The notes beneath the pieces were generated by a model. The model saw only the letters and a program-made list of their open reading frames with translations, ran no database searches and was not told the origin of the DNA. The position numbers were made by a program, and so were the translations under genes. A DNA stretch of 64,000 bases from Nitrospirae bacterium MYbin3 (lineage in GTDB: Bacteria > Nitrospirota > Thermodesulfovibrionia > Thermodesulfovibrionales > Dissulfurispiraceae). Below, piece by piece: positions 1 to 64,000 of this stretch. The stretch lies in NCBI GenBank assembly GCA_002753335.1, contig PEAD01000001.1, positions 62,001 to 126,000 of the forward strand, written 5' to 3'. The first letter of the stretch is position 1. Each line of letters starts with the position of its first letter.

Positions 1-82
1 GGTAGATTACGACAGGTATTTTTTCCTTCCTGATAACGTTCAAAAAATTGTCCTGTAGATTCTGCCCCTTGTTTCCAAGCAA
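1..82 (-). CDS. hfq: RNA chaperone Hfq (5' part, truncated by window edge)
   Basis: Manual translation from TTG at 82: MLGNKGQNLQDNFLNVIRKEKIPVVIY, the Hfq N-terminal motif; GGAGG Shine-Dalgarno at 89-93; absent from ORF track. Confidence 0.9.
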   Translation of the reverse strand, partial: MLGNKGQNLQDNFLNVIRKEKIPVVIY

Positions 83-207
83 ATTGAACCTCCCCCTGCC
101 CTGCCGGATTATCATATATCCACCGGACTTTTTGAACTTTTACCTTAAAAGATTTTGCTCAATAATGCAAGCTGTATGATATTATATCCCAATAAAAGGA
201 GATTTTA

Positions 208-411
208 ATGCCTATTTACGAATACCTTTGCAACAAATGCAACAATGAGTTTGAGAAGCTTGTTTTCGGAAACCAGCAGGTTGTGTGCCCCCAATGCTCT
301 TCTACGGAGCTCAAAAAAAAGTTTTCGGTCTTTGGCACAAGCGGCACCGAGAAAAAAGTTTCATCTGGCTGCTCATCCTGCAGCTCCGGATCCTGCAGTA
401 CCTGCAAATAA
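208..411 (+). CDS. FmdB-family zinc-ribbon protein
   Basis: MPIYEYxCxxC...CPxC motif, Cys/Ser-rich tail, AGGAG RBS. Confidence 0.85.
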   Translation: MPIYEYLCNKCNNEFEKLVFGNQQVVCPQCSSTELKKKFSVFGTSGTEKKVSSGCSSCSSGSCSTCK

Positions 412-413
412 GC

Positions 414-830
414 TTACTCCGGATATTTGAAAGGGCTTGTCCGCAAAATATTGTCAACCTTAAGAGGCCTGCCGCTCATCACAAATACGGCAACTCCGCG
501 CTCTTCGGTTTTCTTTGTTCCCCTGAGCCAGCGGCCTTTCCACGAAGAATGCACCATCACCTTGTTCCCGTCTATTTCAACAAGTGTCGGGGCAAACGAA
601 AGCTCGGCGCTGTCAAAAGCCTTGATACTGCTCTTAATTGTCCTGAACCCTTCGCGCGTACAGTTCTTCTCGATAGAAGAATACTCTTTTTTGAGGTAGG
701 CTTCTTTTATTGATTCCAGCACCCCAAATGCTTCTGTAGCCGTTTTTGAATCTTGGGTCGGTTTTGTTGCCTTACCGCAAGCAGCGGTAAATAGGGATAA
801 GACTACAGCAAGCAAGAGAAGACTCCTCAT
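414..830 (-). CDS. Hypothetical lipoprotein
   Basis: Start at MRSLLLLAVVLSLFTAAC (lipobox) after GGAGG RBS. Confidence 0.65.
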   Translation of the reverse strand: MRSLLLLAVVLSLFTAACGKATKPTQDSKTATEAFGVLESIKEAYLKKEYSSIEKNCTREGFRTIKSSIKAFDSAELSFAPTLVEIDGNKVMVHSSWKGRWLRGTKKTEERGVAVFVMSGRPLKVDNILRTSPFKYPE

Positions 831-892
831 TTTAATCCTCCGAACGTTTCCTGATTTTTGAACTTCTATTATAATCCTGCTATGATAAAATT

Positions 893-1336
893 GTGAAGAC
901 AGTTTGTCAGAACCGCAAGGCATACCATGACTACACCATCGAAGAAACCCTTGAAGCCGGCATACAGCTTGTTGGAACAGAGGTTAAGTCTTTGCGCGAA
1001 GGGAAGGCAAATCTTAAAGACAGCCATGCAATAATAAAAGGTGACGAAGTATTTCTGCTGAGCTGCCATGTAAGCCCGTACAGCCACGGCAACATAATGA
1101 ACCACGACCCCTTAAGAACAAGGAAGCTGCTGCTTCACCGCAAAGAGATTGAACGTATGCGCGGAAAGATGCAGCAAAAAGGATACACTTTAGTTCCGCT
1201 GAAAATATATTTTAAAGGCCCTTTCGCAAAAGTGGAGCTGGGTCTCGCAAAAGGTAAGCGCACTTATGAGAAGCGCGAGGCAATCAAAGAGCGCGAGGCA
1301 AAACGTGATATAGAACGGGTTATGAAGTCCCGTTGA
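893..1336 (+). CDS. smpB: SsrA-binding protein SmpB
   Basis: NRKAYHDY, EAGIQLVGTEVKSLR, RKLLLHRKEI motifs; directly upstream of tmRNA. Confidence 0.97.
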   Translation: MKTVCQNRKAYHDYTIEETLEAGIQLVGTEVKSLREGKANLKDSHAIIKGDEVFLLSCHVSPYSHGNIMNHDPLRTRKLLLHRKEIERMRGKMQQKGYTLVPLKIYFKGPFAKVELGLAKGKRTYEKREAIKEREAKRDIERVMKSR

Positions 1337-1372
1337 TTGTGTTAAACTAAATAGAGAAGTTCTTTGACATTT

Positions 1373-1712
1373 GGGGGCGATAGGACTCGACGGGGGTTAT
1401 GAGGCTCAAGTTGCATGCCGTGGCTCCGTCACCACGTAAAAAGATGGAAAAAAACACAAACGCCAATAACGAACTGGCAATCGCTGCTTAGGCAGCACGC
1501 TCCTCTGAAGATGTCTGCGCTTTAGAGTACAGCGTCATATAGCAGGCTGCCGCCGGGTGACTCCCTTAAATCCGGCGAAAGATTAAGGGATGGGATGTCG
1601 GCAGGCCCGTCAGCCGGCAATCCGGCATTCGAGATTAAATAGGCTGAATACGCATGTAGATGCTTGGGAGTAGTGCTTTCGGACGCGGGTTCGATTCCCG
1701 CCGCCTCCACCA
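1373..1712 (+). ncRNA. ssrA: tmRNA (tag peptide ANNELAIAA at 1462-1491)
   Basis: 5' GGGGGCGA; 3' T-arm GGACGCGGGTTCGATTCCCGCCGCCTCCACCA; tag ORF ending AA-stop; adjacent to smpB. Confidence 0.97.
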
Positions 1713-1797
1713 AACAACCAACTCCAGAGACAGATAGAATCTTATACGCCTGTTTTGTTATCATTACCGACAAAACGAAATTATCAGGAGGTTATTT

Positions 1798-1980
1798 ATG
1801 GGAACACCAACAGTTGATGCCGATCTTTGCATCGGTTGCGGTTCATGCGTTGAAGTTTGTCCTGAGGTTTTTGAACTCAGGGACGACAAGGCATGGGTTG
1901 TAGGTTATGACAAATGCAGCACCTGTAATTGCGAAGAAGCTGCTAGCATATGTCCGGTAGAAGCTATTAAATTTGAGTAG
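1798..1980 (+). CDS. Single-cluster ferredoxin
   Basis: CIGCGSCVEVCPEVF ... CPVEAI; AGGAGG RBS. Confidence 0.9.
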   Translation: MGTPTVDADLCIGCGSCVEVCPEVFELRDDKAWVVGYDKCSTCNCEEAASICPVEAIKFE

Positions 1981-1985
1981 TGGTG

Positions 1986-2025
1986 TTTAGTGATAAGGCG
2001 CAGCTTGCTGCGCCTTATCACTAAA
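1986..2025. terminator. Perfect 19-bp inverted repeat between convergent genes (probable bidirectional terminator/stabiliser)
   Basis: TTTAGTGATAAGGCGCAGC-TT-GCTGCGCCTTATCACTAAA. Confidence 0.6.
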
Positions 2026-2578
2026 GATATCTTTTGGCAAGCTCAACGAATCCGTAGATTTTTAAATCAATCAAATCGCCCCTGCTGCTGTAATCGCTTA
2101 TTGTCTCAAAAGCTTTTTCAAAAGGCGTCAAAATTATTTCGATATTTTCTGTTTCGTCCGGAGGGTGCAAGGCTTTGACCTTCTCTGATGCCGGATAAAC
2201 CTCTTTTGCAAGCAGCACATGAAGGGTTTCGGTTGACATCCCGGAAGACACCGGCCCGTCAGCAAGCTTTATGAAATCATCTGCGGTATAGCCGGTTTCT
2301 TCAATAAGCTCTCTCTTGGCAGCCACCAACGGACTCTCGTCTTTTTCATTCAGCCCGGCAGGAAATTCGACCACATAGTTGTTAAGAACAGGCCTGAATT
2401 GGCGGATTAGCAGGAGCTCGCCTTTGTTTGTAACAGGGACAACAACTGTAACCCCGTCGCAATTTACACGCTCAACAGCCTCCCAGTTGCGAAGATTGCC
2501 GCGATGATCTTTGTACGACAGATCCATCATTCTGATAAACCTGCCTTCACATTTTATCTTTTTGCTTATTAGCTCCAT
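2021..2578 (-). CDS. NUDIX hydrolase (ADP-ribose pyrophosphatase-like)
   Basis: Nudix box EFPAGL...AAKRELIEETGY; RQFRP motif. Confidence 0.9.
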   Translation of the reverse strand: MELISKKIKCEGRFIRMMDLSYKDHRGNLRNWEAVERVNCDGVTVVVPVTNKGELLLIRQFRPVLNNYVVEFPAGLNEKDESPLVAAKRELIEETGYTADDFIKLADGPVSSGMSTETLHVLLAKEVYPASEKVKALHPPDETENIEIILTPFEKAFETISDYSSRGDLIDLKIYGFVELAKRYL

Positions 2579-2585
2579 TGGCCTG

Positions 2586-2930
2586 TTATCCCGGAGGCCA
2601 TGCCATATGCCTGCCGCCCAGGACATGAAAATGGATGTGATACACCGTCTGACCACTTTCGTGATTGCAGTTGTTTACGATCCTGAAACCTCTTTCTGAA
2701 ACACCTTTTTCTTTAGCGATTTTATTCGCAACACCAAACAAATGGCCAAGCCAGTTTTTGTCCTCATCAGAAACATCAAGTATTGTGGGTACATGTTTTT
2801 TAGGGATGATAAGAAAATGGACAGGCGCCTGCGGATTTATATCCTCGAAGGCAAGAACCATATCATCCTCATACACGATCTTCGCAGGAATTTTTTTGTC
2901 AATAATTTTGCAGAAAAGGCAATCGCTCAT
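2586..2930 (-). CDS. HIT-family (HinT-like) nucleotide-binding protein
   Basis: DCLFCKI, HIHFHVLGG histidine triad, WPPG end. Confidence 0.93.
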   Translation of the reverse strand: MSDCLFCKIIDKKIPAKIVYEDDMVLAFEDINPQAPVHFLIIPKKHVPTILDVSDEDKNWLGHLFGVANKIAKEKGVSERGFRIVNNCNHESGQTVYHIHFHVLGGRHMAWPPG

Positions 2931-2934
2931 TTTT

Positions 2935-3264
2935 TTACTTATCCTCCTTTTTAATTTCTCTGAAAAAGCATGTTCTGCTGCCGGTATGACAGGCTGCAGG
3001 GCCATGCTGTTTAACCTTGACAAGAAGGGTATCTTCGTCGCAGTCATAGAAAATGGATTTCACCTCCTGAACATTGCCTGAGGTCTCGCCTTTTTTCCAG
3101 AACTTCTGCCTCGAACGAGACCAGAAATGCGTAAAGCCGGTTTCGACCGTCATCTTCAGCGAGGCTTCATTCATATACGCCATCATAAGCAGATCGCCAT
3201 TTTCTATGTCCTGAATGATGGCCGGTATCAAGCCTTTGTCATCGTACTTTAGTTTAGGCAGCAT
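2935..3264 (-). CDS. hisI: Phosphoribosyl-AMP cyclohydrolase
   Basis: [29 protein letters not shown] motifs. Confidence 0.95.
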
Positions 3265-3303
3265 CAACCCTCCTCTTAAAACTGATTATAATACCATTTT
3301 GAG

Positions 3304-4122
3304 CTATTCATGAAAAAAGCTGCAACGCCTCAATGCAAAAGCCACAAAGAATAAAACAAAGTTGATCAATACAATAGAAGCTCCTGCAGGCAGGTTTATG
3401 CAAAAAGAAACAAAAATGCCTGTGATTACCGACACAACTCCTGTGGCCGCCGCTATAAAAAGTGTGTGTTTAAAGCCCCTGCCTATCTGAAAAGCGGTTA
3501 CGGCCGGAAGAATCAACAGAGCGGACGTAAGCATTATGCCGACAAGCCTCATAGTCAGCACAACGGTTATTGAGGTCAGAACAGCCAGGATAAGGTTTAT
3601 CCGAGCAACGTTTATTCCGGAGGCCTTTGCAAATTCCTCGTCAAAGGTCATAGAAAATATTTCGTCGAAATAAAAACAGATCGTCAGAAGAACAAGTGCA
3701 GCAAGAAACATAGAGATATAAACTTCTGCGGCACCTATAGAAAGTATATTCCCGAAAAGGTAGCTTAGGATATCTACATTAAAGCCGCCTGATGCACTTG
3801 CTATCACTACTCCAACCGCTATTCCGAGGGAGGAAACAATCCCGATGGCAGCATCTCCGTAGATTCCGGCCCTCTCTATTAGCTTCAAGATTCCTACAGA
3901 GCTGATCATTACCAAAGGAATAGAAACATATAGAGGATAGACCTTCAGGGCAAGCCCCAGCGCCACGCTGCCGAAGGTGACGTGAGCGAGCCCGTCGCCC
4001 ATAAGCGAAAGTCTTCGCAAAACGAGCAGAACTCCGAGCACAGAGCAAAGCACCGCAATAAAAGATCCGGCGACAATCGCCCGTTGGATAAAGCCATAAC
4101 TTAGAAATTCCAACATATCCAT
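3304..4122 (-). CDS. znuB: Zn/Mn ABC transporter permease (ZnuB-like)
   Basis: Hydrophobic; GDGLAH and YLFGNIL motifs; operon with ATPase and SBP. Confidence 0.88.
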   Translation of the reverse strand: MDMLEFLSYGFIQRAIVAGSFIAVLCSVLGVLLVLRRLSLMGDGLAHVTFGSVALGLALKVYPLYVSIPLVMISSVGILKLIERAGIYGDAAIGIVSSLGIAVGVVIASASGGFNVDILSYLFGNILSIGAAEVYISMFLAALVLLTICFYFDEIFSMTFDEEFAKASGINVARINLILAVLTSITVVLTMRLVGIMLTSALLILPAVTAFQIGRGFKHTLFIAAATGVVSVITGIFVSFCINLPAGASIVLINFVLFFVAFALRRCSFFHE

Positions 4123-4123
4123 A

Positions 4124-4876
4124 TCAGTTGTGTTTGTGGCATATAATGTGCTGTGAAGACTCGCCGAAAAAATGCGCCATGCTGTCAGAACGGCAGAATT
4201 CATCGAAGCTGCCGTAAAAAATTATCCGTTTATCCAGATAAAGCAGTTTTGATGCGTATTTGCCGATTGTTCCCATATCGTGTGTTACAAAGATTACGGT
4301 AACTCTTTTTTCTTTGTTCAAGCTGTTTACGAGGGCAAAAAAGTTTTCGCGGGTTTCGGGATCGAGTGCTGTTGTTGGCTCGTCCAGTATAAGAAGCTTA
4401 GGCTCGTTCACGAGGGCCCTTGCTATAAAAACCCTTTGCTGCTGTCCTCCGGATAGGTCGCCGATAAGCTTATGCGAAATGCCCGAAATATTTGTCAGCT
4501 CAAGCGCCCTGTCTATCGCTTCTATATCAGTTTCTCGGATGCGGCTCGATGATTTTTTTCTTGCAAACAATCCGAGTCCTACGATTTCGCGAACCGTAGA
4601 AGGGAAACCCTGATTTAAAGAAAGGTGCTTTTGCGGAAGGTATCCGATTTTTGGCCATTCCTGCTGCTCGTCGGGATGATATCCGAATACACGTATGCAG
4701 CCTTTAGCCGACTTTATCAAGCCTAGCATCGCTTTAATCAGGGTGGTTTTGCCAGAACCGTTCGGACCGACAAGCCCAACATAGTCGCCTTCTCCGACCT
4801 CAAAATTCAGATCAGAAAGCACCTCTGCCGAGTTATGCCTGCATGAAAAATCCTGCGCCGAAACTACTGTTTGCAT
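4124..4876 (-). CDS. znuC: Zn/Mn ABC transporter ATP-binding protein (ZnuC-like)
   Basis: Walker A GPNGSGKTT, LSGGQQQRV, LDEPT. Confidence 0.88.
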   Translation of the reverse strand: MQTVVSAQDFSCRHNSAEVLSDLNFEVGEGDYVGLVGPNGSGKTTLIKAMLGLIKSAKGCIRVFGYHPDEQQEWPKIGYLPQKHLSLNQGFPSTVREIVGLGLFARKKSSSRIRETDIEAIDRALELTNISGISHKLIGDLSGGQQQRVFIARALVNEPKLLILDEPTTALDPETRENFFALVNSLNKEKRVTVIFVTHDMGTIGKYASKLLYLDKRIIFYGSFDEFCRSDSMAHFFGESSQHIICHKHN

Positions 4877-5799
4877 TGCAGCCCCACTTTAATATTCTCG
4901 AGATTTCTCTCCATAAGAGAGATGAACGTAGTGCCGTTGTCAAGTTCCTGCTTTGATATATTATGCCCTCCATGCAAAAGAATAAGCGAAGCTCCCGTTT
5001 CCTTTGCTATGACCTCGGCAATGCGCGGAGTGACAAGCTCCTCATAGAAAATATGCTTTAAGCCTTCGTTTTTCAATATCTTGCTCATCTTCACAAGGTT
5101 TTGTGGAGATGGTTCGGCATCCGGAGAAAAACCTGAAGCCGAAACATATCTTAAATTATACCTTTTTGCAAGATGGCCAAAAGCAAAATGTCCCCCATGC
5201 ACGACAGTATTATGCTTGCAGGTTTTTAAAACAGCAGAAAACTTACGGTCAAGGTCGGCCAAAGTTTCTTTAAGTTTTCTCGCGTTGCTCTGATAGAGTT
5301 CTCTTTTTGCCGGTTTTTTAGAAATGAAATTCTCTAGTATGTTGTCGGCTATTTTTTGGGCCTTCTCTAAGTCAAGCCATATATGAGGGTCATGGGAAGC
5401 GCGTTCAAACCTATGTTCGGAATGCTCATCAGCCAAAGGAATCCCTTTGCCTGCTTCAACTAGCAGCAGTTTGGGAGACCGCAGGCTTTTTAGCAGAGAG
5501 TTGGCCCACGGCTCCATAATATTGTTTGTGTATAAAAAAATTTCGGCACGGTTTGCCGCAATTATATTTTCTGGACGTGGATCAAAGCTGTGAGGCTCTG
5601 TGCCCGGAGGAATCAGGAGTGATACATCAGCATCTTCACCGCCTATTTGGCGTGCAAAGTCATAAAGAGGGAAAATAGTTGCGACTACTTTTAACTTGCC
5701 GTTCCGGCTAGATTCTATGGTCTGGTTTTTTGTTTCGCACGATGAAAGTAAGGCAAAAACAAAGAATGCAACAAATAAAATCATCAAGAACTTACGCAT
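4864..5799 (-). CDS. znuA: Zn/Mn ABC transporter substrate-binding lipoprotein (ZnuA/AdcA-like)
   Basis: Lipobox LSSC; EPHSFDP and DPHIWLD metal-binding motifs. Confidence 0.88.
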   Translation of the reverse strand: MRKFLMILFVAFFVFALLSSCETKNQTIESSRNGKLKVVATIFPLYDFARQIGGEDADVSLLIPPGTEPHSFDPRPENIIAANRAEIFLYTNNIMEPWANSLLKSLRSPKLLLVEAGKGIPLADEHSEHRFERASHDPHIWLDLEKAQKIADNILENFISKKPAKRELYQSNARKLKETLADLDRKFSAVLKTCKHNTVVHGGHFAFGHLAKRYNLRYVSASGFSPDAEPSPQNLVKMSKILKNEGLKHIFYEELVTPRIAEVIAKETGASLILLHGGHNISKQELDNGTTFISLMERNLENIKVGLQCKQ

Positions 5800-5815
5800 T
5801 TATAAAAATCACCGG

Positions 5816-6217
5816 TCAGCCCGCTCTGCGCGAGAAAAAGTGTTCTTTATAATTTTTATCTACCTCTAAAATATGATGGGTGAGCCAGTTCTTTAAAAAT
5901 TCGAGAACCTCACTGCCTATGTTGCTGCTCTCCGCTGTATCCATCAGTTCCATAGTTTTTAAGGTCAGATGAAGATGCTCCTCCCTATGTGAAGGGTAGC
6001 CCGGATATTCGACCCGCTCCATGGCATCTTCTTCGGCTAAAAAATGATAGACGGTGTAATTATAAAGTTCTGCAAGCACCTCTTTTATGATTTTATCCTC
6101 TTTTTTTTCGGACACAGCATCGTTGAGCTTGTTTATGATGTCGCATAACTTGCGATGATGAGCATCAAACTCTTCAATGCCGACGCTCATGTTTTCGGTC
6201 CATTCTATAAACCCCAT
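5816..6217 (-). CDS. Bacteriohemerythrin
   Basis: W...SVG..FD.HH, HFLAEE, H..EH, WL.HHI..VD diiron motifs; AGGAG RBS before MGFIEW. Confidence 0.9.
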   Translation of the reverse strand: MGFIEWTENMSVGIEEFDAHHRKLCDIINKLNDAVSEKKEDKIIKEVLAELYNYTVYHFLAEEDAMERVEYPGYPSHREEHLHLTLKTMELMDTAESSNIGSEVLEFLKNWLTHHILEVDKNYKEHFFSRRAG

Positions 6218-6311
6218 ACCTGCTCCTTCCGGATTGTTATGTCTGATAAGCGAAACAATTTTAGCAAAAATCAAGTCGGTGCTTCAATTTGACTAGAGCC
6301 TGCAAAGCTTA

Positions 6312-7097
6312 TTAATTTCGAATGTTCTTCTGCATCCTTAAACGAATTATTACCAAGCCTGCTGCGATCATTACTGCACACAAAACCTGCCCCATAGTTA
6401 AGAACCCCAAAATAAAGCCAACCTGCGCATCCGGCTCTCTGAAGAACTCAACAATGAATCTAAACACCCCGTAAAAGATCAAAAACAGCCCTGAAATAAC
6501 GCCGTTGCTAAAGTTTTTATTCTTTAAAAACCACATTATTACGAAAAGCAGAATCCCTTCCAAAAAGAGCTCATAAAGCTGTGACGGATGGCGTGGCAAT
6601 GGGCCTCCTGAAGGGAATAACACAGCCCACGGGACATCTGTAATCCTGCCATAAAGCTCGGCATTAATAAAGTTGCCGAGCCTGCCGAGCCCTATGCCTA
6701 TAGGTGCCGTTGCTACAATCAAATCCGACAAAATCCAGAAATCGGAAAATGTCTTTCGGCTAAAAAGAAGTCCTGCCACAATAACGCCTATTAACCCACC
6801 GTGAAAAGACATCCCGCCCTGCCAGACCGCAAATATTTCGATAGGGTGGCTAACATAGTAGGTGGGGTTGTAGAAAACCACATATCCGAGCCTTGCCCCC
6901 AAAATCAGCCCCAAGATAAGATATGAAAAAAGAGACTCTACAAATTCTGCACCGAAAGCAAGCCCTTTTTTCTTGATCTGTGCCTTGATTAGCAGATAGG
7001 ACGCAAGAAATCCAAGAAGGTACATCATGCCATACCATCTTACTGCAAAGGGTCCGATATTAATTATTTCTGGGCTTATGTTCGGAAAAGGTATCAT
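6312..7097 (-). CDS. lgt: Prolipoprotein diacylglyceryl transferase
   Basis: RWYG, GGMSFHGG, GRLGNFINAELYGR, RHPSQLYE. Confidence 0.96.
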   Translation of the reverse strand: MIPFPNISPEIINIGPFAVRWYGMMYLLGFLASYLLIKAQIKKKGLAFGAEFVESLFSYLILGLILGARLGYVVFYNPTYYVSHPIEIFAVWQGGMSFHGGLIGVIVAGLLFSRKTFSDFWILSDLIVATAPIGIGLGRLGNFINAELYGRITDVPWAVLFPSGGPLPRHPSQLYELFLEGILLFVIMWFLKNKNFSNGVISGLFLIFYGVFRFIVEFFREPDAQVGFILGFLTMGQVLCAVMIAAGLVIIRLRMQKNIRN

Positions 7098-7198
7098 GCT
7101 TTTTATTTCAAACAACTTTTAATTATACCTTAAAGTTGCGGATATTTAAGCTGAATACATGCCTTTTTGCAGGCTCATTGGTTATCATAATAAACTGC

Positions 7199-8404
7199 AT
7201 GAATAATGGACAGCGTTTTTCAGCTTTATACGTAAGGGATTTCCGGCTTTTTTGGTTCGGACAGGTTATATCGCTTTCTGGCACATGGATGCACTCGGTT
7301 GCTCAAAGCTGGCTGGTATATTCCCTCACAAAGTCTCCTCTATATTTAGGCATAATAGCTTCATTATCCGCTTTGCCGATTTTGCTGTTTGCACTTTTTG
7401 GGGGGATAGTGGCGGACAGATATCCCAAAAGAAACATCCTTATCATTACTCAGATTCTTTCGGTGCAGGCGGCATTGATAGTCGGGGTTCTTGCCGACAA
7501 ACAGCTTGTGACCATCTGGCATATGGGCATAATAGCCTTCTTTCTCGGAACGGTTAACGCCTTTGATATTCCTGCAAGGCAGGCGTTTCTTGCTGAAGTG
7601 GTGAACAAGGCCGACATAACAAACGCAATAGCTTTGAATTCGGCAGCTTTCAACGGCGCCAGAATAATAGGCCCCATACTAGCCGGATTTATTATTGCAG
7701 CCTATGGGATACCCACATGTTTTTATCTTAATGCTGCGAGTTTTATACCGGTCATAATTTTCATGTGGATGATACGCGCAAAAGGACAGCTAAAAGCTTA
7801 CAGCACAGGAATGTACGAAGGAATTGTTGACGGATGGAGGTTCGTAAAAAAAGAGCGTCCGATATTCTGCATAATGTCTTTGATAGCGGTGTTCAGTTTA
7901 TTCGGAGTGCCATACCTGACCTTAATGCCGGTTCTTGCAGAAGAGATATTTCATAAAGGCGCGGCAGGTCTGAGCTATCTTATAGCATCTGCCGGCACAG
8001 GTTCATTTATAGCCGCAATGACGCTTGCGTTCAGGGGAGATGTTGAGAGAAAAGACTTTTATATACCTTTTGCCGGCATTGTGTTTTCGCTCGCGGTGCT
8101 TGGCATAGCTTTTTCGCCAAACTTTTATCTTTCTATGGCTCTCGTTTTCATCGCAGGCTGGGGGGTAGTCAGCTTTTTAGCAACAGGCAACAGCTTTATA
8201 CAAAATACTGTGCCGGATGCCTTGAGGGGCAGGGTTATGAGCCTCTACACTATTGTATTTCTAGGCTTTGCGCCTCTCGGCAACTCTATGGTCGGCTTTA
8301 TGGCGGATATTTTCGGAGCGATGGAATCGCTGAGAATATTCGCTGTTTTATGTCTTGGCGGAAGCTTAATTTTTGCACAACGCTTCAGGAGGCTTTTATG
8401 CTAA
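7199..8404 (+). CDS. MFS transporter
   Basis: Multi-TM protein with FRLFWFGQ, GGIVADRYPKR, RGRVMS motifs. Confidence 0.9.
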   Translation: MNNGQRFSALYVRDFRLFWFGQVISLSGTWMHSVAQSWLVYSLTKSPLYLGIIASLSALPILLFALFGGIVADRYPKRNILIITQILSVQAALIVGVLADKQLVTIWHMGIIAFFLGTVNAFDIPARQAFLAEVVNKADITNAIALNSAAFNGARIIGPILAGFIIAAYGIPTCFYLNAASFIPVIIFMWMIRAKGQLKAYSTGMYEGIVDGWRFVKKERPIFCIMSLIAVFSLFGVPYLTLMPVLAEEIFHKGAAGLSYLIASAGTGSFIAAMTLAFRGDVERKDFYIPFAGIVFSLAVLGIAFSPNFYLSMALVFIAGWGVVSFLATGNSFIQNTVPDALRGRVMSLYTIVFLGFAPLGNSMVGFMADIFGAMESLRIFAVLCLGGSLIFAQRFRRLLC

Positions 8405-9084
8405 TTCTTGCGCTTGATACATCCACAATGCTTGGAGGCGCGGCGCTTATCAGGGATGACGTTTTAATAGCCGAATCACGGCTCAATGTAAAGATAACTC
8501 ATTCCGAAAGAATAATGACCGAAATAAACGGAATCCTGCTGCGCTCAGGTCTTTCATTGCAGGATGTTGATGTATTTGGCATTGCGGCAGGCCCCGGCTC
8601 TTTCACAGGACTGCGTGTAGGACTTAGCACTATAAAAGGGCTTGTGTATGCAACAGGCAAGAAAATGGTTTCGGCATCAACTTTGCGGTCGCTAGCATGG
8701 AACTTTCCGTTCAGCGCCTATGATGTCTGCCCGATTTTAGATGCACGCAGAAAAGAGGTTTATGCAGGAATCTTTTCGTGGAGAGATGCAGATTTTTTAA
8801 CCTTGATGCCTGAGCAGGCTGTTCCGTTAGAGGTTCTTCTTGAAAATATAAAATCTCCCACAGTTTTTCTCGGCGACGGCGTTCCGATATACAGAACCCA
8901 AATCGATCAACGACTTGGAGATAACGCTATCTTTGCACCTCCGCATAAGTCTGTACCATCCCCTGCCAACACAGCCTATCTGTGCCTTCAAAAGGCGCTG
9001 AGGGGGGAGTTTGAAGATCCTATAGCCTTGATGCCAACATACTTGAGAAGGTCGGAAGCAGAAATTAAGCTAAAGGAGCAGTAG
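8398..9084 (+). CDS. tsaB: tRNA threonylcarbamoyladenosine biosynthesis protein TsaB
   Basis: LALDTS, GPGSFTGLRVG, DARRKEVY, PTYLRRSEAE. Confidence 0.95.
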   Translation: MLILALDTSTMLGGAALIRDDVLIAESRLNVKITHSERIMTEINGILLRSGLSLQDVDVFGIAAGPGSFTGLRVGLSTIKGLVYATGKKMVSASTLRSLAWNFPFSAYDVCPILDARRKEVYAGIFSWRDADFLTLMPEQAVPLEVLLENIKSPTVFLGDGVPIYRTQIDQRLGDNAIFAPPHKSVPSPANTAYLCLQKALRGEFEDPIALMPTYLRRSEAEIKLKEQ

Positions 9085-9097
9085 CATCAGCAAGTCT

Positions 9098-9529
9098 GTG
9101 CTAAGAGAGATTAAGGAAGAGGATCTGCCTGCCGTGCTTGCCATAGAAAGGCTGTGTTTCAGTATGCCTTGGTCCGAGGCCTCTTTTTTAAGCGAGCTTT
9201 ACAGTCCTCGATCTATCGGGCTGTTGGCCGAAACTAACAACAGGATTGCTGGTTATATCTGCGTAAGTTATTTTGAAGAAGAGGCGCAGCTTCTTGACCT
9301 TGCTGTACACCCTGAATTCAGGAGATGCGGCGTCGGACGAATGCTTTTAAACTCAGTGCTTGGTGATGTAAAAAAGACCGGATGCAAAAATATATTTCTC
9401 GAGGTGAGAAAATCCAATTCCGACTCGATAAGGTTTTACGAAAAAGCTGGCTTCAGCCAAACAGGGGAGAGGAAGAATTACTATATCAACCCAGTCGAAA
9501 ATGCAGTAATCATGCGGCTTGAACTCTGA
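9098..9529 (+). CDS. rimI: Ribosomal protein S18 alanine N-acetyltransferase
   Basis: GNAT; PWSE, LEVRKSN, RKNYY; follows tsaB. Confidence 0.9.
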   Translation: MLREIKEEDLPAVLAIERLCFSMPWSEASFLSELYSPRSIGLLAETNNRIAGYICVSYFEEEAQLLDLAVHPEFRRCGVGRMLLNSVLGDVKKTGCKNIFLEVRKSNSDSIRFYEKAGFSQTGERKNYYINPVENAVIMRLEL

Positions 9530-9580
9530 CTTAAATCAACCATACTTTTGCATACAGGCCTGCGCTACGACTGAGCCTCT

Positions 9581-9629
9581 TTCGTTCAGGGCTGCGTTTG
9601 GAAAGTTCTAAATGCTCTATTCGCTACAG
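9581..9629. repeat. Degenerate partial copy of the 21056-21236 palindromic element
   Basis: TTCGTTCAGGGCTGCGTTTGGAAAGTTCTAAATGCTCTATTCGCTACAG aligns with TCCGTTCAGGGCTGCGTTTTGACAGCTCTGAATGCTCAGTCAGCTACAG at about 21077-21125. Confidence 0.75.
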
Positions 9630-9745
9630 AACCCCAGCCATATCACAGGCTTTTACACGGCCATAACTCGAATTGACTAAGAATTTCTGGGTATGCGATT
9701 ATAAAAATATAGACTATTACAGTATATCCAAAGGAGGAATTGAGA

Positions 9746-9970
9746 ATGCCTATATACGAATACAACTGCGAAAAATGCCGCGAAACCTTTTCGGTTTTGC
9801 AAAGCATAAGCACAAAAGAGGGTGAAACAAAATGTCCGAAATGCGGGAACGCAAAGGTAAAAAAGATGCTTTCGACATTTAGCTGCTGTTCTGTTGGGGG
9901 TGGGGGAGAGTCATTCAGTCCCTCAGGAGGCATGCCGGGCTTTGGCGGTGGCTGAGCAGCTGCCTGCTGA
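9746..9970 (+). CDS. FmdB-family zinc-ribbon protein; ends at 9955 if TGA is stop, at 9970 if TGA 9953-9955 is selenocysteine
   Basis: MPIYEYNCEKC...CPKC; after GGG-TGA the frame reads A-A-A-C-TGA with a SECIS-like hairpin at 9969-9982. Confidence 0.8.
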
Positions 9971-9997
9971 GCCGGTCGGCTCTAATACAAAGAACTT

Positions 9998-10045
9998 AAC
10001 CACAGAGGGCACAGAGTCGATTTTTTCTCCGTGTTCTCTGTGGTT
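9998..10045. repeat. REP-like palindrome (AACCACAGAG...CTCTGTGGTT family)
   Basis: AACCACAGAGGGCACAGAG / CTCCGTGTTCTCTGTGGTT arms; related copy at 58002-58149. Confidence 0.7.
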
Positions 10046-10059
10046 TTCTGTTTTTAGAT

Positions 10060-10797
10060 CTATTTCAGTAAGTTTATTTTGTGTGCAAGGCATCCGGCCC
10101 CGAAGCCGTTGTCAATATTCATAACAGCAATTCCGGGCACGCATGAGTTGAGCATAGCAAACAGGGCGGTAAGTCCGCCAAAACTTGTTCCATATCCCAC
10201 AGAGGTTGGTACCGCAATTACGGGTTTATCCGTAATGCCTCCGACAACAGATGGCAATGCGCCTTCCATTCCAGCAACAACTATGATTACGCGGGCTTTT
10301 GCCAACTTCTCTCTGTTATCGAACAAGCGGTGTATGCCGGCAACCCCTATGTCATAAATAAATTCGGTTTTGCTTCCTAAAAATGATCCGGTTACGGCCG
10401 CCTCTTCAGCTACCGGAATATCCGATGTGCCTGCCGAAACAACCAGCACAAGCCCTTTTTTATTCTTGTCTTCTCCGCATGATATGAGACAGGAATCAGG
10501 ATGGAATTTCGCTTCTTTGATTTTTAGATTATCATGAATATACTGTGAAGCCTTGGTAATTAAGAATCTGCCAGATTTTTTGTGCATGGCACGGGCAATT
10601 GCTATTACATTCTCAGGCTTTTTGTCCTTGGCATAAACTACTTCAGGAATGCTGTTTCTTACACCCCTGTGGTGGTCCACCTTTGCAAAACCCAAATCCT
10701 CAAAGGGAAGATTCTTAAGGCTTTCGAGCGCGGCATCAACCTGAATCTCTCCTGAGCTTAATTTGTTAAGAAGCTGGCGGAGCCTGTTTTTATCCAT
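10060..10797 (-). CDS. larB: Nickel-pincer cofactor biosynthesis protein LarB
   Basis: AKVDHHR, AGTSDIPVAEEA, AGMEGALPSVVGG, PTSVGYG, NIDNGFGA. Confidence 0.92.
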   Translation of the reverse strand: MDKNRLRQLLNKLSSGEIQVDAALESLKNLPFEDLGFAKVDHHRGVRNSIPEVVYAKDKKPENVIAIARAMHKKSGRFLITKASQYIHDNLKIKEAKFHPDSCLISCGEDKNKKGLVLVVSAGTSDIPVAEEAAVTGSFLGSKTEFIYDIGVAGIHRLFDNREKLAKARVIIVVAGMEGALPSVVGGITDKPVIAVPTSVGYGTSFGGLTALFAMLNSCVPGIAVMNIDNGFGAGCLAHKINLLK

Positions 10798-11797
10798 CGA
10801 ACTCAGACTTTGGAGAGCGGTTCATCAAACCTTTTACAGCTTCTGCAGGAGATTTGTCTTCATAAAGAACCCTATAAACCTGCTCGGTAATCGGCATCTC
10901 TATCGAGAGCTTATTAGAAAGTTCAAAGGCCGAACGAGTAGTGGCTACGCCTTCGGCTATTGTCTTAACCTGCCCTGTAATATCAGAAAGCTTCTGTCCC
11001 TGACCAAGCTTAAACCCAACCGTATAATTTCTCGAAAGAGAACCTGTGCAGGTAAGAACAAGGTCTCCAAGACCGCTAAGACCCGCAAATGTTTTTTCTT
11101 TAGCTCCCATGCTTGTTCCGAGGCGAGCAAGCTCTGACAATCCCCGCGTTATTAGTGCAGCACGAGCGTCATGGCCTAATCCCAGCCCGCTGCATATCCC
11201 GGAAGCGATAGCAATAACATTTTTCAGCGCCCCTCCGACTTCAACGCCAATGGTGTCATCATGGGTATATACTCTAAAGTAATCGGTGTTGAACATCTCT
11301 TGAAGAAGAAGCCCTGCTTTTAAGTCTTCGGTCCCCAAAGTTACGGCAGTAGGCATTTTGCGTATAACCTCATCCGCAAAACTCGGCCCCGAAAGCACCG
11401 AAATTTTTTTGCCTAAAATATTTTTTAGGATCATCGACGGTGTCATATGGCTCGAAACCTCGATGCCTTTAGATGCGCTTATAATGATCGCTTCATCTCG
11501 CATGCCTGAAGCGGCTGTACTGAAAACGCTCCGGATGTGTTGTGTTGGCACGACATTTACTATGTAGCGCGCTTTTGCAACCGCCTCTATAGGGTTAGTG
11601 ACCGCTTTAATATTATGAGGGAGAACTATGTCAGGAAAAAAAACGCAGTTGACGCTATCTTTGTTTATAGAATCTGCGATTTCCTGCTCATACGCAAAAA
11701 TAGTTACATCATAACCCTTTTCAGCAAGCAGTTTGGCCAAGGTTGTGCCCCAACTGCCTGCTCCCATAACAGAAATATAACCGGTAGGATAACTCAT
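10790..11797 (-). CDS. gpsA: NAD(P)H-dependent glycerol-3-phosphate dehydrogenase
   Basis: GAGSWGT, SKGIE, GGALKNVIAIA, GDLVLTC..SRN. Confidence 0.96.
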   Translation of the reverse strand: MSYPTGYISVMGAGSWGTTLAKLLAEKGYDVTIFAYEQEIADSINKDSVNCVFFPDIVLPHNIKAVTNPIEAVAKARYIVNVVPTQHIRSVFSTAASGMRDEAIIISASKGIEVSSHMTPSMILKNILGKKISVLSGPSFADEVIRKMPTAVTLGTEDLKAGLLLQEMFNTDYFRVYTHDDTIGVEVGGALKNVIAIASGICSGLGLGHDARAALITRGLSELARLGTSMGAKEKTFAGLSGLGDLVLTCTGSLSRNYTVGFKLGQGQKLSDITGQVKTIAEGVATTRSAFELSNKLSIEMPITEQVYRVLYEDKSPAEAVKGLMNRSPKSEFDG

Positions 11798-11826
11798 GGT
11801 ATTAGAAAATATAACAGAAAACCGGC

Positions 11827-13335
11827 CTAGCTGTCAGCAAGCCGATAAATACCGGCGGTCTTGCCTTCAAGCTTTATAGAGAATGCTCCGCCTGTAATTT
11901 GTATCCTTGAATCTGACGTATCAAATAGGTTTATAAGGGTTTTATCCTTCATTAACCCCTTTATTCTCGGCGCTATTTCGCTATGTGTGTCTATCGCGAT
12001 TGTCAGAGGCACTTTCATCGGCTGATGGCCATTGTTTATAACGGTTATGACAACATTGCCTCTGAATTCCCGCAGATAGGCATAAATAAAACTGTCAACA
12101 TAAAGCGTAATAAGAGAGCCATATGACAAGCACTCATTGGCACGCCTTATTTCGATAAGCCTTTTGGTATGGTTAAATATGTCTCTCTCTATCGGATATT
12201 CCTGTTTGAGTTCAAAGCTTTCGTCAAAAAGATGCCACGGCATATCACGTCTGTTGTCCGGGTCTTCATGCCCTTCAAGTGCAATTTCGTTGCCGTAAAA
12301 TATCTGGGGCACGCCTCGCGTGGTCATCATAAAGGACATCGAAAGCTTGTAGATTTTAGCGGCATAGGCCCTGTCACCGTTAAAGTGATCCATAGCTGTC
12401 GAAATGAATCTTTTGGGCAGGTCGTGGTTATCCAGCAGGGTTACGAGTCTGTTGTGGTTTGTGTAATGCGTATCCTTATCCAGCACGCCTAGAGTTGCGC
12501 TGCTGCTTAGATGCGGATACGCGAATGTTACAAGGCTTTTATCGTTTATGAAAACTTCTGTCATTGCTTGCTGCAAAGGAAAATCAAAAAGAAAGTCGAA
12601 GGCATAATATTTCTGGAATTCGGATATTCTGTCGATGTCCCATTCAAGAACCTCACCCAATAGCGAGACATTCGAGTGCTTTCCTTTTACGTAAGTTTTA
12701 AAATGGTACCAGAACGCCTTCTCAACATGTTTTGCGGTGTCCATGCGTATGCAGTCTATTCCGGTCTCTTGTATCCAGTCAATTATCGTATTTATAAAAT
12801 AATCCACCACATCGATGTTGTCCTGATCAAGATCAGGCAGGCCCATCAAACGGCCTTCCTCAACCGATTCGAGGCAGGCTTGATTGTACCAATATGGCCT
12901 AACCGGAGTATCCGGTCCGCTTTTAAGCCCAGGATGATTGTAGCCTGTGTGATTTACAACCATGTCTAACACAACCTTGATGCCGTTCTCATGCAACGCA
13001 TCGACAAGTTGCTTCAAATATATTTTACTTCCGTCCGGAACCCCATCTTGTTTTGAGTAAAGGTGCGGATCGATTTTTTCAAAGTCGAGCGGCCAGTAGC
13101 CGTGATAGCCCCACATGCCACGATTTTCAAGATGTATATTTATATAAACAGGCGTGATCCATAGCGCTGTTATGCCAAGTTTTTTAAGGTAGGGGATTCT
13201 TTTTATTATGCCCGCAAAATCACCGCCGTGATAAGCGTTGGGGTTTGATTTGTCAACGTCAAAATTATTTGAGGGATCTCCATCGCAGAACCTGTCGGTA
13301 ATAACAAAATAGATGATATCGCCCTGAGTCAGCAT
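11827..13335 (-). CDS. Alpha-amylase family (GH13) glycoside hydrolase
   Basis: YHGGDFAG, YHGYW, VVNH, RMDTAKH, GEV, LDNHD catalytic motifs. Confidence 0.9.
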   Translation of the reverse strand: MLTQGDIIYFVITDRFCDGDPSNNFDVDKSNPNAYHGGDFAGIIKRIPYLKKLGITALWITPVYINIHLENRGMWGYHGYWPLDFEKIDPHLYSKQDGVPDGSKIYLKQLVDALHENGIKVVLDMVVNHTGYNHPGLKSGPDTPVRPYWYNQACLESVEEGRLMGLPDLDQDNIDVVDYFINTIIDWIQETGIDCIRMDTAKHVEKAFWYHFKTYVKGKHSNVSLLGEVLEWDIDRISEFQKYYAFDFLFDFPLQQAMTEVFINDKSLVTFAYPHLSSSATLGVLDKDTHYTNHNRLVTLLDNHDLPKRFISTAMDHFNGDRAYAAKIYKLSMSFMMTTRGVPQIFYGNEIALEGHEDPDNRRDMPWHLFDESFELKQEYPIERDIFNHTKRLIEIRRANECLSYGSLITLYVDSFIYAYLREFRGNVVITVINNGHQPMKVPLTIAIDTHSEIAPRIKGLMKDKTLINLFDTSDSRIQITGGAFSIKLEGKTAGIYRLADS

Positions 13336-13374
13336 AGATGTCTTTAATTGCCTCCCTTGATTTTAAGTCCATAC

Positions 13375-13411
13375 AAAAAAAGGCAGCCCTGTTTAAATGA
13401 GCTGCCTTTTT
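13375..13411 (-). terminator. Rho-independent terminator after dsrD
   Basis: AAAAAAAGGCAGC...GCTGCCTTTTT stem flanked by A/T runs. Confidence 0.75.
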
Positions 13412-13426
13412 CTGTTCGTTATATAA

Positions 13427-13645
13427 TTACTGCTGCGGTGGTATTTCTACGAAACTGCCGCCGAAATATGTGTAGATAAGCTTACCTTCATCAACAAGAT
13501 CCCTCAATGCATCTTTTACTTCATCCCTCGTAATGCCTGCATCTGCAGAGACGGCCTTTTGGATATCGCTGGATTTCAGCTTTTTCTTTCCCGTAGATTT
13601 TTCTACTAATTCGTAGATCTTCTTCTTGACTTCTTCTTTTTCCAT
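13427..13645 (-). CDS. dsrD: Dissimilatory sulfite reductase D protein
   Basis: 72 aa, Lys-rich, LVDEGKLIYTYFGGSF; directly downstream of dsrB. Confidence 0.85.
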   Translation of the reverse strand: MEKEEVKKKIYELVEKSTGKKKLKSSDIQKAVSADAGITRDEVKDALRDLVDEGKLIYTYFGGSFVEIPPQQ

Positions 13646-13665
13646 CTCGCACCCCTTTGTTGATA

Positions 13666-13691
13666 GTAGGGGCGTATGGAAATACGCCCCT
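13666..13691. repeat. GTAG-type REP-like hairpin between dsrB and dsrD
   Basis: GTAGGGGCGTAT-GGAA-ATACGCCCCT. Confidence 0.55.
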
Positions 13692-13702
13692 CTGTTGTTA
13701 TA

Positions 13703-14773
13703 TTACCACTTAAAGGTTGCTGCTGTCCTGAATGTCTCCCTCGCAATTGTAAAGTCGTCAATATGCTGGAAGGTAAACGGAATATTTGTGACTTTAAAGA
13801 ACTTCTCCCAGCCGATTCTCTCTATCCATTCACCTACACGCTCGTGCTTATTAGCGCCGGCAATGTATGCTTCGAGAATATTTTTTACGGCTGCTGTGAC
13901 TTCAGGCCATCTCGGAGGATTGTTCTTGATGAAAGGTATCGCCAGCTTAGAGAACTTAGGAGTGGTTCTGAGGTTTCCGACCTTGCCGCCTACAACTATA
14001 GCCACGCCGTCGAACTCAGGATCATGAATCTCGATCGGCGGACATACTGTGAAGCAGTTGCCGCAATACATGCATTTGTCGGCATTGATCTTCACGCTTT
14101 TCTTTGAAGGCTCGGGGCTGATAGCTCCGGTTGGGCATGCGCCGATTGTGGACGGAACTTCGCACATATTTTTTACCTTGTCATGATCTATTGTCGGCAC
14201 TTTTCTGTGAATCGCAACAACAGCGATATCTGAGCAGTGAACCGCGCCGCACATATTAACGCAGCATGCAACCGCAAGCCTGACCTTGTTGGGCAGGGTC
14301 TTCGTGGTGCAATATTCAGCAAACTCATCCATCAAGCACTTAACAATACCGGATGCGTCTGTAGCAGCTGAGTGGCAATGTACCCAGCCCTGAGTGTGAA
14401 CCACGTTGCTTATCATGGCGCCGATGCCGCCGACCATCTGTTTTTTGTCTTTCAACTCTTTCTGAAGCGGCTCAATGTTTTTCTCCTCAGATACAAGAAA
14501 CTCCACATTGTTTCTTGAGGTGAACCTGATGTATCCGCCGCAGTATTTTTCTGCAAGAGCTGCATACACCCTGATAGTGTCGGTGCTGAGAAGCCTAGGC
14601 GACTGTACTCTGACAGACCATATTTTGTCCCCGCTGTTGGCTACATGAACCATAACGCCGGGGTTGATAATTTCGTGATGCTTCCAGTCTCCATAGTTCT
14701 TCTGAATAACTGGAGGCAGGAACTGCTTATAATGGGGTGGTCCTATATCTGTTTTTCTCTGTGGTGCTGACAT
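13703..14773 (-). CDS. dsrB: Dissimilatory sulfite reductase beta subunit
   Basis: [49 protein letters not shown]. Confidence 0.97.
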
Positions 14774-14800
14774 ATATTTCCTCCTTAATTTTATAGTTTA

Positions 14801-15994
14801 TTATTTCTGCAGGTCGGCTTCGGTCCAGAAGAAGAACGGGTCTCTTCTCGGCTCTTTTACCTGCTGAGGCTGAGGCTCTACTCCGATAAACTCAAGGAAT
14901 TCGCGCATGCCTTTCCTGATTATGAGTTCGCCGATTCTTTCCCTGTTCTTTCCGTACTCATCCCAGAACTCCCACATTTTCCTGATCAAGTCTTTGAATT
15001 CATCATATGGTGCGTCCATCTTTATAAAAGGAACGATTACCCATGAGAGGGTTGCTCCTATAACGAATGGAGCTTTACTTCCGATGAGTATGGATGCTCC
15101 CTTTTCACCGGTAGGTTTAAGTGCCTTTGTCATCTTTGCTATGCAGTGCATGCAGCGGATGCAATCAGCATCAGCAATTTTAAGCTCTTTGCCGTCATAG
15201 CTCATGCATTTGCTGGGGCACATATTCACTATTTCTGCAGATATATTCATGCCCTTCTTTGCATAGTTTGCAACTTCAGCCTGATCAACCGCAATATTAC
15301 CCTTCCAGGTGCCGATTATAGAGCAGTCTGCTCTGGCAATGGAAGCTATGCAGTCAACAGCACATCCTGCTGTCTTGAATTTAAATTTATAGGGGAATGC
15401 CGGACGGTGCATCTCATCCTGCCACTCCTGTGTTATTGAATAGTTAATGTCGAGGGTATCAATGCAAGCCCATTCGCAGCGAGCCGGGCCTACGCAGCAG
15501 CTCGGGGTTCTCATGGCAGAGCCAGAACCGCCAAGGTCCCATCCACGAGAGGAGAATTCAGCAAAAATCGGTTCGAGGTTTGCTGTGTCTGTTCCCAAAA
15601 GAACGAGGTCGCCGGTTGATCCGTGCAGGTTGGTCATACCGCTTCCGTGCTTGTCCCAGATATCGCACATTTCGTTCAAAAACTTGGATGTGTAGAAAAA
15701 TCCGGATGTGGAGTTAATCCTGACAGTATGGAAATTGGCAACATTCGGGAACTCTTCAGGAAGTGACGAATATCTTCCGATAACTCCGGAACCATATCCG
15801 CGAACTCCAACTATTCCTCCATGCTTCCAGTAACCGCGCTTGTCCCTGTAGGATTTTTCGAGCTGACCGAGCTCATCGGCAGCCATATCGCTTCGCACAG
15901 CAGCCTTTTTAATNNNNNNNNNNNNNNNNNNNAAGCTAGGGAATGGCCCCTTTTCCAGCTCGTCTAACAACGGTGTGTCATACTTCTTCGGCAT
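14801..15994 (-). CDS. dsrA: Dissimilatory sulfite reductase alpha subunit (contains assembly gap 15914-15932)
   Basis: TPLLDELEKGPFPS, WKHGGIVGV.GYGSGVIGRY, HGSTGD, FPYKFKFK.AGC, CIRCMHCI. Confidence 0.97.
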   Translation of the reverse strand: MPKKYDTPLLDELEKGPFPSXXXXXXXIKKAAVRSDMAADELGQLEKSYRDKRGYWKHGGIVGVRGYGSGVIGRYSSLPEEFPNVANFHTVRINSTSGFFYTSKFLNEMCDIWDKHGSGMTNLHGSTGDLVLLGTDTANLEPIFAEFSSRGWDLGGSGSAMRTPSCCVGPARCEWACIDTLDINYSITQEWQDEMHRPAFPYKFKFKTAGCAVDCIASIARADCSIIGTWKGNIAVDQAEVANYAKKGMNISAEIVNMCPSKCMSYDGKELKIADADCIRCMHCIAKMTKALKPTGEKGASILIGSKAPFVIGATLSWVIVPFIKMDAPYDEFKDLIRKMWEFWDEYGKNRERIGELIIRKGMREFLEFIGVEPQPQQVKEPRRDPFFFWTEADLQK

Positions 15995-16157
15995 AAAATC
16001 CTCCTCTTTTATATGAGTTTTAAGACGTTGGTCGCTTTTGCAAGCTATCAAGGCTAATATAACATACAGATAAGGGTCAAATAAAAAAAACTTATCTAAT
16101 TATTACCATTTTTTAAGCTTGACCCTTTTGCCCGCTAAAGAATAAAATGTACGACTT

Positions 16158-19100
16158 ATGAAGATAAAACAGATAGAGCTTATAGGGTTTAAATCCTTTG
16201 CAGAAAGAACGCTTTTATATCTGCATGACGGAATAACCTGCTTTGTCGGCCCAAACGGCTGCGGAAAAAGCAATGTTTCGGACGCCTTTCGATGGGTGTT
16301 GGGAGAGCAGAGCGCAAAGAGTCTGCGCGGTGACAAGATGGAAGACGTTATCTTCCATGGAACCGATGCAAAAAAATCAAAGGGTATGGCTGATGTAACC
16401 CTAACCTTTTCAAAATCTGTGGGCGGCAAGTCAGAAAACGGCAATGGCGGCTCAAAAGAGGACCCTGATGCCGATGAAATCATAGTGTCAAGAAGACTTT
16501 ATCGTTCGGGCGAGAGTGAATACCTGTTGAACAAACGGCAGTGCCGGTTAAAAGACATACGCGATATTTTCTTGGATACCGGACTTGATGTAAAAAGCTA
16601 TTCGATACTTGATCAGGGCAAAATCGCGGATATAGTTAACGCAAAGCCTATTGACAGACGCTTTCTTATTGAAGAAGTGGCCGGTGTTATGAAGTATAAG
16701 GTCAGAAAGGCCGAGGCGCTCTCCAAACTCGAATCCTCAAAGCAAAACCTGCAGCGCATAAATGACATCGTTTATGAGGTCAAACGCCAGATAAACAGTC
16801 TTGACAGACAGGTTAAAAAAGCTGAGCGTTATAAAAGACTTATCGAAGAGCTTAAGGAGCTTGAGCTTAGGGTTTTTAAGCGTGAATTCCTTGGTTTTAG
16901 CGCTATATTGAAGGATCTGATGTCCGATATCGAGCGACTTAGGGAACTGGATTCCTCTAAAAGAAGTGGGCTTTCGGACATAGAAAACCGGCTTGAAGCA
17001 AGGCGGCTTGCTCTTGTTGAAAGGGAAAAAACGCTTGAGGATATAGAAAAACGCTTTCACGAAAAAGAGCGCCAACTTGCGGACTCAGAGACACGCGGCG
17101 CTGTTTTGAAAAAAGGACTCGAAAGTTACCGTGCGGACATAGAAAGGCTTTCGCGCCAGAAAGACGAAGCTGTTTCCAGACGGGAAGAATTAGAGAAAAA
17201 GACAGCAGAACTTAGCGAATTAGAAATATCGATGACAGCAAACGCTGCAGAGATCTCGGGCAAGCTCGAATCAAGAAAACGCTATTCTGCCGAAAAAGAA
17301 GAAAACATAAAAAACAGGGAACAATCTTTAAATAACAAGCGAAAAGACCTATTTAAAGCCTCTGAAACCGTAAGTGAACGCAAAAATGAGCTTCAGAGAC
17401 TTCACGCAGCCAACGACAACCTCGCATATCAGGAGGGGGTGTCTCTGCGCGATATCGACACCATAAGCGCCGAGCTTGCAGAAATGAAGGTGTCGATTGC
17501 GGATGCCGAGACTTTTATACAGACAAAAACCATAGAACACAGACAGTTGCAGGAGCAGCGTGATACCCTGCGTGTTGATATCGACAGGACCGCCGCAGGG
17601 ATAGAGGATAGAAAAACACGCCTTTCGCTTATTAGGGAAGAGCTTGCATCAGCAACCGCCAGAATGAATTCACTCAAAGAGCTTATCGTTGACAGGACGT
17701 TGTCCGATTTCCTTGCCGAATCCCAAAGCTCAGAAGGTCACGGTTATGAGGTGCTTTCGGATATTTTGAGCGCTAATAAAGAGTACGAAAAAGCTATAGA
17801 GGCGGTTCTTTCAGAAAAGGTCAACTCCCTTATCATAGAAAACCTTGATGAGCTTTTGAATGCTGTAAGCATAATAAAGGAAAAAAAGCTGGGCAAAACC
17901 GCTTTGCTGTTTACAGGATGCCTGAATAGCGAAGCTTCTTTAAACGAAGTCGCAGCCGGGGATGGCGTGCTAGGCCGGACGAGCGACTTTATTTCGTTCG
18001 AAAAAGAGGAATCCCGCAAAAAGGCTGTCGGGCTTCTCGAAAATACATACATAATACAAGACCTGCGCTCGGCCGTAGCACTAAGAGCGAACGATAAGTT
18101 CCGCAATAAAATTCTTGTAACGCTAGACGGAGAAGTTATTGATACTGATGGAATAATCTTTGCTGGCCAGGGCAGGGAGATACTTAAAAAGAAGCGGGAA
18201 ATTAAAGAACTGCAGCAGCTTATTGCGGAGCAGCAGCAGCAGATATCGGATACAGAAAATGATCTCGCATCTCTTGCATCAACCTTGAACGAAAAGAAAG
18301 AAACCCTGCTCACATTGGAAAACCGGATAGTTGAAATCGAGAAAGACCTTTCTCTCGCCAAACACTCTTTCACAGGACAGCGTGAAGAGTACGAACGCAG
18401 AGAGAGAAAACTGTCCCTGCTTCAAACAGACTTAACCAGAATTGCGGGCGAAAAAGAATCCCTTAATCTTCTTTTGGCATCAAAATCTTCCGAGATTTCG
18501 GCCCTCGAATCAGAGGTAAAAGATATAAACGAAGCGGTTGAATTCCTGCAGCAGCAGCTTGCAGAAACGCGCAAAGAACACGAGGCTGTTCAGGCCGAAA
18601 TTAACGAGCTTAACGTATCGGTTGCAACAATCCGTGAAAGACTCAATGCGCTTAAAAATGAGATTAGCGGAATACAAAGCACCATAGCAGATCTCGAAAA
18701 GATAAAAGAAAGCGCTATGCAGGAAGTATTGCGTGCCGAGTCGCATATTAAGTCATCGCTTGAGGAGTTGGGCAATATAGAAAACGCCATGAAAGTCATA
18801 GCCTCAGAGGCTGCAGTTCTGTCAACCGAGCTTTTGTCGAGGCGTGAAGGCATCGATGCCGAAAAACAGGCCTTGGCGGATGAGGCAACCGTACTAAAGG
18901 CTATGCGTATGGATATTGATGCGGTAACGCAGGAGCTTAACGAAGCCAATACAAATGCGGTCACAAACAAGTTGAAAATCGAGAACATAGAAAATGCGGT
19001 AGCGCAAAGGTATGGATTGAAGATTGCGGAAGAAGAGATTTTGACAGAAGGCTTCGAGCCTGCTGCAGATCAGGAAAAGATAGATCAGCTCAACGAGAAG

Positions 19101-19727
19101 ATTCGCGATTTGGGCCCACAAAATCTCGGAACCATTGAAGAATACGAGGAACATAAAACCCGTTACGACTTCCTCAGCAAGCAGCAGCAGGACCTTACCA
19201 TGTCCATTGCCGAACTCGAAGAGGCAATCAGCAGGATAAACGCCACCACCAAGAAAAAATTGCGCGAGGCTTATGATACTCTTAGAACCAAGTTTGGTGA
19301 GGTTTTTGCAAATCTATTTTCGGGCGGCAGGGCAGATATAATTCTTACGGATGAAGAGAACATACTCGAATCAGGAATCGAGATAATCGCGCAGCCTCCG
19401 GGCAAAAAGCTTCAAAACCTCAATCTGCTTTCGGGCGGAGAAAAAGCCCTAACCTCGCTCTCTCTGCTGTTTGCCGGGTTCCTCATAAAACCGAGCCCTC
19501 TCTGCATTCTTGACGAAGCGGACGCACCGCTCGATGAATCCAACACCGTAAGGTTTGCGCAGATGATAAAAGACCTATCGAACGAAACGCAGTTTATAGT
19601 CATAACCCATAACAGAATGACTATGGAAAAGGCCGATTACCTTTACGGCGTGACTATGGAAGAAAAGGGCGTATCAAAGACTTTATCGCTGCAGTTCTCC
19701 GAAATCGAAGACGTTGTTCAGAATTAA
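16158..19727 (+). CDS. smc: Chromosome segregation protein SMC
   Basis: GFKSFA, GPNGCGKSN, long coiled coils with hinge, LSGGEK, LDEADAPLD. Confidence 0.97.
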   Translation: MKIKQIELIGFKSFAERTLLYLHDGITCFVGPNGCGKSNVSDAFRWVLGEQSAKSLRGDKMEDVIFHGTDAKKSKGMADVTLTFSKSVGGKSENGNGGSKEDPDADEIIVSRRLYRSGESEYLLNKRQCRLKDIRDIFLDTGLDVKSYSILDQGKIADIVNAKPIDRRFLIEEVAGVMKYKVRKAEALSKLESSKQNLQRINDIVYEVKRQINSLDRQVKKAERYKRLIEELKELELRVFKREFLGFSAILKDLMSDIERLRELDSSKRSGLSDIENRLEARRLALVEREKTLEDIEKRFHEKERQLADSETRGAVLKKGLESYRADIERLSRQKDEAVSRREELEKKTAELSELEISMTANAAEISGKLESRKRYSAEKEENIKNREQSLNNKRKDLFKASETVSERKNELQRLHAANDNLAYQEGVSLRDIDTISAELAEMKVSIADAETFIQTKTIEHRQLQEQRDTLRVDIDRTAAGIEDRKTRLSLIREELASATARMNSLKELIVDRTLSDFLAESQSSEGHGYEVLSDILSANKEYEKAIEAVLSEKVNSLIIENLDELLNAVSIIKEKKLGKTALLFTGCLNSEASLNEVAAGDGVLGRTSDFISFEKEESRKKAVGLLENTYIIQDLRSAVALRANDKFRNKILVTLDGEVIDTDGIIFAGQGREILKKKREIKELQQLIAEQQQQISDTENDLASLASTLNEKKETLLTLENRIVEIEKDLSLAKHSFTGQREEYERRERKLSLLQTDLTRIAGEKESLNLLLASKSSEISALESEVKDINEAVEFLQQQLAETRKEHEAVQAEINELNVSVATIRERLNALKNEISGIQSTIADLEKIKESAMQEVLRAESHIKSSLEELGNIENAMKVIASEAAVLSTELLSRREGIDAEKQALADEATVLKAMRMDIDAVTQELNEANTNAVTNKLKIENIENAVAQRYGLKIAEEEILTEGFEPAADQEKIDQLNEKIRDLGPQNLGTIEEYEEHKTRYDFLSKQQQDLTMSIAELEEAISRINATTKKKLREAYDTLRTKFGEVFANLFSGGRADIILTDEENILESGIEIIAQPPGKKLQNLNLLSGGEKALTSLSLLFAGFLIKPSPLCILDEADAPLDESNTVRFAQMIKDLSNETQFIVITHNRMTMEKADYLYGVTMEEKGVSKTLSLQFSEIEDVVQN

Positions 19728-19730
19728 CAA

Positions 19731-21002
19731 TCAAAAAAGCATCTTCTGGCCTTTTACTTCTTTACGCTGAACATCTTCAAATATTTTAACCTTACCGTAT
19801 TCGCCGTCATATCCGGGCGCTATATGAACATTCCCGGAGCGAACCCGTGATATAGCATCTCTAAGAAGCGGCGTGGATGCGCGTTCAATTTCATCAAGCG
19901 GAGTGTGCATCAATATTTTGAATTCGCTGCCTAATTTTTCTAAGAGTTCTGAATAGATTTTCCCAACCGCTTTACTGCTTGGGCCTACTTTTATGGTTTC
20001 GGCAATTATTTCGGGCAGTGGTATTATCGAGGTGAATGGCTGACTATTCTCAGGCATAAATCCTTCATCTCTGTCTGCCAGCTTTTCGACCCGGTGCATA
20101 ACACCCACAGTAACCTTCTTGCCGCAGACCGGACATAGATAAAAGTGCGACATAGTCTCCTTAGGCGTAAGGCTTACACCGCAGTTGCGATGACCGTCAT
20201 AGTGATATTTGCCCTCTTCGGGGAAAAACTCGATTGTGCCTTCAAAGCCTTTGCGGGACTTTATTGCCCTAATAATAGCCTCGTATGAAATATCGGTATC
20301 GAATATGTTGGCCTCTCGCCCTATCTTTTGCGGAGAATGGCAGTCCGAATTAGATATAAGAGTGACCCTGTCGAGCGCCGACAACCGCCGGTTCATTAAC
20401 GGGTCTGAAGATAGGCCTGTTTCGATAGCGTAGATATGGCTTGTCAGCTCATCAAAGCATTCTTCAAGAGAATCGAATCCGGATTCGGAGCCGAGCACAG
20501 AAAAATGCGGGGTCCATGCGTGTGCAGGCACCACAAGAACATTTGGGCAGGAATCGAGCGCTATTTTCAAAAGTTCTTTTGCGTCCAGCCCCAATATCGG
20601 CCTGCCATCCGAATTAATGTTGCCTATTTTAGAAAGCGCGATATTTATCTTTGCCGCATCCTTGAAATCGGGGCAATAAAGCAGGACATGCACTTTTCTT
20701 GTTTTGCCGCTTTTTTTGTAGATGCAGCTTATCTCTGCCGATAGCATAAAAAAAACATCCGCGCTGCAACTGCTGGGAACATCGGCTGAGCAAAAATCTT
20801 TTTTTAATCTAAAGAGGCCATTCCCGGTATCGTTCAGTTTTTCGCTCAACTCCTTAAACCACTGCGGATGGGTAAAGTCACCCGTACCGATAACCGTAAT
20901 TCCCTTGAGCTGCGCCCATTTCCAGATGCTTTCGGGCGACATGTCCTTGCTCGTTGCACGCGAGTATTTCGAATGAATGTGCAGATCGGCTATAAAACGC
21001 AT
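19731..21002 (-). CDS. Endonuclease Q-family PHP-domain protein
   Basis: ADLHIHSKYSRATS, GTGDFTHP, ETGLSSD, GKYHYDGHR.C, CPVC, PGYDGEYG. Confidence 0.88.
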   Translation of the reverse strand: MRFIADLHIHSKYSRATSKDMSPESIWKWAQLKGITVIGTGDFTHPQWFKELSEKLNDTGNGLFRLKKDFCSADVPSSCSADVFFMLSAEISCIYKKSGKTRKVHVLLYCPDFKDAAKINIALSKIGNINSDGRPILGLDAKELLKIALDSCPNVLVVPAHAWTPHFSVLGSESGFDSLEECFDELTSHIYAIETGLSSDPLMNRRLSALDRVTLISNSDCHSPQKIGREANIFDTDISYEAIIRAIKSRKGFEGTIEFFPEEGKYHYDGHRNCGVSLTPKETMSHFYLCPVCGKKVTVGVMHRVEKLADRDEGFMPENSQPFTSIIPLPEIIAETIKVGPSSKAVGKIYSELLEKLGSEFKILMHTPLDEIERASTPLLRDAISRVRSGNVHIAPGYDGEYGKVKIFEDVQRKEVKGQKMLF

Positions 21003-21055
21003 TCCGGATTATACCACGAAGAAAATTAGTTGAGTTTCGACTATTGTTTTTCAGG

Positions 21056-21236
21056 CAACGATAGGGATAAATTCCTTCCGTTCAGGGCTGCGTTTTGACA
21101 GCTCTGAATGCTCAGTCAGCTACAGCCGTGCAACTCGGCCTTCGGCCTCAAACACGCGCGGCTGTTTAACGCTTCTTTTCGCAAAGAGCTGTTGCCAAAA
21201 CTCCGCATTAACTTCAGGAACTTATCCCTATCATTG
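21056..21236. repeat. Long imperfect palindromic element (MITE/REP-like or structured RNA)
   Basis: Terminal IR GATAGGGATAA/TTATCCCTATC; nested stems GACAGCTCT/AGAGCTGTT and ACAGCCGTGC/GCGCGGCTGT; GGCC-TTCG-GCC hairpin. Confidence 0.75.
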
Positions 21237-21295
21237 AACTGGTGGACAATTACGCAGCCTGATTTTTTATGTTTCAGAAAGGTATATTAGAACTT

Positions 21296-22084
21296 ATGCG
21301 AATGACGAAAATATTGCTTATTATTACAGCGATTGCAGCATGCGGTTTTGCGCTCTACATCTTATCAGCCTTTATCTATCCTGATGTTTCACGCTTGGCA
21401 AAAGAGGCTCCGCAAAAATCGGCTTTTATGGAACACCGAGAAAAACAGTGGGCGGCAAAGGGCATAAAGATTAAAATCCGCAAGGCATGGGCGCCCCTTT
21501 CAATCGTTTCGCCTTACCTTATAAAGGCTGTGCTTATTGCTGAAGACGACAAGTTCTGGTCGCATGAAGGCTTTGATTTCGAGGCGATGCAAAAAGCGGT
21601 CGAAAAAGATCTTAAAGAAAAAAAGTTTAAGTTTGGCGGGAGCACTATAAGCCAGCAGCTTGCCAAAAATCTTTATCTGTCGCCGTCCAAAAACCCTGCG
21701 AGAAAATTAAGAGAGGCGATTCTTACTTGGCGCATAGAAAGAAACCTGACTAAAAAACGGATACTAGAACTTTATCTTAATATTGCGGAATGGGGTGACG
21801 GCCTATTCGGAATAGAAGCGGCGGCGAGACATTACTATGCTAAACCGGCTTCAGCCTTATCTCCGCAGGAATCGGCACGTCTTGCATCTGTGCTGCCGAA
21901 TCCTCTTAAATACAATCCGTTGTCTTCATCCGGCTATGTACAAAACCGGTCGCAAATCATTTACAACATCATGCTAAGGCGTGGCATAGTGATACCTGAA
22001 TATTCAGAAATAATGTCTGGAGGAGAGGCTGTAACGGACAATGCATCGTTGCCGACGCAAACTACTTCATCAGAAATTCGGTAA
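21296..22084 (+). CDS. mtgA: Monofunctional peptidoglycan transglycosylase
   Basis: AEDDKFWSHEGFD, GGSTISQQLAKNL, RKLRE, KKRILELYLN. Confidence 0.92.
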   Translation: MRMTKILLIITAIAACGFALYILSAFIYPDVSRLAKEAPQKSAFMEHREKQWAAKGIKIKIRKAWAPLSIVSPYLIKAVLIAEDDKFWSHEGFDFEAMQKAVEKDLKEKKFKFGGSTISQQLAKNLYLSPSKNPARKLREAILTWRIERNLTKKRILELYLNIAEWGDGLFGIEAAARHYYAKPASALSPQESARLASVLPNPLKYNPLSSSGYVQNRSQIIYNIMLRRGIVIPEYSEIMSGGEAVTDNASLPTQTTSSEIR

Positions 22085-22493
22085 AATAAACATTCTGCAC
22101 AGCCTTATCCCCAATCATCTGGCTCGACAGCTCATTAATCTCGTCTTTCAGCTGCATCTTTCCTTCGGGGGATAAAAGCATGTCAAATGTCTTCTGAGTT
22201 ACAAGCGTTATAACAATATCCCTCAATATCGCAGATTTAACCTTGGCCTTCTCTGCTACAACGGGGTCTGCAAATTCAAAGCTGACCGCAAGCTTGATAA
22301 ATTTCTTTGCAGTGTATGCTCCCGCGTTCATTATGAACGGATCGAGGGTTAGCATCACCGGTTCCGGTTTTAAAACTTTCTTATCCGGCTCTTTTCCGTC
22401 GCTTGTGGAGCTGCACGAAGAAAAAAGGGCTAAGATAAACAGAACCGAAACGATAACACCTAACTGTTTAAATGCTTTTAAAAAGATATTCAC
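22062..22493 (-). CDS. fliL: FliL-family protein
   Basis: LDPFIMN, LRDIVI, EGKMQLKDEI, NVYFTEF C-terminal motif. Confidence 0.75.
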   Translation of the reverse strand: MNIFLKAFKQLGVIVSVLFILALFSSCSSTSDGKEPDKKVLKPEPVMLTLDPFIMNAGAYTAKKFIKLAVSFEFADPVVAEKAKVKSAILRDIVITLVTQKTFDMLLSPEGKMQLKDEINELSSQMIGDKAVQNVYFTEFLMK

Positions 22494-22635
22494 AAAGCTA
22501 AACTCCTGATTAGGCCAAAGTATATACTTACAGTTTATAGGAGACGAAGAATTCCGGTCAATAATCTGCTAAGGCTTGATACCATTGGGTTTTAAGGCGA
22601 GTAGGGCATTAAATCCATGCCAGAAGCTGTGCTGC

Positions 22636-22679
22636 AAAAAGTATGGTGAGAAGCTTGATTAAGCCTCTCACCATACTTT
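22636..22679 (-). terminator. Rho-independent terminator
   Basis: AAAGTATGGTGAGA...TCTCACCATACTTT stem with minus-strand T run, downstream of the lipoprotein gene. Confidence 0.7.
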
Positions 22680-22688
22680 AATTGAACT

Positions 22689-23228
22689 TCATTTTGCTGT
22701 CTTCTCTTTTTCGGTTGCAGCCGCAGATTTAACCAGCTTGATATCCCTGAACCAGACCTTAAAAACACCGTGCTCCTTGCTCAAAAAACCGACCTCAAGA
22801 ATATTAATAGTTTTGGGTTCGGGATTAATGCCAGAAAAACTGAGCGTAACTTTTGTGGGCACTGTTTTCAAAAGAAGCGTCTGCGGCTTAATAGACTCTT
22901 TTGCTCCAAAACGTATTCTCTTCGCATAATACTCATTGCCAAGGTTGTCGAAAATTCTTGATGTATAGGTGTCACGTTCGGTGAAAAGACTTTTCTCTTC
23001 GGCGGTGGCTATAAGGGTTCTCTCTTCCCCTTTATTTGTTACCATAACATCACAGCTAATTTTGTCTTTAATCATCCGGCATTCCGAGAATTTGAACAAG
23101 AAACCTAAGTACTCCACGCTGTGCGGGTCGGGCTTAGCTTCTTTTTTCTCGGCATCTGCTGTATAGGCGCGCGGTGCGCAGCCAACAAGAACAGCAAAGC
23201 ATGCGATTATCAAAATTTTTCGAATCAT
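22689..23228 (-). CDS. Hypothetical lipoprotein
   Basis: Lipobox LVGC, GGAGG RBS; probably co-transcribed with the multiheme cytochrome. Confidence 0.65.
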   Translation of the reverse strand: MIRKILIIACFAVLVGCAPRAYTADAEKKEAKPDPHSVEYLGFLFKFSECRMIKDKISCDVMVTNKGEERTLIATAEEKSLFTERDTYTSRIFDNLGNEYYAKRIRFGAKESIKPQTLLLKTVPTKVTLSFSGINPEPKTINILEVGFLSKEHGVFKVWFRDIKLVKSAAATEKEKTAK

Positions 23229-23247
23229 CAAAACACCTCCCAATAAA

Positions 23248-24555
23248 TTATCTTTTCTTTGCCGGTTCCAAAGAATCTTTTTTAAGTCTTTTTAAATATT
23301 TTACTAGTGACTCAGGAGAGTCGTTTTTATGATAATGACAAAGGTTGCATGAGTTTGGCTGCTTGTCTGTGCCTCCTTTGTTAATACTCTCTTGTGGCAA
23401 TATGACTCTGAACGAATGATCGGATATGTCGTTAGGAACTGCGCTCTGCGCGGTCCTCGGCATATGGCAGGTGGCGCAGCCGATTACACCATGAAGCGAA
23501 TGAATGCTGCGCTCACTTTTATCGGTCTCCCCCGAATGGCAGCTAAGACAGACAGACCAGCCGGAAGATTTGAGCGAATACCTTTCGGTGACTCCTTTTC
23601 TGTGCACTTCATGACAGGTCCAACAGTTTACACCGTAGTTTGCGTGGCCGCTTTTTTTCCAGTCGGAGTATTGCTGACCGTTGCATTTTGAGCTTCCGTT
23701 GGGCCAAAGCACCGGCTTTTCCACAAAGTATTCTGTCAGCATCTTGCCGGGCTTAAAGCCTTTCGGATATTCATATTTACTATCGGTAGAAATGCCTCTT
23801 GCATGGCATTGTCCGCATATCATTGCGCCCACAAAAGTTGGCAGCTTCCGGGGATTTATTATCGCTTCGCGCTTCTCGGCTTCGGTTGCAGCCTCTATAT
23901 GCTTGCTGCCCGGTCCATGGCAAGCCTCGCAGCCGGCACCGTTGTCCGCCCATTTTGTGTCTTTGAATGTATCATTCTTCTCGTCATACTCAAACTCAAG
24001 ATTAGTCACATGGCATGAACCGCATTGTGTTTGCCATGTATTGACTTTATCGCTCCAGTACTTTCCGCTTCCGGGTGTAGCTGTTTTAAGCCCTCTGTAA
24101 TCAACCCATTCACTCGTTTTTACATTCCATTGCACCGGCAAAACCTTATATGCCCCATTTGAGAATTTTGTCATATAGCGCTGCTGCCATGTGCCGCCAA
24201 TTGTATATCCAACAAGATATTCTTGGGCTTTGCCGTCAGGACCGTAAGTGTTGATGTAGAATTTCCCGTCTTTCTTTTTCATGGTGGTTACAAACTTCTT
24301 GCCGTCCTTTTCAACGGTCAGCTTGTTGTTGTTTGTAAAATCGCCCACTACCGTATATTCGTTTGCCAGCTGAATCTTTTTTGTGTGCAGGGTTTCTGTC
24401 CAGCCGGTATAAATTCTCACGTGGCATTTTTCACAAGCCTTGGACCCAACATACTGCGCCTTTTCTACAGCATCAATATTGAGAGGAAATGCGATTTGAG
24501 CCGAAAAAAATATTGCCAGAAAAACAATTCCGGTTACAAACTTAACCTTTGACAT
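23248..24555 (-). CDS. Periplasmic octaheme c-type cytochrome
   Basis: Signal peptide; eight CxxCH motifs (CEKCH, CGSCH, CEACH, CGQCH, CWTCH, CLSCH, CATCH, CNLCH). Confidence 0.9.
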   Translation of the reverse strand: MSKVKFVTGIVFLAIFFSAQIAFPLNIDAVEKAQYVGSKACEKCHVRIYTGWTETLHTKKIQLANEYTVVGDFTNNNKLTVEKDGKKFVTTMKKKDGKFYINTYGPDGKAQEYLVGYTIGGTWQQRYMTKFSNGAYKVLPVQWNVKTSEWVDYRGLKTATPGSGKYWSDKVNTWQTQCGSCHVTNLEFEYDEKNDTFKDTKWADNGAGCEACHGPGSKHIEAATEAEKREAIINPRKLPTFVGAMICGQCHARGISTDSKYEYPKGFKPGKMLTEYFVEKPVLWPNGSSKCNGQQYSDWKKSGHANYGVNCWTCHEVHRKGVTERYSLKSSGWSVCLSCHSGETDKSERSIHSLHGVIGCATCHMPRTAQSAVPNDISDHSFRVILPQESINKGGTDKQPNSCNLCHYHKNDSPESLVKYLKRLKKDSLEPAKKR

Positions 24556-24670
24556 ATCTTGTATCCTTTCCTTGCTCGTATTTTCAGATATTATATACCA
24601 TAACAGCGTGACATGTTCTAATAATGTCTATCCAAATTGGAACAGCATAGATTATGATAACTAGGCAAAA

Positions 24671-26881
24671 ATGCAAGATAAAGAAGATTTAATCAAAGAG
24701 CTTTCTGAACTCTGCGGCATCCTGCCCGAATACTGGGATATGGGCGGCACGCGGCATGAGGCCTCAATCGAAACACAAAAGGCAATACTTTGCGCCATGG
24801 GGATAAGACCCGAATCGGACGAAGTTTTGGTTGAAGAAATTAAAAAACGTAAAAGGTATCCGTGGGACTCTTTTTTGGCGCCTGTTACGGTGCTTTCATG
24901 CAGCATAAACCTCTTATCCGTAGCAATATATCTGCCTTTGATGCCCGGCGAAGAAAATGGTCTTTCTCTTTCTTGGATTATCACAAATGAAAAAGGCAAC
25001 AGCGATGAAGGCGTGTTTTCAGGCAGCGCTATAGTCATAGCTGAAGAACGTGTTTTTGAAGATGAGAAGCGCTTTGTAAAAATAGTTATACCTTGCGAAT
25101 CTGCGCGCGAGCCCGGATATTACACCATCTCTGTCAGGGCAGAGCATTCCGCAGGCTTTCCGGGCGGCCAACCCACAATAAAAAAAACCGGCCGCCTTAT
25201 AGTCGCGCCTGATGCATGTTACATTCCTCCAAAACTCGAGGAAGGCAGGACTTGGGGGCTGTCGGTAAATCTTTATTCAATAAAGTCCGCTCAGAACTGG
25301 GGTGTCGGAGATTTCGGAGACCTAAAAGAGCTTGTCAGGCTTTCATCAAAAGAGGGCGCCGGTTTTGTGGGAATAAATCCGCTGCATGCGATACCGAACA
25401 AAAGCCCATTAGGCATCAGCCCTTATTCGCCTGTCAGCAGGCTGTTTAAAAATTTTATTTATATCGACATGAGGGCTTTGCCGGGAGTCGAAAAGTGCAA
25501 GAAACTCAAAAACCTTATGGTGTCCAAAAAGTTTTTATCAGCGCTAAATAAGCTTCGCTCACAGGAGTTTATCAACTATGAGCCTGTTGCGTCTCTAAAG
25601 TTTGAAGCGCTCAACGTTGCTTTTGAGTATTTTTATAAAAATGATTTTCTTGCCGGAACCAGTAACGGCAACAGTTTTAAGAAATTTGTCAGGAACGGCG
25701 ACAGAGAACTAGATGCTTTTGCAGCGTATATGACAATTGCCGAAAAGGCAGGATGCGGTTTGAATTGGCAGTCTTGGCCAGAAAAATATAAGACAAACCG
25801 CAGCAAGGCAACAACAGCTTTCAAAACCAAAAACAAAAAAAGAATACTTTTCTATAAATACATCCAATGGGTGATTGAACTGCAACAGGCAGAGATTGCA
25901 AAGCTTGCTCATAATTCAGAAATGAGTATAGGCCTTTATCACGACCTTGCGATAGGCTCATCAGGCGGAGGCAGCGATGATTGGGCGCATCAGGATGTAA
26001 TTGCATTTGATGCTGATGTTGGCGCGCCGCCTGACGGGTTTAATCCAAAAGGCCAGAACTGGGGATTCCCCCCCATCCGCCCCGAATCTTTGGTTGAAAC
26101 TGGATATGAGTTTTTGGTGCAGACCCTGCGCAGAAATATGCAGCATGCCGGTGCGATTCGCATAGACCATGCGCTCAGCATATTCAGGCTCTTCTGGATT
26201 CCAAGGGGGCTTGAGGCTTCAGCTGGAGCTTACGTTCGATATCCTTCGGAAGACATTCTGAAAATTATTGCCTTAGAAAGCATAAGAAACAAAACTGCTG
26301 TTATTGCCGAAGACTTGGGAACTGTAGGTGATGACATAAAAGAAAGGCTTATGAATTATAAAATGCTTTCGTACCGTCTGCTTTATTTTGAACGGAACTA
26401 TCCTGATCCGTCTTTCAGGCAGCCCGACGCATACCCGCAGATGGCCCTTTGTGCGGTTACCACACATGACCTGCCAACGCTGTCCGGCTATTGGCAGGGC
26501 CGGGACATAATGCTGAGAAACAAACTTGGCCTATATAAAGACGAAGACGCGATGAAAGCCGAACTGCTTGACAGAGAAAGAACCCGCGAACTTTTGCTAG
26601 AGGCTTTAAAATCAAAAGATATTTTTATAACAGAGACCGATGAGATGACCGAAGAGCTTTGTCTTGCGGTTTATGAATACCTTTCAAAGGCTCCATGCAA
26701 ATTACTGTCTGTGAGCCTCGACGACATAACCGGCTCGCGCGACCAGCAGAATATGCCCGGAGTGACCACCGCTTACCCGAGCTGGATGCGCAAGACCTTG
26801 CTGACCATAGATGAGCTTAAAAGCATAGGTGTTGTCCAGCGGTTGGCGCAGATTTTCAAGAAAGATGGCCGCAGCGCTTAA
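24671..26881 (+). CDS. malQ: 4-alpha-glucanotransferase (GH77)
   Basis: WGVGDFGDL, SPYSPVSR, DLAIG, GAPPD, GQNWGFPP, RIDH, AEDLG, TTHDLPT. Confidence 0.95.
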   Translation: MQDKEDLIKELSELCGILPEYWDMGGTRHEASIETQKAILCAMGIRPESDEVLVEEIKKRKRYPWDSFLAPVTVLSCSINLLSVAIYLPLMPGEENGLSLSWIITNEKGNSDEGVFSGSAIVIAEERVFEDEKRFVKIVIPCESAREPGYYTISVRAEHSAGFPGGQPTIKKTGRLIVAPDACYIPPKLEEGRTWGLSVNLYSIKSAQNWGVGDFGDLKELVRLSSKEGAGFVGINPLHAIPNKSPLGISPYSPVSRLFKNFIYIDMRALPGVEKCKKLKNLMVSKKFLSALNKLRSQEFINYEPVASLKFEALNVAFEYFYKNDFLAGTSNGNSFKKFVRNGDRELDAFAAYMTIAEKAGCGLNWQSWPEKYKTNRSKATTAFKTKNKKRILFYKYIQWVIELQQAEIAKLAHNSEMSIGLYHDLAIGSSGGGSDDWAHQDVIAFDADVGAPPDGFNPKGQNWGFPPIRPESLVETGYEFLVQTLRRNMQHAGAIRIDHALSIFRLFWIPRGLEASAGAYVRYPSEDILKIIALESIRNKTAVIAEDLGTVGDDIKERLMNYKMLSYRLLYFERNYPDPSFRQPDAYPQMALCAVTTHDLPTLSGYWQGRDIMLRNKLGLYKDEDAMKAELLDRERTRELLLEALKSKDIFITETDEMTEELCLAVYEYLSKAPCKLLSVSLDDITGSRDQQNMPGVTTAYPSWMRKTLLTIDELKSIGVVQRLAQIFKKDGRSA

Positions 26882-26935
26882 AGCTTATACGCTGGTTAAT
26901 CTAGCTACCCGAAACAATTTTAGGTGGAGGCAAAC

Positions 26936-27661
26936 ATGACAGAATTCAGTTGCAATCTATGCGGTGCTGTTTGGCAAAAACATGGAAGCACCAACTGTTG
27001 GAGCGCCAATCCAGATACAGCACCCCCAAAGCCCGGCTACTGCCCATCGCAAGATAAGATGGGACTGATAAAAGAAAGCTTTGATTTGTATAAAGGTGAC
27101 AGCGAGGATGCACGGATAGCACAAACGGCAACGCGTGTTGAAGGCCTTTGCTATGAGCATATCCCTGGCAGCAATGCGGTTCATGCGCGCTGGACACGAG
27201 TTGAAGATACGATAGCTTTTGCAAAGCTTATGGGGTACAAAAAAATAGGCATCGCAACATGTATAGGGCTTCTCTACGAAACCAATCGCCTTGCGCTGAT
27301 TCTTAAAGCTCAAGAATTTGAGCCTCTGTCTGTATGCTGCAAAAGCGGCAGTCTGGACAAGCTTGAACTTGGCGTAGGCGAAAACGACAAGGTTCGGCCC
27401 GGAACTTTTGAGCCGGCATGCAATCCTGTTGCGCAAGCGCGGCTGCTAAATGAGGCCAAAACAGATATGAACATAATAGTCGGCCTATGTGTTGGACACG
27501 ATATGCTTTTTAGTAAATATTCCAATGCACCGGTCACAACACTCGTAGTAAAAGATCGTGTTGCCGGCCACAATCCGGTAAGCGTCCTCTACGGTCAAAA
27601 CTTTTACTACAAGAGGCTTCAGAATCAGAAAGTGGATGTTGAACGGAAAAATAAGTATTGA
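26936..27661 (+). CDS. DUF1847-like Cys-rich metal-binding protein
   Basis: TRVE, KKIGIATCIGL, CNPVAQA, GLCVGHD, KDRVAGHNP. Confidence 0.85.
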   Translation: MTEFSCNLCGAVWQKHGSTNCWSANPDTAPPKPGYCPSQDKMGLIKESFDLYKGDSEDARIAQTATRVEGLCYEHIPGSNAVHARWTRVEDTIAFAKLMGYKKIGIATCIGLLYETNRLALILKAQEFEPLSVCCKSGSLDKLELGVGENDKVRPGTFEPACNPVAQARLLNEAKTDMNIIVGLCVGHDMLFSKYSNAPVTTLVVKDRVAGHNPVSVLYGQNFYYKRLQNQKVDVERKNKY

Positions 27662-27755
27662 TGGTATGAATTGGTCTTGCTGTTCGTTATTGGGTTGCTT
27701 CTACAAACACGCATTTTTTTATAGACTGGAAAGTGCTAATTTCTGGTTGAACTTG

Positions 27756-29225
27756 TTACGGCAAGTTAATCAATTTCTTTGCAAGTTCAGGCATGTCAGA
27801 TAACAATTTTTCTTCATTCCCCGCAATACATTTAGAAGAACCTATTGATTCTGTTTCCATTGTTACCATATTAAAGCGTTTAGCTTGAAGAACTACAGAC
27901 TGGCCAAGGGTTGAGAGTTTTCCTGTTATGGCATTCTTAGCTGACAGCCAACCGCTCATCTGTAAAACCTGTTTGTCATCCATTAAAACAGCGTCCTGAA
28001 GTTTAAGCTCATTCAATACTTGCAATAAGTTTTCCCTGTTTATGAGTTGGAATTTGCCGAATTTCAGTAACTCCTCACGAAGGGCATCCGCCAGAATGAG
28101 CGCTGCGACCTTATATGCCTCTGTTGCTTCAAAATCATAAACAATAATTCTTGTCTTGTTTGTTTCATCAGGCTGCTTCTCGGTTATTTCTTTTATTTTT
28201 ACTTTTTGAACATTAGTTAATGTAAGAGTTAGTTTGCTTTCTTCTCTCACCTGCTTTTCACGCTCGGCCTTTTCCTGTGCTTCTCTTAGCTTGGCGATTC
28301 TGATCTGTTCAGCTCGTTCTTTCTCAAGCCGCTGCTGTTCAGCCTGTTCACGCTCTAAGCGTTCCCGTTCCTCTCTTAGCTTGGCGATTCTGATCTGTTC
28401 AGCTCGTTCTTTCTCAAGCCGTTGCTGTTCAGCCTGTTCACGCTCTAAGCGTTCCCGTTCCTCTCTTAGCTTGGCGATTCTGATCTGTTCAGCTCGTTCT
28501 TTCTCAAGCCGCTGCTGTTCAGCCTGTTCACGCTCTAAGCGTTCCCGTTCCTCTCTTAGCTTGGCGATGCGTTCAGCTTTATCTTTCTCTGTAGTGTCTT
28601 TTTGGCCTAAAAATTTACCCTTACGGAGCGCTAAAGAAAGCAACTTTCCTTTTGCATTATCAAAAAAATAACGATATGAAGCTTTGCTAATATCTTCAAT
28701 ATCAGACTTCGAATTAAAACTAGTTTTGGGATAGTCGCTGTACTGAAGCTTTTCTCCTGTTTCAATATTTATAAATGTATAGGAATAAGCACTTGTTATA
28801 GTATTATATGAAAATTTCCGGTCTGCTATCATAGCAAAATCTGCGTATAATGCCTTACCTACCCGTCTTGTTAAGGCATAATGATCTTTTTCTACATCAT
28901 ATAGAGATAGAGTCTTTCCATTCAGTACTGCTTTGACTTCTTTTTCAGGAACTATTTCATATATGCCGGTAGTATTTAGCAATTCTCCGGTACGTTTGTA
29001 TGTATCTTCCTTAAATGTTTCTTCAGAATCCCATGCCCATCCTCTAGGACCAAGAGTGGTTCTTGTATAATCTGAAAAGGTCATAATAAAGACTGTAATC
29101 TTTGGGGTCATCGGCGGATTTTGAGTGGTTCTTACTTCGATTTCAGCACAGGAAGTTAATAAAAATACGGACAACAGGAATAAGCAGAGATAATACCTTT
29201 TAAAAACGTAAGATTTGTTAGTCAT
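27756..29225 (-). CDS. Lipoprotein with charged coiled-coil repeats and C-terminal CsgG/TolB-N-like domain
   Basis: Lipobox LLTSC; 30-aa repeats; C-terminal IIVYDF...F.LINRENL.QVLNELKLQ...ITGKLS pattern. Confidence 0.65.
   Translation of the reverse strand: MTNKSYVFKRYYLCLFLLSVFLLTSCAEIEVRTTQNPPMTPKITVFIMTFSDYTRTTLGPRGWAWDSEETFKEDTYKRTGELLNTTGIYEIVPEKEVKAVLNGKTLSLYDVEKDHYALTRRVGKALYADFAMIADRKFSYNTITSAYSYTFINIETGEKLQYSDYPKTSFNSKSDIEDISKASYRYFFDNAKGKLLSLALRKGKFLGQKDTTEKDKAERIAKLREERERLEREQAEQQRLEKERAEQIRIAKLREERERLEREQAEQQRLEKERAEQIRIAKLREERERLEREQAEQQRLEKERAEQIRIAKLREAQEKAEREKQVREESKLTLTLTNVQKVKIKEITEKQPDETNKTRIIVYDFEATEAYKVAALILADALREELLKFGKFQLINRENLLQVLNELKLQDAVLMDDKQVLQMSGWLSAKNAITGKLSTLGQSVVLQAKRFNMVTMETESIGSSKCIAGNEEKLLSDMPELAKKLINLP
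28282..28568. repeat. Intragenic 90-bp tandem repeat, about 3.2 copies
   Basis: TTGGCGAT at 28291, 28381, 28471, 28561; copies identical except a C/T change at 28422. Confidence 0.95.
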
Positions 29226-29489
29226 TACCATCCTCTTTAAATATTGACCATTGATTACAGCCACTATTAGCAAATTCCAGTACTGGCTGGCTTTAAAAGA
29301 TAAATGCAGAATAGCATATTATTGCTATAAAAATATCTCAACTAGCAGGCACGACTACCGAATTGGGATTGAACAACAATTTGCAGCAAAATACTTTTAA
29401 AGATTTCCACTTACTATAGTGATGATTATCAGTAAGCCCATCACGCTCTATTTCAGGAAGCAAGTTTTTAAGAGCAGCGATCAATATCA

Positions 29490-30974
29490 TCATTCAATTC
29501 TTTTCAATGTAGTACTGCAAGGCGCGGGGCAACCACCCCAATACTCATCAATAGAAACTTTTTCAATTCTGATACTATTCCACTCCGCACACAGTCTTTT
29601 CTGCTGTCCATTGAATACTTTTTCGTTTGGTTTATTAATATCAAAAATATATACTGTGTCATTACGACCAACTAATTCTTTTGCTACCTCTCTTGTCAAC
29701 GTTACATTCTTAAACGAATCCAAAACCTCATCTAATGATTCGAGTCTATATTGGATACTAAGTTTGTTCCCATCATAATAACCTGAAAACTTATAACCGT
29801 TGCTGTTAATACCAGATATATTTGAGTTAACCTGTTTTATGTCAAGTTTGACATATTTGCCAGTACCACAATTATACACCTCCCACTTTCCAGTAAAATT
29901 AATTCCAGTGGTAAAATCCGATTGAGGTATTGATTTCATGGTGAGTTCCCGTTTCTCTTTTTCAAGTTTCTGTCTTTCTTCCTCAAGGCTCTTTTTTTCT
30001 GCCATTAGAGCCTTTGTCTGTTCCAACTCTTCTCGCTCTTTTTTTAGCTTTTCTTTTTCTTCCTGCAACTTCTTGCTCTCTTCGCTGACTTCTGTTGAAA
30101 TAGATAATCTTTCGGCATAGGTAACACTCGACTTTGCCAATTGGAACACAAAGTCACCACCTTCGTCCCCAGAGTTTTTTATGCCTTGGTATTGCGGAGT
30201 CTGGTCAGCTTTTCCTATTACTCGATTGCGTATATGTTTTCTGAATAAATCATCCGCTGTAATTTTGCTCTGGTTAGCTTCTTTAAGTCCTTTGATAAAG
30301 GCATCAGCAAAAACCGAATGTTTGCCGCCTCCAATATCAGACACAGGCTCATTGCCGCCGCTTGCCATAAGTGTTCGTGAAGGTTTTTCAAGCATTCTTG
30401 ATATATATTTTTCAATATCTGTTTTGCTTCCAAGGTCAACTCCTGTGTCTCTGGCAAAAGTTCCTGAGTAGCAACTATCAGAAACAATGAGGATATGATT
30501 AGAAGATATACGTTTAAGGTATGCTGTTATGTCATCAGCTATAATCCAGTTGGCAGGATTGTCGCTCTCTGCATCAACCGGTAGCCAATACGCCTTATCC
30601 GAAGACTTGTCGAACTGTCCATGACCAGCATAATAAACAAGAAAATGGTCATCCGCCCTAAGCTGATTTTTGAATTTGTTTATAGAGGTTATTATCTCTG
30701 CCCTCGTAGCATTGAGCAGGAGTTTGGTTTTGAATCCGAATTTGTCGGCAAGGACTTTTTCTATAACTTTCGCATCTTCTACGGCTGTGGACAGTTTGTT
30801 AAGGTGTTTATAGTTGTTGTTGCCGATAATGAGGGCGTAGTAGTTTCCACTTACGGCAGATGTGGTCTCAGCGAATTTCTCTTTGCCCTTAACCTTGACA
30901 GCCCTGTCTGCTTCAGAATAAGTCGATGCCGAGAACATCAGAACAGCTATTAGCAGAATAGAGAGTTTCTTCAT
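29490..30974 (-). CDS. Exported caspase-family (peptidase C14) protein with coiled coil and unknown C-terminal domain
   Basis: Signal peptide; YALIIGNNNY, YYAGHG (catalytic His), SDSCYSG (catalytic Cys), HSVF, GDFVF. Confidence 0.85.
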   Translation of the reverse strand: MKKLSILLIAVLMFSASTYSEADRAVKVKGKEKFAETTSAVSGNYYALIIGNNNYKHLNKLSTAVEDAKVIEKVLADKFGFKTKLLLNATRAEIITSINKFKNQLRADDHFLVYYAGHGQFDKSSDKAYWLPVDAESDNPANWIIADDITAYLKRISSNHILIVSDSCYSGTFARDTGVDLGSKTDIEKYISRMLEKPSRTLMASGGNEPVSDIGGGKHSVFADAFIKGLKEANQSKITADDLFRKHIRNRVIGKADQTPQYQGIKNSGDEGGDFVFQLAKSSVTYAERLSISTEVSEESKKLQEEKEKLKKEREELEQTKALMAEKKSLEEERQKLEKEKRELTMKSIPQSDFTTGINFTGKWEVYNCGTGKYVKLDIKQVNSNISGINSNGYKFSGYYDGNKLSIQYRLESLDEVLDSFKNVTLTREVAKELVGRNDTVYIFDINKPNEKVFNGQQKRLCAEWNSIRIEKVSIDEYWGGCPAPCSTTLKRIE

Positions 30975-31205
30975 TCTTCCCCTCACTTGCAGGATAATAA
31001 AATTATACTACAAACAGTATGAAGATAAAGGCAGGACGTTTATTCCCAATAGAAATATTGACTGTCACCCATCTTAACAAAAATGAAGATTTCAGGAAGT
31101 TATTTTTACACATTCAACGCCTTTTATAGCTAACAACATTTCTCATTTGATTATTTTCCCTTGCTCGCTTCCAGAAAACCCCTCACGGAGGTTAGATGCT
31201 TGGTG

Positions 31206-31298
31206 TCAGTTGGTTAGCCGTCCGCCGTTCATGATATATAGCAGTAAAAAGCTTATAAGCAGCAAGAAAGCCCAGTTCTCTTTGAGGAAACTCTTCAC
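31206..31298 (-). CDS. Putative small membrane protein (30 aa)
   Basis: GTG start after GGGAG; MKSFLKENWAFLLLISFLLLYIMNGGRLTN with one hydrophobic helix. Confidence 0.4.
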   Translation of the reverse strand: MKSFLKENWAFLLLISFLLLYIMNGGRLTN

Positions 31299-31353
31299 TT
31301 AACTTCGCTCCCGATTATCAGCGATCCAAGCCTTTTTTTATATAGGCCAAACA

Positions 31354-31824
31354 TTATCTTTTCATCATGGTTCCGATGCCCATAAGAGCGATACCATTGG
31401 ACATGAATGCGAGATTCAACACCGAGTTGACTGCATGAAGCCTTCTGAATTTAGCTCGCATGGGATGGTCTTCGGCAGTGGTTTCAAAGGACGGCACTGA
31501 ACGCTTTACATCCTGTATTTGCGGATAGAGACCGAGAGTTACATAGAGTGCGATGCATATGGACATAACCGCTAAACCAAGAGACACTCTGAAGGCCGTA
31601 ATAGTAAGCAATTGACATACACCCCAAAGAAGCAGCAAGGCCAGCACGGACATTCCTATAGTGAAGATGAAATATGAAGGGAAAAGGCTCCCTACAATTT
31701 CTCCGGCTTTATCCCTTGCGTAAGTCTTGAATATTACTGGAGTAACTACAAAGGTAAATATGAAAACTCCGCCCGTCCATAAGCCGAGAGTTAGAATATA
31801 AAAAAAGTATCCCCAGTTCCTCAT
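31354..31824 (-). CDS. DUF4149-like membrane protein
   Basis: WTGG..FTFVVTPVIF, AGEIVG.LFP.YF, FRRLH..S.LN. Confidence 0.8.
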   Translation of the reverse strand: MRNWGYFFYILTLGLWTGGVFIFTFVVTPVIFKTYARDKAGEIVGSLFPSYFIFTIGMSVLALLLLWGVCQLLTITAFRVSLGLAVMSICIALYVTLGLYPQIQDVKRSVPSFETTAEDHPMRAKFRRLHAVNSVLNLAFMSNGIALMGIGTMMKR

Positions 31825-31945
31825 TAGTAAATTATAACCTTAATCAGACGATAAAAAATTATTTCATTAAAAGTCCATAACAAATACAATACAAGGCAAG
31901 GCAAATAATCTGATATCATATATGAAACATTAATAGGAGCAAATA

Positions 31946-32362
31946 ATGCATTTTACTTTAATCGATTACTCCGAGCAATATTTCACAACTCTTGATAAGG
32001 ACAAAATACCCGAAGAACGGACAGGGAAGTTCATACAAGTGATTAACCACAATATAGGCATGGAGTATTTAATCATGTCGCCAATAGAACTCTCCTTTTT
32101 CCACGCAAACATAGCCGAGAAGTTTCTGTCGGAGCAGGGAATTCAAGGTTATTACAACGCCAAGAAAGACAAATATTATATCAACAATCCAGAATGGGAG
32201 ATTGTGGGTGGCGGCATGTGGACATTGGACTCAGATAACAAAACACTTAGCTTTTCAGGCAAATCGCTTGCCTACGGAGATTTCTCACCTGATCGACTTA
32301 AAGAAAAAATCCTTGCTGCGGGAATGTTTTCTGACTACGCTTTGTTTGTTAATGGACGTTGA
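31946..32362 (+). CDS. Hypothetical protein with Janus/Ocnus (PHPT1)-like motifs
   Basis: GKFIQV, FHANI, EIVGGG, KTLSFSGKSLAYG; AGGAG RBS. Confidence 0.6.
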   Translation: MHFTLIDYSEQYFTTLDKDKIPEERTGKFIQVINHNIGMEYLIMSPIELSFFHANIAEKFLSEQGIQGYYNAKKDKYYINNPEWEIVGGGMWTLDSDNKTLSFSGKSLAYGDFSPDRLKEKILAAGMFSDYALFVNGR

Positions 32363-32404
32363 CCGCAAACTTTATGCAACTCATATAAAATTCAGGATAA
32401 GATT

Positions 32405-32731
32405 ATGATTCCTGATGCATTCAGATATTTCGGTGAGTTCATTGGAGTGATTGCATGCGGCTTTGTATTGATTCACATGTATAATGAGGGGATTAAATAT
32501 TTGCTGTATGTGCTTGTTACGGTTATTATTGATTCTGCTATTTCATATGCTGTGCAGATAAAACAACTATTTTCTCTCCCGCTTTTTTCACAAGGGATTA
32601 TGGTATTTAGCCAAATATATGTTCTGTATTACATCCTTACCAAGTATAAAAAAGAAAGCAGAATATGGATTTTAGGGACGTTTATAGTAGGGGCAGTTAT
32701 TCATAATATAGGCATCATGTTCAAAAAATAA
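32405..32731 (+). CDS. Hypothetical membrane protein
   Basis: 108 aa with about four hydrophobic segments. Confidence 0.55.
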   Translation: MIPDAFRYFGEFIGVIACGFVLIHMYNEGIKYLLYVLVTVIIDSAISYAVQIKQLFSLPLFSQGIMVFSQIYVLYYILTKYKKESRIWILGTFIVGAVIHNIGIMFKK

Positions 32732-32759
32732 TATTAGCAGTATGTAAGGATGCTTTTGC

Positions 32760-32948
32760 GTGAATATATCCATTGAATACTGGGTTGTATGAAACTTTTT
32801 TTCCCAGGCTTCTCGTGTAGAAGCAGAACTAAATGCAAAATATCCTGATCCGACCATTAAGATAGTTGAAGGCTCAGGTGGCATTTTTGAAGTGAAGTAT
32901 GACGACAAGATAATATTCTCTAAGCTCGGGAACTCTTACCATTGGTGA
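32760..32948 (+). pseudogene. Rdx/SelW-family selenoprotein-like gene, probably degenerate (WxxU, truncated)
   Basis: GTG start; MNISIEYWVV-U(TGA 32790-32792)-NFFSQASRVEAEL...EGSGGIFEVKYDDKIIFSK; SECIS-like hairpin 32808-32824. Confidence 0.7.
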
Positions 32949-33060
32949 TTATTGATTGTAACGTGCATAAGTTTGCATAGAGCCAGCCCGCAAGATTTTA
33001 GGAAGCTTTCCATATCTATAACACACTGCTAGGCACAGGAAATTGGTTGTAAGAAATCTC

Positions 33061-33666
33061 TTATTCGGATTTTCTTTTTTTCTCTATGATTTTCACTGTT
33101 ATTTCGATACGCTCGTCTGGATTGTCATTTAGGTCCCGTGGCTGGCTTACAATTTTATCAGCCACTTCCATTCCTGAAACAACCTCACCAAAAACTGTGT
33201 ACTGCCTGTCGAGGGAAAAAGCGTCTCCTACGCATATAAAAAATTGTGAACCAGCACCGTCAGGATTATTCGTTCTCGCCATCGAGAGTATGCCGCGTTT
33301 GTGAGGAGTAGAACTGAACTCCGCTTTCACAGTATATCCCGGACCACCAAGACCGTGTCGTGCTTTGTTGGTATCTTTGGAATTTGGATCTCCGCCCTGT
33401 ATCATAAAACCGGGGATGACACGGTGGAAAATAGTGCCGTCGTAAAAGCCTTTAGTTGCAAGTCCAATAAAATTATTCACATGGTTAGGTGCCAATTCAG
33501 GAAAAAATTTCAGCTCAATATTGCCGAACTTCGTCTCGATGACTGCTCTTGTTTCGGACATTTTTTTAGTTTCTTCTTTAGTAAACTGTTTGTTTTTCAT
33601 TTCGGAATAGGCTGAAAGAGCCCAAACCATACTTGCTATCAAAATTGTTAAACGCAATATTTTCAT
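33061..33666 (-). CDS. Cyclophilin-type peptidyl-prolyl isomerase
   Basis: FHRVIPGFMIQGGDP, LSMAR, GSQFFI, YTVFGEV. Confidence 0.95.
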   Translation of the reverse strand: MKILRLTILIASMVWALSAYSEMKNKQFTKEETKKMSETRAVIETKFGNIELKFFPELAPNHVNNFIGLATKGFYDGTIFHRVIPGFMIQGGDPNSKDTNKARHGLGGPGYTVKAEFSSTPHKRGILSMARTNNPDGAGSQFFICVGDAFSLDRQYTVFGEVVSGMEVADKIVSQPRDLNDNPDERIEITVKIIEKKRKSE

Positions 33667-33686
33667 TTTGGTACCTCCATATAATG

Positions 33687-34166
33687 CTATTTGAATTGGT
33701 TTTGAACCAGCAGGCAGACAGCCTGCGCTGCAATGCCTTCGCCCCGGCCCACAAATCCCATACCCTCGTTGGTCTTTGCTTTTATGTTTACAAGCGATGC
33801 TGAAATCCCGGCCTCCGAAAGTTTTTGCTTCATGTCAGAAATGTAAGGGCCGATTTTCGGCCTCTCTGTTATTATCACCGAATCTATCCATGAGATGCCG
33901 AAGCCCTTGGAGCAAGCCATATCAACGGTTTGTTTAAGAAGTATTATGCTTGAAGCCCCTTTGAAACGCTCGTCGCTGTCAGGAAAATGCCTTCCGATAT
34001 CGCCTTCACCGAGAGCTCCGATTATGGCGTCAATTATGGCATGGCAAAGCACATCCCCATCGGAATGGCTTACAAGGCCTTTCTCAAAATGGATCTCGAC
34101 GCCGCCAAGCACAAGTTTTCTGCCCTCAACGAGTATATGCGAATCGTATCCTATGCCTATTCGCAT
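33687..34166 (-). CDS. ispF: 2-C-methyl-D-erythritol 2,4-cyclodiphosphate synthase
   Basis: GIGYDSH, HSDGDV, GDIGRHFPD, KAKTNE. Confidence 0.96.
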   Translation of the reverse strand: MRIGIGYDSHILVEGRKLVLGGVEIHFEKGLVSHSDGDVLCHAIIDAIIGALGEGDIGRHFPDSDERFKGASSIILLKQTVDMACSKGFGISWIDSVIITERPKIGPYISDMKQKLSEAGISASLVNIKAKTNEGMGFVGRGEGIAAQAVCLLVQNQFK

Positions 34167-34858
34167 TGTTTCAATAAGGCCTCTGCCAGAGGGATGTCCT
34201 CGGCAGTGGTAATCTTTATGTTTTTATAGGAGCCCATAACTATTCTGACCTTTCCCCCGTACCTCTCCAACAACGCTGCGTCGTCAGTAGCATAGAAACC
34301 TTCGTCAAAGGCTTTTTTATAGGCCTCTTTAATGCTGCCGCTCACAAATACCTGCGGCGTCTGAACCGACCATAAAACGCTGCGATTAACGGTCTTATCA
34401 ACAAAGAAAATATCGCCCGAAACAGTATGGCGCTTTATAGTATCTTTAACCGGAACCGCTGCGATAACCCCATCGCATTCTGCAAGACCGGAGAGGCAGC
34501 GCCCTATCACTTCTTGAGTTATCAAGGGTCTTGCTCCGTCATGAATCGCAACAACTGCGTTGTCATTTGTTATTGTTTTTAATGCGTTGCAAACCGAGTC
34601 CTGTCTTTCTTTGCCGCCAGCCACAACTGATTTAGCTTTAGTGATATTAAACATTCTTAGGATTTCCTGTCCTTCTGTTAATTCATCCGCTTTGAACACA
34701 GGAATAATTTCATCTACTGCACCACATTTTTGAAATGCCTCCAGCACATGCGCTACTACAGGCTTGCCCGAAAGTATATAAAAAGTTTTTTTAAGATCCT
34801 GTCCGAACCTCTTGCCCAAGCCCGCTGCAGGAATTACCGCTATTACTTTAGTCATCAT
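34157..34858 (-). CDS. ispD: 2-C-methyl-D-erythritol 4-phosphate cytidylyltransferase
   Basis: PAAGLGKRF, GGKERQDSV, HDGARP, QTPQVF, TDDA. Confidence 0.96.
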   Translation of the reverse strand: MMTKVIAVIPAAGLGKRFGQDLKKTFYILSGKPVVAHVLEAFQKCGAVDEIIPVFKADELTEGQEILRMFNITKAKSVVAGGKERQDSVCNALKTITNDNAVVAIHDGARPLITQEVIGRCLSGLAECDGVIAAVPVKDTIKRHTVSGDIFFVDKTVNRSVLWSVQTPQVFVSGSIKEAYKKAFDEGFYATDDAALLERYGGKVRIVMGSYKNIKITTAEDIPLAEALLKQCE

Positions 34859-35834
34859 CCTTGGGTTTTGCAAAGATCATTCGGCCCGCAGTGGTCTGAA
34901 GCACGCTCGTTACGGTAACGATAACGCTTTTGCCTATAAGCCTTCTTGCGTTTTCGACCACAACCATCGTGCCGTCATCAAGATAGGCCACTCCCTGATT
35001 CTGCTCCTTGCCTTCCTTGACCACAAAAAGAGTCATTGATTCGCCGGGCAGAACAACGGGCTTCAGCACATTGGAAAGCTCATTGATGTTCAGTATCTCT
35101 ACGCCCTGAAGCTGCGCCACCTTATTGAGGTTGAAGTCATTGGTGATAATTTTTGCGTTCATCACTCTGGCTAGAGCCACAAGCTTGGAGTCAACCTCTT
35201 TAATCTTTGGGAAATCTTCTTCGACAATTTTAACGTCTATTCCTGACATCTTTTGGATGCGCTGAAGCATGTCGAGGCCTCGTCTTCCCTTTGCCCTTCT
35301 CATAGGGTCTGGAGAATCAGCCACATACTGAAGCTCATGCAGAATAAACTGAGGAATTATAAGCGTGCCTTCTATAAAACCGACTTCGAGTATGTCGGCA
35401 ATGCGTCCGTCTATTATTACACTAGTATCAAGAAGCTTAAGACCTGTTTCTGTTTCCTGCCCCTTGAACAGTCGCATTATGCCGGGGATGGTGAAGCTCC
35501 TGCCTCTTTCAACGCCGACAAAAAGCGCGCCGTATCCGAAGATTGCGTTTAAAATAAAAAAATATTCCGGCCAGTATTGATCATGTATAATGTAGCGGAA
35601 CGGCAGAAGAAGAAGGTTTGCGGTTACTATTCCTGCTGCAAGCCCTACAAGCCCCCCTATAATAGAGCCTATCGAAATCTGCTTCAGGCGAGCCTTGATA
35701 AGAATTGCGAGTACGCCGAGCAGGCTGCCGATTAAAACACCCTGTACAAGATACCCCTGATGAAGACCGTAAAGAAGTCCTGAAAGCAAAAATATAAGGA
35801 ACATGATTATTTTTGCCATATGCTGTGAAAGCAT
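34848..35834 (-). CDS. Membrane PIN/TRAM-domain protein (YacL-like)
   Basis: LDTSVIIDGRI, RGLDML, TNDFNLNK, GVAYLDDGTMVVVE; upstream of ispD. Confidence 0.92.
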   Translation of the reverse strand: MLSQHMAKIIMFLIFLLSGLLYGLHQGYLVQGVLIGSLLGVLAILIKARLKQISIGSIIGGLVGLAAGIVTANLLLLPFRYIIHDQYWPEYFFILNAIFGYGALFVGVERGRSFTIPGIMRLFKGQETETGLKLLDTSVIIDGRIADILEVGFIEGTLIIPQFILHELQYVADSPDPMRRAKGRRGLDMLQRIQKMSGIDVKIVEEDFPKIKEVDSKLVALARVMNAKIITNDFNLNKVAQLQGVEILNINELSNVLKPVVLPGESMTLFVVKEGKEQNQGVAYLDDGTMVVVENARRLIGKSVIVTVTSVLQTTAGRMIFAKPKDDD

Positions 35835-35849
35835 TTTTTACCCCCTCTT

Positions 35850-37304
35850 TTATCCGGACGGCTCAAGCGTCACATAAAAGCGCTTGCCCTGCCGGTTCAC
35901 AAAAAGCAGCACAGTATCGGTCTGTCTAAGTTTGGCCTAAACCCTGTTAAAGTCCGAAAGGTTGTTTATCTTCTGCCTATCTATCTCCTGAATAATGTCG
36001 CCCTTCTTTATTCCGGCGTCATCAGCGGGCGAGCCCGAATCCACCTTTACTATTATCACACCCTTTTCGCCGCTCTCGACCCTCAGCTGTTTTGCGATGG
36101 CTGCTGTAATATCTATCACCGCAATCCCGGAAAGAGAATTTTGTGTAACCTCGGGTGCTGAAGATGAACTCGGCATAGCATCCTTCATTTCTGACGGCAG
36201 TTCCTGAATTGTAACGGTTGTTGTAAATTCCTTGTCTTTGCGCAAAACTTTTATTTTTACCTGCGCCCCGATCGCAGATTGCGCAACAATGTTTCTTAAC
36301 GAAGATACATCTCTGACGCCCTTTCCATTGAACTCTGCGATTATGTCTCCACGCGTTATTCCTGCTTTATATGCGGGGCTTCCCTTCAACACATCGTTGA
36401 CCAGAGCGCCTTCGGAGGTTTTTATCCCGAACTTTGCGGCTATCTCCGGGGTGAGTTCCTGAATGGTAACGCCTATCCATCCCCTCGTCACCTTTCCTGA
36501 TTTTATAAGCTGGTCCATAACAAGCCGCACCATGTTTGTCGGAACGCTGAAGCCTATTCCCTGATAACCGCCGGTCTTAGAAAATATAGCGGTATTTATG
36601 CCGATAAGCTGGCCTTTTATGTTCACAAGCGGGCCTCCTGAATTGCCCGGATTGATGGCAGCATCGGTCTGTATGAAGTCTTCGTAATCGGCTATGCCCA
36701 CATCAGCCCTGCCTACCGCGCTTATTATTCCCATGGTAACCGTGTTGTTCAATCCAAATGGGTTTCCGATGGCAAGCACAAACTCTCCCACCTGCAGCTT
36801 GTCCGAATCTCCCCAGTTCGCAGCGGGGATGCCTTTCGCATCTATCTTGATAACCGCTATATCTGTCTTGGGATCTGAGCCGATGACCTTAGCCCTGAAG
36901 CTTCTTTTGTCAAAAATCGTAACCTTTATCTCATCAGCATGCTCTACCACATGGTTGTTAGTCACTATATATCCTTCAGGAGAAACCACCACCCCAGAGC
37001 CTAAACTCTGCTCCTTCCACCTTTTGCCGCGGCTGTTCTGAAACGGATAGAGGAAATCAAAAAACTCGTCAAACGGCGTAGGCTGACGCTTCAGGGTCTT
37101 TATGCTCGATATGTTTACGACCGACGGGGAAACCGCTTTTACGATTTCTGAAAAGGCCCTGCTCGCCTCTTCTATCTGTTTGGGTATTCTCGGTGTAATT
37201 GTGGTGTATGACTGCGTTGACCGGCTGAGAAAGTAATATGTTACACCGCCCAGAAGGAACCCAAGCATCAAGGTAAGCGGAAGCAGAAACCAGCGTTTGT
37301 TCAT
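35850..37304 (-). CDS. degP: DegP/DegQ (Do-family) serine endoprotease with in-frame TAG at 35937-35939
   Basis: TNNHVV, DIAV, DAAINPGNSGGPL, two PDZ domains; frame continues past TAG as AKLRQTDTVLLFVNRQGKRFYVTLEPSG-TAA. Confidence 0.88.
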
Positions 37305-37310
37305 TATTTT

Positions 37311-39212
37311 TTATTTTAACATGAACTTGCGTACATCCCCAACACGAAGGGTTATTCTGTTTGTGTCGAGGTATTCGAGGAATGGCAGTGCGTATTTGCG
37401 AGTTGTGTTTAGGATGTCTCTGAATTCGGCCACGGTCATCTCCTGCTTTTTCGCAAAGAAATTTTTAAGCAGCAAAAGCATTTTGTCATGCAGCTCTTTT
37501 GTTATATATATCGAATCGTTGATCCTCACGAGCGTGGCTTCCTTAGCGAGCAGTTTCAGGATGTCGGCCAGCTCTTTTTCGTTCATCCCTAGCTTTGCGG
37601 CCAGCTCCTGTCTGGTCGGCGGCTGAAATTCTTCCTTGTCGAGCGCAGGCAATATTTTGTCTTTAATTCCTGAGCCGGTCTGGACAGCAGATGCTTTATA
37701 GCTGCTAAGCCGCACCAACTCTTTTTCTATCGCGATCTCTCCTATAATTTCTGTAAGGCTGTCGAAGGCGGTTATATTTTTCAATTGGATAAGCGCCTTG
37801 GCTCGAAGCTCTTCTTTTGTTATTCCTGCTTTAAGAGGATTCTCTTTATGGAATACTCTGAGTGTTGATAGTACAAATTCCTTGAATGTATTAAATGCTT
37901 CTTTATGGAAAAACAGCTCTCCGCATTTTACCAGTCTGCTATTTTTCACAAGGTTGTCAACCGTCAGCTTTATTTCTGGCATGTCACCCTTAAGCCATCC
38001 TTCTATCTGGGGCAATCTGCAGCCCGCAAGACCGGAGCGCTTTATTTTGGTTTCTATTTTTTCGCTCATCGATCCTTTCTCAAAAACCATAAGGTCTTCT
38101 GTTCCCATCGAGCGTTTTCTTTTTACAGGATATGGATCGAGCACTTCGCCGCCGCCTATTGTTTCGAGTGGGGAGAATCTGCGTATGATGTATCTGTCTC
38201 CCGAAAGAACCACGACAGGCTCTTCAAGCCTAAACTGGCAATAACAGGCCTCTTCGGCCTTTGCTTCATCTGTGCCGTAAAGTACTATTCTTGCAACTGT
38301 TTCTGAAGTGCCTGTATAAAAATGGACAAGGCTTCTGGTCTTTATAGAAGGCGCACCTTTAAGCAATTCGAGCTGTGCATCTATGGATTTAGTTGGCGTC
38401 AGCCTTTCTGATGATACAACCGTATCTCCCCTTCTCAGCAATTCTTTGTCAACACCTTGCAGATTCAACCCTATGCGCTGTCCTGCAAAGGCTTTCTGCA
38501 CACCTTTGCCATGGCTCTGCAGGCCTCTTACCTTGCTGGTAATCTTTGATGGAAGTATTTCGACAGGAGTGTCTATAGAGATGCTTCCGGCAAGGGCGGT
38601 GCCGGTCACAACAGTGCCAAAACCTTTAAGTGTAAAAACCCTGTCTATGGGAAGCCTGAAAAGCCCGTTCATAAGCTTAGGTTTTACATTTGCGGCCGCT
38701 TGCTTTATTTTGTCCCGCAAGAGCTCGATATTCATTCCTGTCTTGGCAGAAACAGCCACAATCTCGGCATTTTCGAGAAATGTGTTCTTGATGAAATTTT
38801 TCAGATCATCCTGAACAAGGGCAAGCCAATCGGCATCCACGAGATCAGCCTTTGTGACAACAACAATGCCGTTTTTAATCTTGAGCAGCTCGCAGATCGC
38901 CAAATGTTCTCTGCTTTGGGGCATGATGCCTTCGTCGGCAGCAATAACCATAGCGACTATATCTATACCGCCTGCCCCGGCCAGCATGTTTTTTATGAGG
39001 CGTTCGTGGCCCGGCACATCAACAATACCTACGGTCAGGCCATCAGGGTAAGAGAGGTTGGCAAACCCGAGGTCTATGGTAATTCCCCGTTCTTTTTCTT
39101 CTTTTAGCCTGTCGGGGTCAACCCCGGTCAAAGCCTTGACCAGAGAGCTTTTGCCGTGGTCTATGTGTCCGGCGGTGCCGAGTATTACATTCTTGGGCTG
39201 CTCAATGCTCAT
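37311..39212 (-). CDS. selB: Selenocysteine-specific elongation factor SelB
   Basis: [27 protein letters not shown]-terminal winged-helix [12 protein letters not shown]. Confidence 0.96.
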
Positions 39213-39832
39213 GCCTTATCAACAAAGCTGCTGAAGTTTTTTAATATCTTCAACCCAAGCTCCTGACTTTTTTCTGGATGAAACTGAGTAGCAAAAACAT
39301 TGTCTTTCCAAACCATAGGCACAAAATCCATACCGTAGTTTGTGACGCCGGCAATGATGCTCTTGTCTTCAGGAACAACATGGTAAGAGTGCACAAAATA
39401 AAAATAAGAATTATCCGGGATGCCTTCAAAAATAGGCGGTCTATTCACAAATCTGACGGTATTCCATCCCATGTGCGGTATTTTCAATTTCTGGGAATCT
39501 TTAAAATCAAAACGAATAACCTTTCCTTTGAAGATATCCATGCCCATGCATTTTCCGAACTCCTCAGATTCACTGAAAAGAAGCTGCAGGCCAAGACATA
39601 TGCCGAAAAAGGGTTTGCCTTTTTGTATCTCTTTTATGAGCGTATCGATTAATTCGAGCTTCCCGAGGTTGGCCATGCAGTCCCTGAACGCGCCCACACC
39701 CGGCAGTACAATCCCTGCCGAGCCCTCGATAGTCTTTGGGTCTGATGTTATCTGTGCATCAGCGCCTATTTTCAGAAACCCTTTTTCAACGCTTCTTATG
39801 TTGCCCATTCCGTAATCAACAATTGCTATCAT
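39209..39832 (-). CDS. hisH: Imidazole glycerol phosphate synthase glutaminase subunit
   Basis: DYGMGN, LPGVGAF, GICLG, PHMGWN, QFHPEKS. Confidence 0.96.
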
Positions 39833-40146
39833 GATTGCTCCATATCAGAATTGTTTTGCAAACGACCATTAATATAGTCTTCCCACTCGAGGGGAAGCAT
39901 ATGCTTTTTTTTGTTATTGCATTCTTTGCAGGAGGTTACTACATTGTTTTTTTGTGTTTTGCCGCCTCTTATGATCGGGACGATATGGTCCATTGTGAGG
40001 TCTTTGGGGCTTATTCTGGAGTTGCAGTACCGGCATTTGCCTTCAGCGCACTTTCTTTTCCACCATGAAGTTTTTCTCAGTTCTCGCGCTGCACTGCGCT
40101 CCCGTTTGATAAAATCTTCCGAAACCGCTGGGACAAAAAAGGTTAT
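39829..40146 (-). CDS. HNH endonuclease-family protein (probable ATA start)
   Basis: ARELRKTSWWKRK...CRYC...LTMDHIVPIIRGGK...NVVTSCKECN..K; absent from ORF track. Confidence 0.8.
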   Translation of the reverse strand: MTFFVPAVSEDFIKRERSAARELRKTSWWKRKCAEGKCRYCNSRISPKDLTMDHIVPIIRGGKTQKNNVVTSCKECNNKKKHMLPLEWEDYINGRLQNNSDMEQS

Positions 40147-40421
40147 TTTCTGCCTCTCCTTAATTCTTCTTCAGCAAAAAACTTTTTGTAAAGCACTTCC
40201 CACTCAGGGCTTCCCTCTACGAGTTTTTTAGAGAAGGAATGAAGTTTTTTCTGTACCATCACATCCATGTCTTCGCCTATTTTAAGTTCATTGACGAGGG
40301 TTCTTTTTATCTCTTTTCTGATTGTGCTTTCTTCCTCTTTGGGAATGATCAGCCTCTTTTCGAGCAGCCCTTTCAGAAGCACATGGGTTGTATGCGATAT
40401 TTTGTCGTCAGAGAGCATCAT
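40143..40421 (-). CDS. DUF507-family protein
   Basis: LSDDKISH, EGSPEWEVLYKK motif. Confidence 0.75.
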   Translation of the reverse strand: MMLSDDKISHTTHVLLKGLLEKRLIIPKEEESTIRKEIKRTLVNELKIGEDMDVMVQKKLHSFSKKLVEGSPEWEVLYKKFFAEEELRRGRK

Positions 40422-40699
40422 AGGATAATGTTCCTCTCTTTTACCAGCTTCTGTTTTGTCATGTCAAAAAGCTTGCGGTAGTCCAGTTTGCCTTTGGCTA
40501 TTTCCTGCTCATGCTTTTTGAGCATTTCTCTGATTTCTTCATGAAGCTTGTCTTCGACCATAAGCTCTTCCATCAGCAAATGGCCGGTCTGTTCAATTAA
40601 CGCATCTTTTGACACGGCCGGTTCGATCAATTCCTTAGCAACCAGATTGTCAATCATGCGTTTTGAGAGCGACGGAATCCAGCTTTTCGGAATCCGCAT
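40418..40699 (-). CDS. DUF507-family protein
   Basis: ED.L.EEIR.ML, DYRKLFDM.K.KL..ER pattern; tandem paralog. Confidence 0.75.
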   Translation of the reverse strand: MRIPKSWIPSLSKRMIDNLVAKELIEPAVSKDALIEQTGHLLMEELMVEDKLHEEIREMLKKHEQEIAKGKLDYRKLFDMTKQKLVKERNIIL

Positions 40700-40700
40700 T

Positions 40701-40925
40701 TTATCGTTCCATAAAAGGTATCAGGGCGATAGTGCGCGCTCTTTTTATCGCAACGGTGAGCTCCCTTTGGTGCGAAGCGCATGTGCCTGTTACTTTTCGG
40801 GAGAGCATTTTGCCTCTCTCGGTCAAATAACTGCGCAGTGTCTTTATGTCCTTGTAGTCTATGAAAGGCGCCTTGTCAGCACAGAACCGGCAGAACTTTC
40901 TTCTTTGAAATCTTTTAGGCTGCAT
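40701..40925 (-). CDS. rpsR: 30S ribosomal protein S18
   Basis: [25 protein letters not shown]...AIKRAR (Zn-binding form). Confidence 0.96.
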
Positions 40926-40950
40926 CTTTTCTCCTTTCTTATACATATCT

Positions 40951-41352
40951 TTAGAATGGTTCTAAATCGGTGATTTCGTCCGGCGGCGGTCCATCCGCAT
41001 GGCTTCCGGAAGGGGCGGATGAGGATGATCCTTCTTTCTTAGAAAGAAACCTCACATTGTTGGCCAATACTTCCATTTTGCTTTTCTTTTGGCCTTCGTA
41101 TTCCCAGCGACGCTCTCTAAGTCTTCCCTCGATAAGCACCGGCCGGCCTTTTGCAAGATACTGGCCGCAGGCTTCGGCCTGTTTGCCGAATACGCTCGCA
41201 TCTATGAAAAGGACTTCTTCTTTTGCATCATCTCCCTGCTTGTAGCGCGAGTTTACCGCTATCGAGATTGTGGTGACCGCGTTGCCGCTCGGGGTATATC
41301 TCACCTCGGGGTCTTTGGTCAGGTTTCCTATAAGAATAACTCTGTTAAACAT
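40951..41352 (-). CDS. ssb: Single-stranded DNA-binding protein
   Basis: [18 protein letters not shown], acidic tail ending PF. Confidence 0.96.
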
Positions 41353-41361
41353 GGCGGATAC

Positions 41362-41727
41362 CTACGCTTGAGCTTCAGCGGTCTGCGGTTCCTGTGTTCC
41401 TGCTGCCGCAAAAACATCCTTTGGAAGAGCTGCTATCTGTTTTTTCCCGAGCTTTATGACCATGAACTTGATAACCGGATCAAAAACCTTAAAATAGTTC
41501 TCGATTTTTTTGATCGACAACGGAGGGGTTTTCATTATAAACATAATGTAATGCCCGATCTTCTGCTTGTTCAGTTCATAAGCGAGCTTTCTTTTTCCCC
41601 AGTTGTCGATTTTAAGCACTTCTCCGCCGTTGTTTTTTACCTGGTCGCTGATTTTGTCCAAGGCGGTTTTAAGTTCCTCTTCGCTGAGGGAAGGGTTGAG
41701 GATAACAACATTTTCGTAAATATTCAT
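41362..41727 (-). CDS. rpsF: 30S ribosomal protein S6
   Basis: YENVVIL, WGKRKLAYEL; rpsF-ssb-rpsR order. Confidence 0.96.
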   Translation of the reverse strand: MNIYENVVILNPSLSEEELKTALDKISDQVKNNGGEVLKIDNWGKRKLAYELNKQKIGHYIMFIMKTPPLSIKKIENYFKVFDPVIKFMVIKLGKKQIAALPKDVFAAAGTQEPQTAEAQA

Positions 41728-41733
41728 TCACTA

Positions 41734-41780
41734 CCTCCACATGGATATAAAGCCCTACCTCAAAGAGAAGGGCATGGAGC
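41734..41780 (-). promoter_or_regulatory. Candidate S6:S18 autoregulatory leader hairpin
   Basis: Minus strand CTCCATG-CCCT...AGGGC...CATGTGGAGG: stem pairs with the rpsF Shine-Dalgarno. Confidence 0.5.
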
Positions 41781-41811
41781 CTTTATATATAACATATCCT
41801 GCTTTTCAAAA

Positions 41812-43200
41812 TCAAATCAGTTTGTATTCTTTTGCCTTCTTGCTTAGGGTGTTTCTGTTTATGCCGAGTATTTTGGCCGTACGCACCTGATTGCGGTCGG
41901 TTTCGTTCAGGACTATGCTGATAAGCGCTTTTTCGACCTCGGATACTACAGTTTCGTAAAGATTTGCGTTGTCCAGCTTTGCCATGCCCTGCAGATAACC
42001 CGAAAGCTTGGTCTCCAAAAACTCCTTTATTGAGTAAGAAGTGAAATCGTTTATAAAAACATCGCGCTTTTCTATTAGACTTCCTTTTGACAAAATGGAA
42101 GCTCTTTTTATGCTGTTTTCGAGCTCTCTTACGTTGCCGGGCCAGTCATATTTAAGCATCGCTTTCTCGACATCCTTAGACAGCTCTTTTGGCTGAAGAT
42201 CGAAGGCATTAACGGATTCTGCAAGAAAATGCTTTGTGAGCAGCATTATATCTTCTTTTCTGTCTCTTAGAGGCGGCAGCTTTAGTTCGATCACATTGAA
42301 TCGGTAATAGAGATCTTCGCGGAACTGTCCAGCCTGCACAGCCGCCTTTAAATTTTTGTTTGTTGCACCTATTATGCGCACGTCCGCCTTTATGACCTTG
42401 CTGCTTCCGAGCGGAGAATATTCGCGATCTTGAATAAAGCGCAACAGCTTTGCTTGAAGGTCTATGTTGAGCTCCGAAATCTCATCAAGGAAAAGGGTTC
42501 CGCCTTGTGCAGACTGAATCTTGCCGTCCGTCTTCTCTGTTGCACCTGTGAACGCGCCCTTTTCCCATCCAAAAAGCTCCGCCTCGAGAAGCTCTTTCGG
42601 AATCGAGGCCGAGTTTATCGCAACAAACTGGCCGTATTTTCTTTTGCTGTTATTGTGGATTGCCCTTGCCACAAGCTCTTTGCCTGTACCGCTTTCGCCC
42701 GATATCAACACCGTTACATCTTTCGGTGCCACGCGGCCGATCTCCTTAAACAGCTTCAGCATACTCCTGCTCTTCCCTATTATTTCGAAGGGGATGCTCT
42801 CGTCTCTGCTCTGGCGCAGCTCCATAAGCTCTTCTCTTAGTGCTATGTCCCTGAAGGCCTTTTCAACAACTATTTTGAGCTCTTCTATATCAAAAGGTTT
42901 TTCGAGATAGTCATAGGCGCCTTCGCGCATCGCATCGATCGCGCTCTCCATCCTGCCGTGGGCGGTCACCATAATAACCATGATATCCGGATTAAAAACC
43001 CGTATCTCCTTGAGGGCATCGATGCCGTTACCGTCAGGGAGCATAAGGTCCAGAATCACCACCTTGAAGTGATCAATTGCTTTTGTCCCGGCCTTTATTG
43101 TTCCCCTATCGTGGACTTCGCAGCCCAGCGGCTCAAGAGCTTTTTTAACAACCCAGACTACGCTTTCGTCATCGTCTATAACAAGCACTTTTTTATTCAT
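41812..43200 (-). CDS. Sigma-54-dependent response regulator (NtrC/GlnG-like)
   Basis: REC domain, [24 protein letters not shown], Fis-type HTH. Confidence 0.92.
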   Translation of the reverse strand: MNKKVLVIDDDESVVWVVKKALEPLGCEVHDRGTIKAGTKAIDHFKVVILDLMLPDGNGIDALKEIRVFNPDIMVIMVTAHGRMESAIDAMREGAYDYLEKPFDIEELKIVVEKAFRDIALREELMELRQSRDESIPFEIIGKSRSMLKLFKEIGRVAPKDVTVLISGESGTGKELVARAIHNNSKRKYGQFVAINSASIPKELLEAELFGWEKGAFTGATEKTDGKIQSAQGGTLFLDEISELNIDLQAKLLRFIQDREYSPLGSSKVIKADVRIIGATNKNLKAAVQAGQFREDLYYRFNVIELKLPPLRDRKEDIMLLTKHFLAESVNAFDLQPKELSKDVEKAMLKYDWPGNVRELENSIKRASILSKGSLIEKRDVFINDFTSYSIKEFLETKLSGYLQGMAKLDNANLYETVVSEVEKALISIVLNETDRNQVRTAKILGINRNTLSKKAKEYKLI

Positions 43201-43210
43201 TACACGCCTC

Positions 43211-44284
43211 TCACGCTTTAATTTCTCTGACCGGCAGGTAAACATTTATAGAGGTGCCTTCCCCTGTTTTGCTTTTAAGTTTCAGCAACCCGCCGTGGTC
43301 TTTTATTATTTTTTTTGATACCGCAAGGCCGAAGCCGCTTCCCCCCTCTTTATTCGTATAATAAGGCAGAAAGACTTTTTTAATTTCACCTTCGGGTATG
43401 CCACTGCCTGTATCCTTAAGGCTAACAACAACCCAACGCTGTTTTTTTGATTCCTGCGGCAGCCCTTTGTGGTCAGAGTATATTACCATGTATTCGTTGG
43501 ACAGCCTTGTTGATGCCTCCAGCTTCCGGACACTTGATGAGGACATAGCCTCAACCGCATTTTTTATCAGGTTGATAAAAACCTGAAGAAGCTTGCTTTC
43601 GTCCCCCGAAATCATCGGCAGACTCGGATCATAAAACCTTACCGTCTGCACCTTTTTCGCTTTTATTGCTGCACCCATAATTTTAAATGCATGCTCCAGC
43701 ACCTCATGGACATTAACAGCGTTGAAAACAGGTTTTCTTGTCATAGCCAGATAACTCGAAAGCACCGAGTTGAGTCTCTCGGTTTCCTTGAGTATCATGG
43801 TTATGCATTCGCTTTCACCTTCATCCCGTGCGGTCTTTTTCAGTAGCTGCGCCGCACCCTTTATGCCGCTCAAAGGATTTTTTATCTCATGGGCCACAGA
43901 GCCTATCAGGTAAAGGAGTGAATCGAACTGGTAATCTTCCTTCTCGCTCAGCTCAAGATTTTCTCTTATGGAAAGCACAGCGCCTTCAAGCTTGTCGGTG
44001 CTGTAATAAGGTGTAACACGTATTTCAGAATTTGTGCTTCTGCCTGTGCCTGCATCCGTTTCTCCCAGATCGAAAAACCTCCCCTCATCAAGAGTTTTTT
44101 TAATAAGCGCCGGAATAACGCGGGATTCAGGGAATAACTCTGCCGCTTTTTTGTCCTTAAGCTCCTTGAGGCTTTTGCCCAAAAACTCTTCGCCTGCTTT
44201 ATTCACAAACACAAGCCTCGCTTTTATGTTAAAAAGCATAATCGCTTCGCTTAGATTGCTTATTAGAAGTTCGTAGGAGAACAT
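43211..44284 (-). CDS. PAS-domain histidine kinase (NtrB/GlnL-like)
   Basis: AHEIKNPLSGIKGAAQLL H-box, YDPSLP, NLIKNA, DTGSG, GSGFGL. Confidence 0.88.
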   Translation of the reverse strand: MFSYELLISNLSEAIMLFNIKARLVFVNKAGEEFLGKSLKELKDKKAAELFPESRVIPALIKKTLDEGRFFDLGETDAGTGRSTNSEIRVTPYYSTDKLEGAVLSIRENLELSEKEDYQFDSLLYLIGSVAHEIKNPLSGIKGAAQLLKKTARDEGESECITMILKETERLNSVLSSYLAMTRKPVFNAVNVHEVLEHAFKIMGAAIKAKKVQTVRFYDPSLPMISGDESKLLQVFINLIKNAVEAMSSSSVRKLEASTRLSNEYMVIYSDHKGLPQESKKQRWVVVSLKDTGSGIPEGEIKKVFLPYYTNKEGGSGFGLAVSKKIIKDHGGLLKLKSKTGEGTSINVYLPVREIKA

Positions 44285-44356
44285 AGGATTAGTAACATAC
44301 AGCAAAACCGAGGGAGTAGGCAAGGCAGCCGGATTTTCTATAAGTATGTTTTTATC

Positions 44357-45478
<1,122 letters not shown>

Positions 45479-45577
45479 TCAGAATTATAGCAGATTGCTT
45501 TTTCACATTTTTTCAACACATATTTCACAGGAAAAAATACAGAAAAACAGCCTGTTGCCGGAAACGCTATTTTATCC

Positions 45578-45632
45578 TTGACATACACAAGATGTTGTGG
45601 TTAAATGTCTGTTACCATACAAAATAAAGCAT
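45578..45632 (+). promoter_or_regulatory. Sigma70 promoter with NrdR boxes upstream of nrdJ
   Basis: TTGACA(45578)-N17-TTAAAT(45601); ACACAAGATGTTGTGG (45585-45600) fits the NrdR consensus; weaker ATACAAAATAAAGCAT 32 bp downstream. Confidence 0.7.
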
Positions 45633-45694
45633 TGGCGCCAGATATTCTTAGCCGGTTCGGACGCTTAATGAGGGAAAAACGAGGGGGACAGCAA

Positions 45695-47938
45695 ATGAGC
45701 GAGGCGACAAAAATCCTGAGTCTTACATCAAACGCAAGGACGGTGCTCGAAAAGAGGTATCTTGCCAGAAATGAAGAAGGGAAAGTAACAGAAACCCCCG
45801 AAGAGCTTTTCATGCGAGTGGCCGGCCATGTTGCCTCGGCCGATGCCATCTATGGAAAAAGCGAAGGCGATGTCAGTGCGCTTGCGGATGAGTTTTACGA
45901 TCTCATGACCTCTCTGTATTTTCTGCCGAACAGCCCGACGCTTATGAACGCAGGAAAAAAACTTGGCCAGCTCTCTGCCTGCTTTGTCATCCCTGTTGAC
46001 GATTCTATGGACTCTATATTCGATGCTGTAAAATGCGCCGCAATAATACATAAATCGGGCGGAGGAACAGGCTTCAGTTTCTCACGCCTAAGGCCGAACG
46101 GCGACGTGGTCGGCTCCACAAAAGGCGTATCCTCAGGCCCTATATCGTTCATGACGGTTTTTGATACCGCCACAGAGGCTGTCAAGCAGGGCGGCACCCG
46201 CAGAGGCGCCAATATGGGCATTCTAAGGGTTGACCATCCGGACATAATGGAGTTCATAACCTGCAAAGACCACAACCAGAAACTTAACAACTTTAATATA
46301 TCGGTCGGACTGACCGAAGCATTTATGGCTGCGGTAGAAACCAACGGCGAGTATGAACTGCTTAACCCGAGGACCAGAAAGGTAATAAAAAAGATCAAGG
46401 CCCGAGAGGTCTTTGAAACCATAGTCAAACAGGCATGGAAGAACGGCGAGCCAGGCATAGTATTTCTCGACAGGATAAACGCATCTAACCCCACGCCTTC
46501 GCTTGGAGACATAGAATCCACAAATCCCTGCGGAGAGCAGCCGCTTATGGCTTTTGAGTCCTGCAATCTCGGATCAATCAACCTTGCGATGATGGTCGAG
46601 AATGGCGAGCCTGCGTGGCAGTTGCTCAAGGATACGGTTTGGAAGGCGGTGCATTTTCTCGATAACGTAATCGAGGTAAACAAGTACCCGCTAGAGCAGA
46701 TAGAAAAGACGACCAAGGCGAACAGAAAGATAGGCCTCGGAGTTATGGGGTGGGCAGATATGCTTATTCAGATGAAAATACCTTACAACTCCGACAAAGC
46801 ACTTAAGCTTGCCGAAGAGGTTATGGGTTTTATCCAAACAGAAGGACGTCTTGCCTCAAGCGCACTTGCAGAAGAGCGCGGTCCGTTCCCGAACTATGAC
46901 AACAGCATTTATTACGGTGAGATGATGGTTAGAAACGCCACCGTAACGACCATTGCACCCACAGGCACGCTCTCGATAATCGCAGGCTGTTCATCAGGCA
47001 TCGAGCCCCTGTTTGCGGTTTCGTATGTTAGAAACGTGATGGAAGGCACCAAGCTTATCGAGGTCAACCCTCATTTTGAAGGCTATGCTAAAGCGGCTGA
47101 CATGTGGAGCAGAGAGCTTATGGAGAAAATAGCGGAAAAGGGCACGCTGCACGATTTCAAGGAATTTAGCGAAGAGGTCAAATCTATATTCCTCACAGCC
47201 CATGATATTACCCCTACAGACCACGTTAAGATGCAGGCAGCGTTTCAGAAGCATGTTGACAATGCTGTTTCAAAGACGGTCAACTTCTCTCACAGCGCAA
47301 CAACCAAAGACGTTGAAGAGGTTTATATGCTGGCCCACAAGACCGGCTGTAAAGGCGTTACTGTTTACAGGGACGGGTCAAGGGATTCTCAGGTGCTTTC
47401 GACCAGCAAAAAAGAGGCCCCTGCCCAGCAGGAAGCTCATCACAAATCCAAGCTGCTGCCCAAGAAAAGGCCTTCGGTAATAAAAGGCGTAACAAGGCTT
47501 ATGAAAACGGGCTGCGGCAATCTTTATATCACGATAAACGAGGATGAAAACGGAAGGCCTTTTGAGGTGTTCACAAATATCGGCAAGGCAGGCGGCTGCG
47601 CTTCGAGCCAGGCCGAGGCGATAGGAAGACTCATCTCTCTGGCCTTCAGGTCGGGCATCGAACAGGACGAAATAGTGAAACATTTAAAAGGCATATCATG
47701 CCACCAGCCTTCATGGCATGACGGCGGACGCGTCATGTCATGCTCCGACGCAATAGCCAAGGCCATAGAAAAATACCACCCGCATCCGCACACCTCAGAA
47801 AAAGGGGACAAAGGCAACGGCAAATCCAAAAACAGCGTTGATATGCTTATAGGCGCATGTCCTGAATGCGGCGGCACAGTTGAGCATGAGGGCGGCTGCG
47901 CAGTATGCCATGCCTGTGGTTTTACCAAATGTGGTTAA
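45695..47938 (+). CDS. nrdJ: Adenosylcobalamin-dependent (class II) ribonucleotide reductase
   Basis: PNSPTLMNAG, SACFV, TNPCGEQ, ESCNLGSIN, TIAPTGT, C-terminal TSCPD-like domain and Zn ribbon. Confidence 0.95.
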   Translation: MSEATKILSLTSNARTVLEKRYLARNEEGKVTETPEELFMRVAGHVASADAIYGKSEGDVSALADEFYDLMTSLYFLPNSPTLMNAGKKLGQLSACFVIPVDDSMDSIFDAVKCAAIIHKSGGGTGFSFSRLRPNGDVVGSTKGVSSGPISFMTVFDTATEAVKQGGTRRGANMGILRVDHPDIMEFITCKDHNQKLNNFNISVGLTEAFMAAVETNGEYELLNPRTRKVIKKIKAREVFETIVKQAWKNGEPGIVFLDRINASNPTPSLGDIESTNPCGEQPLMAFESCNLGSINLAMMVENGEPAWQLLKDTVWKAVHFLDNVIEVNKYPLEQIEKTTKANRKIGLGVMGWADMLIQMKIPYNSDKALKLAEEVMGFIQTEGRLASSALAEERGPFPNYDNSIYYGEMMVRNATVTTIAPTGTLSIIAGCSSGIEPLFAVSYVRNVMEGTKLIEVNPHFEGYAKAADMWSRELMEKIAEKGTLHDFKEFSEEVKSIFLTAHDITPTDHVKMQAAFQKHVDNAVSKTVNFSHSATTKDVEEVYMLAHKTGCKGVTVYRDGSRDSQVLSTSKKEAPAQQEAHHKSKLLPKKRPSVIKGVTRLMKTGCGNLYITINEDENGRPFEVFTNIGKAGGCASSQAEAIGRLISLAFRSGIEQDEIVKHLKGISCHQPSWHDGGRVMSCSDAIAKAIEKYHPHPHTSEKGDKGNGKSKNSVDMLIGACPECGGTVEHEGGCAVCHACGFTKCG

Positions 47939-47944
47939 GAGCCG

Positions 47945-48433
47945 GTGAGTGAAGGGAATGGGAAGAAGCCTTACTGCCGGCCGGCCTGGGACGAGTATTT
48001 CATAGAGATAGCAAAGGTTGTTTCTTCACGCTCAACTTGTCTCAGAAGACGTTATGGCGCTGTGATAGTAAAAGACTCGGTCATCGTAAGTACCGGATAC
48101 AACGGCGCTCCTAGAGGTTCCACAAACTGCATCGACCGCGGCATCTGCCGTAGACAAGAGCTGAATGTGCCTGCAGGCGAACGCTACGAACTCTGCGAAG
48201 CGGTTCATGCCGAGCAGAACGCTATCGTAAACGGCGCTCCTGAAAGAATGAAAGATTCAACCATCTACATTGCCGGGTTTGAAGAAAATGGTGAGTTTGC
48301 AGAAGGAAGACCCTGTCTGCTCTGCAAAAGAATGATCCAGAACGCCATGATAAAGGAAGTTGTCTTTCTCAAAAAAGATGGAACCATTACCAGGGTCAGA
48401 GATGTTATGGAACTAAACACAGCTGCTAAATAA
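47945..48433 (+). CDS. dCMP deaminase (ComEB-like)
   Basis: WDEYF, RSTC, TGYNG, HAEQNA, PCLLC. Confidence 0.92.
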   Translation: MSEGNGKKPYCRPAWDEYFIEIAKVVSSRSTCLRRRYGAVIVKDSVIVSTGYNGAPRGSTNCIDRGICRRQELNVPAGERYELCEAVHAEQNAIVNGAPERMKDSTIYIAGFEENGEFAEGRPCLLCKRMIQNAMIKEVVFLKKDGTITRVRDVMELNTAAK

Positions 48434-48454
48434 ACACCTCCTATAATAAAAGTC

Positions 48455-49192
48455 GTGGACAAGCTTTTTGAACTCACCAATAAATATTTTGCAGAGTCCT
48501 ACGAGTTCAGCGTAGCGGATGAAGAAACAGAAGCAGCGAAAAGAGGCCTGGGCATGCCAGTTTCGGGTGCTGTTCTCTTTGTTGAGGCGCAGGCTGGGCA
48601 CAAAGCTTTTCTTGTAAAAAACAGGCCTCTTTTTCTGAAATACTCGTACATATACAAATCTCTTTTGGCAGAAATTTTATCAACACTTGGAGCAAAAAAA
48701 GAGTGGACTATGTTTTCGGGCAATGCGATAACCGCTTTTTTTACGGCTGATGGGGCGTCAAACAATGTCTGGAACGCGCTTTTATCAGCCATGTATGTCA
48801 GGACAGGAGTTGAAAAGATGCTTCCCGAAATCTCGCCTGCTTTTGATGTCCTTGATATAAGCCTGAAAACAACTGTGCATTTCGACTCTTTTATTGTTGC
48901 CGACATAGGGAGGAACAGTGCAGGAACAGTGCAGCCTGTTGATGCGCCTTTTTATATAATGGCCCGAATGGAGAGCAAAAACAGTGATAAAGAAATTCTT
49001 ATAACAGGCCCTGCTGCGGAACGTCTCGATTTTTCGGCGATATTCGGCACTGCATCTACAACCGAAAACCTGAAATATAGGAAACTTCTTTTAAAGCCTG
49101 TGTCGGAGCTTAAAACAAAGGATGATAAAATTCCTATATACAGTTTTGAGGAAGCAAAGTTCGAAAAAATTCTATCTTTATCAGCCGGATAA
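48455..49192 (+). CDS. Class III nucleotidyl-cyclase-like protein with degenerate active site
   Basis: AVLFVE, FSGNAITAFF, NALLSAM, TTVHFD..IVADIG, IMARMES, EILIT, ELK...IPIY follow cyclase motif order. Confidence 0.6.
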   Translation: MDKLFELTNKYFAESYEFSVADEETEAAKRGLGMPVSGAVLFVEAQAGHKAFLVKNRPLFLKYSYIYKSLLAEILSTLGAKKEWTMFSGNAITAFFTADGASNNVWNALLSAMYVRTGVEKMLPEISPAFDVLDISLKTTVHFDSFIVADIGRNSAGTVQPVDAPFYIMARMESKNSDKEILITGPAAERLDFSAIFGTASTTENLKYRKLLLKPVSELKTKDDKIPIYSFEEAKFEKILSLSAG

Positions 49193-49214
49193 TTTGTGTG
49201 CAGTATTCGACTTT

Positions 49215-49931
49215 TTAGCCGCCTAAGTATGCTTTTTTAACTCTTTCATCAGACAGCAGTTCGGCTCCGGAGCCGCTTTTCACAAGGACCCCCGACTCAA
49301 GCACAAACGCATGGTGCGAAAGCTTAAGCGCGGCGCGCGCGTTCTGTTCTATAAGAAAAATGCTTACACCTTCCTCATTCAGCCGCTTAATAACATTCAG
49401 TATATCTTTTACCAAAAGCGGCGCCAGCCCCATCGAGGGTTCATCCAGCATCAGAAGCTGCGGCTCGGACATTAATGCCCTGCCTATTGCGAGCATCTGC
49501 TGCTGTCCTCCGCTTAAGGTGCCAGCGAGTTGCGTTGTTCTTTCTTTGAGGATTGGGAAAAGTTCGTAAACGTGTCCCAATCTTTTTTCTATATCTTTTT
49601 TGCCAAGCTGCTTCATGAAAGCATATGCGCCTAAAACAAGATTGTCCAACACTGTCAGATGCGTAAAAAGCATCCTCCCCTCCGGCACAAGGCTTATGCC
49701 CTTTGCTGCAAGCTGATGTGCAGGAAGTCCGGTAATCTTTTCGCCGTTAAAATAAACTTCGCCCGAAACAACAGGCTGGATGTTCATTACAGCATTCAGC
49801 AGGGTGGTTTTCCCTGCGCCGTTGGCCCCGATGATGCTGACGATGCTTTTGCCTTCAAAAGATATGCTCACATCACGCAGGGCTTTGATGCCGCCATAAG
49901 ACACATTGAGATTTCTGATATCAAGCAGCAT
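49215..49931 (-). CDS. livF: HAAT-family ABC transporter ATPase (LivF-like)
   Basis: GANGAGKTT, VPEGR, LSGGQQQMLAIGRAL, LDEPSMGLAP. Confidence 0.88.
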   Translation of the reverse strand: MLLDIRNLNVSYGGIKALRDVSISFEGKSIVSIIGANGAGKTTLLNAVMNIQPVVSGEVYFNGEKITGLPAHQLAAKGISLVPEGRMLFTHLTVLDNLVLGAYAFMKQLGKKDIEKRLGHVYELFPILKERTTQLAGTLSGGQQQMLAIGRALMSEPQLLMLDEPSMGLAPLLVKDILNVIKRLNEEGVSIFLIEQNARAALKLSHHAFVLESGVLVKSGSGAELLSDERVKKAYLGG

Positions 49932-49933
49932 AA

Positions 49934-50695
49934 CTAAATATCCTCATCCCCGAGGTATGCATCTATCACAAGCTTGTTGTTCCTTATATCCTCGGGCAGT
50001 CCTTCTGCAAGTTTCTCGCCAAAATCGAGCACCACTATGCTGTCCGAAATATTCATAACAAGCCCCATGTCGTGCTCCACAAGCATAATGGTCAGGTTTA
50101 AATTTGTTTTTAAATTTGTGATAAAGACCGAAAGTGCATTCGTCTCTGCCTCATTTAATCCGGAGGCAGGCTCATCGAGCAAAAGAAGCTGTGGCTCAGT
50201 GGCCAAAGCCCTTGCAATCTCGAGCATCCTTTCTTCTCCAATCGGAAGCGTTGAAGCAAGCTCATACTCTTTATTCCGTAGCCCTACTAAATCGAGTATC
50301 TCTTCACTCTTTGCCTTAATCTTTCGTTCCTCTCTGCCCACAAAAGGCAGCTTCAGTCCTGAAGCGATGAACCCTGCTTTAGTTCTCATGTGTCTGCCTA
50401 TCATCACATTTTCAAGAACAGTCAGATGCCCAAAGAGTTCAACATGCTGAAACGTCCTCGATATGCCTTTTCTCGCGATATTAACCGAAGACATCCCGCT
50501 TATTTTATTTCCGGACCAAATAACCTCTCCCCCATCAGGCGGATAGATGCCGCTGATTATATGCAGAAGCGTAGTTTTCCCTGCGCCGTTGGGGCCGATC
50601 ACCGCTTTAATTTCACGTTCATTCGCATTAAAGCTGACATCAGAAAGTGCCGAAATTCCGCCAAAGCTTTTGTTGATATTCTTTATCTCAAGCAC
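49934..50695 (-). CDS. livG: HAAT-family ABC transporter ATPase (LivG-like)
   Basis: GPNGAGKTT, RTFQ, LDEPASGL, VEHDM, AYLG. Confidence 0.88.
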   Translation of the reverse strand: MLEIKNINKSFGGISALSDVSFNANEREIKAVIGPNGAGKTTLLHIISGIYPPDGGEVIWSGNKISGMSSVNIARKGISRTFQHVELFGHLTVLENVMIGRHMRTKAGFIASGLKLPFVGREERKIKAKSEEILDLVGLRNKEYELASTLPIGEERMLEIARALATEPQLLLLDEPASGLNEAETNALSVFITNLKTNLNLTIMLVEHDMGLVMNISDSIVVLDFGEKLAEGLPEDIRNNKLVIDAYLGDEDI

Positions 50696-51632
50696 GGCCG
50701 GAGCCCTTCCTTTGCTGCAGCTTGTCGATTATAAGAGGAACTAGCCCTTTCCTGAAAAACATAAGGGACAAGGTGAGGATAAGACCGTAAACAAGGATGT
50801 CGAACTCTTCGAATTTTTTCAGAAGCTCAGGCAGAACCGTAATTACAACAGCTCCAACGATGGCTCCCCATATATTTGTTATTCCGCCGACTATCACCAT
50901 CATAAGAAGCAAAACAGAATGAAAAAGCGAGAAGCTGGCAGGGCTGATAAAGGTGACATAATGCGCGTATAGACTGCCTGCAAACGCAGCATACACCGCG
51001 CTCAGGATGAAAACCTTTATTTTCAAAACCGAAACATCAACGCCCATGGCATTGCTGGCTGTTTCGCTGTCATGTATCGCCCGCAACGCCCTGCCGTTTC
51101 TTGAGTTTATAAGGTTGAATGAGAAGACGGCCGTAACCGCAACAACGCCCCAGACAAGATAGAAGAAAGAGCTTGCGGATTCGACTGTAATGCCGAACAG
51201 GCTGAAATTAGGAATATCGCCAAAGCCGGAAGGGCCGCCGAGTCCCCATTCATTTAGAATCACATGTATTATTTCGCCAAAGCCGAGAGTGGCAACAGCA
51301 AGGTAATGCCCTTTAAGCCTGAGGGCTGGAATAGCCAATACTACTGCCGCTCCAGCAGCTACTGCCATTCCGGCAGCCATGCATACTATCACCGGCAGGC
51401 CGAATTTTACACTGATAACAGCAGACACATAAGCCCCGATCCCGTAAAACCCTGCCTGTCCCAAAGAAACCTGTCCTGCATATCCCATCAAAATGCAAAG
51501 GCCTATTGCCACGAGCGCATTAATTCCCGAAAAAATTCCGACGGTCAGAACATAGCTTCCGCTGCCTATAAACGGGAATAGGGATATTGCTGTTATAAAA
51601 ACAAGCAGGGTTGTAAAGTTGCCGCGGCCCAT
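50688..51632 (-). CDS. livM: HAAT-family ABC transporter permease (LivM-like)
   Basis: GQVSLGQAGF, RLKGHYLAVATLGFGE, GRALRAI. Confidence 0.88.
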   Translation of the reverse strand: MGRGNFTTLLVFITAISLFPFIGSGSYVLTVGIFSGINALVAIGLCILMGYAGQVSLGQAGFYGIGAYVSAVISVKFGLPVIVCMAAGMAVAAGAAVVLAIPALRLKGHYLAVATLGFGEIIHVILNEWGLGGPSGFGDIPNFSLFGITVESASSFFYLVWGVVAVTAVFSFNLINSRNGRALRAIHDSETASNAMGVDVSVLKIKVFILSAVYAAFAGSLYAHYVTFISPASFSLFHSVLLLMMVIVGGITNIWGAIVGAVVITVLPELLKKFEEFDILVYGLILTLSLMFFRKGLVPLIIDKLQQRKGSGRA

Positions 51633-51635
51633 AGC

Positions 51636-52523
51636 CTAAAACCTTCTCATCTGCAGGGCGGTCTTGCTTCCGAAAATACCTGCGGGTTTGAAAAAAAGTA
51701 TCGCGAGAAGTATAAGCAGTGCAACAGCATCCTTCAAGCCCGAATGGATATAGCCTGCTGTCATCGATTCGAGAATTCCTATTATAAACCCTCCTGCAAC
51801 AGAGCCGCGTCCTCTGCCGAGCCCTCCCATTATTGCTGCGCAGAAGCCTTTAACCGCAAGCATCGGTCCTTTGTCATACTCCATTAGAGAGATAGGGGTT
51901 ACCGCAATGCCTCCTATCGCCCCAACCATGGCGCTCAACACGAACGAGAGCATTATCATCTTTTCAACATCAATTCCTACAAGCATTGCAGCGGTCGGAT
52001 TTACGGCACATGCCCGCATCGCCTTTCCGATCAAGGTTCTATTAAAAAAAAGATAGATGAGGATTATACATGAGAATGTAATGCCTATGACCCAAAGCGT
52101 CTGCTGCTGTATCACAGCTCCGGCGATTATAAACGGCTCGCCTTCGGTGAAGGGCGGATAGACATATGGGTTCTTGCCGAACTTGAACATCAGGAGGCCG
52201 CGCAGAAGTATCGAAACCGCAACAGTTATCATTATCATCAGAAGAAGATCGGTTTTAGGCAAAGGCTTTATTGTAAGCCTTTCCATAAGCAGCGCAAGCA
52301 GGCCTGAAACTAAAATAGTGAGCACAGCAGATACAAGAAATGGCAGCTTAAAAGATTCCGAAAAAAGCCACATCAGAAGGCCGCCAACGACCACAAACTC
52401 GCCTTGGGCAAGGTTTATTATCGAGGTGGCATTATAGATTATATTGAAGCCGAGCCCTACTAAAGCGTAAACCGCGCCCGTAGTCAGCCCAGAAAAAAGA
52501 AACTGCAAAAAAACCGTAAACAA
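51636..52523 (-). CDS. livH: HAAT-family ABC transporter permease (LivH-like)
   Basis: INLAQGE, GKAMRACA.N..AA.LVGI, AAIMGGLG. Confidence 0.88.
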   Translation of the reverse strand: MFTVFLQFLFSGLTTGAVYALVGLGFNIIYNATSIINLAQGEFVVVGGLLMWLFSESFKLPFLVSAVLTILVSGLLALLMERLTIKPLPKTDLLLMIMITVAVSILLRGLLMFKFGKNPYVYPPFTEGEPFIIAGAVIQQQTLWVIGITFSCIILIYLFFNRTLIGKAMRACAVNPTAAMLVGIDVEKMIMLSFVLSAMVGAIGGIAVTPISLMEYDKGPMLAVKGFCAAIMGGLGRGRGSVAGGFIIGILESMTAGYIHSGLKDAVALLILLAILFFKPAGIFGSKTALQMRRF

Positions 52524-52550
52524 CTAACCCTTCTCCTTCGGACAAAATAA

Positions 52551-52591
52551 GAGGCAATGGGTTATCAGGAAATCCTGCAGCCCATTGCCTC
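52551..52591. other. Intercistronic stem-loop after the binding-protein gene
   Basis: GAGGCAATGGG...CCCATTGCCTC, with inner CAGGA/TCCTG. Confidence 0.6.
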
Positions 52592-52598
52592 AGGTTTG

Positions 52599-53753
52599 TT
52601 ACTTTAAAATTTCCCAATCCCCATTTTTTACAACAACCATCTCAAGCGCATCTTTGTCCAGCCCGCAATGGTCTTTTGAAGACATATTAAATATGCCGCC
52701 GGTTCCGGGCCATTTATTTATTTTTGTCTCTATGTAGTTGCGAATCTTGGCTTTGTCAGGCCCCACTTTTTTAATAGCCTCAACCACCATCATCAAAGAG
52801 TCATAAGCATGGCCGCCGAATGTGCCAGGCTCGCTCTTGTATTTTGCCTCATAGTCGGCAGAATACTTTTTAAGAAGAGCTTTCTGCGGATGCTTGTCCG
52901 CAAGCTTATCCCAGACAACGAGCCTGCCGAGAGGCGCTATCACGCCTTCGGCCGCTTTGCCGGCTAGCTCTATGTTTTTCTTGCTGCCCCATCCATGGCT
53001 CTGGAAAAGCGGCATTCCCATCTTAAGCGCATGCCAGTTTTTTGTAACAACAACCTGAGTCGGGCCTATGGACCAGTTTATGACAGCCTGCGCTCCGGCA
53101 GCCTTTATCTTTGTGAGCTGTGTTGACATGTCCGAATCTTTTGGGCCGTAACGTTCATCCGCAGCTATTGTTATTCCGTATTTTGGAGCCAGCTCCTGAA
53201 GCGCCTTCTTGCCTGAATCGCCAAAGCCGGTAGATACGGTCATAATCCCAACCTTTGCTATTCCTTTGCTTTTCATATAGGCGTAGATGGCCTCAACCAC
53301 GCTGAAGTCATACTGCGGGGTTTTGAATATCCAATGCCTTTCGTTTACAGGCTGGGTTATAGGTGCTCCGGCCGCACACGAAACAAGCGGGGTTTTGGCG
53401 GTGTTCATTATCGGCACAAGTGCCATTGATTCACCTGTTGTGGATGGTCCGATTATGGCCAAAACCTTATCGCTTTCAAGAAGCTTTTTTGATGCGAGCA
53501 CAGATTGAGTTTCGTCGCTTTTGGAATCCTCAATTATGACTTCAATGGGATGTCCATTTATGCCGCCCGCTTTGTTTATCTGCTCCTGAAGCATTATTAC
53601 TGTGTTTTTTTCTGGCTCACCGAGGAATGAAGCCGGCCCGGTTACCGAAAAAATTGCGCCTATTTTGTAAGGCTCCTTGCCTGCCGAGTTTGCAACAGAC
53701 ATCGAAAGCCCCAACACGATAAAAACCGCCAATAAAATTTTGAATACCTTCAT
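52599..53753 (-). CDS. HAAT-family ABC transporter substrate-binding protein
   Basis: Signal peptide, KIGAIFSVTGPAS.LG, GGING; GAGG RBS. Confidence 0.9.
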   Translation of the reverse strand: MKVFKILLAVFIVLGLSMSVANSAGKEPYKIGAIFSVTGPASFLGEPEKNTVIMLQEQINKAGGINGHPIEVIIEDSKSDETQSVLASKKLLESDKVLAIIGPSTTGESMALVPIMNTAKTPLVSCAAGAPITQPVNERHWIFKTPQYDFSVVEAIYAYMKSKGIAKVGIMTVSTGFGDSGKKALQELAPKYGITIAADERYGPKDSDMSTQLTKIKAAGAQAVINWSIGPTQVVVTKNWHALKMGMPLFQSHGWGSKKNIELAGKAAEGVIAPLGRLVVWDKLADKHPQKALLKKYSADYEAKYKSEPGTFGGHAYDSLMMVVEAIKKVGPDKAKIRNYIETKINKWPGTGGIFNMSSKDHCGLDKDALEMVVVKNGDWEILK

Positions 53754-53945
53754 TCCTACCTCCTCGATTTTTAAGTCCCGGCAGTAAAAATTTTCCGGAT
53801 GTTCATTATACAACAAACACAAAATCTTTTAAAAATGATGTTTTGGTACCGGACAAAAACAATCCAAGCGATTTTTAATTGGTACGAAAGTCTTATGCAG
53901 GAACACGCCCTACAGATAAGCCTATGGTATAATTAAGCTTTCCTT

Positions 53946-54557
53946 TTGAGGGGAAAAGAGAGGTTCGCCGGCAAATTGACCAGATACACACAACCACTAC
54001 TTTTTTATCGTCTGATTTTCACATTATTGTTCGTTATCATTGCATCGGATTCGGTATTATCGGCCGAAATATCGGATTTAACTGTAAAGATTGCGGGCAA
54101 CGAGTTATATGTTTCGGCCTTGCTGAGCCTTGATAACAAGACATTGGAAGATATCGACAGGGGTATTTCGAAAGATCTGGTATTTTATATTGACCTGTTC
54201 AGGGTTTGGGATGCATGGCCGGACGAATTTGTGACCGGAAGAAAGGTAGTAAAAAAATTGAAGATAAATCCTATCAAAAGAGAATTTACAGGCTCAAGCA
54301 TTGACGGCAGCCTGCATGCAGAAAAGCGTTTCAGGGACATAGACTCTATGATTGCTTGGGCCACCCACATCAGCGAGCTTAAATTGACAAACTTTAAAGA
54401 GTTGGAGCCCGGAATATATTTTATAAAGCTCACTGCCGAATCATTCCTGCGCAAAATGCCTCCGGTCATCAACTACATGGTGTTTTTTATCCCGGAAAAA
54501 GAGTTCAGCGTTTCTAAAAACTCTCAGAACTTTTCACTGAACAAGGCGGCTCGATGA
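53946..54557 (+). CDS. DUF4390-like exported protein (start uncertain)
   Basis: Hydrophobic N-terminal segment; position upstream of ntrY-like gene; LFRVWDAWPDE. Confidence 0.65.
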   Translation: MRGKERFAGKLTRYTQPLLFYRLIFTLLFVIIASDSVLSAEISDLTVKIAGNELYVSALLSLDNKTLEDIDRGISKDLVFYIDLFRVWDAWPDEFVTGRKVVKKLKINPIKREFTGSSIDGSLHAEKRFRDIDSMIAWATHISELKLTNFKELEPGIYFIKLTAESFLRKMPPVINYMVFFIPEKEFSVSKNSQNFSLNKAAR

Positions 54558-56584
54558 AAGTGTTAAAGCCGATAGCTATCATTGCGGTCCTGCTATTGTT
54601 TGCCGCCACACTTATAGGGCTTGAATTTCATTTCATAAAGATGCCGAATGTTGATATAACCACAAAACTGCTGCTCATATTCTTGATGACAGTCAACCTG
54701 ATAGCATTTTTTACGCTGACGTTCTTCGTCTGTAAAAGCCTTTTCCTCTTATATATGGAGCGTCGCCATAAGGTGCTGGGATACAAGTTCAGAACAAAGC
54801 TCATGGCTATTTTCGTAGTGCTGACGCTGATCCCTTCAGCCTTTCTCTTCTTTGCTGCGAGCGGTCTTGCGGCAAATTATCTGAACAAAATATTTTCTCC
54901 TCAGATGAAGGAGCCGTTCGACAAGTCGGTAGAGTTTGCGAGAGCGTTCTATGACCGTGAAAGAGACAGGGCTCTGAAAACAGCACGCGCAGCACTGTCA
55001 GGCAAAGATGTCTGGGCGCCGGATATTTCTGTAAAAAGGTATGCGTCACCGCCGCCAAATGCAAGTGAAGTATTAAATGATGCCTTCTCGGGCAAAGAAG
55101 GGGCCGAGGTTATCTCTCAGGCTTCGGGCGATATTGTGAGAGCGGCGGTGCCAGAAACACATAAAAACAGAGGCGGGGTCTTGGTTGTAGATATCAGGCT
55201 TCCGCAAGTAATAGCCGAAAAAACAGAAAACCTTAAAACGCTTTATGAAGACTACCAGAAACTGCAATCATTCAAAGAGCCGCTCAGGCTAAACTACATA
55301 CTGATACTAGGCTTTCTTACGCTGATGCTGGTTTTCAGCGGTCTTTGGGTCTCATTAAAAATATCCCGCGGCATAACCATACCTATTCAGCGGCTTGCAA
55401 TGGCTACCGAAGAGGTCGCATCTGGAAATCTCGACATAAGCGTTGACATAACAACTCAGGACGAAATCGGCATCCTGATAAAATCATTCAACCAGATGGT
55501 GCATCAGATTAAGGACGGCAAATCTTCACTCGATAGAGCGTATCTTGAATCCGACAGGCGCAGGCTTTACCTCGAAAACATACTCGAAAACATAAATTCG
55601 GGTGTTCTGTTCCTCGACACCGACGGCAAGATAAGGACTATGAACAGGGCTGCCTGCTCTATTCTGAACTTCTCAGTTGAGGATATAATAGGCAGGGACT
55701 ACAATGAGTTTATACAGCGCCTTAATTCTGATGAACTTAACATGATGGTCAAAGATATTGAGGGTACAAGAATTAACGAGGTCTCGAAGGAAGTCAAGAT
55801 AAACATCGATGGACGTGTGCTGATATGCAGGATTTACATTGCAGGGATAAGGGATTCTAGGGACTCAGGCTCTCTCGGCATGCTCGTGGTCTTTAATGAT
55901 CTGACCGATGTTATAAAGGCGCAAAAGGCTATCGCGTGGCAGGAGGTCGCGCAGCGGATGGCGCACGAGATAAAGAATCCGCTCACGCCGATAAAGCTGT
56001 CAACAGAAAGACTGATAAAAAAATGGCAGCAGAAAGACGAGGATTTCGGGGCTGTCATAGAGAAATCGACCAGGACAATAATAAATGAAGTTGAAGGCCT
56101 GAAAAGGCTTGTTGACGAGTTTGCAAAATACGGACGCCTGCCCGAAATTAAAAAAGGTCCGCTGAATTTTGCGGAGTTCCTTGAGTCCGTAACCGCTCTT
56201 TATAAAGGCTTTAAAGATATAGAAATAAAAACACATTTGCAGGAGGCTATGCCGCAGATAAACCTTGACAGAGACCAGTTCAAGCGCGTTTTGATAAATA
56301 TAATAGACAACGCAATAAAGGCTATGGATGACAAAGGGCTGATTACTGTGTCGGCGGCTGTTGACCGCAACACCTTAAAAATCGAGATTGCTGATATGGG
56401 CCCGGGCATAAGCCTTGCTGAGAAAGAAAAACTTTTTATGCCCTACTTCTCGAACAGAAAAGGCGGGACAGGGCTTGGCCTTGCAATCGCGCATAAGATA
56501 GTGGCAGACCATGGCGGGCATATTATCGTGAGAGACAACCATCCTAAAGGCGCTGTCTTTTGCGTTGAAATGCCTAAAGCATAA
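54554..56584 (+). CDS. NtrY-like HAMP/PAS sensor histidine kinase
   Basis: TM segments, HAMP (DEIG.L..SFN.M), PAS, AWQEVAQRMAHEIKNPLTPI, GTGLGL. Confidence 0.9.
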   Translation: MKVLKPIAIIAVLLLFAATLIGLEFHFIKMPNVDITTKLLLIFLMTVNLIAFFTLTFFVCKSLFLLYMERRHKVLGYKFRTKLMAIFVVLTLIPSAFLFFAASGLAANYLNKIFSPQMKEPFDKSVEFARAFYDRERDRALKTARAALSGKDVWAPDISVKRYASPPPNASEVLNDAFSGKEGAEVISQASGDIVRAAVPETHKNRGGVLVVDIRLPQVIAEKTENLKTLYEDYQKLQSFKEPLRLNYILILGFLTLMLVFSGLWVSLKISRGITIPIQRLAMATEEVASGNLDISVDITTQDEIGILIKSFNQMVHQIKDGKSSLDRAYLESDRRRLYLENILENINSGVLFLDTDGKIRTMNRAACSILNFSVEDIIGRDYNEFIQRLNSDELNMMVKDIEGTRINEVSKEVKINIDGRVLICRIYIAGIRDSRDSGSLGMLVVFNDLTDVIKAQKAIAWQEVAQRMAHEIKNPLTPIKLSTERLIKKWQQKDEDFGAVIEKSTRTIINEVEGLKRLVDEFAKYGRLPEIKKGPLNFAEFLESVTALYKGFKDIEIKTHLQEAMPQINLDRDQFKRVLINIIDNAIKAMDDKGLITVSAAVDRNTLKIEIADMGPGISLAEKEKLFMPYFSNRKGGTGLGLAIAHKIVADHGGHIIVRDNHPKGAVFCVEMPKA

Positions 56585-56610
56585 TAGAGGAGTTTAATAG
56601 AGGAGTTTAA

Positions 56611-57984
56611 ATGTCTAAAAAAACTATTTTGATCGTGGATGACGAAGAGGGAATCAGAGATACTCTATCCGGTATTTTTGAGGATGAAGGATACGAGGTG
56701 CTTACCGCAAAGTCTGGCGAAGAGGCTCTAGAAATAATTAATGAGCAGGCTGCCGACCTTGCGCTCCTTGATATCTGGATGCCCGGAATTGACGGAATAG
56801 AAACGCTTACACAGATAAAGTCTATAGCGCCTAACATGCCTGTGATAATGATATCCGGCCACGGGAATATTGATCTTGCGGTCAATGCGACAAGACTCGG
56901 CGCGTATGATTTTCTCGAAAAGCCGCTTTCGCTCGACAAGGTTCTGATAGTTGCAAAACGAGCGCTCGAAAGCCGAAAGCTTCAGGAAGAAAACAGGCAG
57001 CTGAAAATCAACATCGAGAGAAAGTCGAGCCTGATAGGAAATTCTTCTGTGATGGTGCAGCTGAGACAACAGATAGAGCTCGCGGCCCAGAGCAGCAGCA
57101 GGGTGCTGATTTTGGGCGAAAGTGGTACCGGCAAAGAGCTTGCTGCCAAGCTCCTTCACGAGAAAAGTCCGCGCGCTTCTGAGTCTTTTGTGGAGGTGAA
57201 CTGTGCGGCAATCCCGCAGGAGCTTATAGAGAGCGAGCTTTTCGGCCACGAGAAGGGATCGTTTACAGGAGCTGCCGAAAGGAAAACCGGCAAGTTCGAG
57301 CTTGCTGACAGAGGCACTCTCTTTCTTGATGAGATAGGAGACATGACGCTCTCCACTCAGGCCAAGGTGCTGAGGGTAATCGAGACGCAGGTTTTTCAGC
57401 GCGTCGGCGGGAACAAAAGCATAAAGGTGGATGTACGTATAGTGGCTGCTACAAACAAAAACCTGACCGAAGAGGTGAAGGCCGGCAATTTCAGGGAGGA
57501 TCTCTTCTTTCGCTTGAATGTGATCCCTATATCCCTGCCCCCGCTCAGGGAAAGACGCGAAGACCTTCCGATGCTGATCGAACATTTTATATCTATGTTT
57601 TCATCAGAATACGGATTAAAACCGAAAACCCTTAATCCGGATGTGCTGAAAATATTCAAAGACCATGACTGGCCAGGAAATATCAGAGAACTAAAAAACA
57701 TCGTTGAGCGATTGATGATAATGATTCCATCATCAGCCATTGATAAAAGCAGCATCGAGGGACTGGCTCTCTTTAAAGGCCAGCAGGCAACGCAGGAAAG
57801 CGATTATTTTTCTTCAACCACGCTGCGTGATGCGAGAGATGCATTCGAGAAAGAGTTCTTGATCAGGAAGCTTGCAGAAAACAACTGGAATGTATCTAAA
57901 ACAGCAGAGGCGATAGAAATAGAGCGAAGCAATCTTCATAAAAAGATAAAGGCTTTTGATATTATGGAGCCAAAAGAACTATAA
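56611..57984 (+). CDS. NtrX-like sigma-54-family response regulator
   Basis: [41 protein letters not shown]. Confidence 0.9.
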
Positions 57985-58001
57985 ACCCTGAAAATGCTTT
58001 T

Positions 58002-58149
58002 AACCACAGAGCACACAGAGAAAGATTCAGATAAAAAAGAAAAGACAGTTGTTTCTCTGCGTATATTTTTATACAAGAACACTAATAGGAACACAGAGCA
58101 AAGATATCTTTTTTCAATGCCTTGTTTCCTCTCTGTGACCTCTGTGGTT
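58002..58149. repeat. REP-like palindrome (AACCACAGAG...CTCTGTGGTT family), long form
   Basis: AACCACAGAGCACACAGAG / CTCTGTGACCTCTGTGGTT arms with an AT-rich spacer. Confidence 0.7.
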
Positions 58150-58198
58150 TGCCTTAATGCATTATTTAGGTAAACCGATATTCGGTAAAGGATAAAAT

Positions 58199-59557
58199 AT
58201 GAGCGCAATCGTAGCGATAGTAGGAAGGCCTAACTCAGGCAAATCAACACTTTTCAACCGTATGCGGTCGCGAACCGGCAGCCGCAGGCTTTCGGCTATA
58301 ACAGAGGAGATGCCGGGCGTTACACGCGACAGAAACTACGGCGATGCTGTATGGGAAGACCACCGCTTTGTTGTGATCGATACCGGTGGTTTTTACCTTG
58401 AGGGAGAAGGCGACATAGGCAGGCAGGTTGAAGAAAAAGCTTTATTCGCGATAGATGAGGCGGACCTTATAATACATCTTTTGGATGCCAGGGAAGGGCT
58501 TAATCCATCAGACAGAGAGCTTGCGGATATGATCCGCAAATCTGGCAAAAAGGCTCTCTGGGTTGCCAATAAAATAGATATTCATGCACATGCAACAAAA
58601 GCCCTCGAATTTTTTGGTGTTGGAGTAGAAGAAATATTGCCAGTTTCCGCGGTAAATGGTTATGGGTTTGATGACTTGATGGAGCGTGTAATAACGTCTT
58701 TAAAAGAGGTCTGCGGCGAAGATTTCTCCAGTGATACCCCGGATCCTGAGACAAGCGGAATCCCGAGGATTGCGGTGGTGGGCAAGCCGAATGTGGGCAA
58801 ATCAACTCTTGTAAACGCCTTTTTGGGCAAGAACAGACATATAGTAAGTCCGATCGCCGGAACAACAAGAGACTCTGTGGATTCGGTATGCACATATTAC
58901 GGCCGAAAATATCTTTTCATAGACACGGCTGGCATCAGAAAAAAAGTCGAGCGCTACTCGATAGAGCGCTTTTCTGTCGTCAGAGCGATGAAAAGCATAG
59001 AGAAGGCTGATGTGGCGATCATAGTAATAGATTCGACGCTCGGAATAACCGAGCAGGACCAGAAGATAGCCGGCATAATTCAGGAATATGGCAAGAGTGC
59101 AATATTTATGTTTAATAAATGGGACCTGATGCAGGAACCTGAGCTTGATTACAAAAGGCTCTCTGCTGACCTGCCTAGGAAAATATGGTTTCTGGGACAC
59201 GCTCCAATCCTCACAGCATCCGGATTGTCAAAGAAAAGAATCACACGCATATTCCCTATGATCGATGATGTTATGGCAGAAAGGAAAAAGAAGATACCAA
59301 CACCCGAACTTAATAAATTCCTTTCGGCCACCCTCGCAAAAAAACCTTTTCCCCTTTATAAAGGCAGGGAGGTAAAATTCTTTTATGTGGCGCAGACCGG
59401 CGTTGAACCGCCTGCATTCACGCTTTTCGTCAATTATCAGCCGGCGGTAAGAGAGCAGCATCTCCGTTTTTTAGAAAAAGCGCTCAGGGCGGCTTACTCG
59501 TTCAGCGGTGCACCCATACGAATTTCTGTGAAAGCACGTAGAAATGTGCTAAAATAG
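58199..59557 (+). CDS. der: Ribosome biogenesis GTPase Der (EngA)
   Basis: Two G domains (GRPNSGKST, GKPNVGKST; DTGG, DTAG) plus KH-like tail. Confidence 0.96.
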   Translation: MSAIVAIVGRPNSGKSTLFNRMRSRTGSRRLSAITEEMPGVTRDRNYGDAVWEDHRFVVIDTGGFYLEGEGDIGRQVEEKALFAIDEADLIIHLLDAREGLNPSDRELADMIRKSGKKALWVANKIDIHAHATKALEFFGVGVEEILPVSAVNGYGFDDLMERVITSLKEVCGEDFSSDTPDPETSGIPRIAVVGKPNVGKSTLVNAFLGKNRHIVSPIAGTTRDSVDSVCTYYGRKYLFIDTAGIRKKVERYSIERFSVVRAMKSIEKADVAIIVIDSTLGITEQDQKIAGIIQEYGKSAIFMFNKWDLMQEPELDYKRLSADLPRKIWFLGHAPILTASGLSKKRITRIFPMIDDVMAERKKKIPTPELNKFLSATLAKKPFPLYKGREVKFFYVAQTGVEPPAFTLFVNYQPAVREQHLRFLEKALRAAYSFSGAPIRISVKARRNVLK

Positions 59558-59591
59558 AAGACGTTAGCCGTATAAGACAAGGAGGAATAAA

Positions 59592-60011
59592 ATGCTCAAA
59601 ATACTTGTAGCCCACGACGGTTCCAAGTCTTCAGATAAGGCGCTTAAAAAAGCGGTTGAAATGTCGGTCAGCATGAGCGGTGCTCTGACCGTTGTTTCGG
59701 TGGTTCCGGAGCTTTATCTTACCCAGTTGACCGACGTGGACAGAAACCGTATAGCAAAGGCCCTTACAGAAGAAACAGGCGACGCACTAGAAAAGATCAG
59801 GAAGTCGCTCGCAGGCAGATCCATAGATGTAAAGACAGTTATAAGACAGGGCGATCCTGCAGAGAAGATACTCGAAACCGCCCAGAAGATGAAGGTTGAT
59901 CTGATCATTACCGGTTCTCACGGCAGGCACGGCGCAAAGAAGTTTCTGCTCGGAAGCGTTTCTGCTAAGGTTGTAGATTATTCAAAATGTCCTGTGATGG
60001 TGGTTAAATAG
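59592..60011 (+). CDS. Universal stress protein
   Basis: ILVAHDGS, GDPAEKI, GSHGR...LGSVS, CPVMVV. Confidence 0.93.
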   Translation: MLKILVAHDGSKSSDKALKKAVEMSVSMSGALTVVSVVPELYLTQLTDVDRNRIAKALTEETGDALEKIRKSLAGRSIDVKTVIRQGDPAEKILETAQKMKVDLIITGSHGRHGAKKFLLGSVSAKVVDYSKCPVMVVK

Positions 60012-60038
60012 CGGTTAATTTTTTATCAAATAATACGG

Positions 60039-60064
60039 AAGCCCGCATTCTGCGGGCTTTTTTT
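60039..60064 (+). terminator. Rho-independent terminator
   Basis: AAGCCCGCA-TTC-TGCGGGC-TTTTTTT. Confidence 0.85.
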
Positions 60065-61193
60065 ATGATCGGTTCTTATTTTCCTTAACCTTGTTTATCA
60101 ATCCGCAAAAGCCCTTAACCGCATTTTCTACCGGATAAAGTTCGGCCGTAGCTCTAGCGTTCTTGCCCATTTCAGAGCTGTTTTTAAAGGCGGCATCCAT
60201 TTTTTCGGCAAGTTCGGCCGCATCACTGATTGATTCTGTTACAAAGCCATTCTGTCCATTAACAACCAATTCGGAAGCGCCATTGTTGCGCGTGGTTATA
60301 ACAGCAACGCCCGAAGCCATAGCCTCTATAGTGGCATTGCTGAACGGATCGTACAATGTAGGAAGAACAAACAGGTCGGCTGCAGCATAAATCTTTTCGA
60401 TATTCTTCTGTGTGTCGAGAAAAACAAACCTTTCGCCTATTACTGCATCCGCCGCCTGCTTTGCATACTTTTGAGTGTTGCCTTTGCCTATAACGATTAA
60501 GCGCACATTTTTTTCTCTGAGCAGTGCAGCAGCGTTAATCAAAGTCTTCAGGCCTTTTCTTTCGAACCCTGTACCCACAAAAAGAACAACCTTTGCATTT
60601 TCGGATATAGCAAGGCTTTGCCTTAATTCATTGCGCATGCTGTCTCTGTTTTGTAGAGAGAACCTCTCCAAGTCCACACCGTTATAAATCACGGTTATTC
60701 TGTCCTCTTCAACCCCATAATGTTTGATTATCTGGTCTTTCACCATCTTTGAGTTGGCAACGATCAAAGGCGTATTCTGAAAAAGTTTTTTTTCGATATT
60801 AAGCAGAGTGCGGTGAAGAGGGTTTAAATTAAACGAGGCTCTTTTAAACGCAGGTTCGAATCGCGACCTTATTTCGAGCCATTCGGCGTGACAGCCCTCG
60901 CCGGCCCTGTAAATATCCTGACAGACGGTGCGTTCAAGGCTTATGACGCAGTCGTCTTTCCATCCGCCCTCAATCAATCTGCATACATTTTTGTTAAATG
61001 AGGTTATTGAAAGATATGAGTTGAAAGAAATAGCAGGTATTTTATGGAAAATAACATCCTGAGCCTCTGTCCATTTGTTTGCAAAGATATGAATTTCATG
61101 GCCGTTTTTTTTGAATGCGTCAATCAGGGTTTCGAGATACCTTTCTGCGCCGCCATGAAGCGAGAACCTTTTTTTGACGAAAGCTATGCGCAA
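60063..61193 (-). CDS. Glycosyltransferase family 4 (LPS core, RfaG-like)
   Basis: GGAERY, VIYNGVD, RKGL, YDPFSNATIEAMASG. Confidence 0.9.
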   Translation of the reverse strand: MRIAFVKKRFSLHGGAERYLETLIDAFKKNGHEIHIFANKWTEAQDVIFHKIPAISFNSYLSITSFNKNVCRLIEGGWKDDCVISLERTVCQDIYRAGEGCHAEWLEIRSRFEPAFKRASFNLNPLHRTLLNIEKKLFQNTPLIVANSKMVKDQIIKHYGVEEDRITVIYNGVDLERFSLQNRDSMRNELRQSLAISENAKVVLFVGTGFERKGLKTLINAAALLREKNVRLIVIGKGNTQKYAKQAADAVIGERFVFLDTQKNIEKIYAAADLFVLPTLYDPFSNATIEAMASGVAVITTRNNGASELVVNGQNGFVTESISDAAELAEKMDAAFKNSSEMGKNARATAELYPVENAVKGFCGLINKVKENKNRS

Positions 61194-61939
61194 TGCTTCC
61201 GTTCCCAAACTTTCAAATACTTGAGGAAGGTGTAAAAACTATAAAGAGCAGCAAGCACAAAACCATGCAGTCCGTCCCTGAAACCCTGCTGCAAAAAATA
61301 CATCCTGAAAAAAGCGGCCGGAGGGTTGATAAATATTGACAACACAGCCTTTGCAGCTTTTTTGTCATATATCTCTTTTGCGGACATAGTAGAGTACCGC
61401 TCCATCTTTGCTATATATTCAGAAACTGTCCTGTAGGTGTAATGCTCAAAAGGCTCTTTAAGATGAGCTGTTAGCCCATTCACAAGAACCCTCTCATGCA
61501 CTTCGCGCGGTTCGAGATGAGAGACGCTTTTTCTGAAAAGCCGCATTGAATAATCGGGCCACCAGCCGCTGTGGCGTATCCATCTGCCGAGAAAATAGTT
61601 TTTACGCGGGGCAAAATAGCCGCTTATCTTTTCGTCCTTTATGCGTGACACAATCTCGGCTTTAAGCGCAGGAGTTGCTCGTTCATCGGCATCGAGAATA
61701 AAAACCCATTCGTTTTTGGCGTAATCAACCGCTATCTGTTTGTGTTTTGAGAAGTTGACCCATTCATGCTGATACACCCTGTCGGTGTACTTCCTGCAAA
61801 GCTCAACGGTCCTGTCATCGCTGAAAGAATCCACTACAACGATATCGTCAAAATCCCTTACGCTTTCGAGCGCTTCAGCGATATTGCGTTCTTCATTTTT
61901 AACGATTATTGCGATAGAAACCGGTATTTTTTTTTGCAT
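61184..61939 (-). CDS. Glycosyltransferase family 2 (LPS core, KdtX/LgtF-like)
   Basis: KNEE.NI, VDSFSDDRT, LDADE, WWPDY, VHE. Confidence 0.9.
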   Translation of the reverse strand: MQKKIPVSIAIIVKNEERNIAEALESVRDFDDIVVVDSFSDDRTVELCRKYTDRVYQHEWVNFSKHKQIAVDYAKNEWVFILDADERATPALKAEIVSRIKDEKISGYFAPRKNYFLGRWIRHSGWWPDYSMRLFRKSVSHLEPREVHERVLVNGLTAHLKEPFEHYTYRTVSEYIAKMERYSTMSAKEIYDKKAAKAVLSIFINPPAAFFRMYFLQQGFRDGLHGFVLAALYSFYTFLKYLKVWERKHCA

Positions 61940-61964
61940 GGGAGGGTTTGTTGACGCGCCAATA

Positions 61965-62951
61965 TTATCCGCCGATTCTGGACATCGGCTTCAGATAAGC
62001 AAAATCCTGCTGCTGATTAATCGCATGCGCCTCAGGTTTTATCTCGACCGCAAGCCTTAGAAGCCTTTCTATTTCGCTGTCATCAGAGCCCATCCTGATT
62101 GATGATTTCAGGTCTATTTCGGTTTCCGAAAAAAGACAGGGCCTAAGTTTGCCGTCAGCTGTCAACCTGAGCCTGTTGCAGCTTCCGCAGAAATGGTGGG
62201 TTATGGGGCTTATAAAGCCTATTACGCCTGCTGCACCGCTGAACCTGAAATACCGCGCAGGACCGGCACGTCTAAGCTTGACCGGCTCGAGCGGAGCTAT
62301 CTGTGAAACTCGCTCTTTTATCTCTTCTGTTGATATGTATTTTTCGCGGCTCCATGCATCCTTTGCTCCAATCGGCATAAACTCTATAAATCTTACATGG
62401 CATGGCTTCTCTATGGTCAGCCGCGCAAAGTGCTGAATCTCGTCATCATTGACACTCTTAACCGGGACCATGTTTATCTTTACAGGAGAAAGCCCTGCAT
62501 TTTCTGCCTCCTGAATCCCGTGAAGCACAGTGTCAAGGCTACCGCCTCTTGTTATCTCTTTGTATCTTTCAGGGATGAACGAATCAAGGCTCACATTAAC
62601 CCTGCGCAACCCGGCTGCTGCAAGTGCAAAAGCCTTTTCTGCCAGTAAAACGCCGTTGGTGGTGAGGCTTATATCTTCTATACCATAGATTCCGTTCAGA
62701 GAAGATATAAGGTATTCGAGGTTTTTTCTGACAAGCGGCTCACCGCCCGTAATCCTGACTTTGCGGACTCCTAGTCCGGCAGCAACTTTTACAATCCTGA
62801 TAATCTCTTCATAGCTGAGAATATCTTTGTGGCTAAACGGGCTTATGCCTGATGACGGCATGCAGTAAACGCATCGCAGGTTGCAGCGGTCAATGACCGA
62901 TATTCGCATATAGTCAATGACACGCTCGTACCTGTCGAAGATAAGACTCAT
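61965..62951 (-). CDS. moaA: GTP 3',8-cyclase (radical SAM)
   Basis: RISV.DRCNLRCVYCMP, TGGEP, FCGSCNRLRL, C-terminal IGG. Confidence 0.97.
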   Translation of the reverse strand: MSLIFDRYERVIDYMRISVIDRCNLRCVYCMPSSGISPFSHKDILSYEEIIRIVKVAAGLGVRKVRITGGEPLVRKNLEYLISSLNGIYGIEDISLTTNGVLLAEKAFALAAAGLRRVNVSLDSFIPERYKEITRGGSLDTVLHGIQEAENAGLSPVKINMVPVKSVNDDEIQHFARLTIEKPCHVRFIEFMPIGAKDAWSREKYISTEEIKERVSQIAPLEPVKLRRAGPARYFRFSGAAGVIGFISPITHHFCGSCNRLRLTADGKLRPCLFSETEIDLKSSIRMGSDDSEIERLLRLAVEIKPEAHAINQQQDFAYLKPMSRIGG

Positions 62952-63880
62952 CTTTTCTTTTTCTTGCTTTTGGGTGAAGCGGCGGTGTTTCTCGACAGCA
63001 TCTCGCCTATCTTTTTTTCGGCCAGATCCGCCTCTGATGAGCGAGGGTATTTTTCTATGAGTTTTTCCAGAACGATCTTAGCGGTCTTTTTATCCCCAAT
63101 TTCGATAAAAGAATATCCCTGTTTAAGCATAGCACCCCTCGCCTTATCATGCTGAGGATGTTTTTTGAGAAGAGACTCGTAGGCCAGAATCGCATCATCA
63201 AATTTTTTCTCGCCGTAATAGGTCTCTCCAATCCAGAAAAGTGCGTTGGGCGCAAGCTCATGTTTCGGATTGTCTTTTGCGAACTTTTCGAATTTCTGCC
63301 TCGCTTCCGGGAATTTCTTTTCTTTTAAATCCACATGAGCATCGTCATACAACTGCCTTACTACATCCTTAGAGGTGGAAGGCTGCGTAGCGTTGTCCTG
63401 CGGCTTGTCTACGGGCTTTTCTGCAGGCTTCTGGGCCTCTTCCTGAACAGGAGCGCTGTTTGCTTTTGCCTTAAGCTCTTTAACGCTGTTTTCGAGCGCA
63501 GCTATTTTTGCCTGCTGCAGCTCTTTTTCGGCTATAAGGTCTTTTATCGTCTTGTCCGAATAATATTTGTTTTCGTCAAACCGGCCTTTTAAAACCTGCA
63601 CCTCTTTTGAAAGGTCTGAGGTCTGGCTCACGATAGAAGACTGGCTGTCTTTTACAGCGCTGAGAGAATACTCTTTAAGGGTCATTACGTCTTTAGAAAG
63701 ATCAGAAACACGCTCCTTCTGAGCAGCCATATCCTTTTTCTGGTTTATCATATCGGCTTGAAGATTGATAAGAGTGTTCTTCATAGCATCCATATCCGAG
63801 GAACTGGCACAACCTCCAACCAACAGCACACACAAAAGGCAACCCCCAAAAAAACTGGTCTTTCTGATAAACGCCGCCAT
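62948..63880 (-). CDS. cpoB: Tol-Pal system protein YbgF/CpoB
   Basis: Lipobox, coiled coil, TPR motifs (NALFWIGETYY, AMLKQG); downstream of pal. Confidence 0.88.
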   Translation of the reverse strand: MAAFIRKTSFFGGCLLCVLLVGGCASSSDMDAMKNTLINLQADMINQKKDMAAQKERVSDLSKDVMTLKEYSLSAVKDSQSSIVSQTSDLSKEVQVLKGRFDENKYYSDKTIKDLIAEKELQQAKIAALENSVKELKAKANSAPVQEEAQKPAEKPVDKPQDNATQPSTSKDVVRQLYDDAHVDLKEKKFPEARQKFEKFAKDNPKHELAPNALFWIGETYYGEKKFDDAILAYESLLKKHPQHDKARGAMLKQGYSFIEIGDKKTAKIVLEKLIEKYPRSSEADLAEKKIGEMLSRNTAASPKSKKKKR

Positions 63881-64000
63881 TACTTCTTATCCTCTGTCAG
63901 AACAAAGTGTGCTCTTCGGTTTCTTGCCCAGCATTCTTCGGCAGCCTCGCTGCAAACAGGCTTTTCTTCGCCGTAGCTTACGGTTTCTATTTTGCTCGAA
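63880..64000 (-). CDS. pal: Peptidoglycan-associated lipoprotein Pal (3' part)
   Basis: Manual translation ...IETVSYGEEKPVC...CWARNRRAHF, OmpA-like C-terminus. Confidence 0.9.
   Translation of the reverse strand, partial: SSKIETVSYGEEKPVCSEAAEECWARNRRAHFVLTEDKK

Follow-up and report, generated by a model that had tools for sequence, protein, structure and literature searches.

A PHPT1-like protein of the Janus/Ocnus family in Nitrospirota, a candidate bacterial phosphohistidine phosphatase

The window, a stretch of 64,000 nucleotides from a contig of Nitrospirae bacterium MYbin3, contains an open reading frame (ORF) of 138 amino acid residues at 31946–32362 on the plus strand. The ORF has an ATG start codon and is preceded by a Shine-Dalgarno-like AGGAG, read in the sequence at 31935–31939 (plus strand), 6 nt 5' of the start codon. 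A preliminary description of this DNA had reported a 138-residue ORF here with the motifs GKFIQVI, FFHANIAEKF, WEIVGGGMW and NKTLSFSGKSLAYG in that order. The ORF was confirmed, and all four motifs were present in its translation. A divergent gene for a DUF4149 membrane protein lies on its 5' side (31354–31824, minus strand; Pfam E 1.5e-17). On its 3' side, an ORF of 108 residues with three hydrophobic stretches follows after 43 nt (32405–32731, plus strand), for which a Pfam search returned no family, and is itself followed by an ORF of the Rdx family (32760–32948, plus strand) whose codon 11 is an in-frame TGA at 32790–32792. The small membrane protein and the Rdx-like gene described downstream on the same strand are both real, but their association with the PHPT1-like gene is not conserved, as the window's own neighbours were found beside homologs in 0 of 91 other loci, including those of two genomes of the same family. 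Scans for promoters and terminators from 31300 to 33200 revealed nothing exceeding the shuffled expectation. A search of sequencing runs for the stretch returned only two DNA runs, with a word share of 0.05, and no RNA run.

Homologs of the encoded protein were identified with an exhaustive HMMER scan over 1.84 billion representatives. At E ≤ 1e-3, 215 proteins (50%-identity clusters) matched, of which 92 did so at E ≤ 1e-10 and 5 at E ≤ 1e-30. Among the best 150 of these 215 matches, all except one were single-domain proteins of 64–184 residues. The exception, a leucine-rich-repeat protein of 4090 residues (P0112), was dropped as a repeat-driven false positive. In total, 154 family sequences were gathered, of which 130 were aligned and 24, either fragments or sequences with aberrant tails, were left out. 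One sequence left out of the alignment was P0125 (128 residues), in which a P-loop NTPase-like segment (GQPGCGKTT...) at the N-terminus runs into a C-terminal half of the PHPT1-like type. Its family part begins immediately after the position of the catalytic His, and P0125 is probably an assembly or gene-call chimera.

The mean column identity across the 130 aligned members was 21%. His53, Gly89 and Ser107 were invariant in 130/130, so that the His, whose conservation among homologs had been proposed as a check on the assignment, was kept throughout. Gly27, Lys28, Phe29, Gly88, Gly90, Tyr110 and Gly111 were kept in at least 90% of the members. Among them, Lys28 (126/130), Gly88 (129/130), Gly90 (120/130), Tyr110 (122/130) and Gly111 (129/130) were conserved at 92% or above, and the values for Ala54 and Ala109 were 83% (108/130) and 78% (102/130), respectively. 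The resulting family signature is G-K-F ... Y/F-H-A-x-I-x-x-R/K-F ... G-G-G ... S-x-A-Y-G.

The top Pfam match of the window protein was the Janus/Ocnus family PF05005, to whose positions 33–101 residues 42–123 aligned. The score was 19.4 bits (E 0.0011), below the curated cut-off of 23. The window protein ties to its bacterial relatives at E values from 1e-20 to 1e-40, and 106 of the 130 relatives matched PF05005 at E ≤ 0.01, the best at 1e-8. Among 25 hand-picked relatives, 23 matched PF05005 and the highest score was 39.2 bits. Compared with PF05005 as a whole, many bacterial relatives exceed the curated threshold (19 of the 25 hand-picked ones), whereas the window protein scores below it. 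When the PDB was searched with a profile of the 130 members, three human PHPT1 sequences were retrieved at E values of 6.5e-7 to 1e-6, and the next match was at 0.51. With a profile built from the five closest sequences only, PHPT1 already ranked first in the PDB (E 0.014). In a phmmer search of the PDB with the window protein alone, PHPT1 was not found at E ≤ 10. The best Pfam scorer among the homologs, P0176, which has Arg at position 91, aligned with PHPT1 in the same kind of search over 39 residues of the C-terminal part only (E 0.033). The proposed kinship of the window protein with PHPT1 and the Janus/Ocnus family is supported by the 130-member profile and by the Pfam matches of the relatives.

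The HMMER alignments to PHPT1 spanned the C-terminal half only. In the printed alignments, Gly88-Gly89-Gly90 lay opposite the GGG of PHPT1, Met91 opposite the next residue, Arg, and Ser107-x-Ala-Tyr-Gly opposite S-M-A-Y-G. When the PDB was searched with a profile of 31 N-terminal halves, PHPT1 was not among the matches at E ≤ 10. The top matches of this profile, the C-terminal domains of BRSK1/2 (PDB 5iri and 4yom; E 0.023 and 0.081, respectively), were judged to be chance matches, as none appeared in the fold searches; they span the G-K-F...H-A-N-I-V-E-R-F segment and leave the catalytic His unmatched. Because the N-terminal half alone fails to retrieve PHPT1, this half was placed by the ranges of the Pfam alignments and not by a printed residue-level alignment. 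His53 fell on position 44 of the Ocnus profile in all 10 members whose alignment started no more than 12 residues before the His, and Lys28 fell on position 16 in all 4 members whose alignment started no more than 8 residues before the Lys. The spacing between the His and GGG was 33–37 residues in 130/130 bacterial members, compared with 22 in PHPT1, and the PF05005 profile's own spacing, derived from the aligned ranges of the window protein, was also 22. The constant profile position and the PHPT1-like spacing of the profile support the identification of the bacterial His53 as the counterpart of His53 of PHPT1. For Lys28, equivalence to Lys21 of PHPT1 is likely only.

An AlphaFold2 model with the 130-sequence alignment as input had a pLDDT of 96.1 and a pTM of 0.90. 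Six strands (residues 2–7, 24–34, 39–46, 84–95, 100–104, and 132–135) and two helices (53–63 and 118–125) were assigned to it by DSSP, in addition to a helix at 8–15 and a small hairpin at 68–79. PHPT1 is described as having six strands and two helices (PMC4817053), and the model likewise has a six-stranded sheet with two flanking helices. In a Foldseek search of the PDB with the model, PHPT1 chains alone were matched at E ≤ 1e-3 (five matches, probability 1.00), and the next match was at E 0.05. The combination of AlphaFold and Foldseek that the preliminary description had suggested as a check on the fold therefore returned the PHPT1 fold and no other PDB fold, and among solved structures this fold had no further relative. 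Two segments of the model differ from the PHPT1 core. Residues 8–23 (31967–32014, plus strand), which comprise the extra N-terminal helix of residues 8–15 in the DSSP assignment and a loop, are judged additional to this core from the counts of structural elements and not from a residue-level superposition. Residues 64–83 (32135–32194, plus strand) form a predicted family-specific insertion between the His helix and the GGG strand, recognized from the spacing and from DSSP, with hairpin strands at 68–70 and 77–79. Together, the fold and the assignment to the Janus/Ocnus family can be regarded as secure. That the gene is a chance ORF with a chance resemblance to these motifs is so improbable as to be negligible. 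All that speaks for it is that the single sequence scores below the Pfam threshold. It is already refuted by the homologs, which number in the hundreds, share the length of the protein and come from several phyla, by the profile match to PHPT1 and by the very confident fold prediction, and the ribosome-binding site also speaks against it.

The catalytic site of PHPT1 is described as comprising Lys21, His53, Ala54, Arg78, Ser94, and Ala96 (PMC4817053). The phosphate is held by the backbone NH groups of His53, Ala54, and Ala96 and by the Ser94 hydroxyl, and Lys21 and Arg78 anchor the substrate or stabilize the transition state (PMC4817053). His53 is the general base that activates water, and hydrolysis is direct, with no phospho-enzyme intermediate (PMC11277029). 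In the same account, hydrolysis of phosphohistidine by PHPT1 is insensitive to vanadate and okadaic acid, and the bacterial kinase CheA is dephosphorylated by PHPT1 in vitro (PMC11277029).

Counterparts of five of these six PHPT1 residues are conserved in the bacterial family, and the sixth, at the position of Arg78, is variable. In the window protein, His53-Ala54 (codons CAC GCA, 32102–32107, plus strand) lie at the N-terminus of helix 53–63, as the catalytic His followed by Ala does in PHPT1, and would supply the predicted catalytic base and the phosphate-binding backbone. Lys28 (codon AAG, 32027–32029, plus strand), within G-K-F on strand 24–34, is the likely equivalent of Lys21. The GGG strand and the S-x-A-Y-G loop of PHPT1, which carries Ser94 and Ala96, were both found in the residue-level HMMER alignments. 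They correspond to Gly88-Gly89-Gly90-Met91 (32207–32218, plus strand) and Ser107-Leu-Ala109-Tyr110-Gly111 (32264–32278, plus strand), respectively. The earlier claim that the His, the upstream Lys and the Ser are kept holds for the residues themselves (His and Ser in 130/130, Lys in 126/130), but the register of the Lys relative to Lys21 of PHPT1 is likely only. Where PHPT1 has Arg78 directly after GGG, the window protein has Met91, as had also been pointed out and as the alignments confirmed. Across the 130 members this position is occupied by H (38), R (21), K (20), M (13), L (9), Y (7), F (6), A (4), and others. Position 59 is commonly basic, with R or K in 96/130. We conclude from these sequence comparisons that the phosphate-binding and general-base machinery is intact, and hydrolysis by a mechanism like that of PHPT1 is the most likely function. 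Doubt about the rate or the substrate arises chiefly because Arg is absent at the Arg78 position.

Given these likenesses, we consider it probable, with moderate confidence, that the bacterial PHPT1-like protein is a metal-independent phosphohistidine (P–N bond) phosphatase from an uncharacterized branch of the Janus/Ocnus family. By analogy with PHPT1, the N-terminus of helix 53–63 and the Ser107-x-Ala109 loop would make up a pocket for the phosphoryl group of the substrate. This group would be contacted by the backbone NH of His53 and of Ala54 and, from the loop, by the Ser hydroxyl and the Ala NH. Lys28 would help to anchor the substrate or stabilize the transition state. The role of Arg78, replaced here by Met91, may have been dropped or assumed by another basic side chain, for which the conserved Arg/Lys at position 59 is a candidate. 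It is unlikely that the protein is instead a catalytically dead or very weak member of the PHPT1 fold, which would bind phosphate, phosphoproteins or another ligand as a regulator. The Met at the Arg78 position in the window protein and in 13/130 members is consistent with such a loss of activity, as are the two lineage-specific insertions. Moreover, no function is known to us for the Janus/Ocnus paralogs of insects either. However, the invariance of His53 and Ser107 over 130 sequences with a mean column identity of only 21% is hard to explain without chemistry at this site, and 79/130 members have H, R or K at position 91.

Members of the family are mostly from Nitrospirota and, by record titles, include a few from Planctomycetota, Verrucomicrobiota, Gammaproteobacteria, and Zixibacteria. 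In a sample of the window's own phylum, a match was found in 61 of 401 genomes, in 44 of 329 high-quality genomes and in 37 of 162 genera. The pattern was patchy, with matches in 3 of 34 genomes of the window's own family vs 30 of 64 in another family. In the phylum of a Planctomycetota-labelled carrier, 4 of 301 genomes had a match. When genomes representing species were scanned with a sequence pattern, which favours close relatives, 60 loci matched, 51 of which had titles of the Nitrospirota type: Nitrospirae/Nitrospirota, Nitrospiraceae, Thermodesulfovibrio(nales), Ca. Sulfobium, and Ca. Magnetobacteriaceae. By title, the other nine loci belonged to Pirellulaceae (three) and to Sedimentisphaerales, Planctomycetota, 'Deltaproteobacteria', Zixibacteria, 'uncultured bacterium', and 'Betaproteobacteria' (one each). 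For the Betaproteobacteria-titled MAG (L077), contig number, coordinates and score all coincide with those of a genome from the Nitrospirota sample (G402:C4:6620-7024; G164:C4:6620-7024), and the taxonomy in its title is probably wrong. Source names seen elsewhere included an Akkermansiaceae MAG, a Gammaproteobacteria MAG and Thioflexithrix psekupsensis (homolog P0266). Every source name seen for the bacterial members was 'hypothetical' or 'uncharacterized'. In the ESM Atlas, two clusters with 343 and 114 members, whose commonest phylum is Nitrospirota, are automatically named 'Janus/Ocnus domain-containing protein'.

Relatives were also sought among eukaryotes and viruses. The best 120 of 243 matches in the search for eukaryotic relatives were all of the bacterial type. 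A tblastn search of 50,697 phage records returned no relative at E ≤ 1. The pattern scans of genome contigs and viral contigs used a closer alignment and are biased to close relatives; the scan of viral contigs revealed no PHPT1-like member. The fold search of BFVD returned no match at E ≤ 1e-3, its best plausible match being a Tenacibaculum phage protein (E 0.024, probability 0.98). Viral clusters also appear in the ESM Atlas results, where they are leads only.

To compare gene neighbourhoods, ORFs were called and clustered in 90 loci, which were reduced to 61 non-redundant loci, and 35 same-strand neighbours no more than 100 bp away in the latter were scanned with Pfam. Synteny was found at the level of lineages only. 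For instance, 36 of the 90 redundant loci have a convergent YceG/MltG-like gene beside the PHPT1-like gene. In a few loci of the Thermodesulfovibrionales type hemB is found upstream, and it is directly upstream in three of the scanned loci. Other neighbours varied and included nadC (one locus), dCTP deaminase (two loci), an oligopeptide permease, OsmC, a HEAT-repeat protein and a peptidase. Two-component genes adjoin the PHPT1-like gene in two loci. In one, from a Ca. Magnetobacteriaceae MAG, the gene of a response regulator of the OmpR type (L084:5360-6004, plus strand) extends 4 bp into the start of the PHPT1-like gene. In a Nitrospirae MAG, a hybrid kinase of 1101 residues (PAS-HisKA-HATPase-REC-Hpt; L042:6452-9757, plus strand) is encoded 50 bp downstream of the PHPT1-like gene. 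A third locus (L006) has a weak receiver-like match among the neighbours. These are isolated cases, not above expectation in genomes rich in such genes. No gene neighbour was conserved across the scanned loci, and neither a two-component nor a PTS gene was a fixed partner there.

The varied metabolic neighbours speak for a reading in which the same fold and catalytic machinery would act on something other than protein phosphohistidine, such as phospholysine, a small N-phosphorylated metabolite, a phosphorylated nucleotide, or another phosphoramidate or phosphate ester. Chemically made phospholysine is dephosphorylated by PHPT1 in vitro (PMC6429109). The variability of position 91 could mirror differing substrates, and in a eukaryotic ESM Atlas cluster whose commonest phylum is Chlorophyta, a lead only, the Ocnus domain is fused to a NUDIX NAD(+) diphosphatase. 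On the other hand, no metabolic neighbour is consistent across lineages. The conserved residues are exactly those with which PHPT1 binds a bare phosphoryl group, and for this reason they cannot tell one substrate from another. We consider a substrate of this other kind fairly unlikely.

For a phosphohistidine phosphatase, a substrate pool is at hand in the window's genome. Phosphohistidine is the central currency of two-component and phosphorelay signalling in bacteria. In the genome (2.93 Mb, 93.7% complete), HisKA was matched 82 times, in 75 cases over the cut-off, and Hpt 12 times, and the density of two-component genes is very high. In the same genome, neither PTS HPr nor SixA was found over the cut-off. 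Given these counts, histidine kinases and HPt domains form the obvious phosphohistidine pool. Their exposed phosphohistidines would be the likely substrates, and action of the PHPT1-like protein on histidine kinases or HPt domains specifically is plausible. The lack of a fixed gene partner suggests a broad specificity of the housekeeping type rather than a dedicated regulator. Weighing against the phosphatase reading are the window protein's own Pfam score below the cut-off, the failure of the single sequence and of the N-terminal halves to retrieve PHPT1, the variable Arg78 position, the patchy distribution, which is not complementary to that of SixA, and the missing neighbour link to two-component or PTS genes.

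SixA, the phosphohistidine phosphatase already known from bacteria, falls within the histidine phosphatase superfamily, and its reaction with NPr proceeds by phosphoryl transfer involving an active-site His (PMC7948535). Its activity, dephosphorylation of phosphohistidine on signalling proteins, is the one proposed here for the bacterial PHPT1-like protein. Different from the phosphoryl transfer of SixA (PMC7948535), the mechanism of PHPT1 is direct hydrolysis (PMC11277029). The window protein matched no NCBIfam family, including SixA (TIGR00249), at E ≤ 10, and no fold of the histidine phosphatase superfamily was found among the structural matches, in agreement with the earlier statement that the fold of SixA is unrelated. 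SixA-like genes (E ≤ 1e-10) were found in 212 of 401 sampled genomes, including 22 of 59 strong carriers of the PHPT1-like gene vs 190 of 342 others. Within the family richest in carriers, they were found in 11 of 30 carriers vs 13 of 34 non-carriers. Thus, no complementary distribution of the two genes was seen among the 401 sampled genomes, and these counts give no sign of mutual replacement.

Judged from its sequence, the bacterial protein would work most like PHPT1. Human PHPT1 (14 kDa; PDB 2hw4, 2nmm, and 2ai6) and the bacterial protein are alike in the fold and in the core catalytic residues. Different from human PHPT1, the bacterial protein is about 13 residues longer between the His helix and the GGG strand and has an additional N-terminal helix. 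It also differs in its bacterial host, in having Met for Arg78, in an N-terminal half too diverged for HMMER and in an activity that is predicted. It is not named a PHPT1 ortholog, given the missing Arg78, the two lineage-specific insertions and a comparison that covers bacterial-type sequences, and is placed in the Janus/Ocnus fold family, in a bacterial subfamily of its own. Known members of PF05005 include the insect janA/janB/ocn proteins and PHPT1 orthologs such as C. elegans PHIP-1. The Ocnus domain is also common to the bacterial proteins and the plant and algal NUDIX-Ocnus fusions (TM 0.66 by query in an Atlas structural row), but the fusions are multi-domain and eukaryotic whereas the bacterial PHPT1-like proteins are single-domain. 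AtNUDX19 is reportedly such a NUDIX-Ocnus fusion protein of the NAD(+) diphosphatase type.

The Pfam domain is already automatically annotated on about half of the bacterial sequences, so that they represent a new uncharacterized bacterial subfamily and not a new kind of enzyme. In the accounts cited here, phosphohistidine phosphatase activity in bacteria is assigned to SixA, and PHPT1, PGAM5, and LHPP are mammalian (PMC7948535; PMC6282199; PMC6429109; PMC11277029). According to one of them, SixA stands alone among the bacterial phosphohistidine phosphatases in having proposed targets in vivo (PMC7948535). A full-text search of a limited literature collection returned no report on a bacterial member of the PHPT1/Janus-Ocnus family. 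The family is a concrete and cheaply testable candidate for a second bacterial phosphohistidine eraser. If confirmed, it would constitute a second class of bacterial phosphohistidine phosphatases. The range of residues that its members naturally have in place of Arg78 (H, R, K, M, and others) could also shed light on the role of Arg78 in human PHPT1, and the family bears on the origin of PHPT1. The fullest version of this proposal is tentative and, on balance, doubtful: that bacteria have, next to SixA, a second class of phosphohistidine phosphatases that is of the PHPT1 type and unrelated in structure, which would act as a general eraser on kinases and HPt domains in signalling-rich lineages such as that of the window's genome and from which animal PHPT1 would descend.

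Several other genes of the window were also noted. When the in-frame TGA of the Rdx/SelW-like ORF at 32760–32948 (plus strand; GTG start) is read through, the translation matches Pfam Rdx with 45.6 bits (E 8.4e-12; cut-off 22.6). Its redox motif reads W-V-V-U, and the usual motif of Rdx/SelW proteins is CxxU. A hairpin, GGCUUCUC-GUGUA-GAAGC, starts about 16 nt 3' of the UGA, but the 66-nt fold was no better than those of shuffled sequences. The ORF is likely to be a genuine selenoprotein gene, because SelA and SelB are encoded in the genome. An ORF of 633 residues at 37311–39212 (minus strand) has the SelB winged-helix domain PF09107 (75.2 bits) and is the selenocysteine elongation factor, encoded about 4.4 kb from the selenoprotein candidate. 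On the other side of the PHPT1-like gene, a predicted lipoprotein of 505 residues (27756–29273, minus strand) has a charged segment, about 30 residues long (...RIAKLREERERLEREQAEQQRLEKERAEQI...), in three near-identical copies arranged in tandem, and its C-terminus is weakly CsgG-like (22.7 bits). Its gene adjoins that of a secreted caspase-domain protein of 498 residues (29490–30986, minus strand; Peptidase_C14, 95.3 bits).
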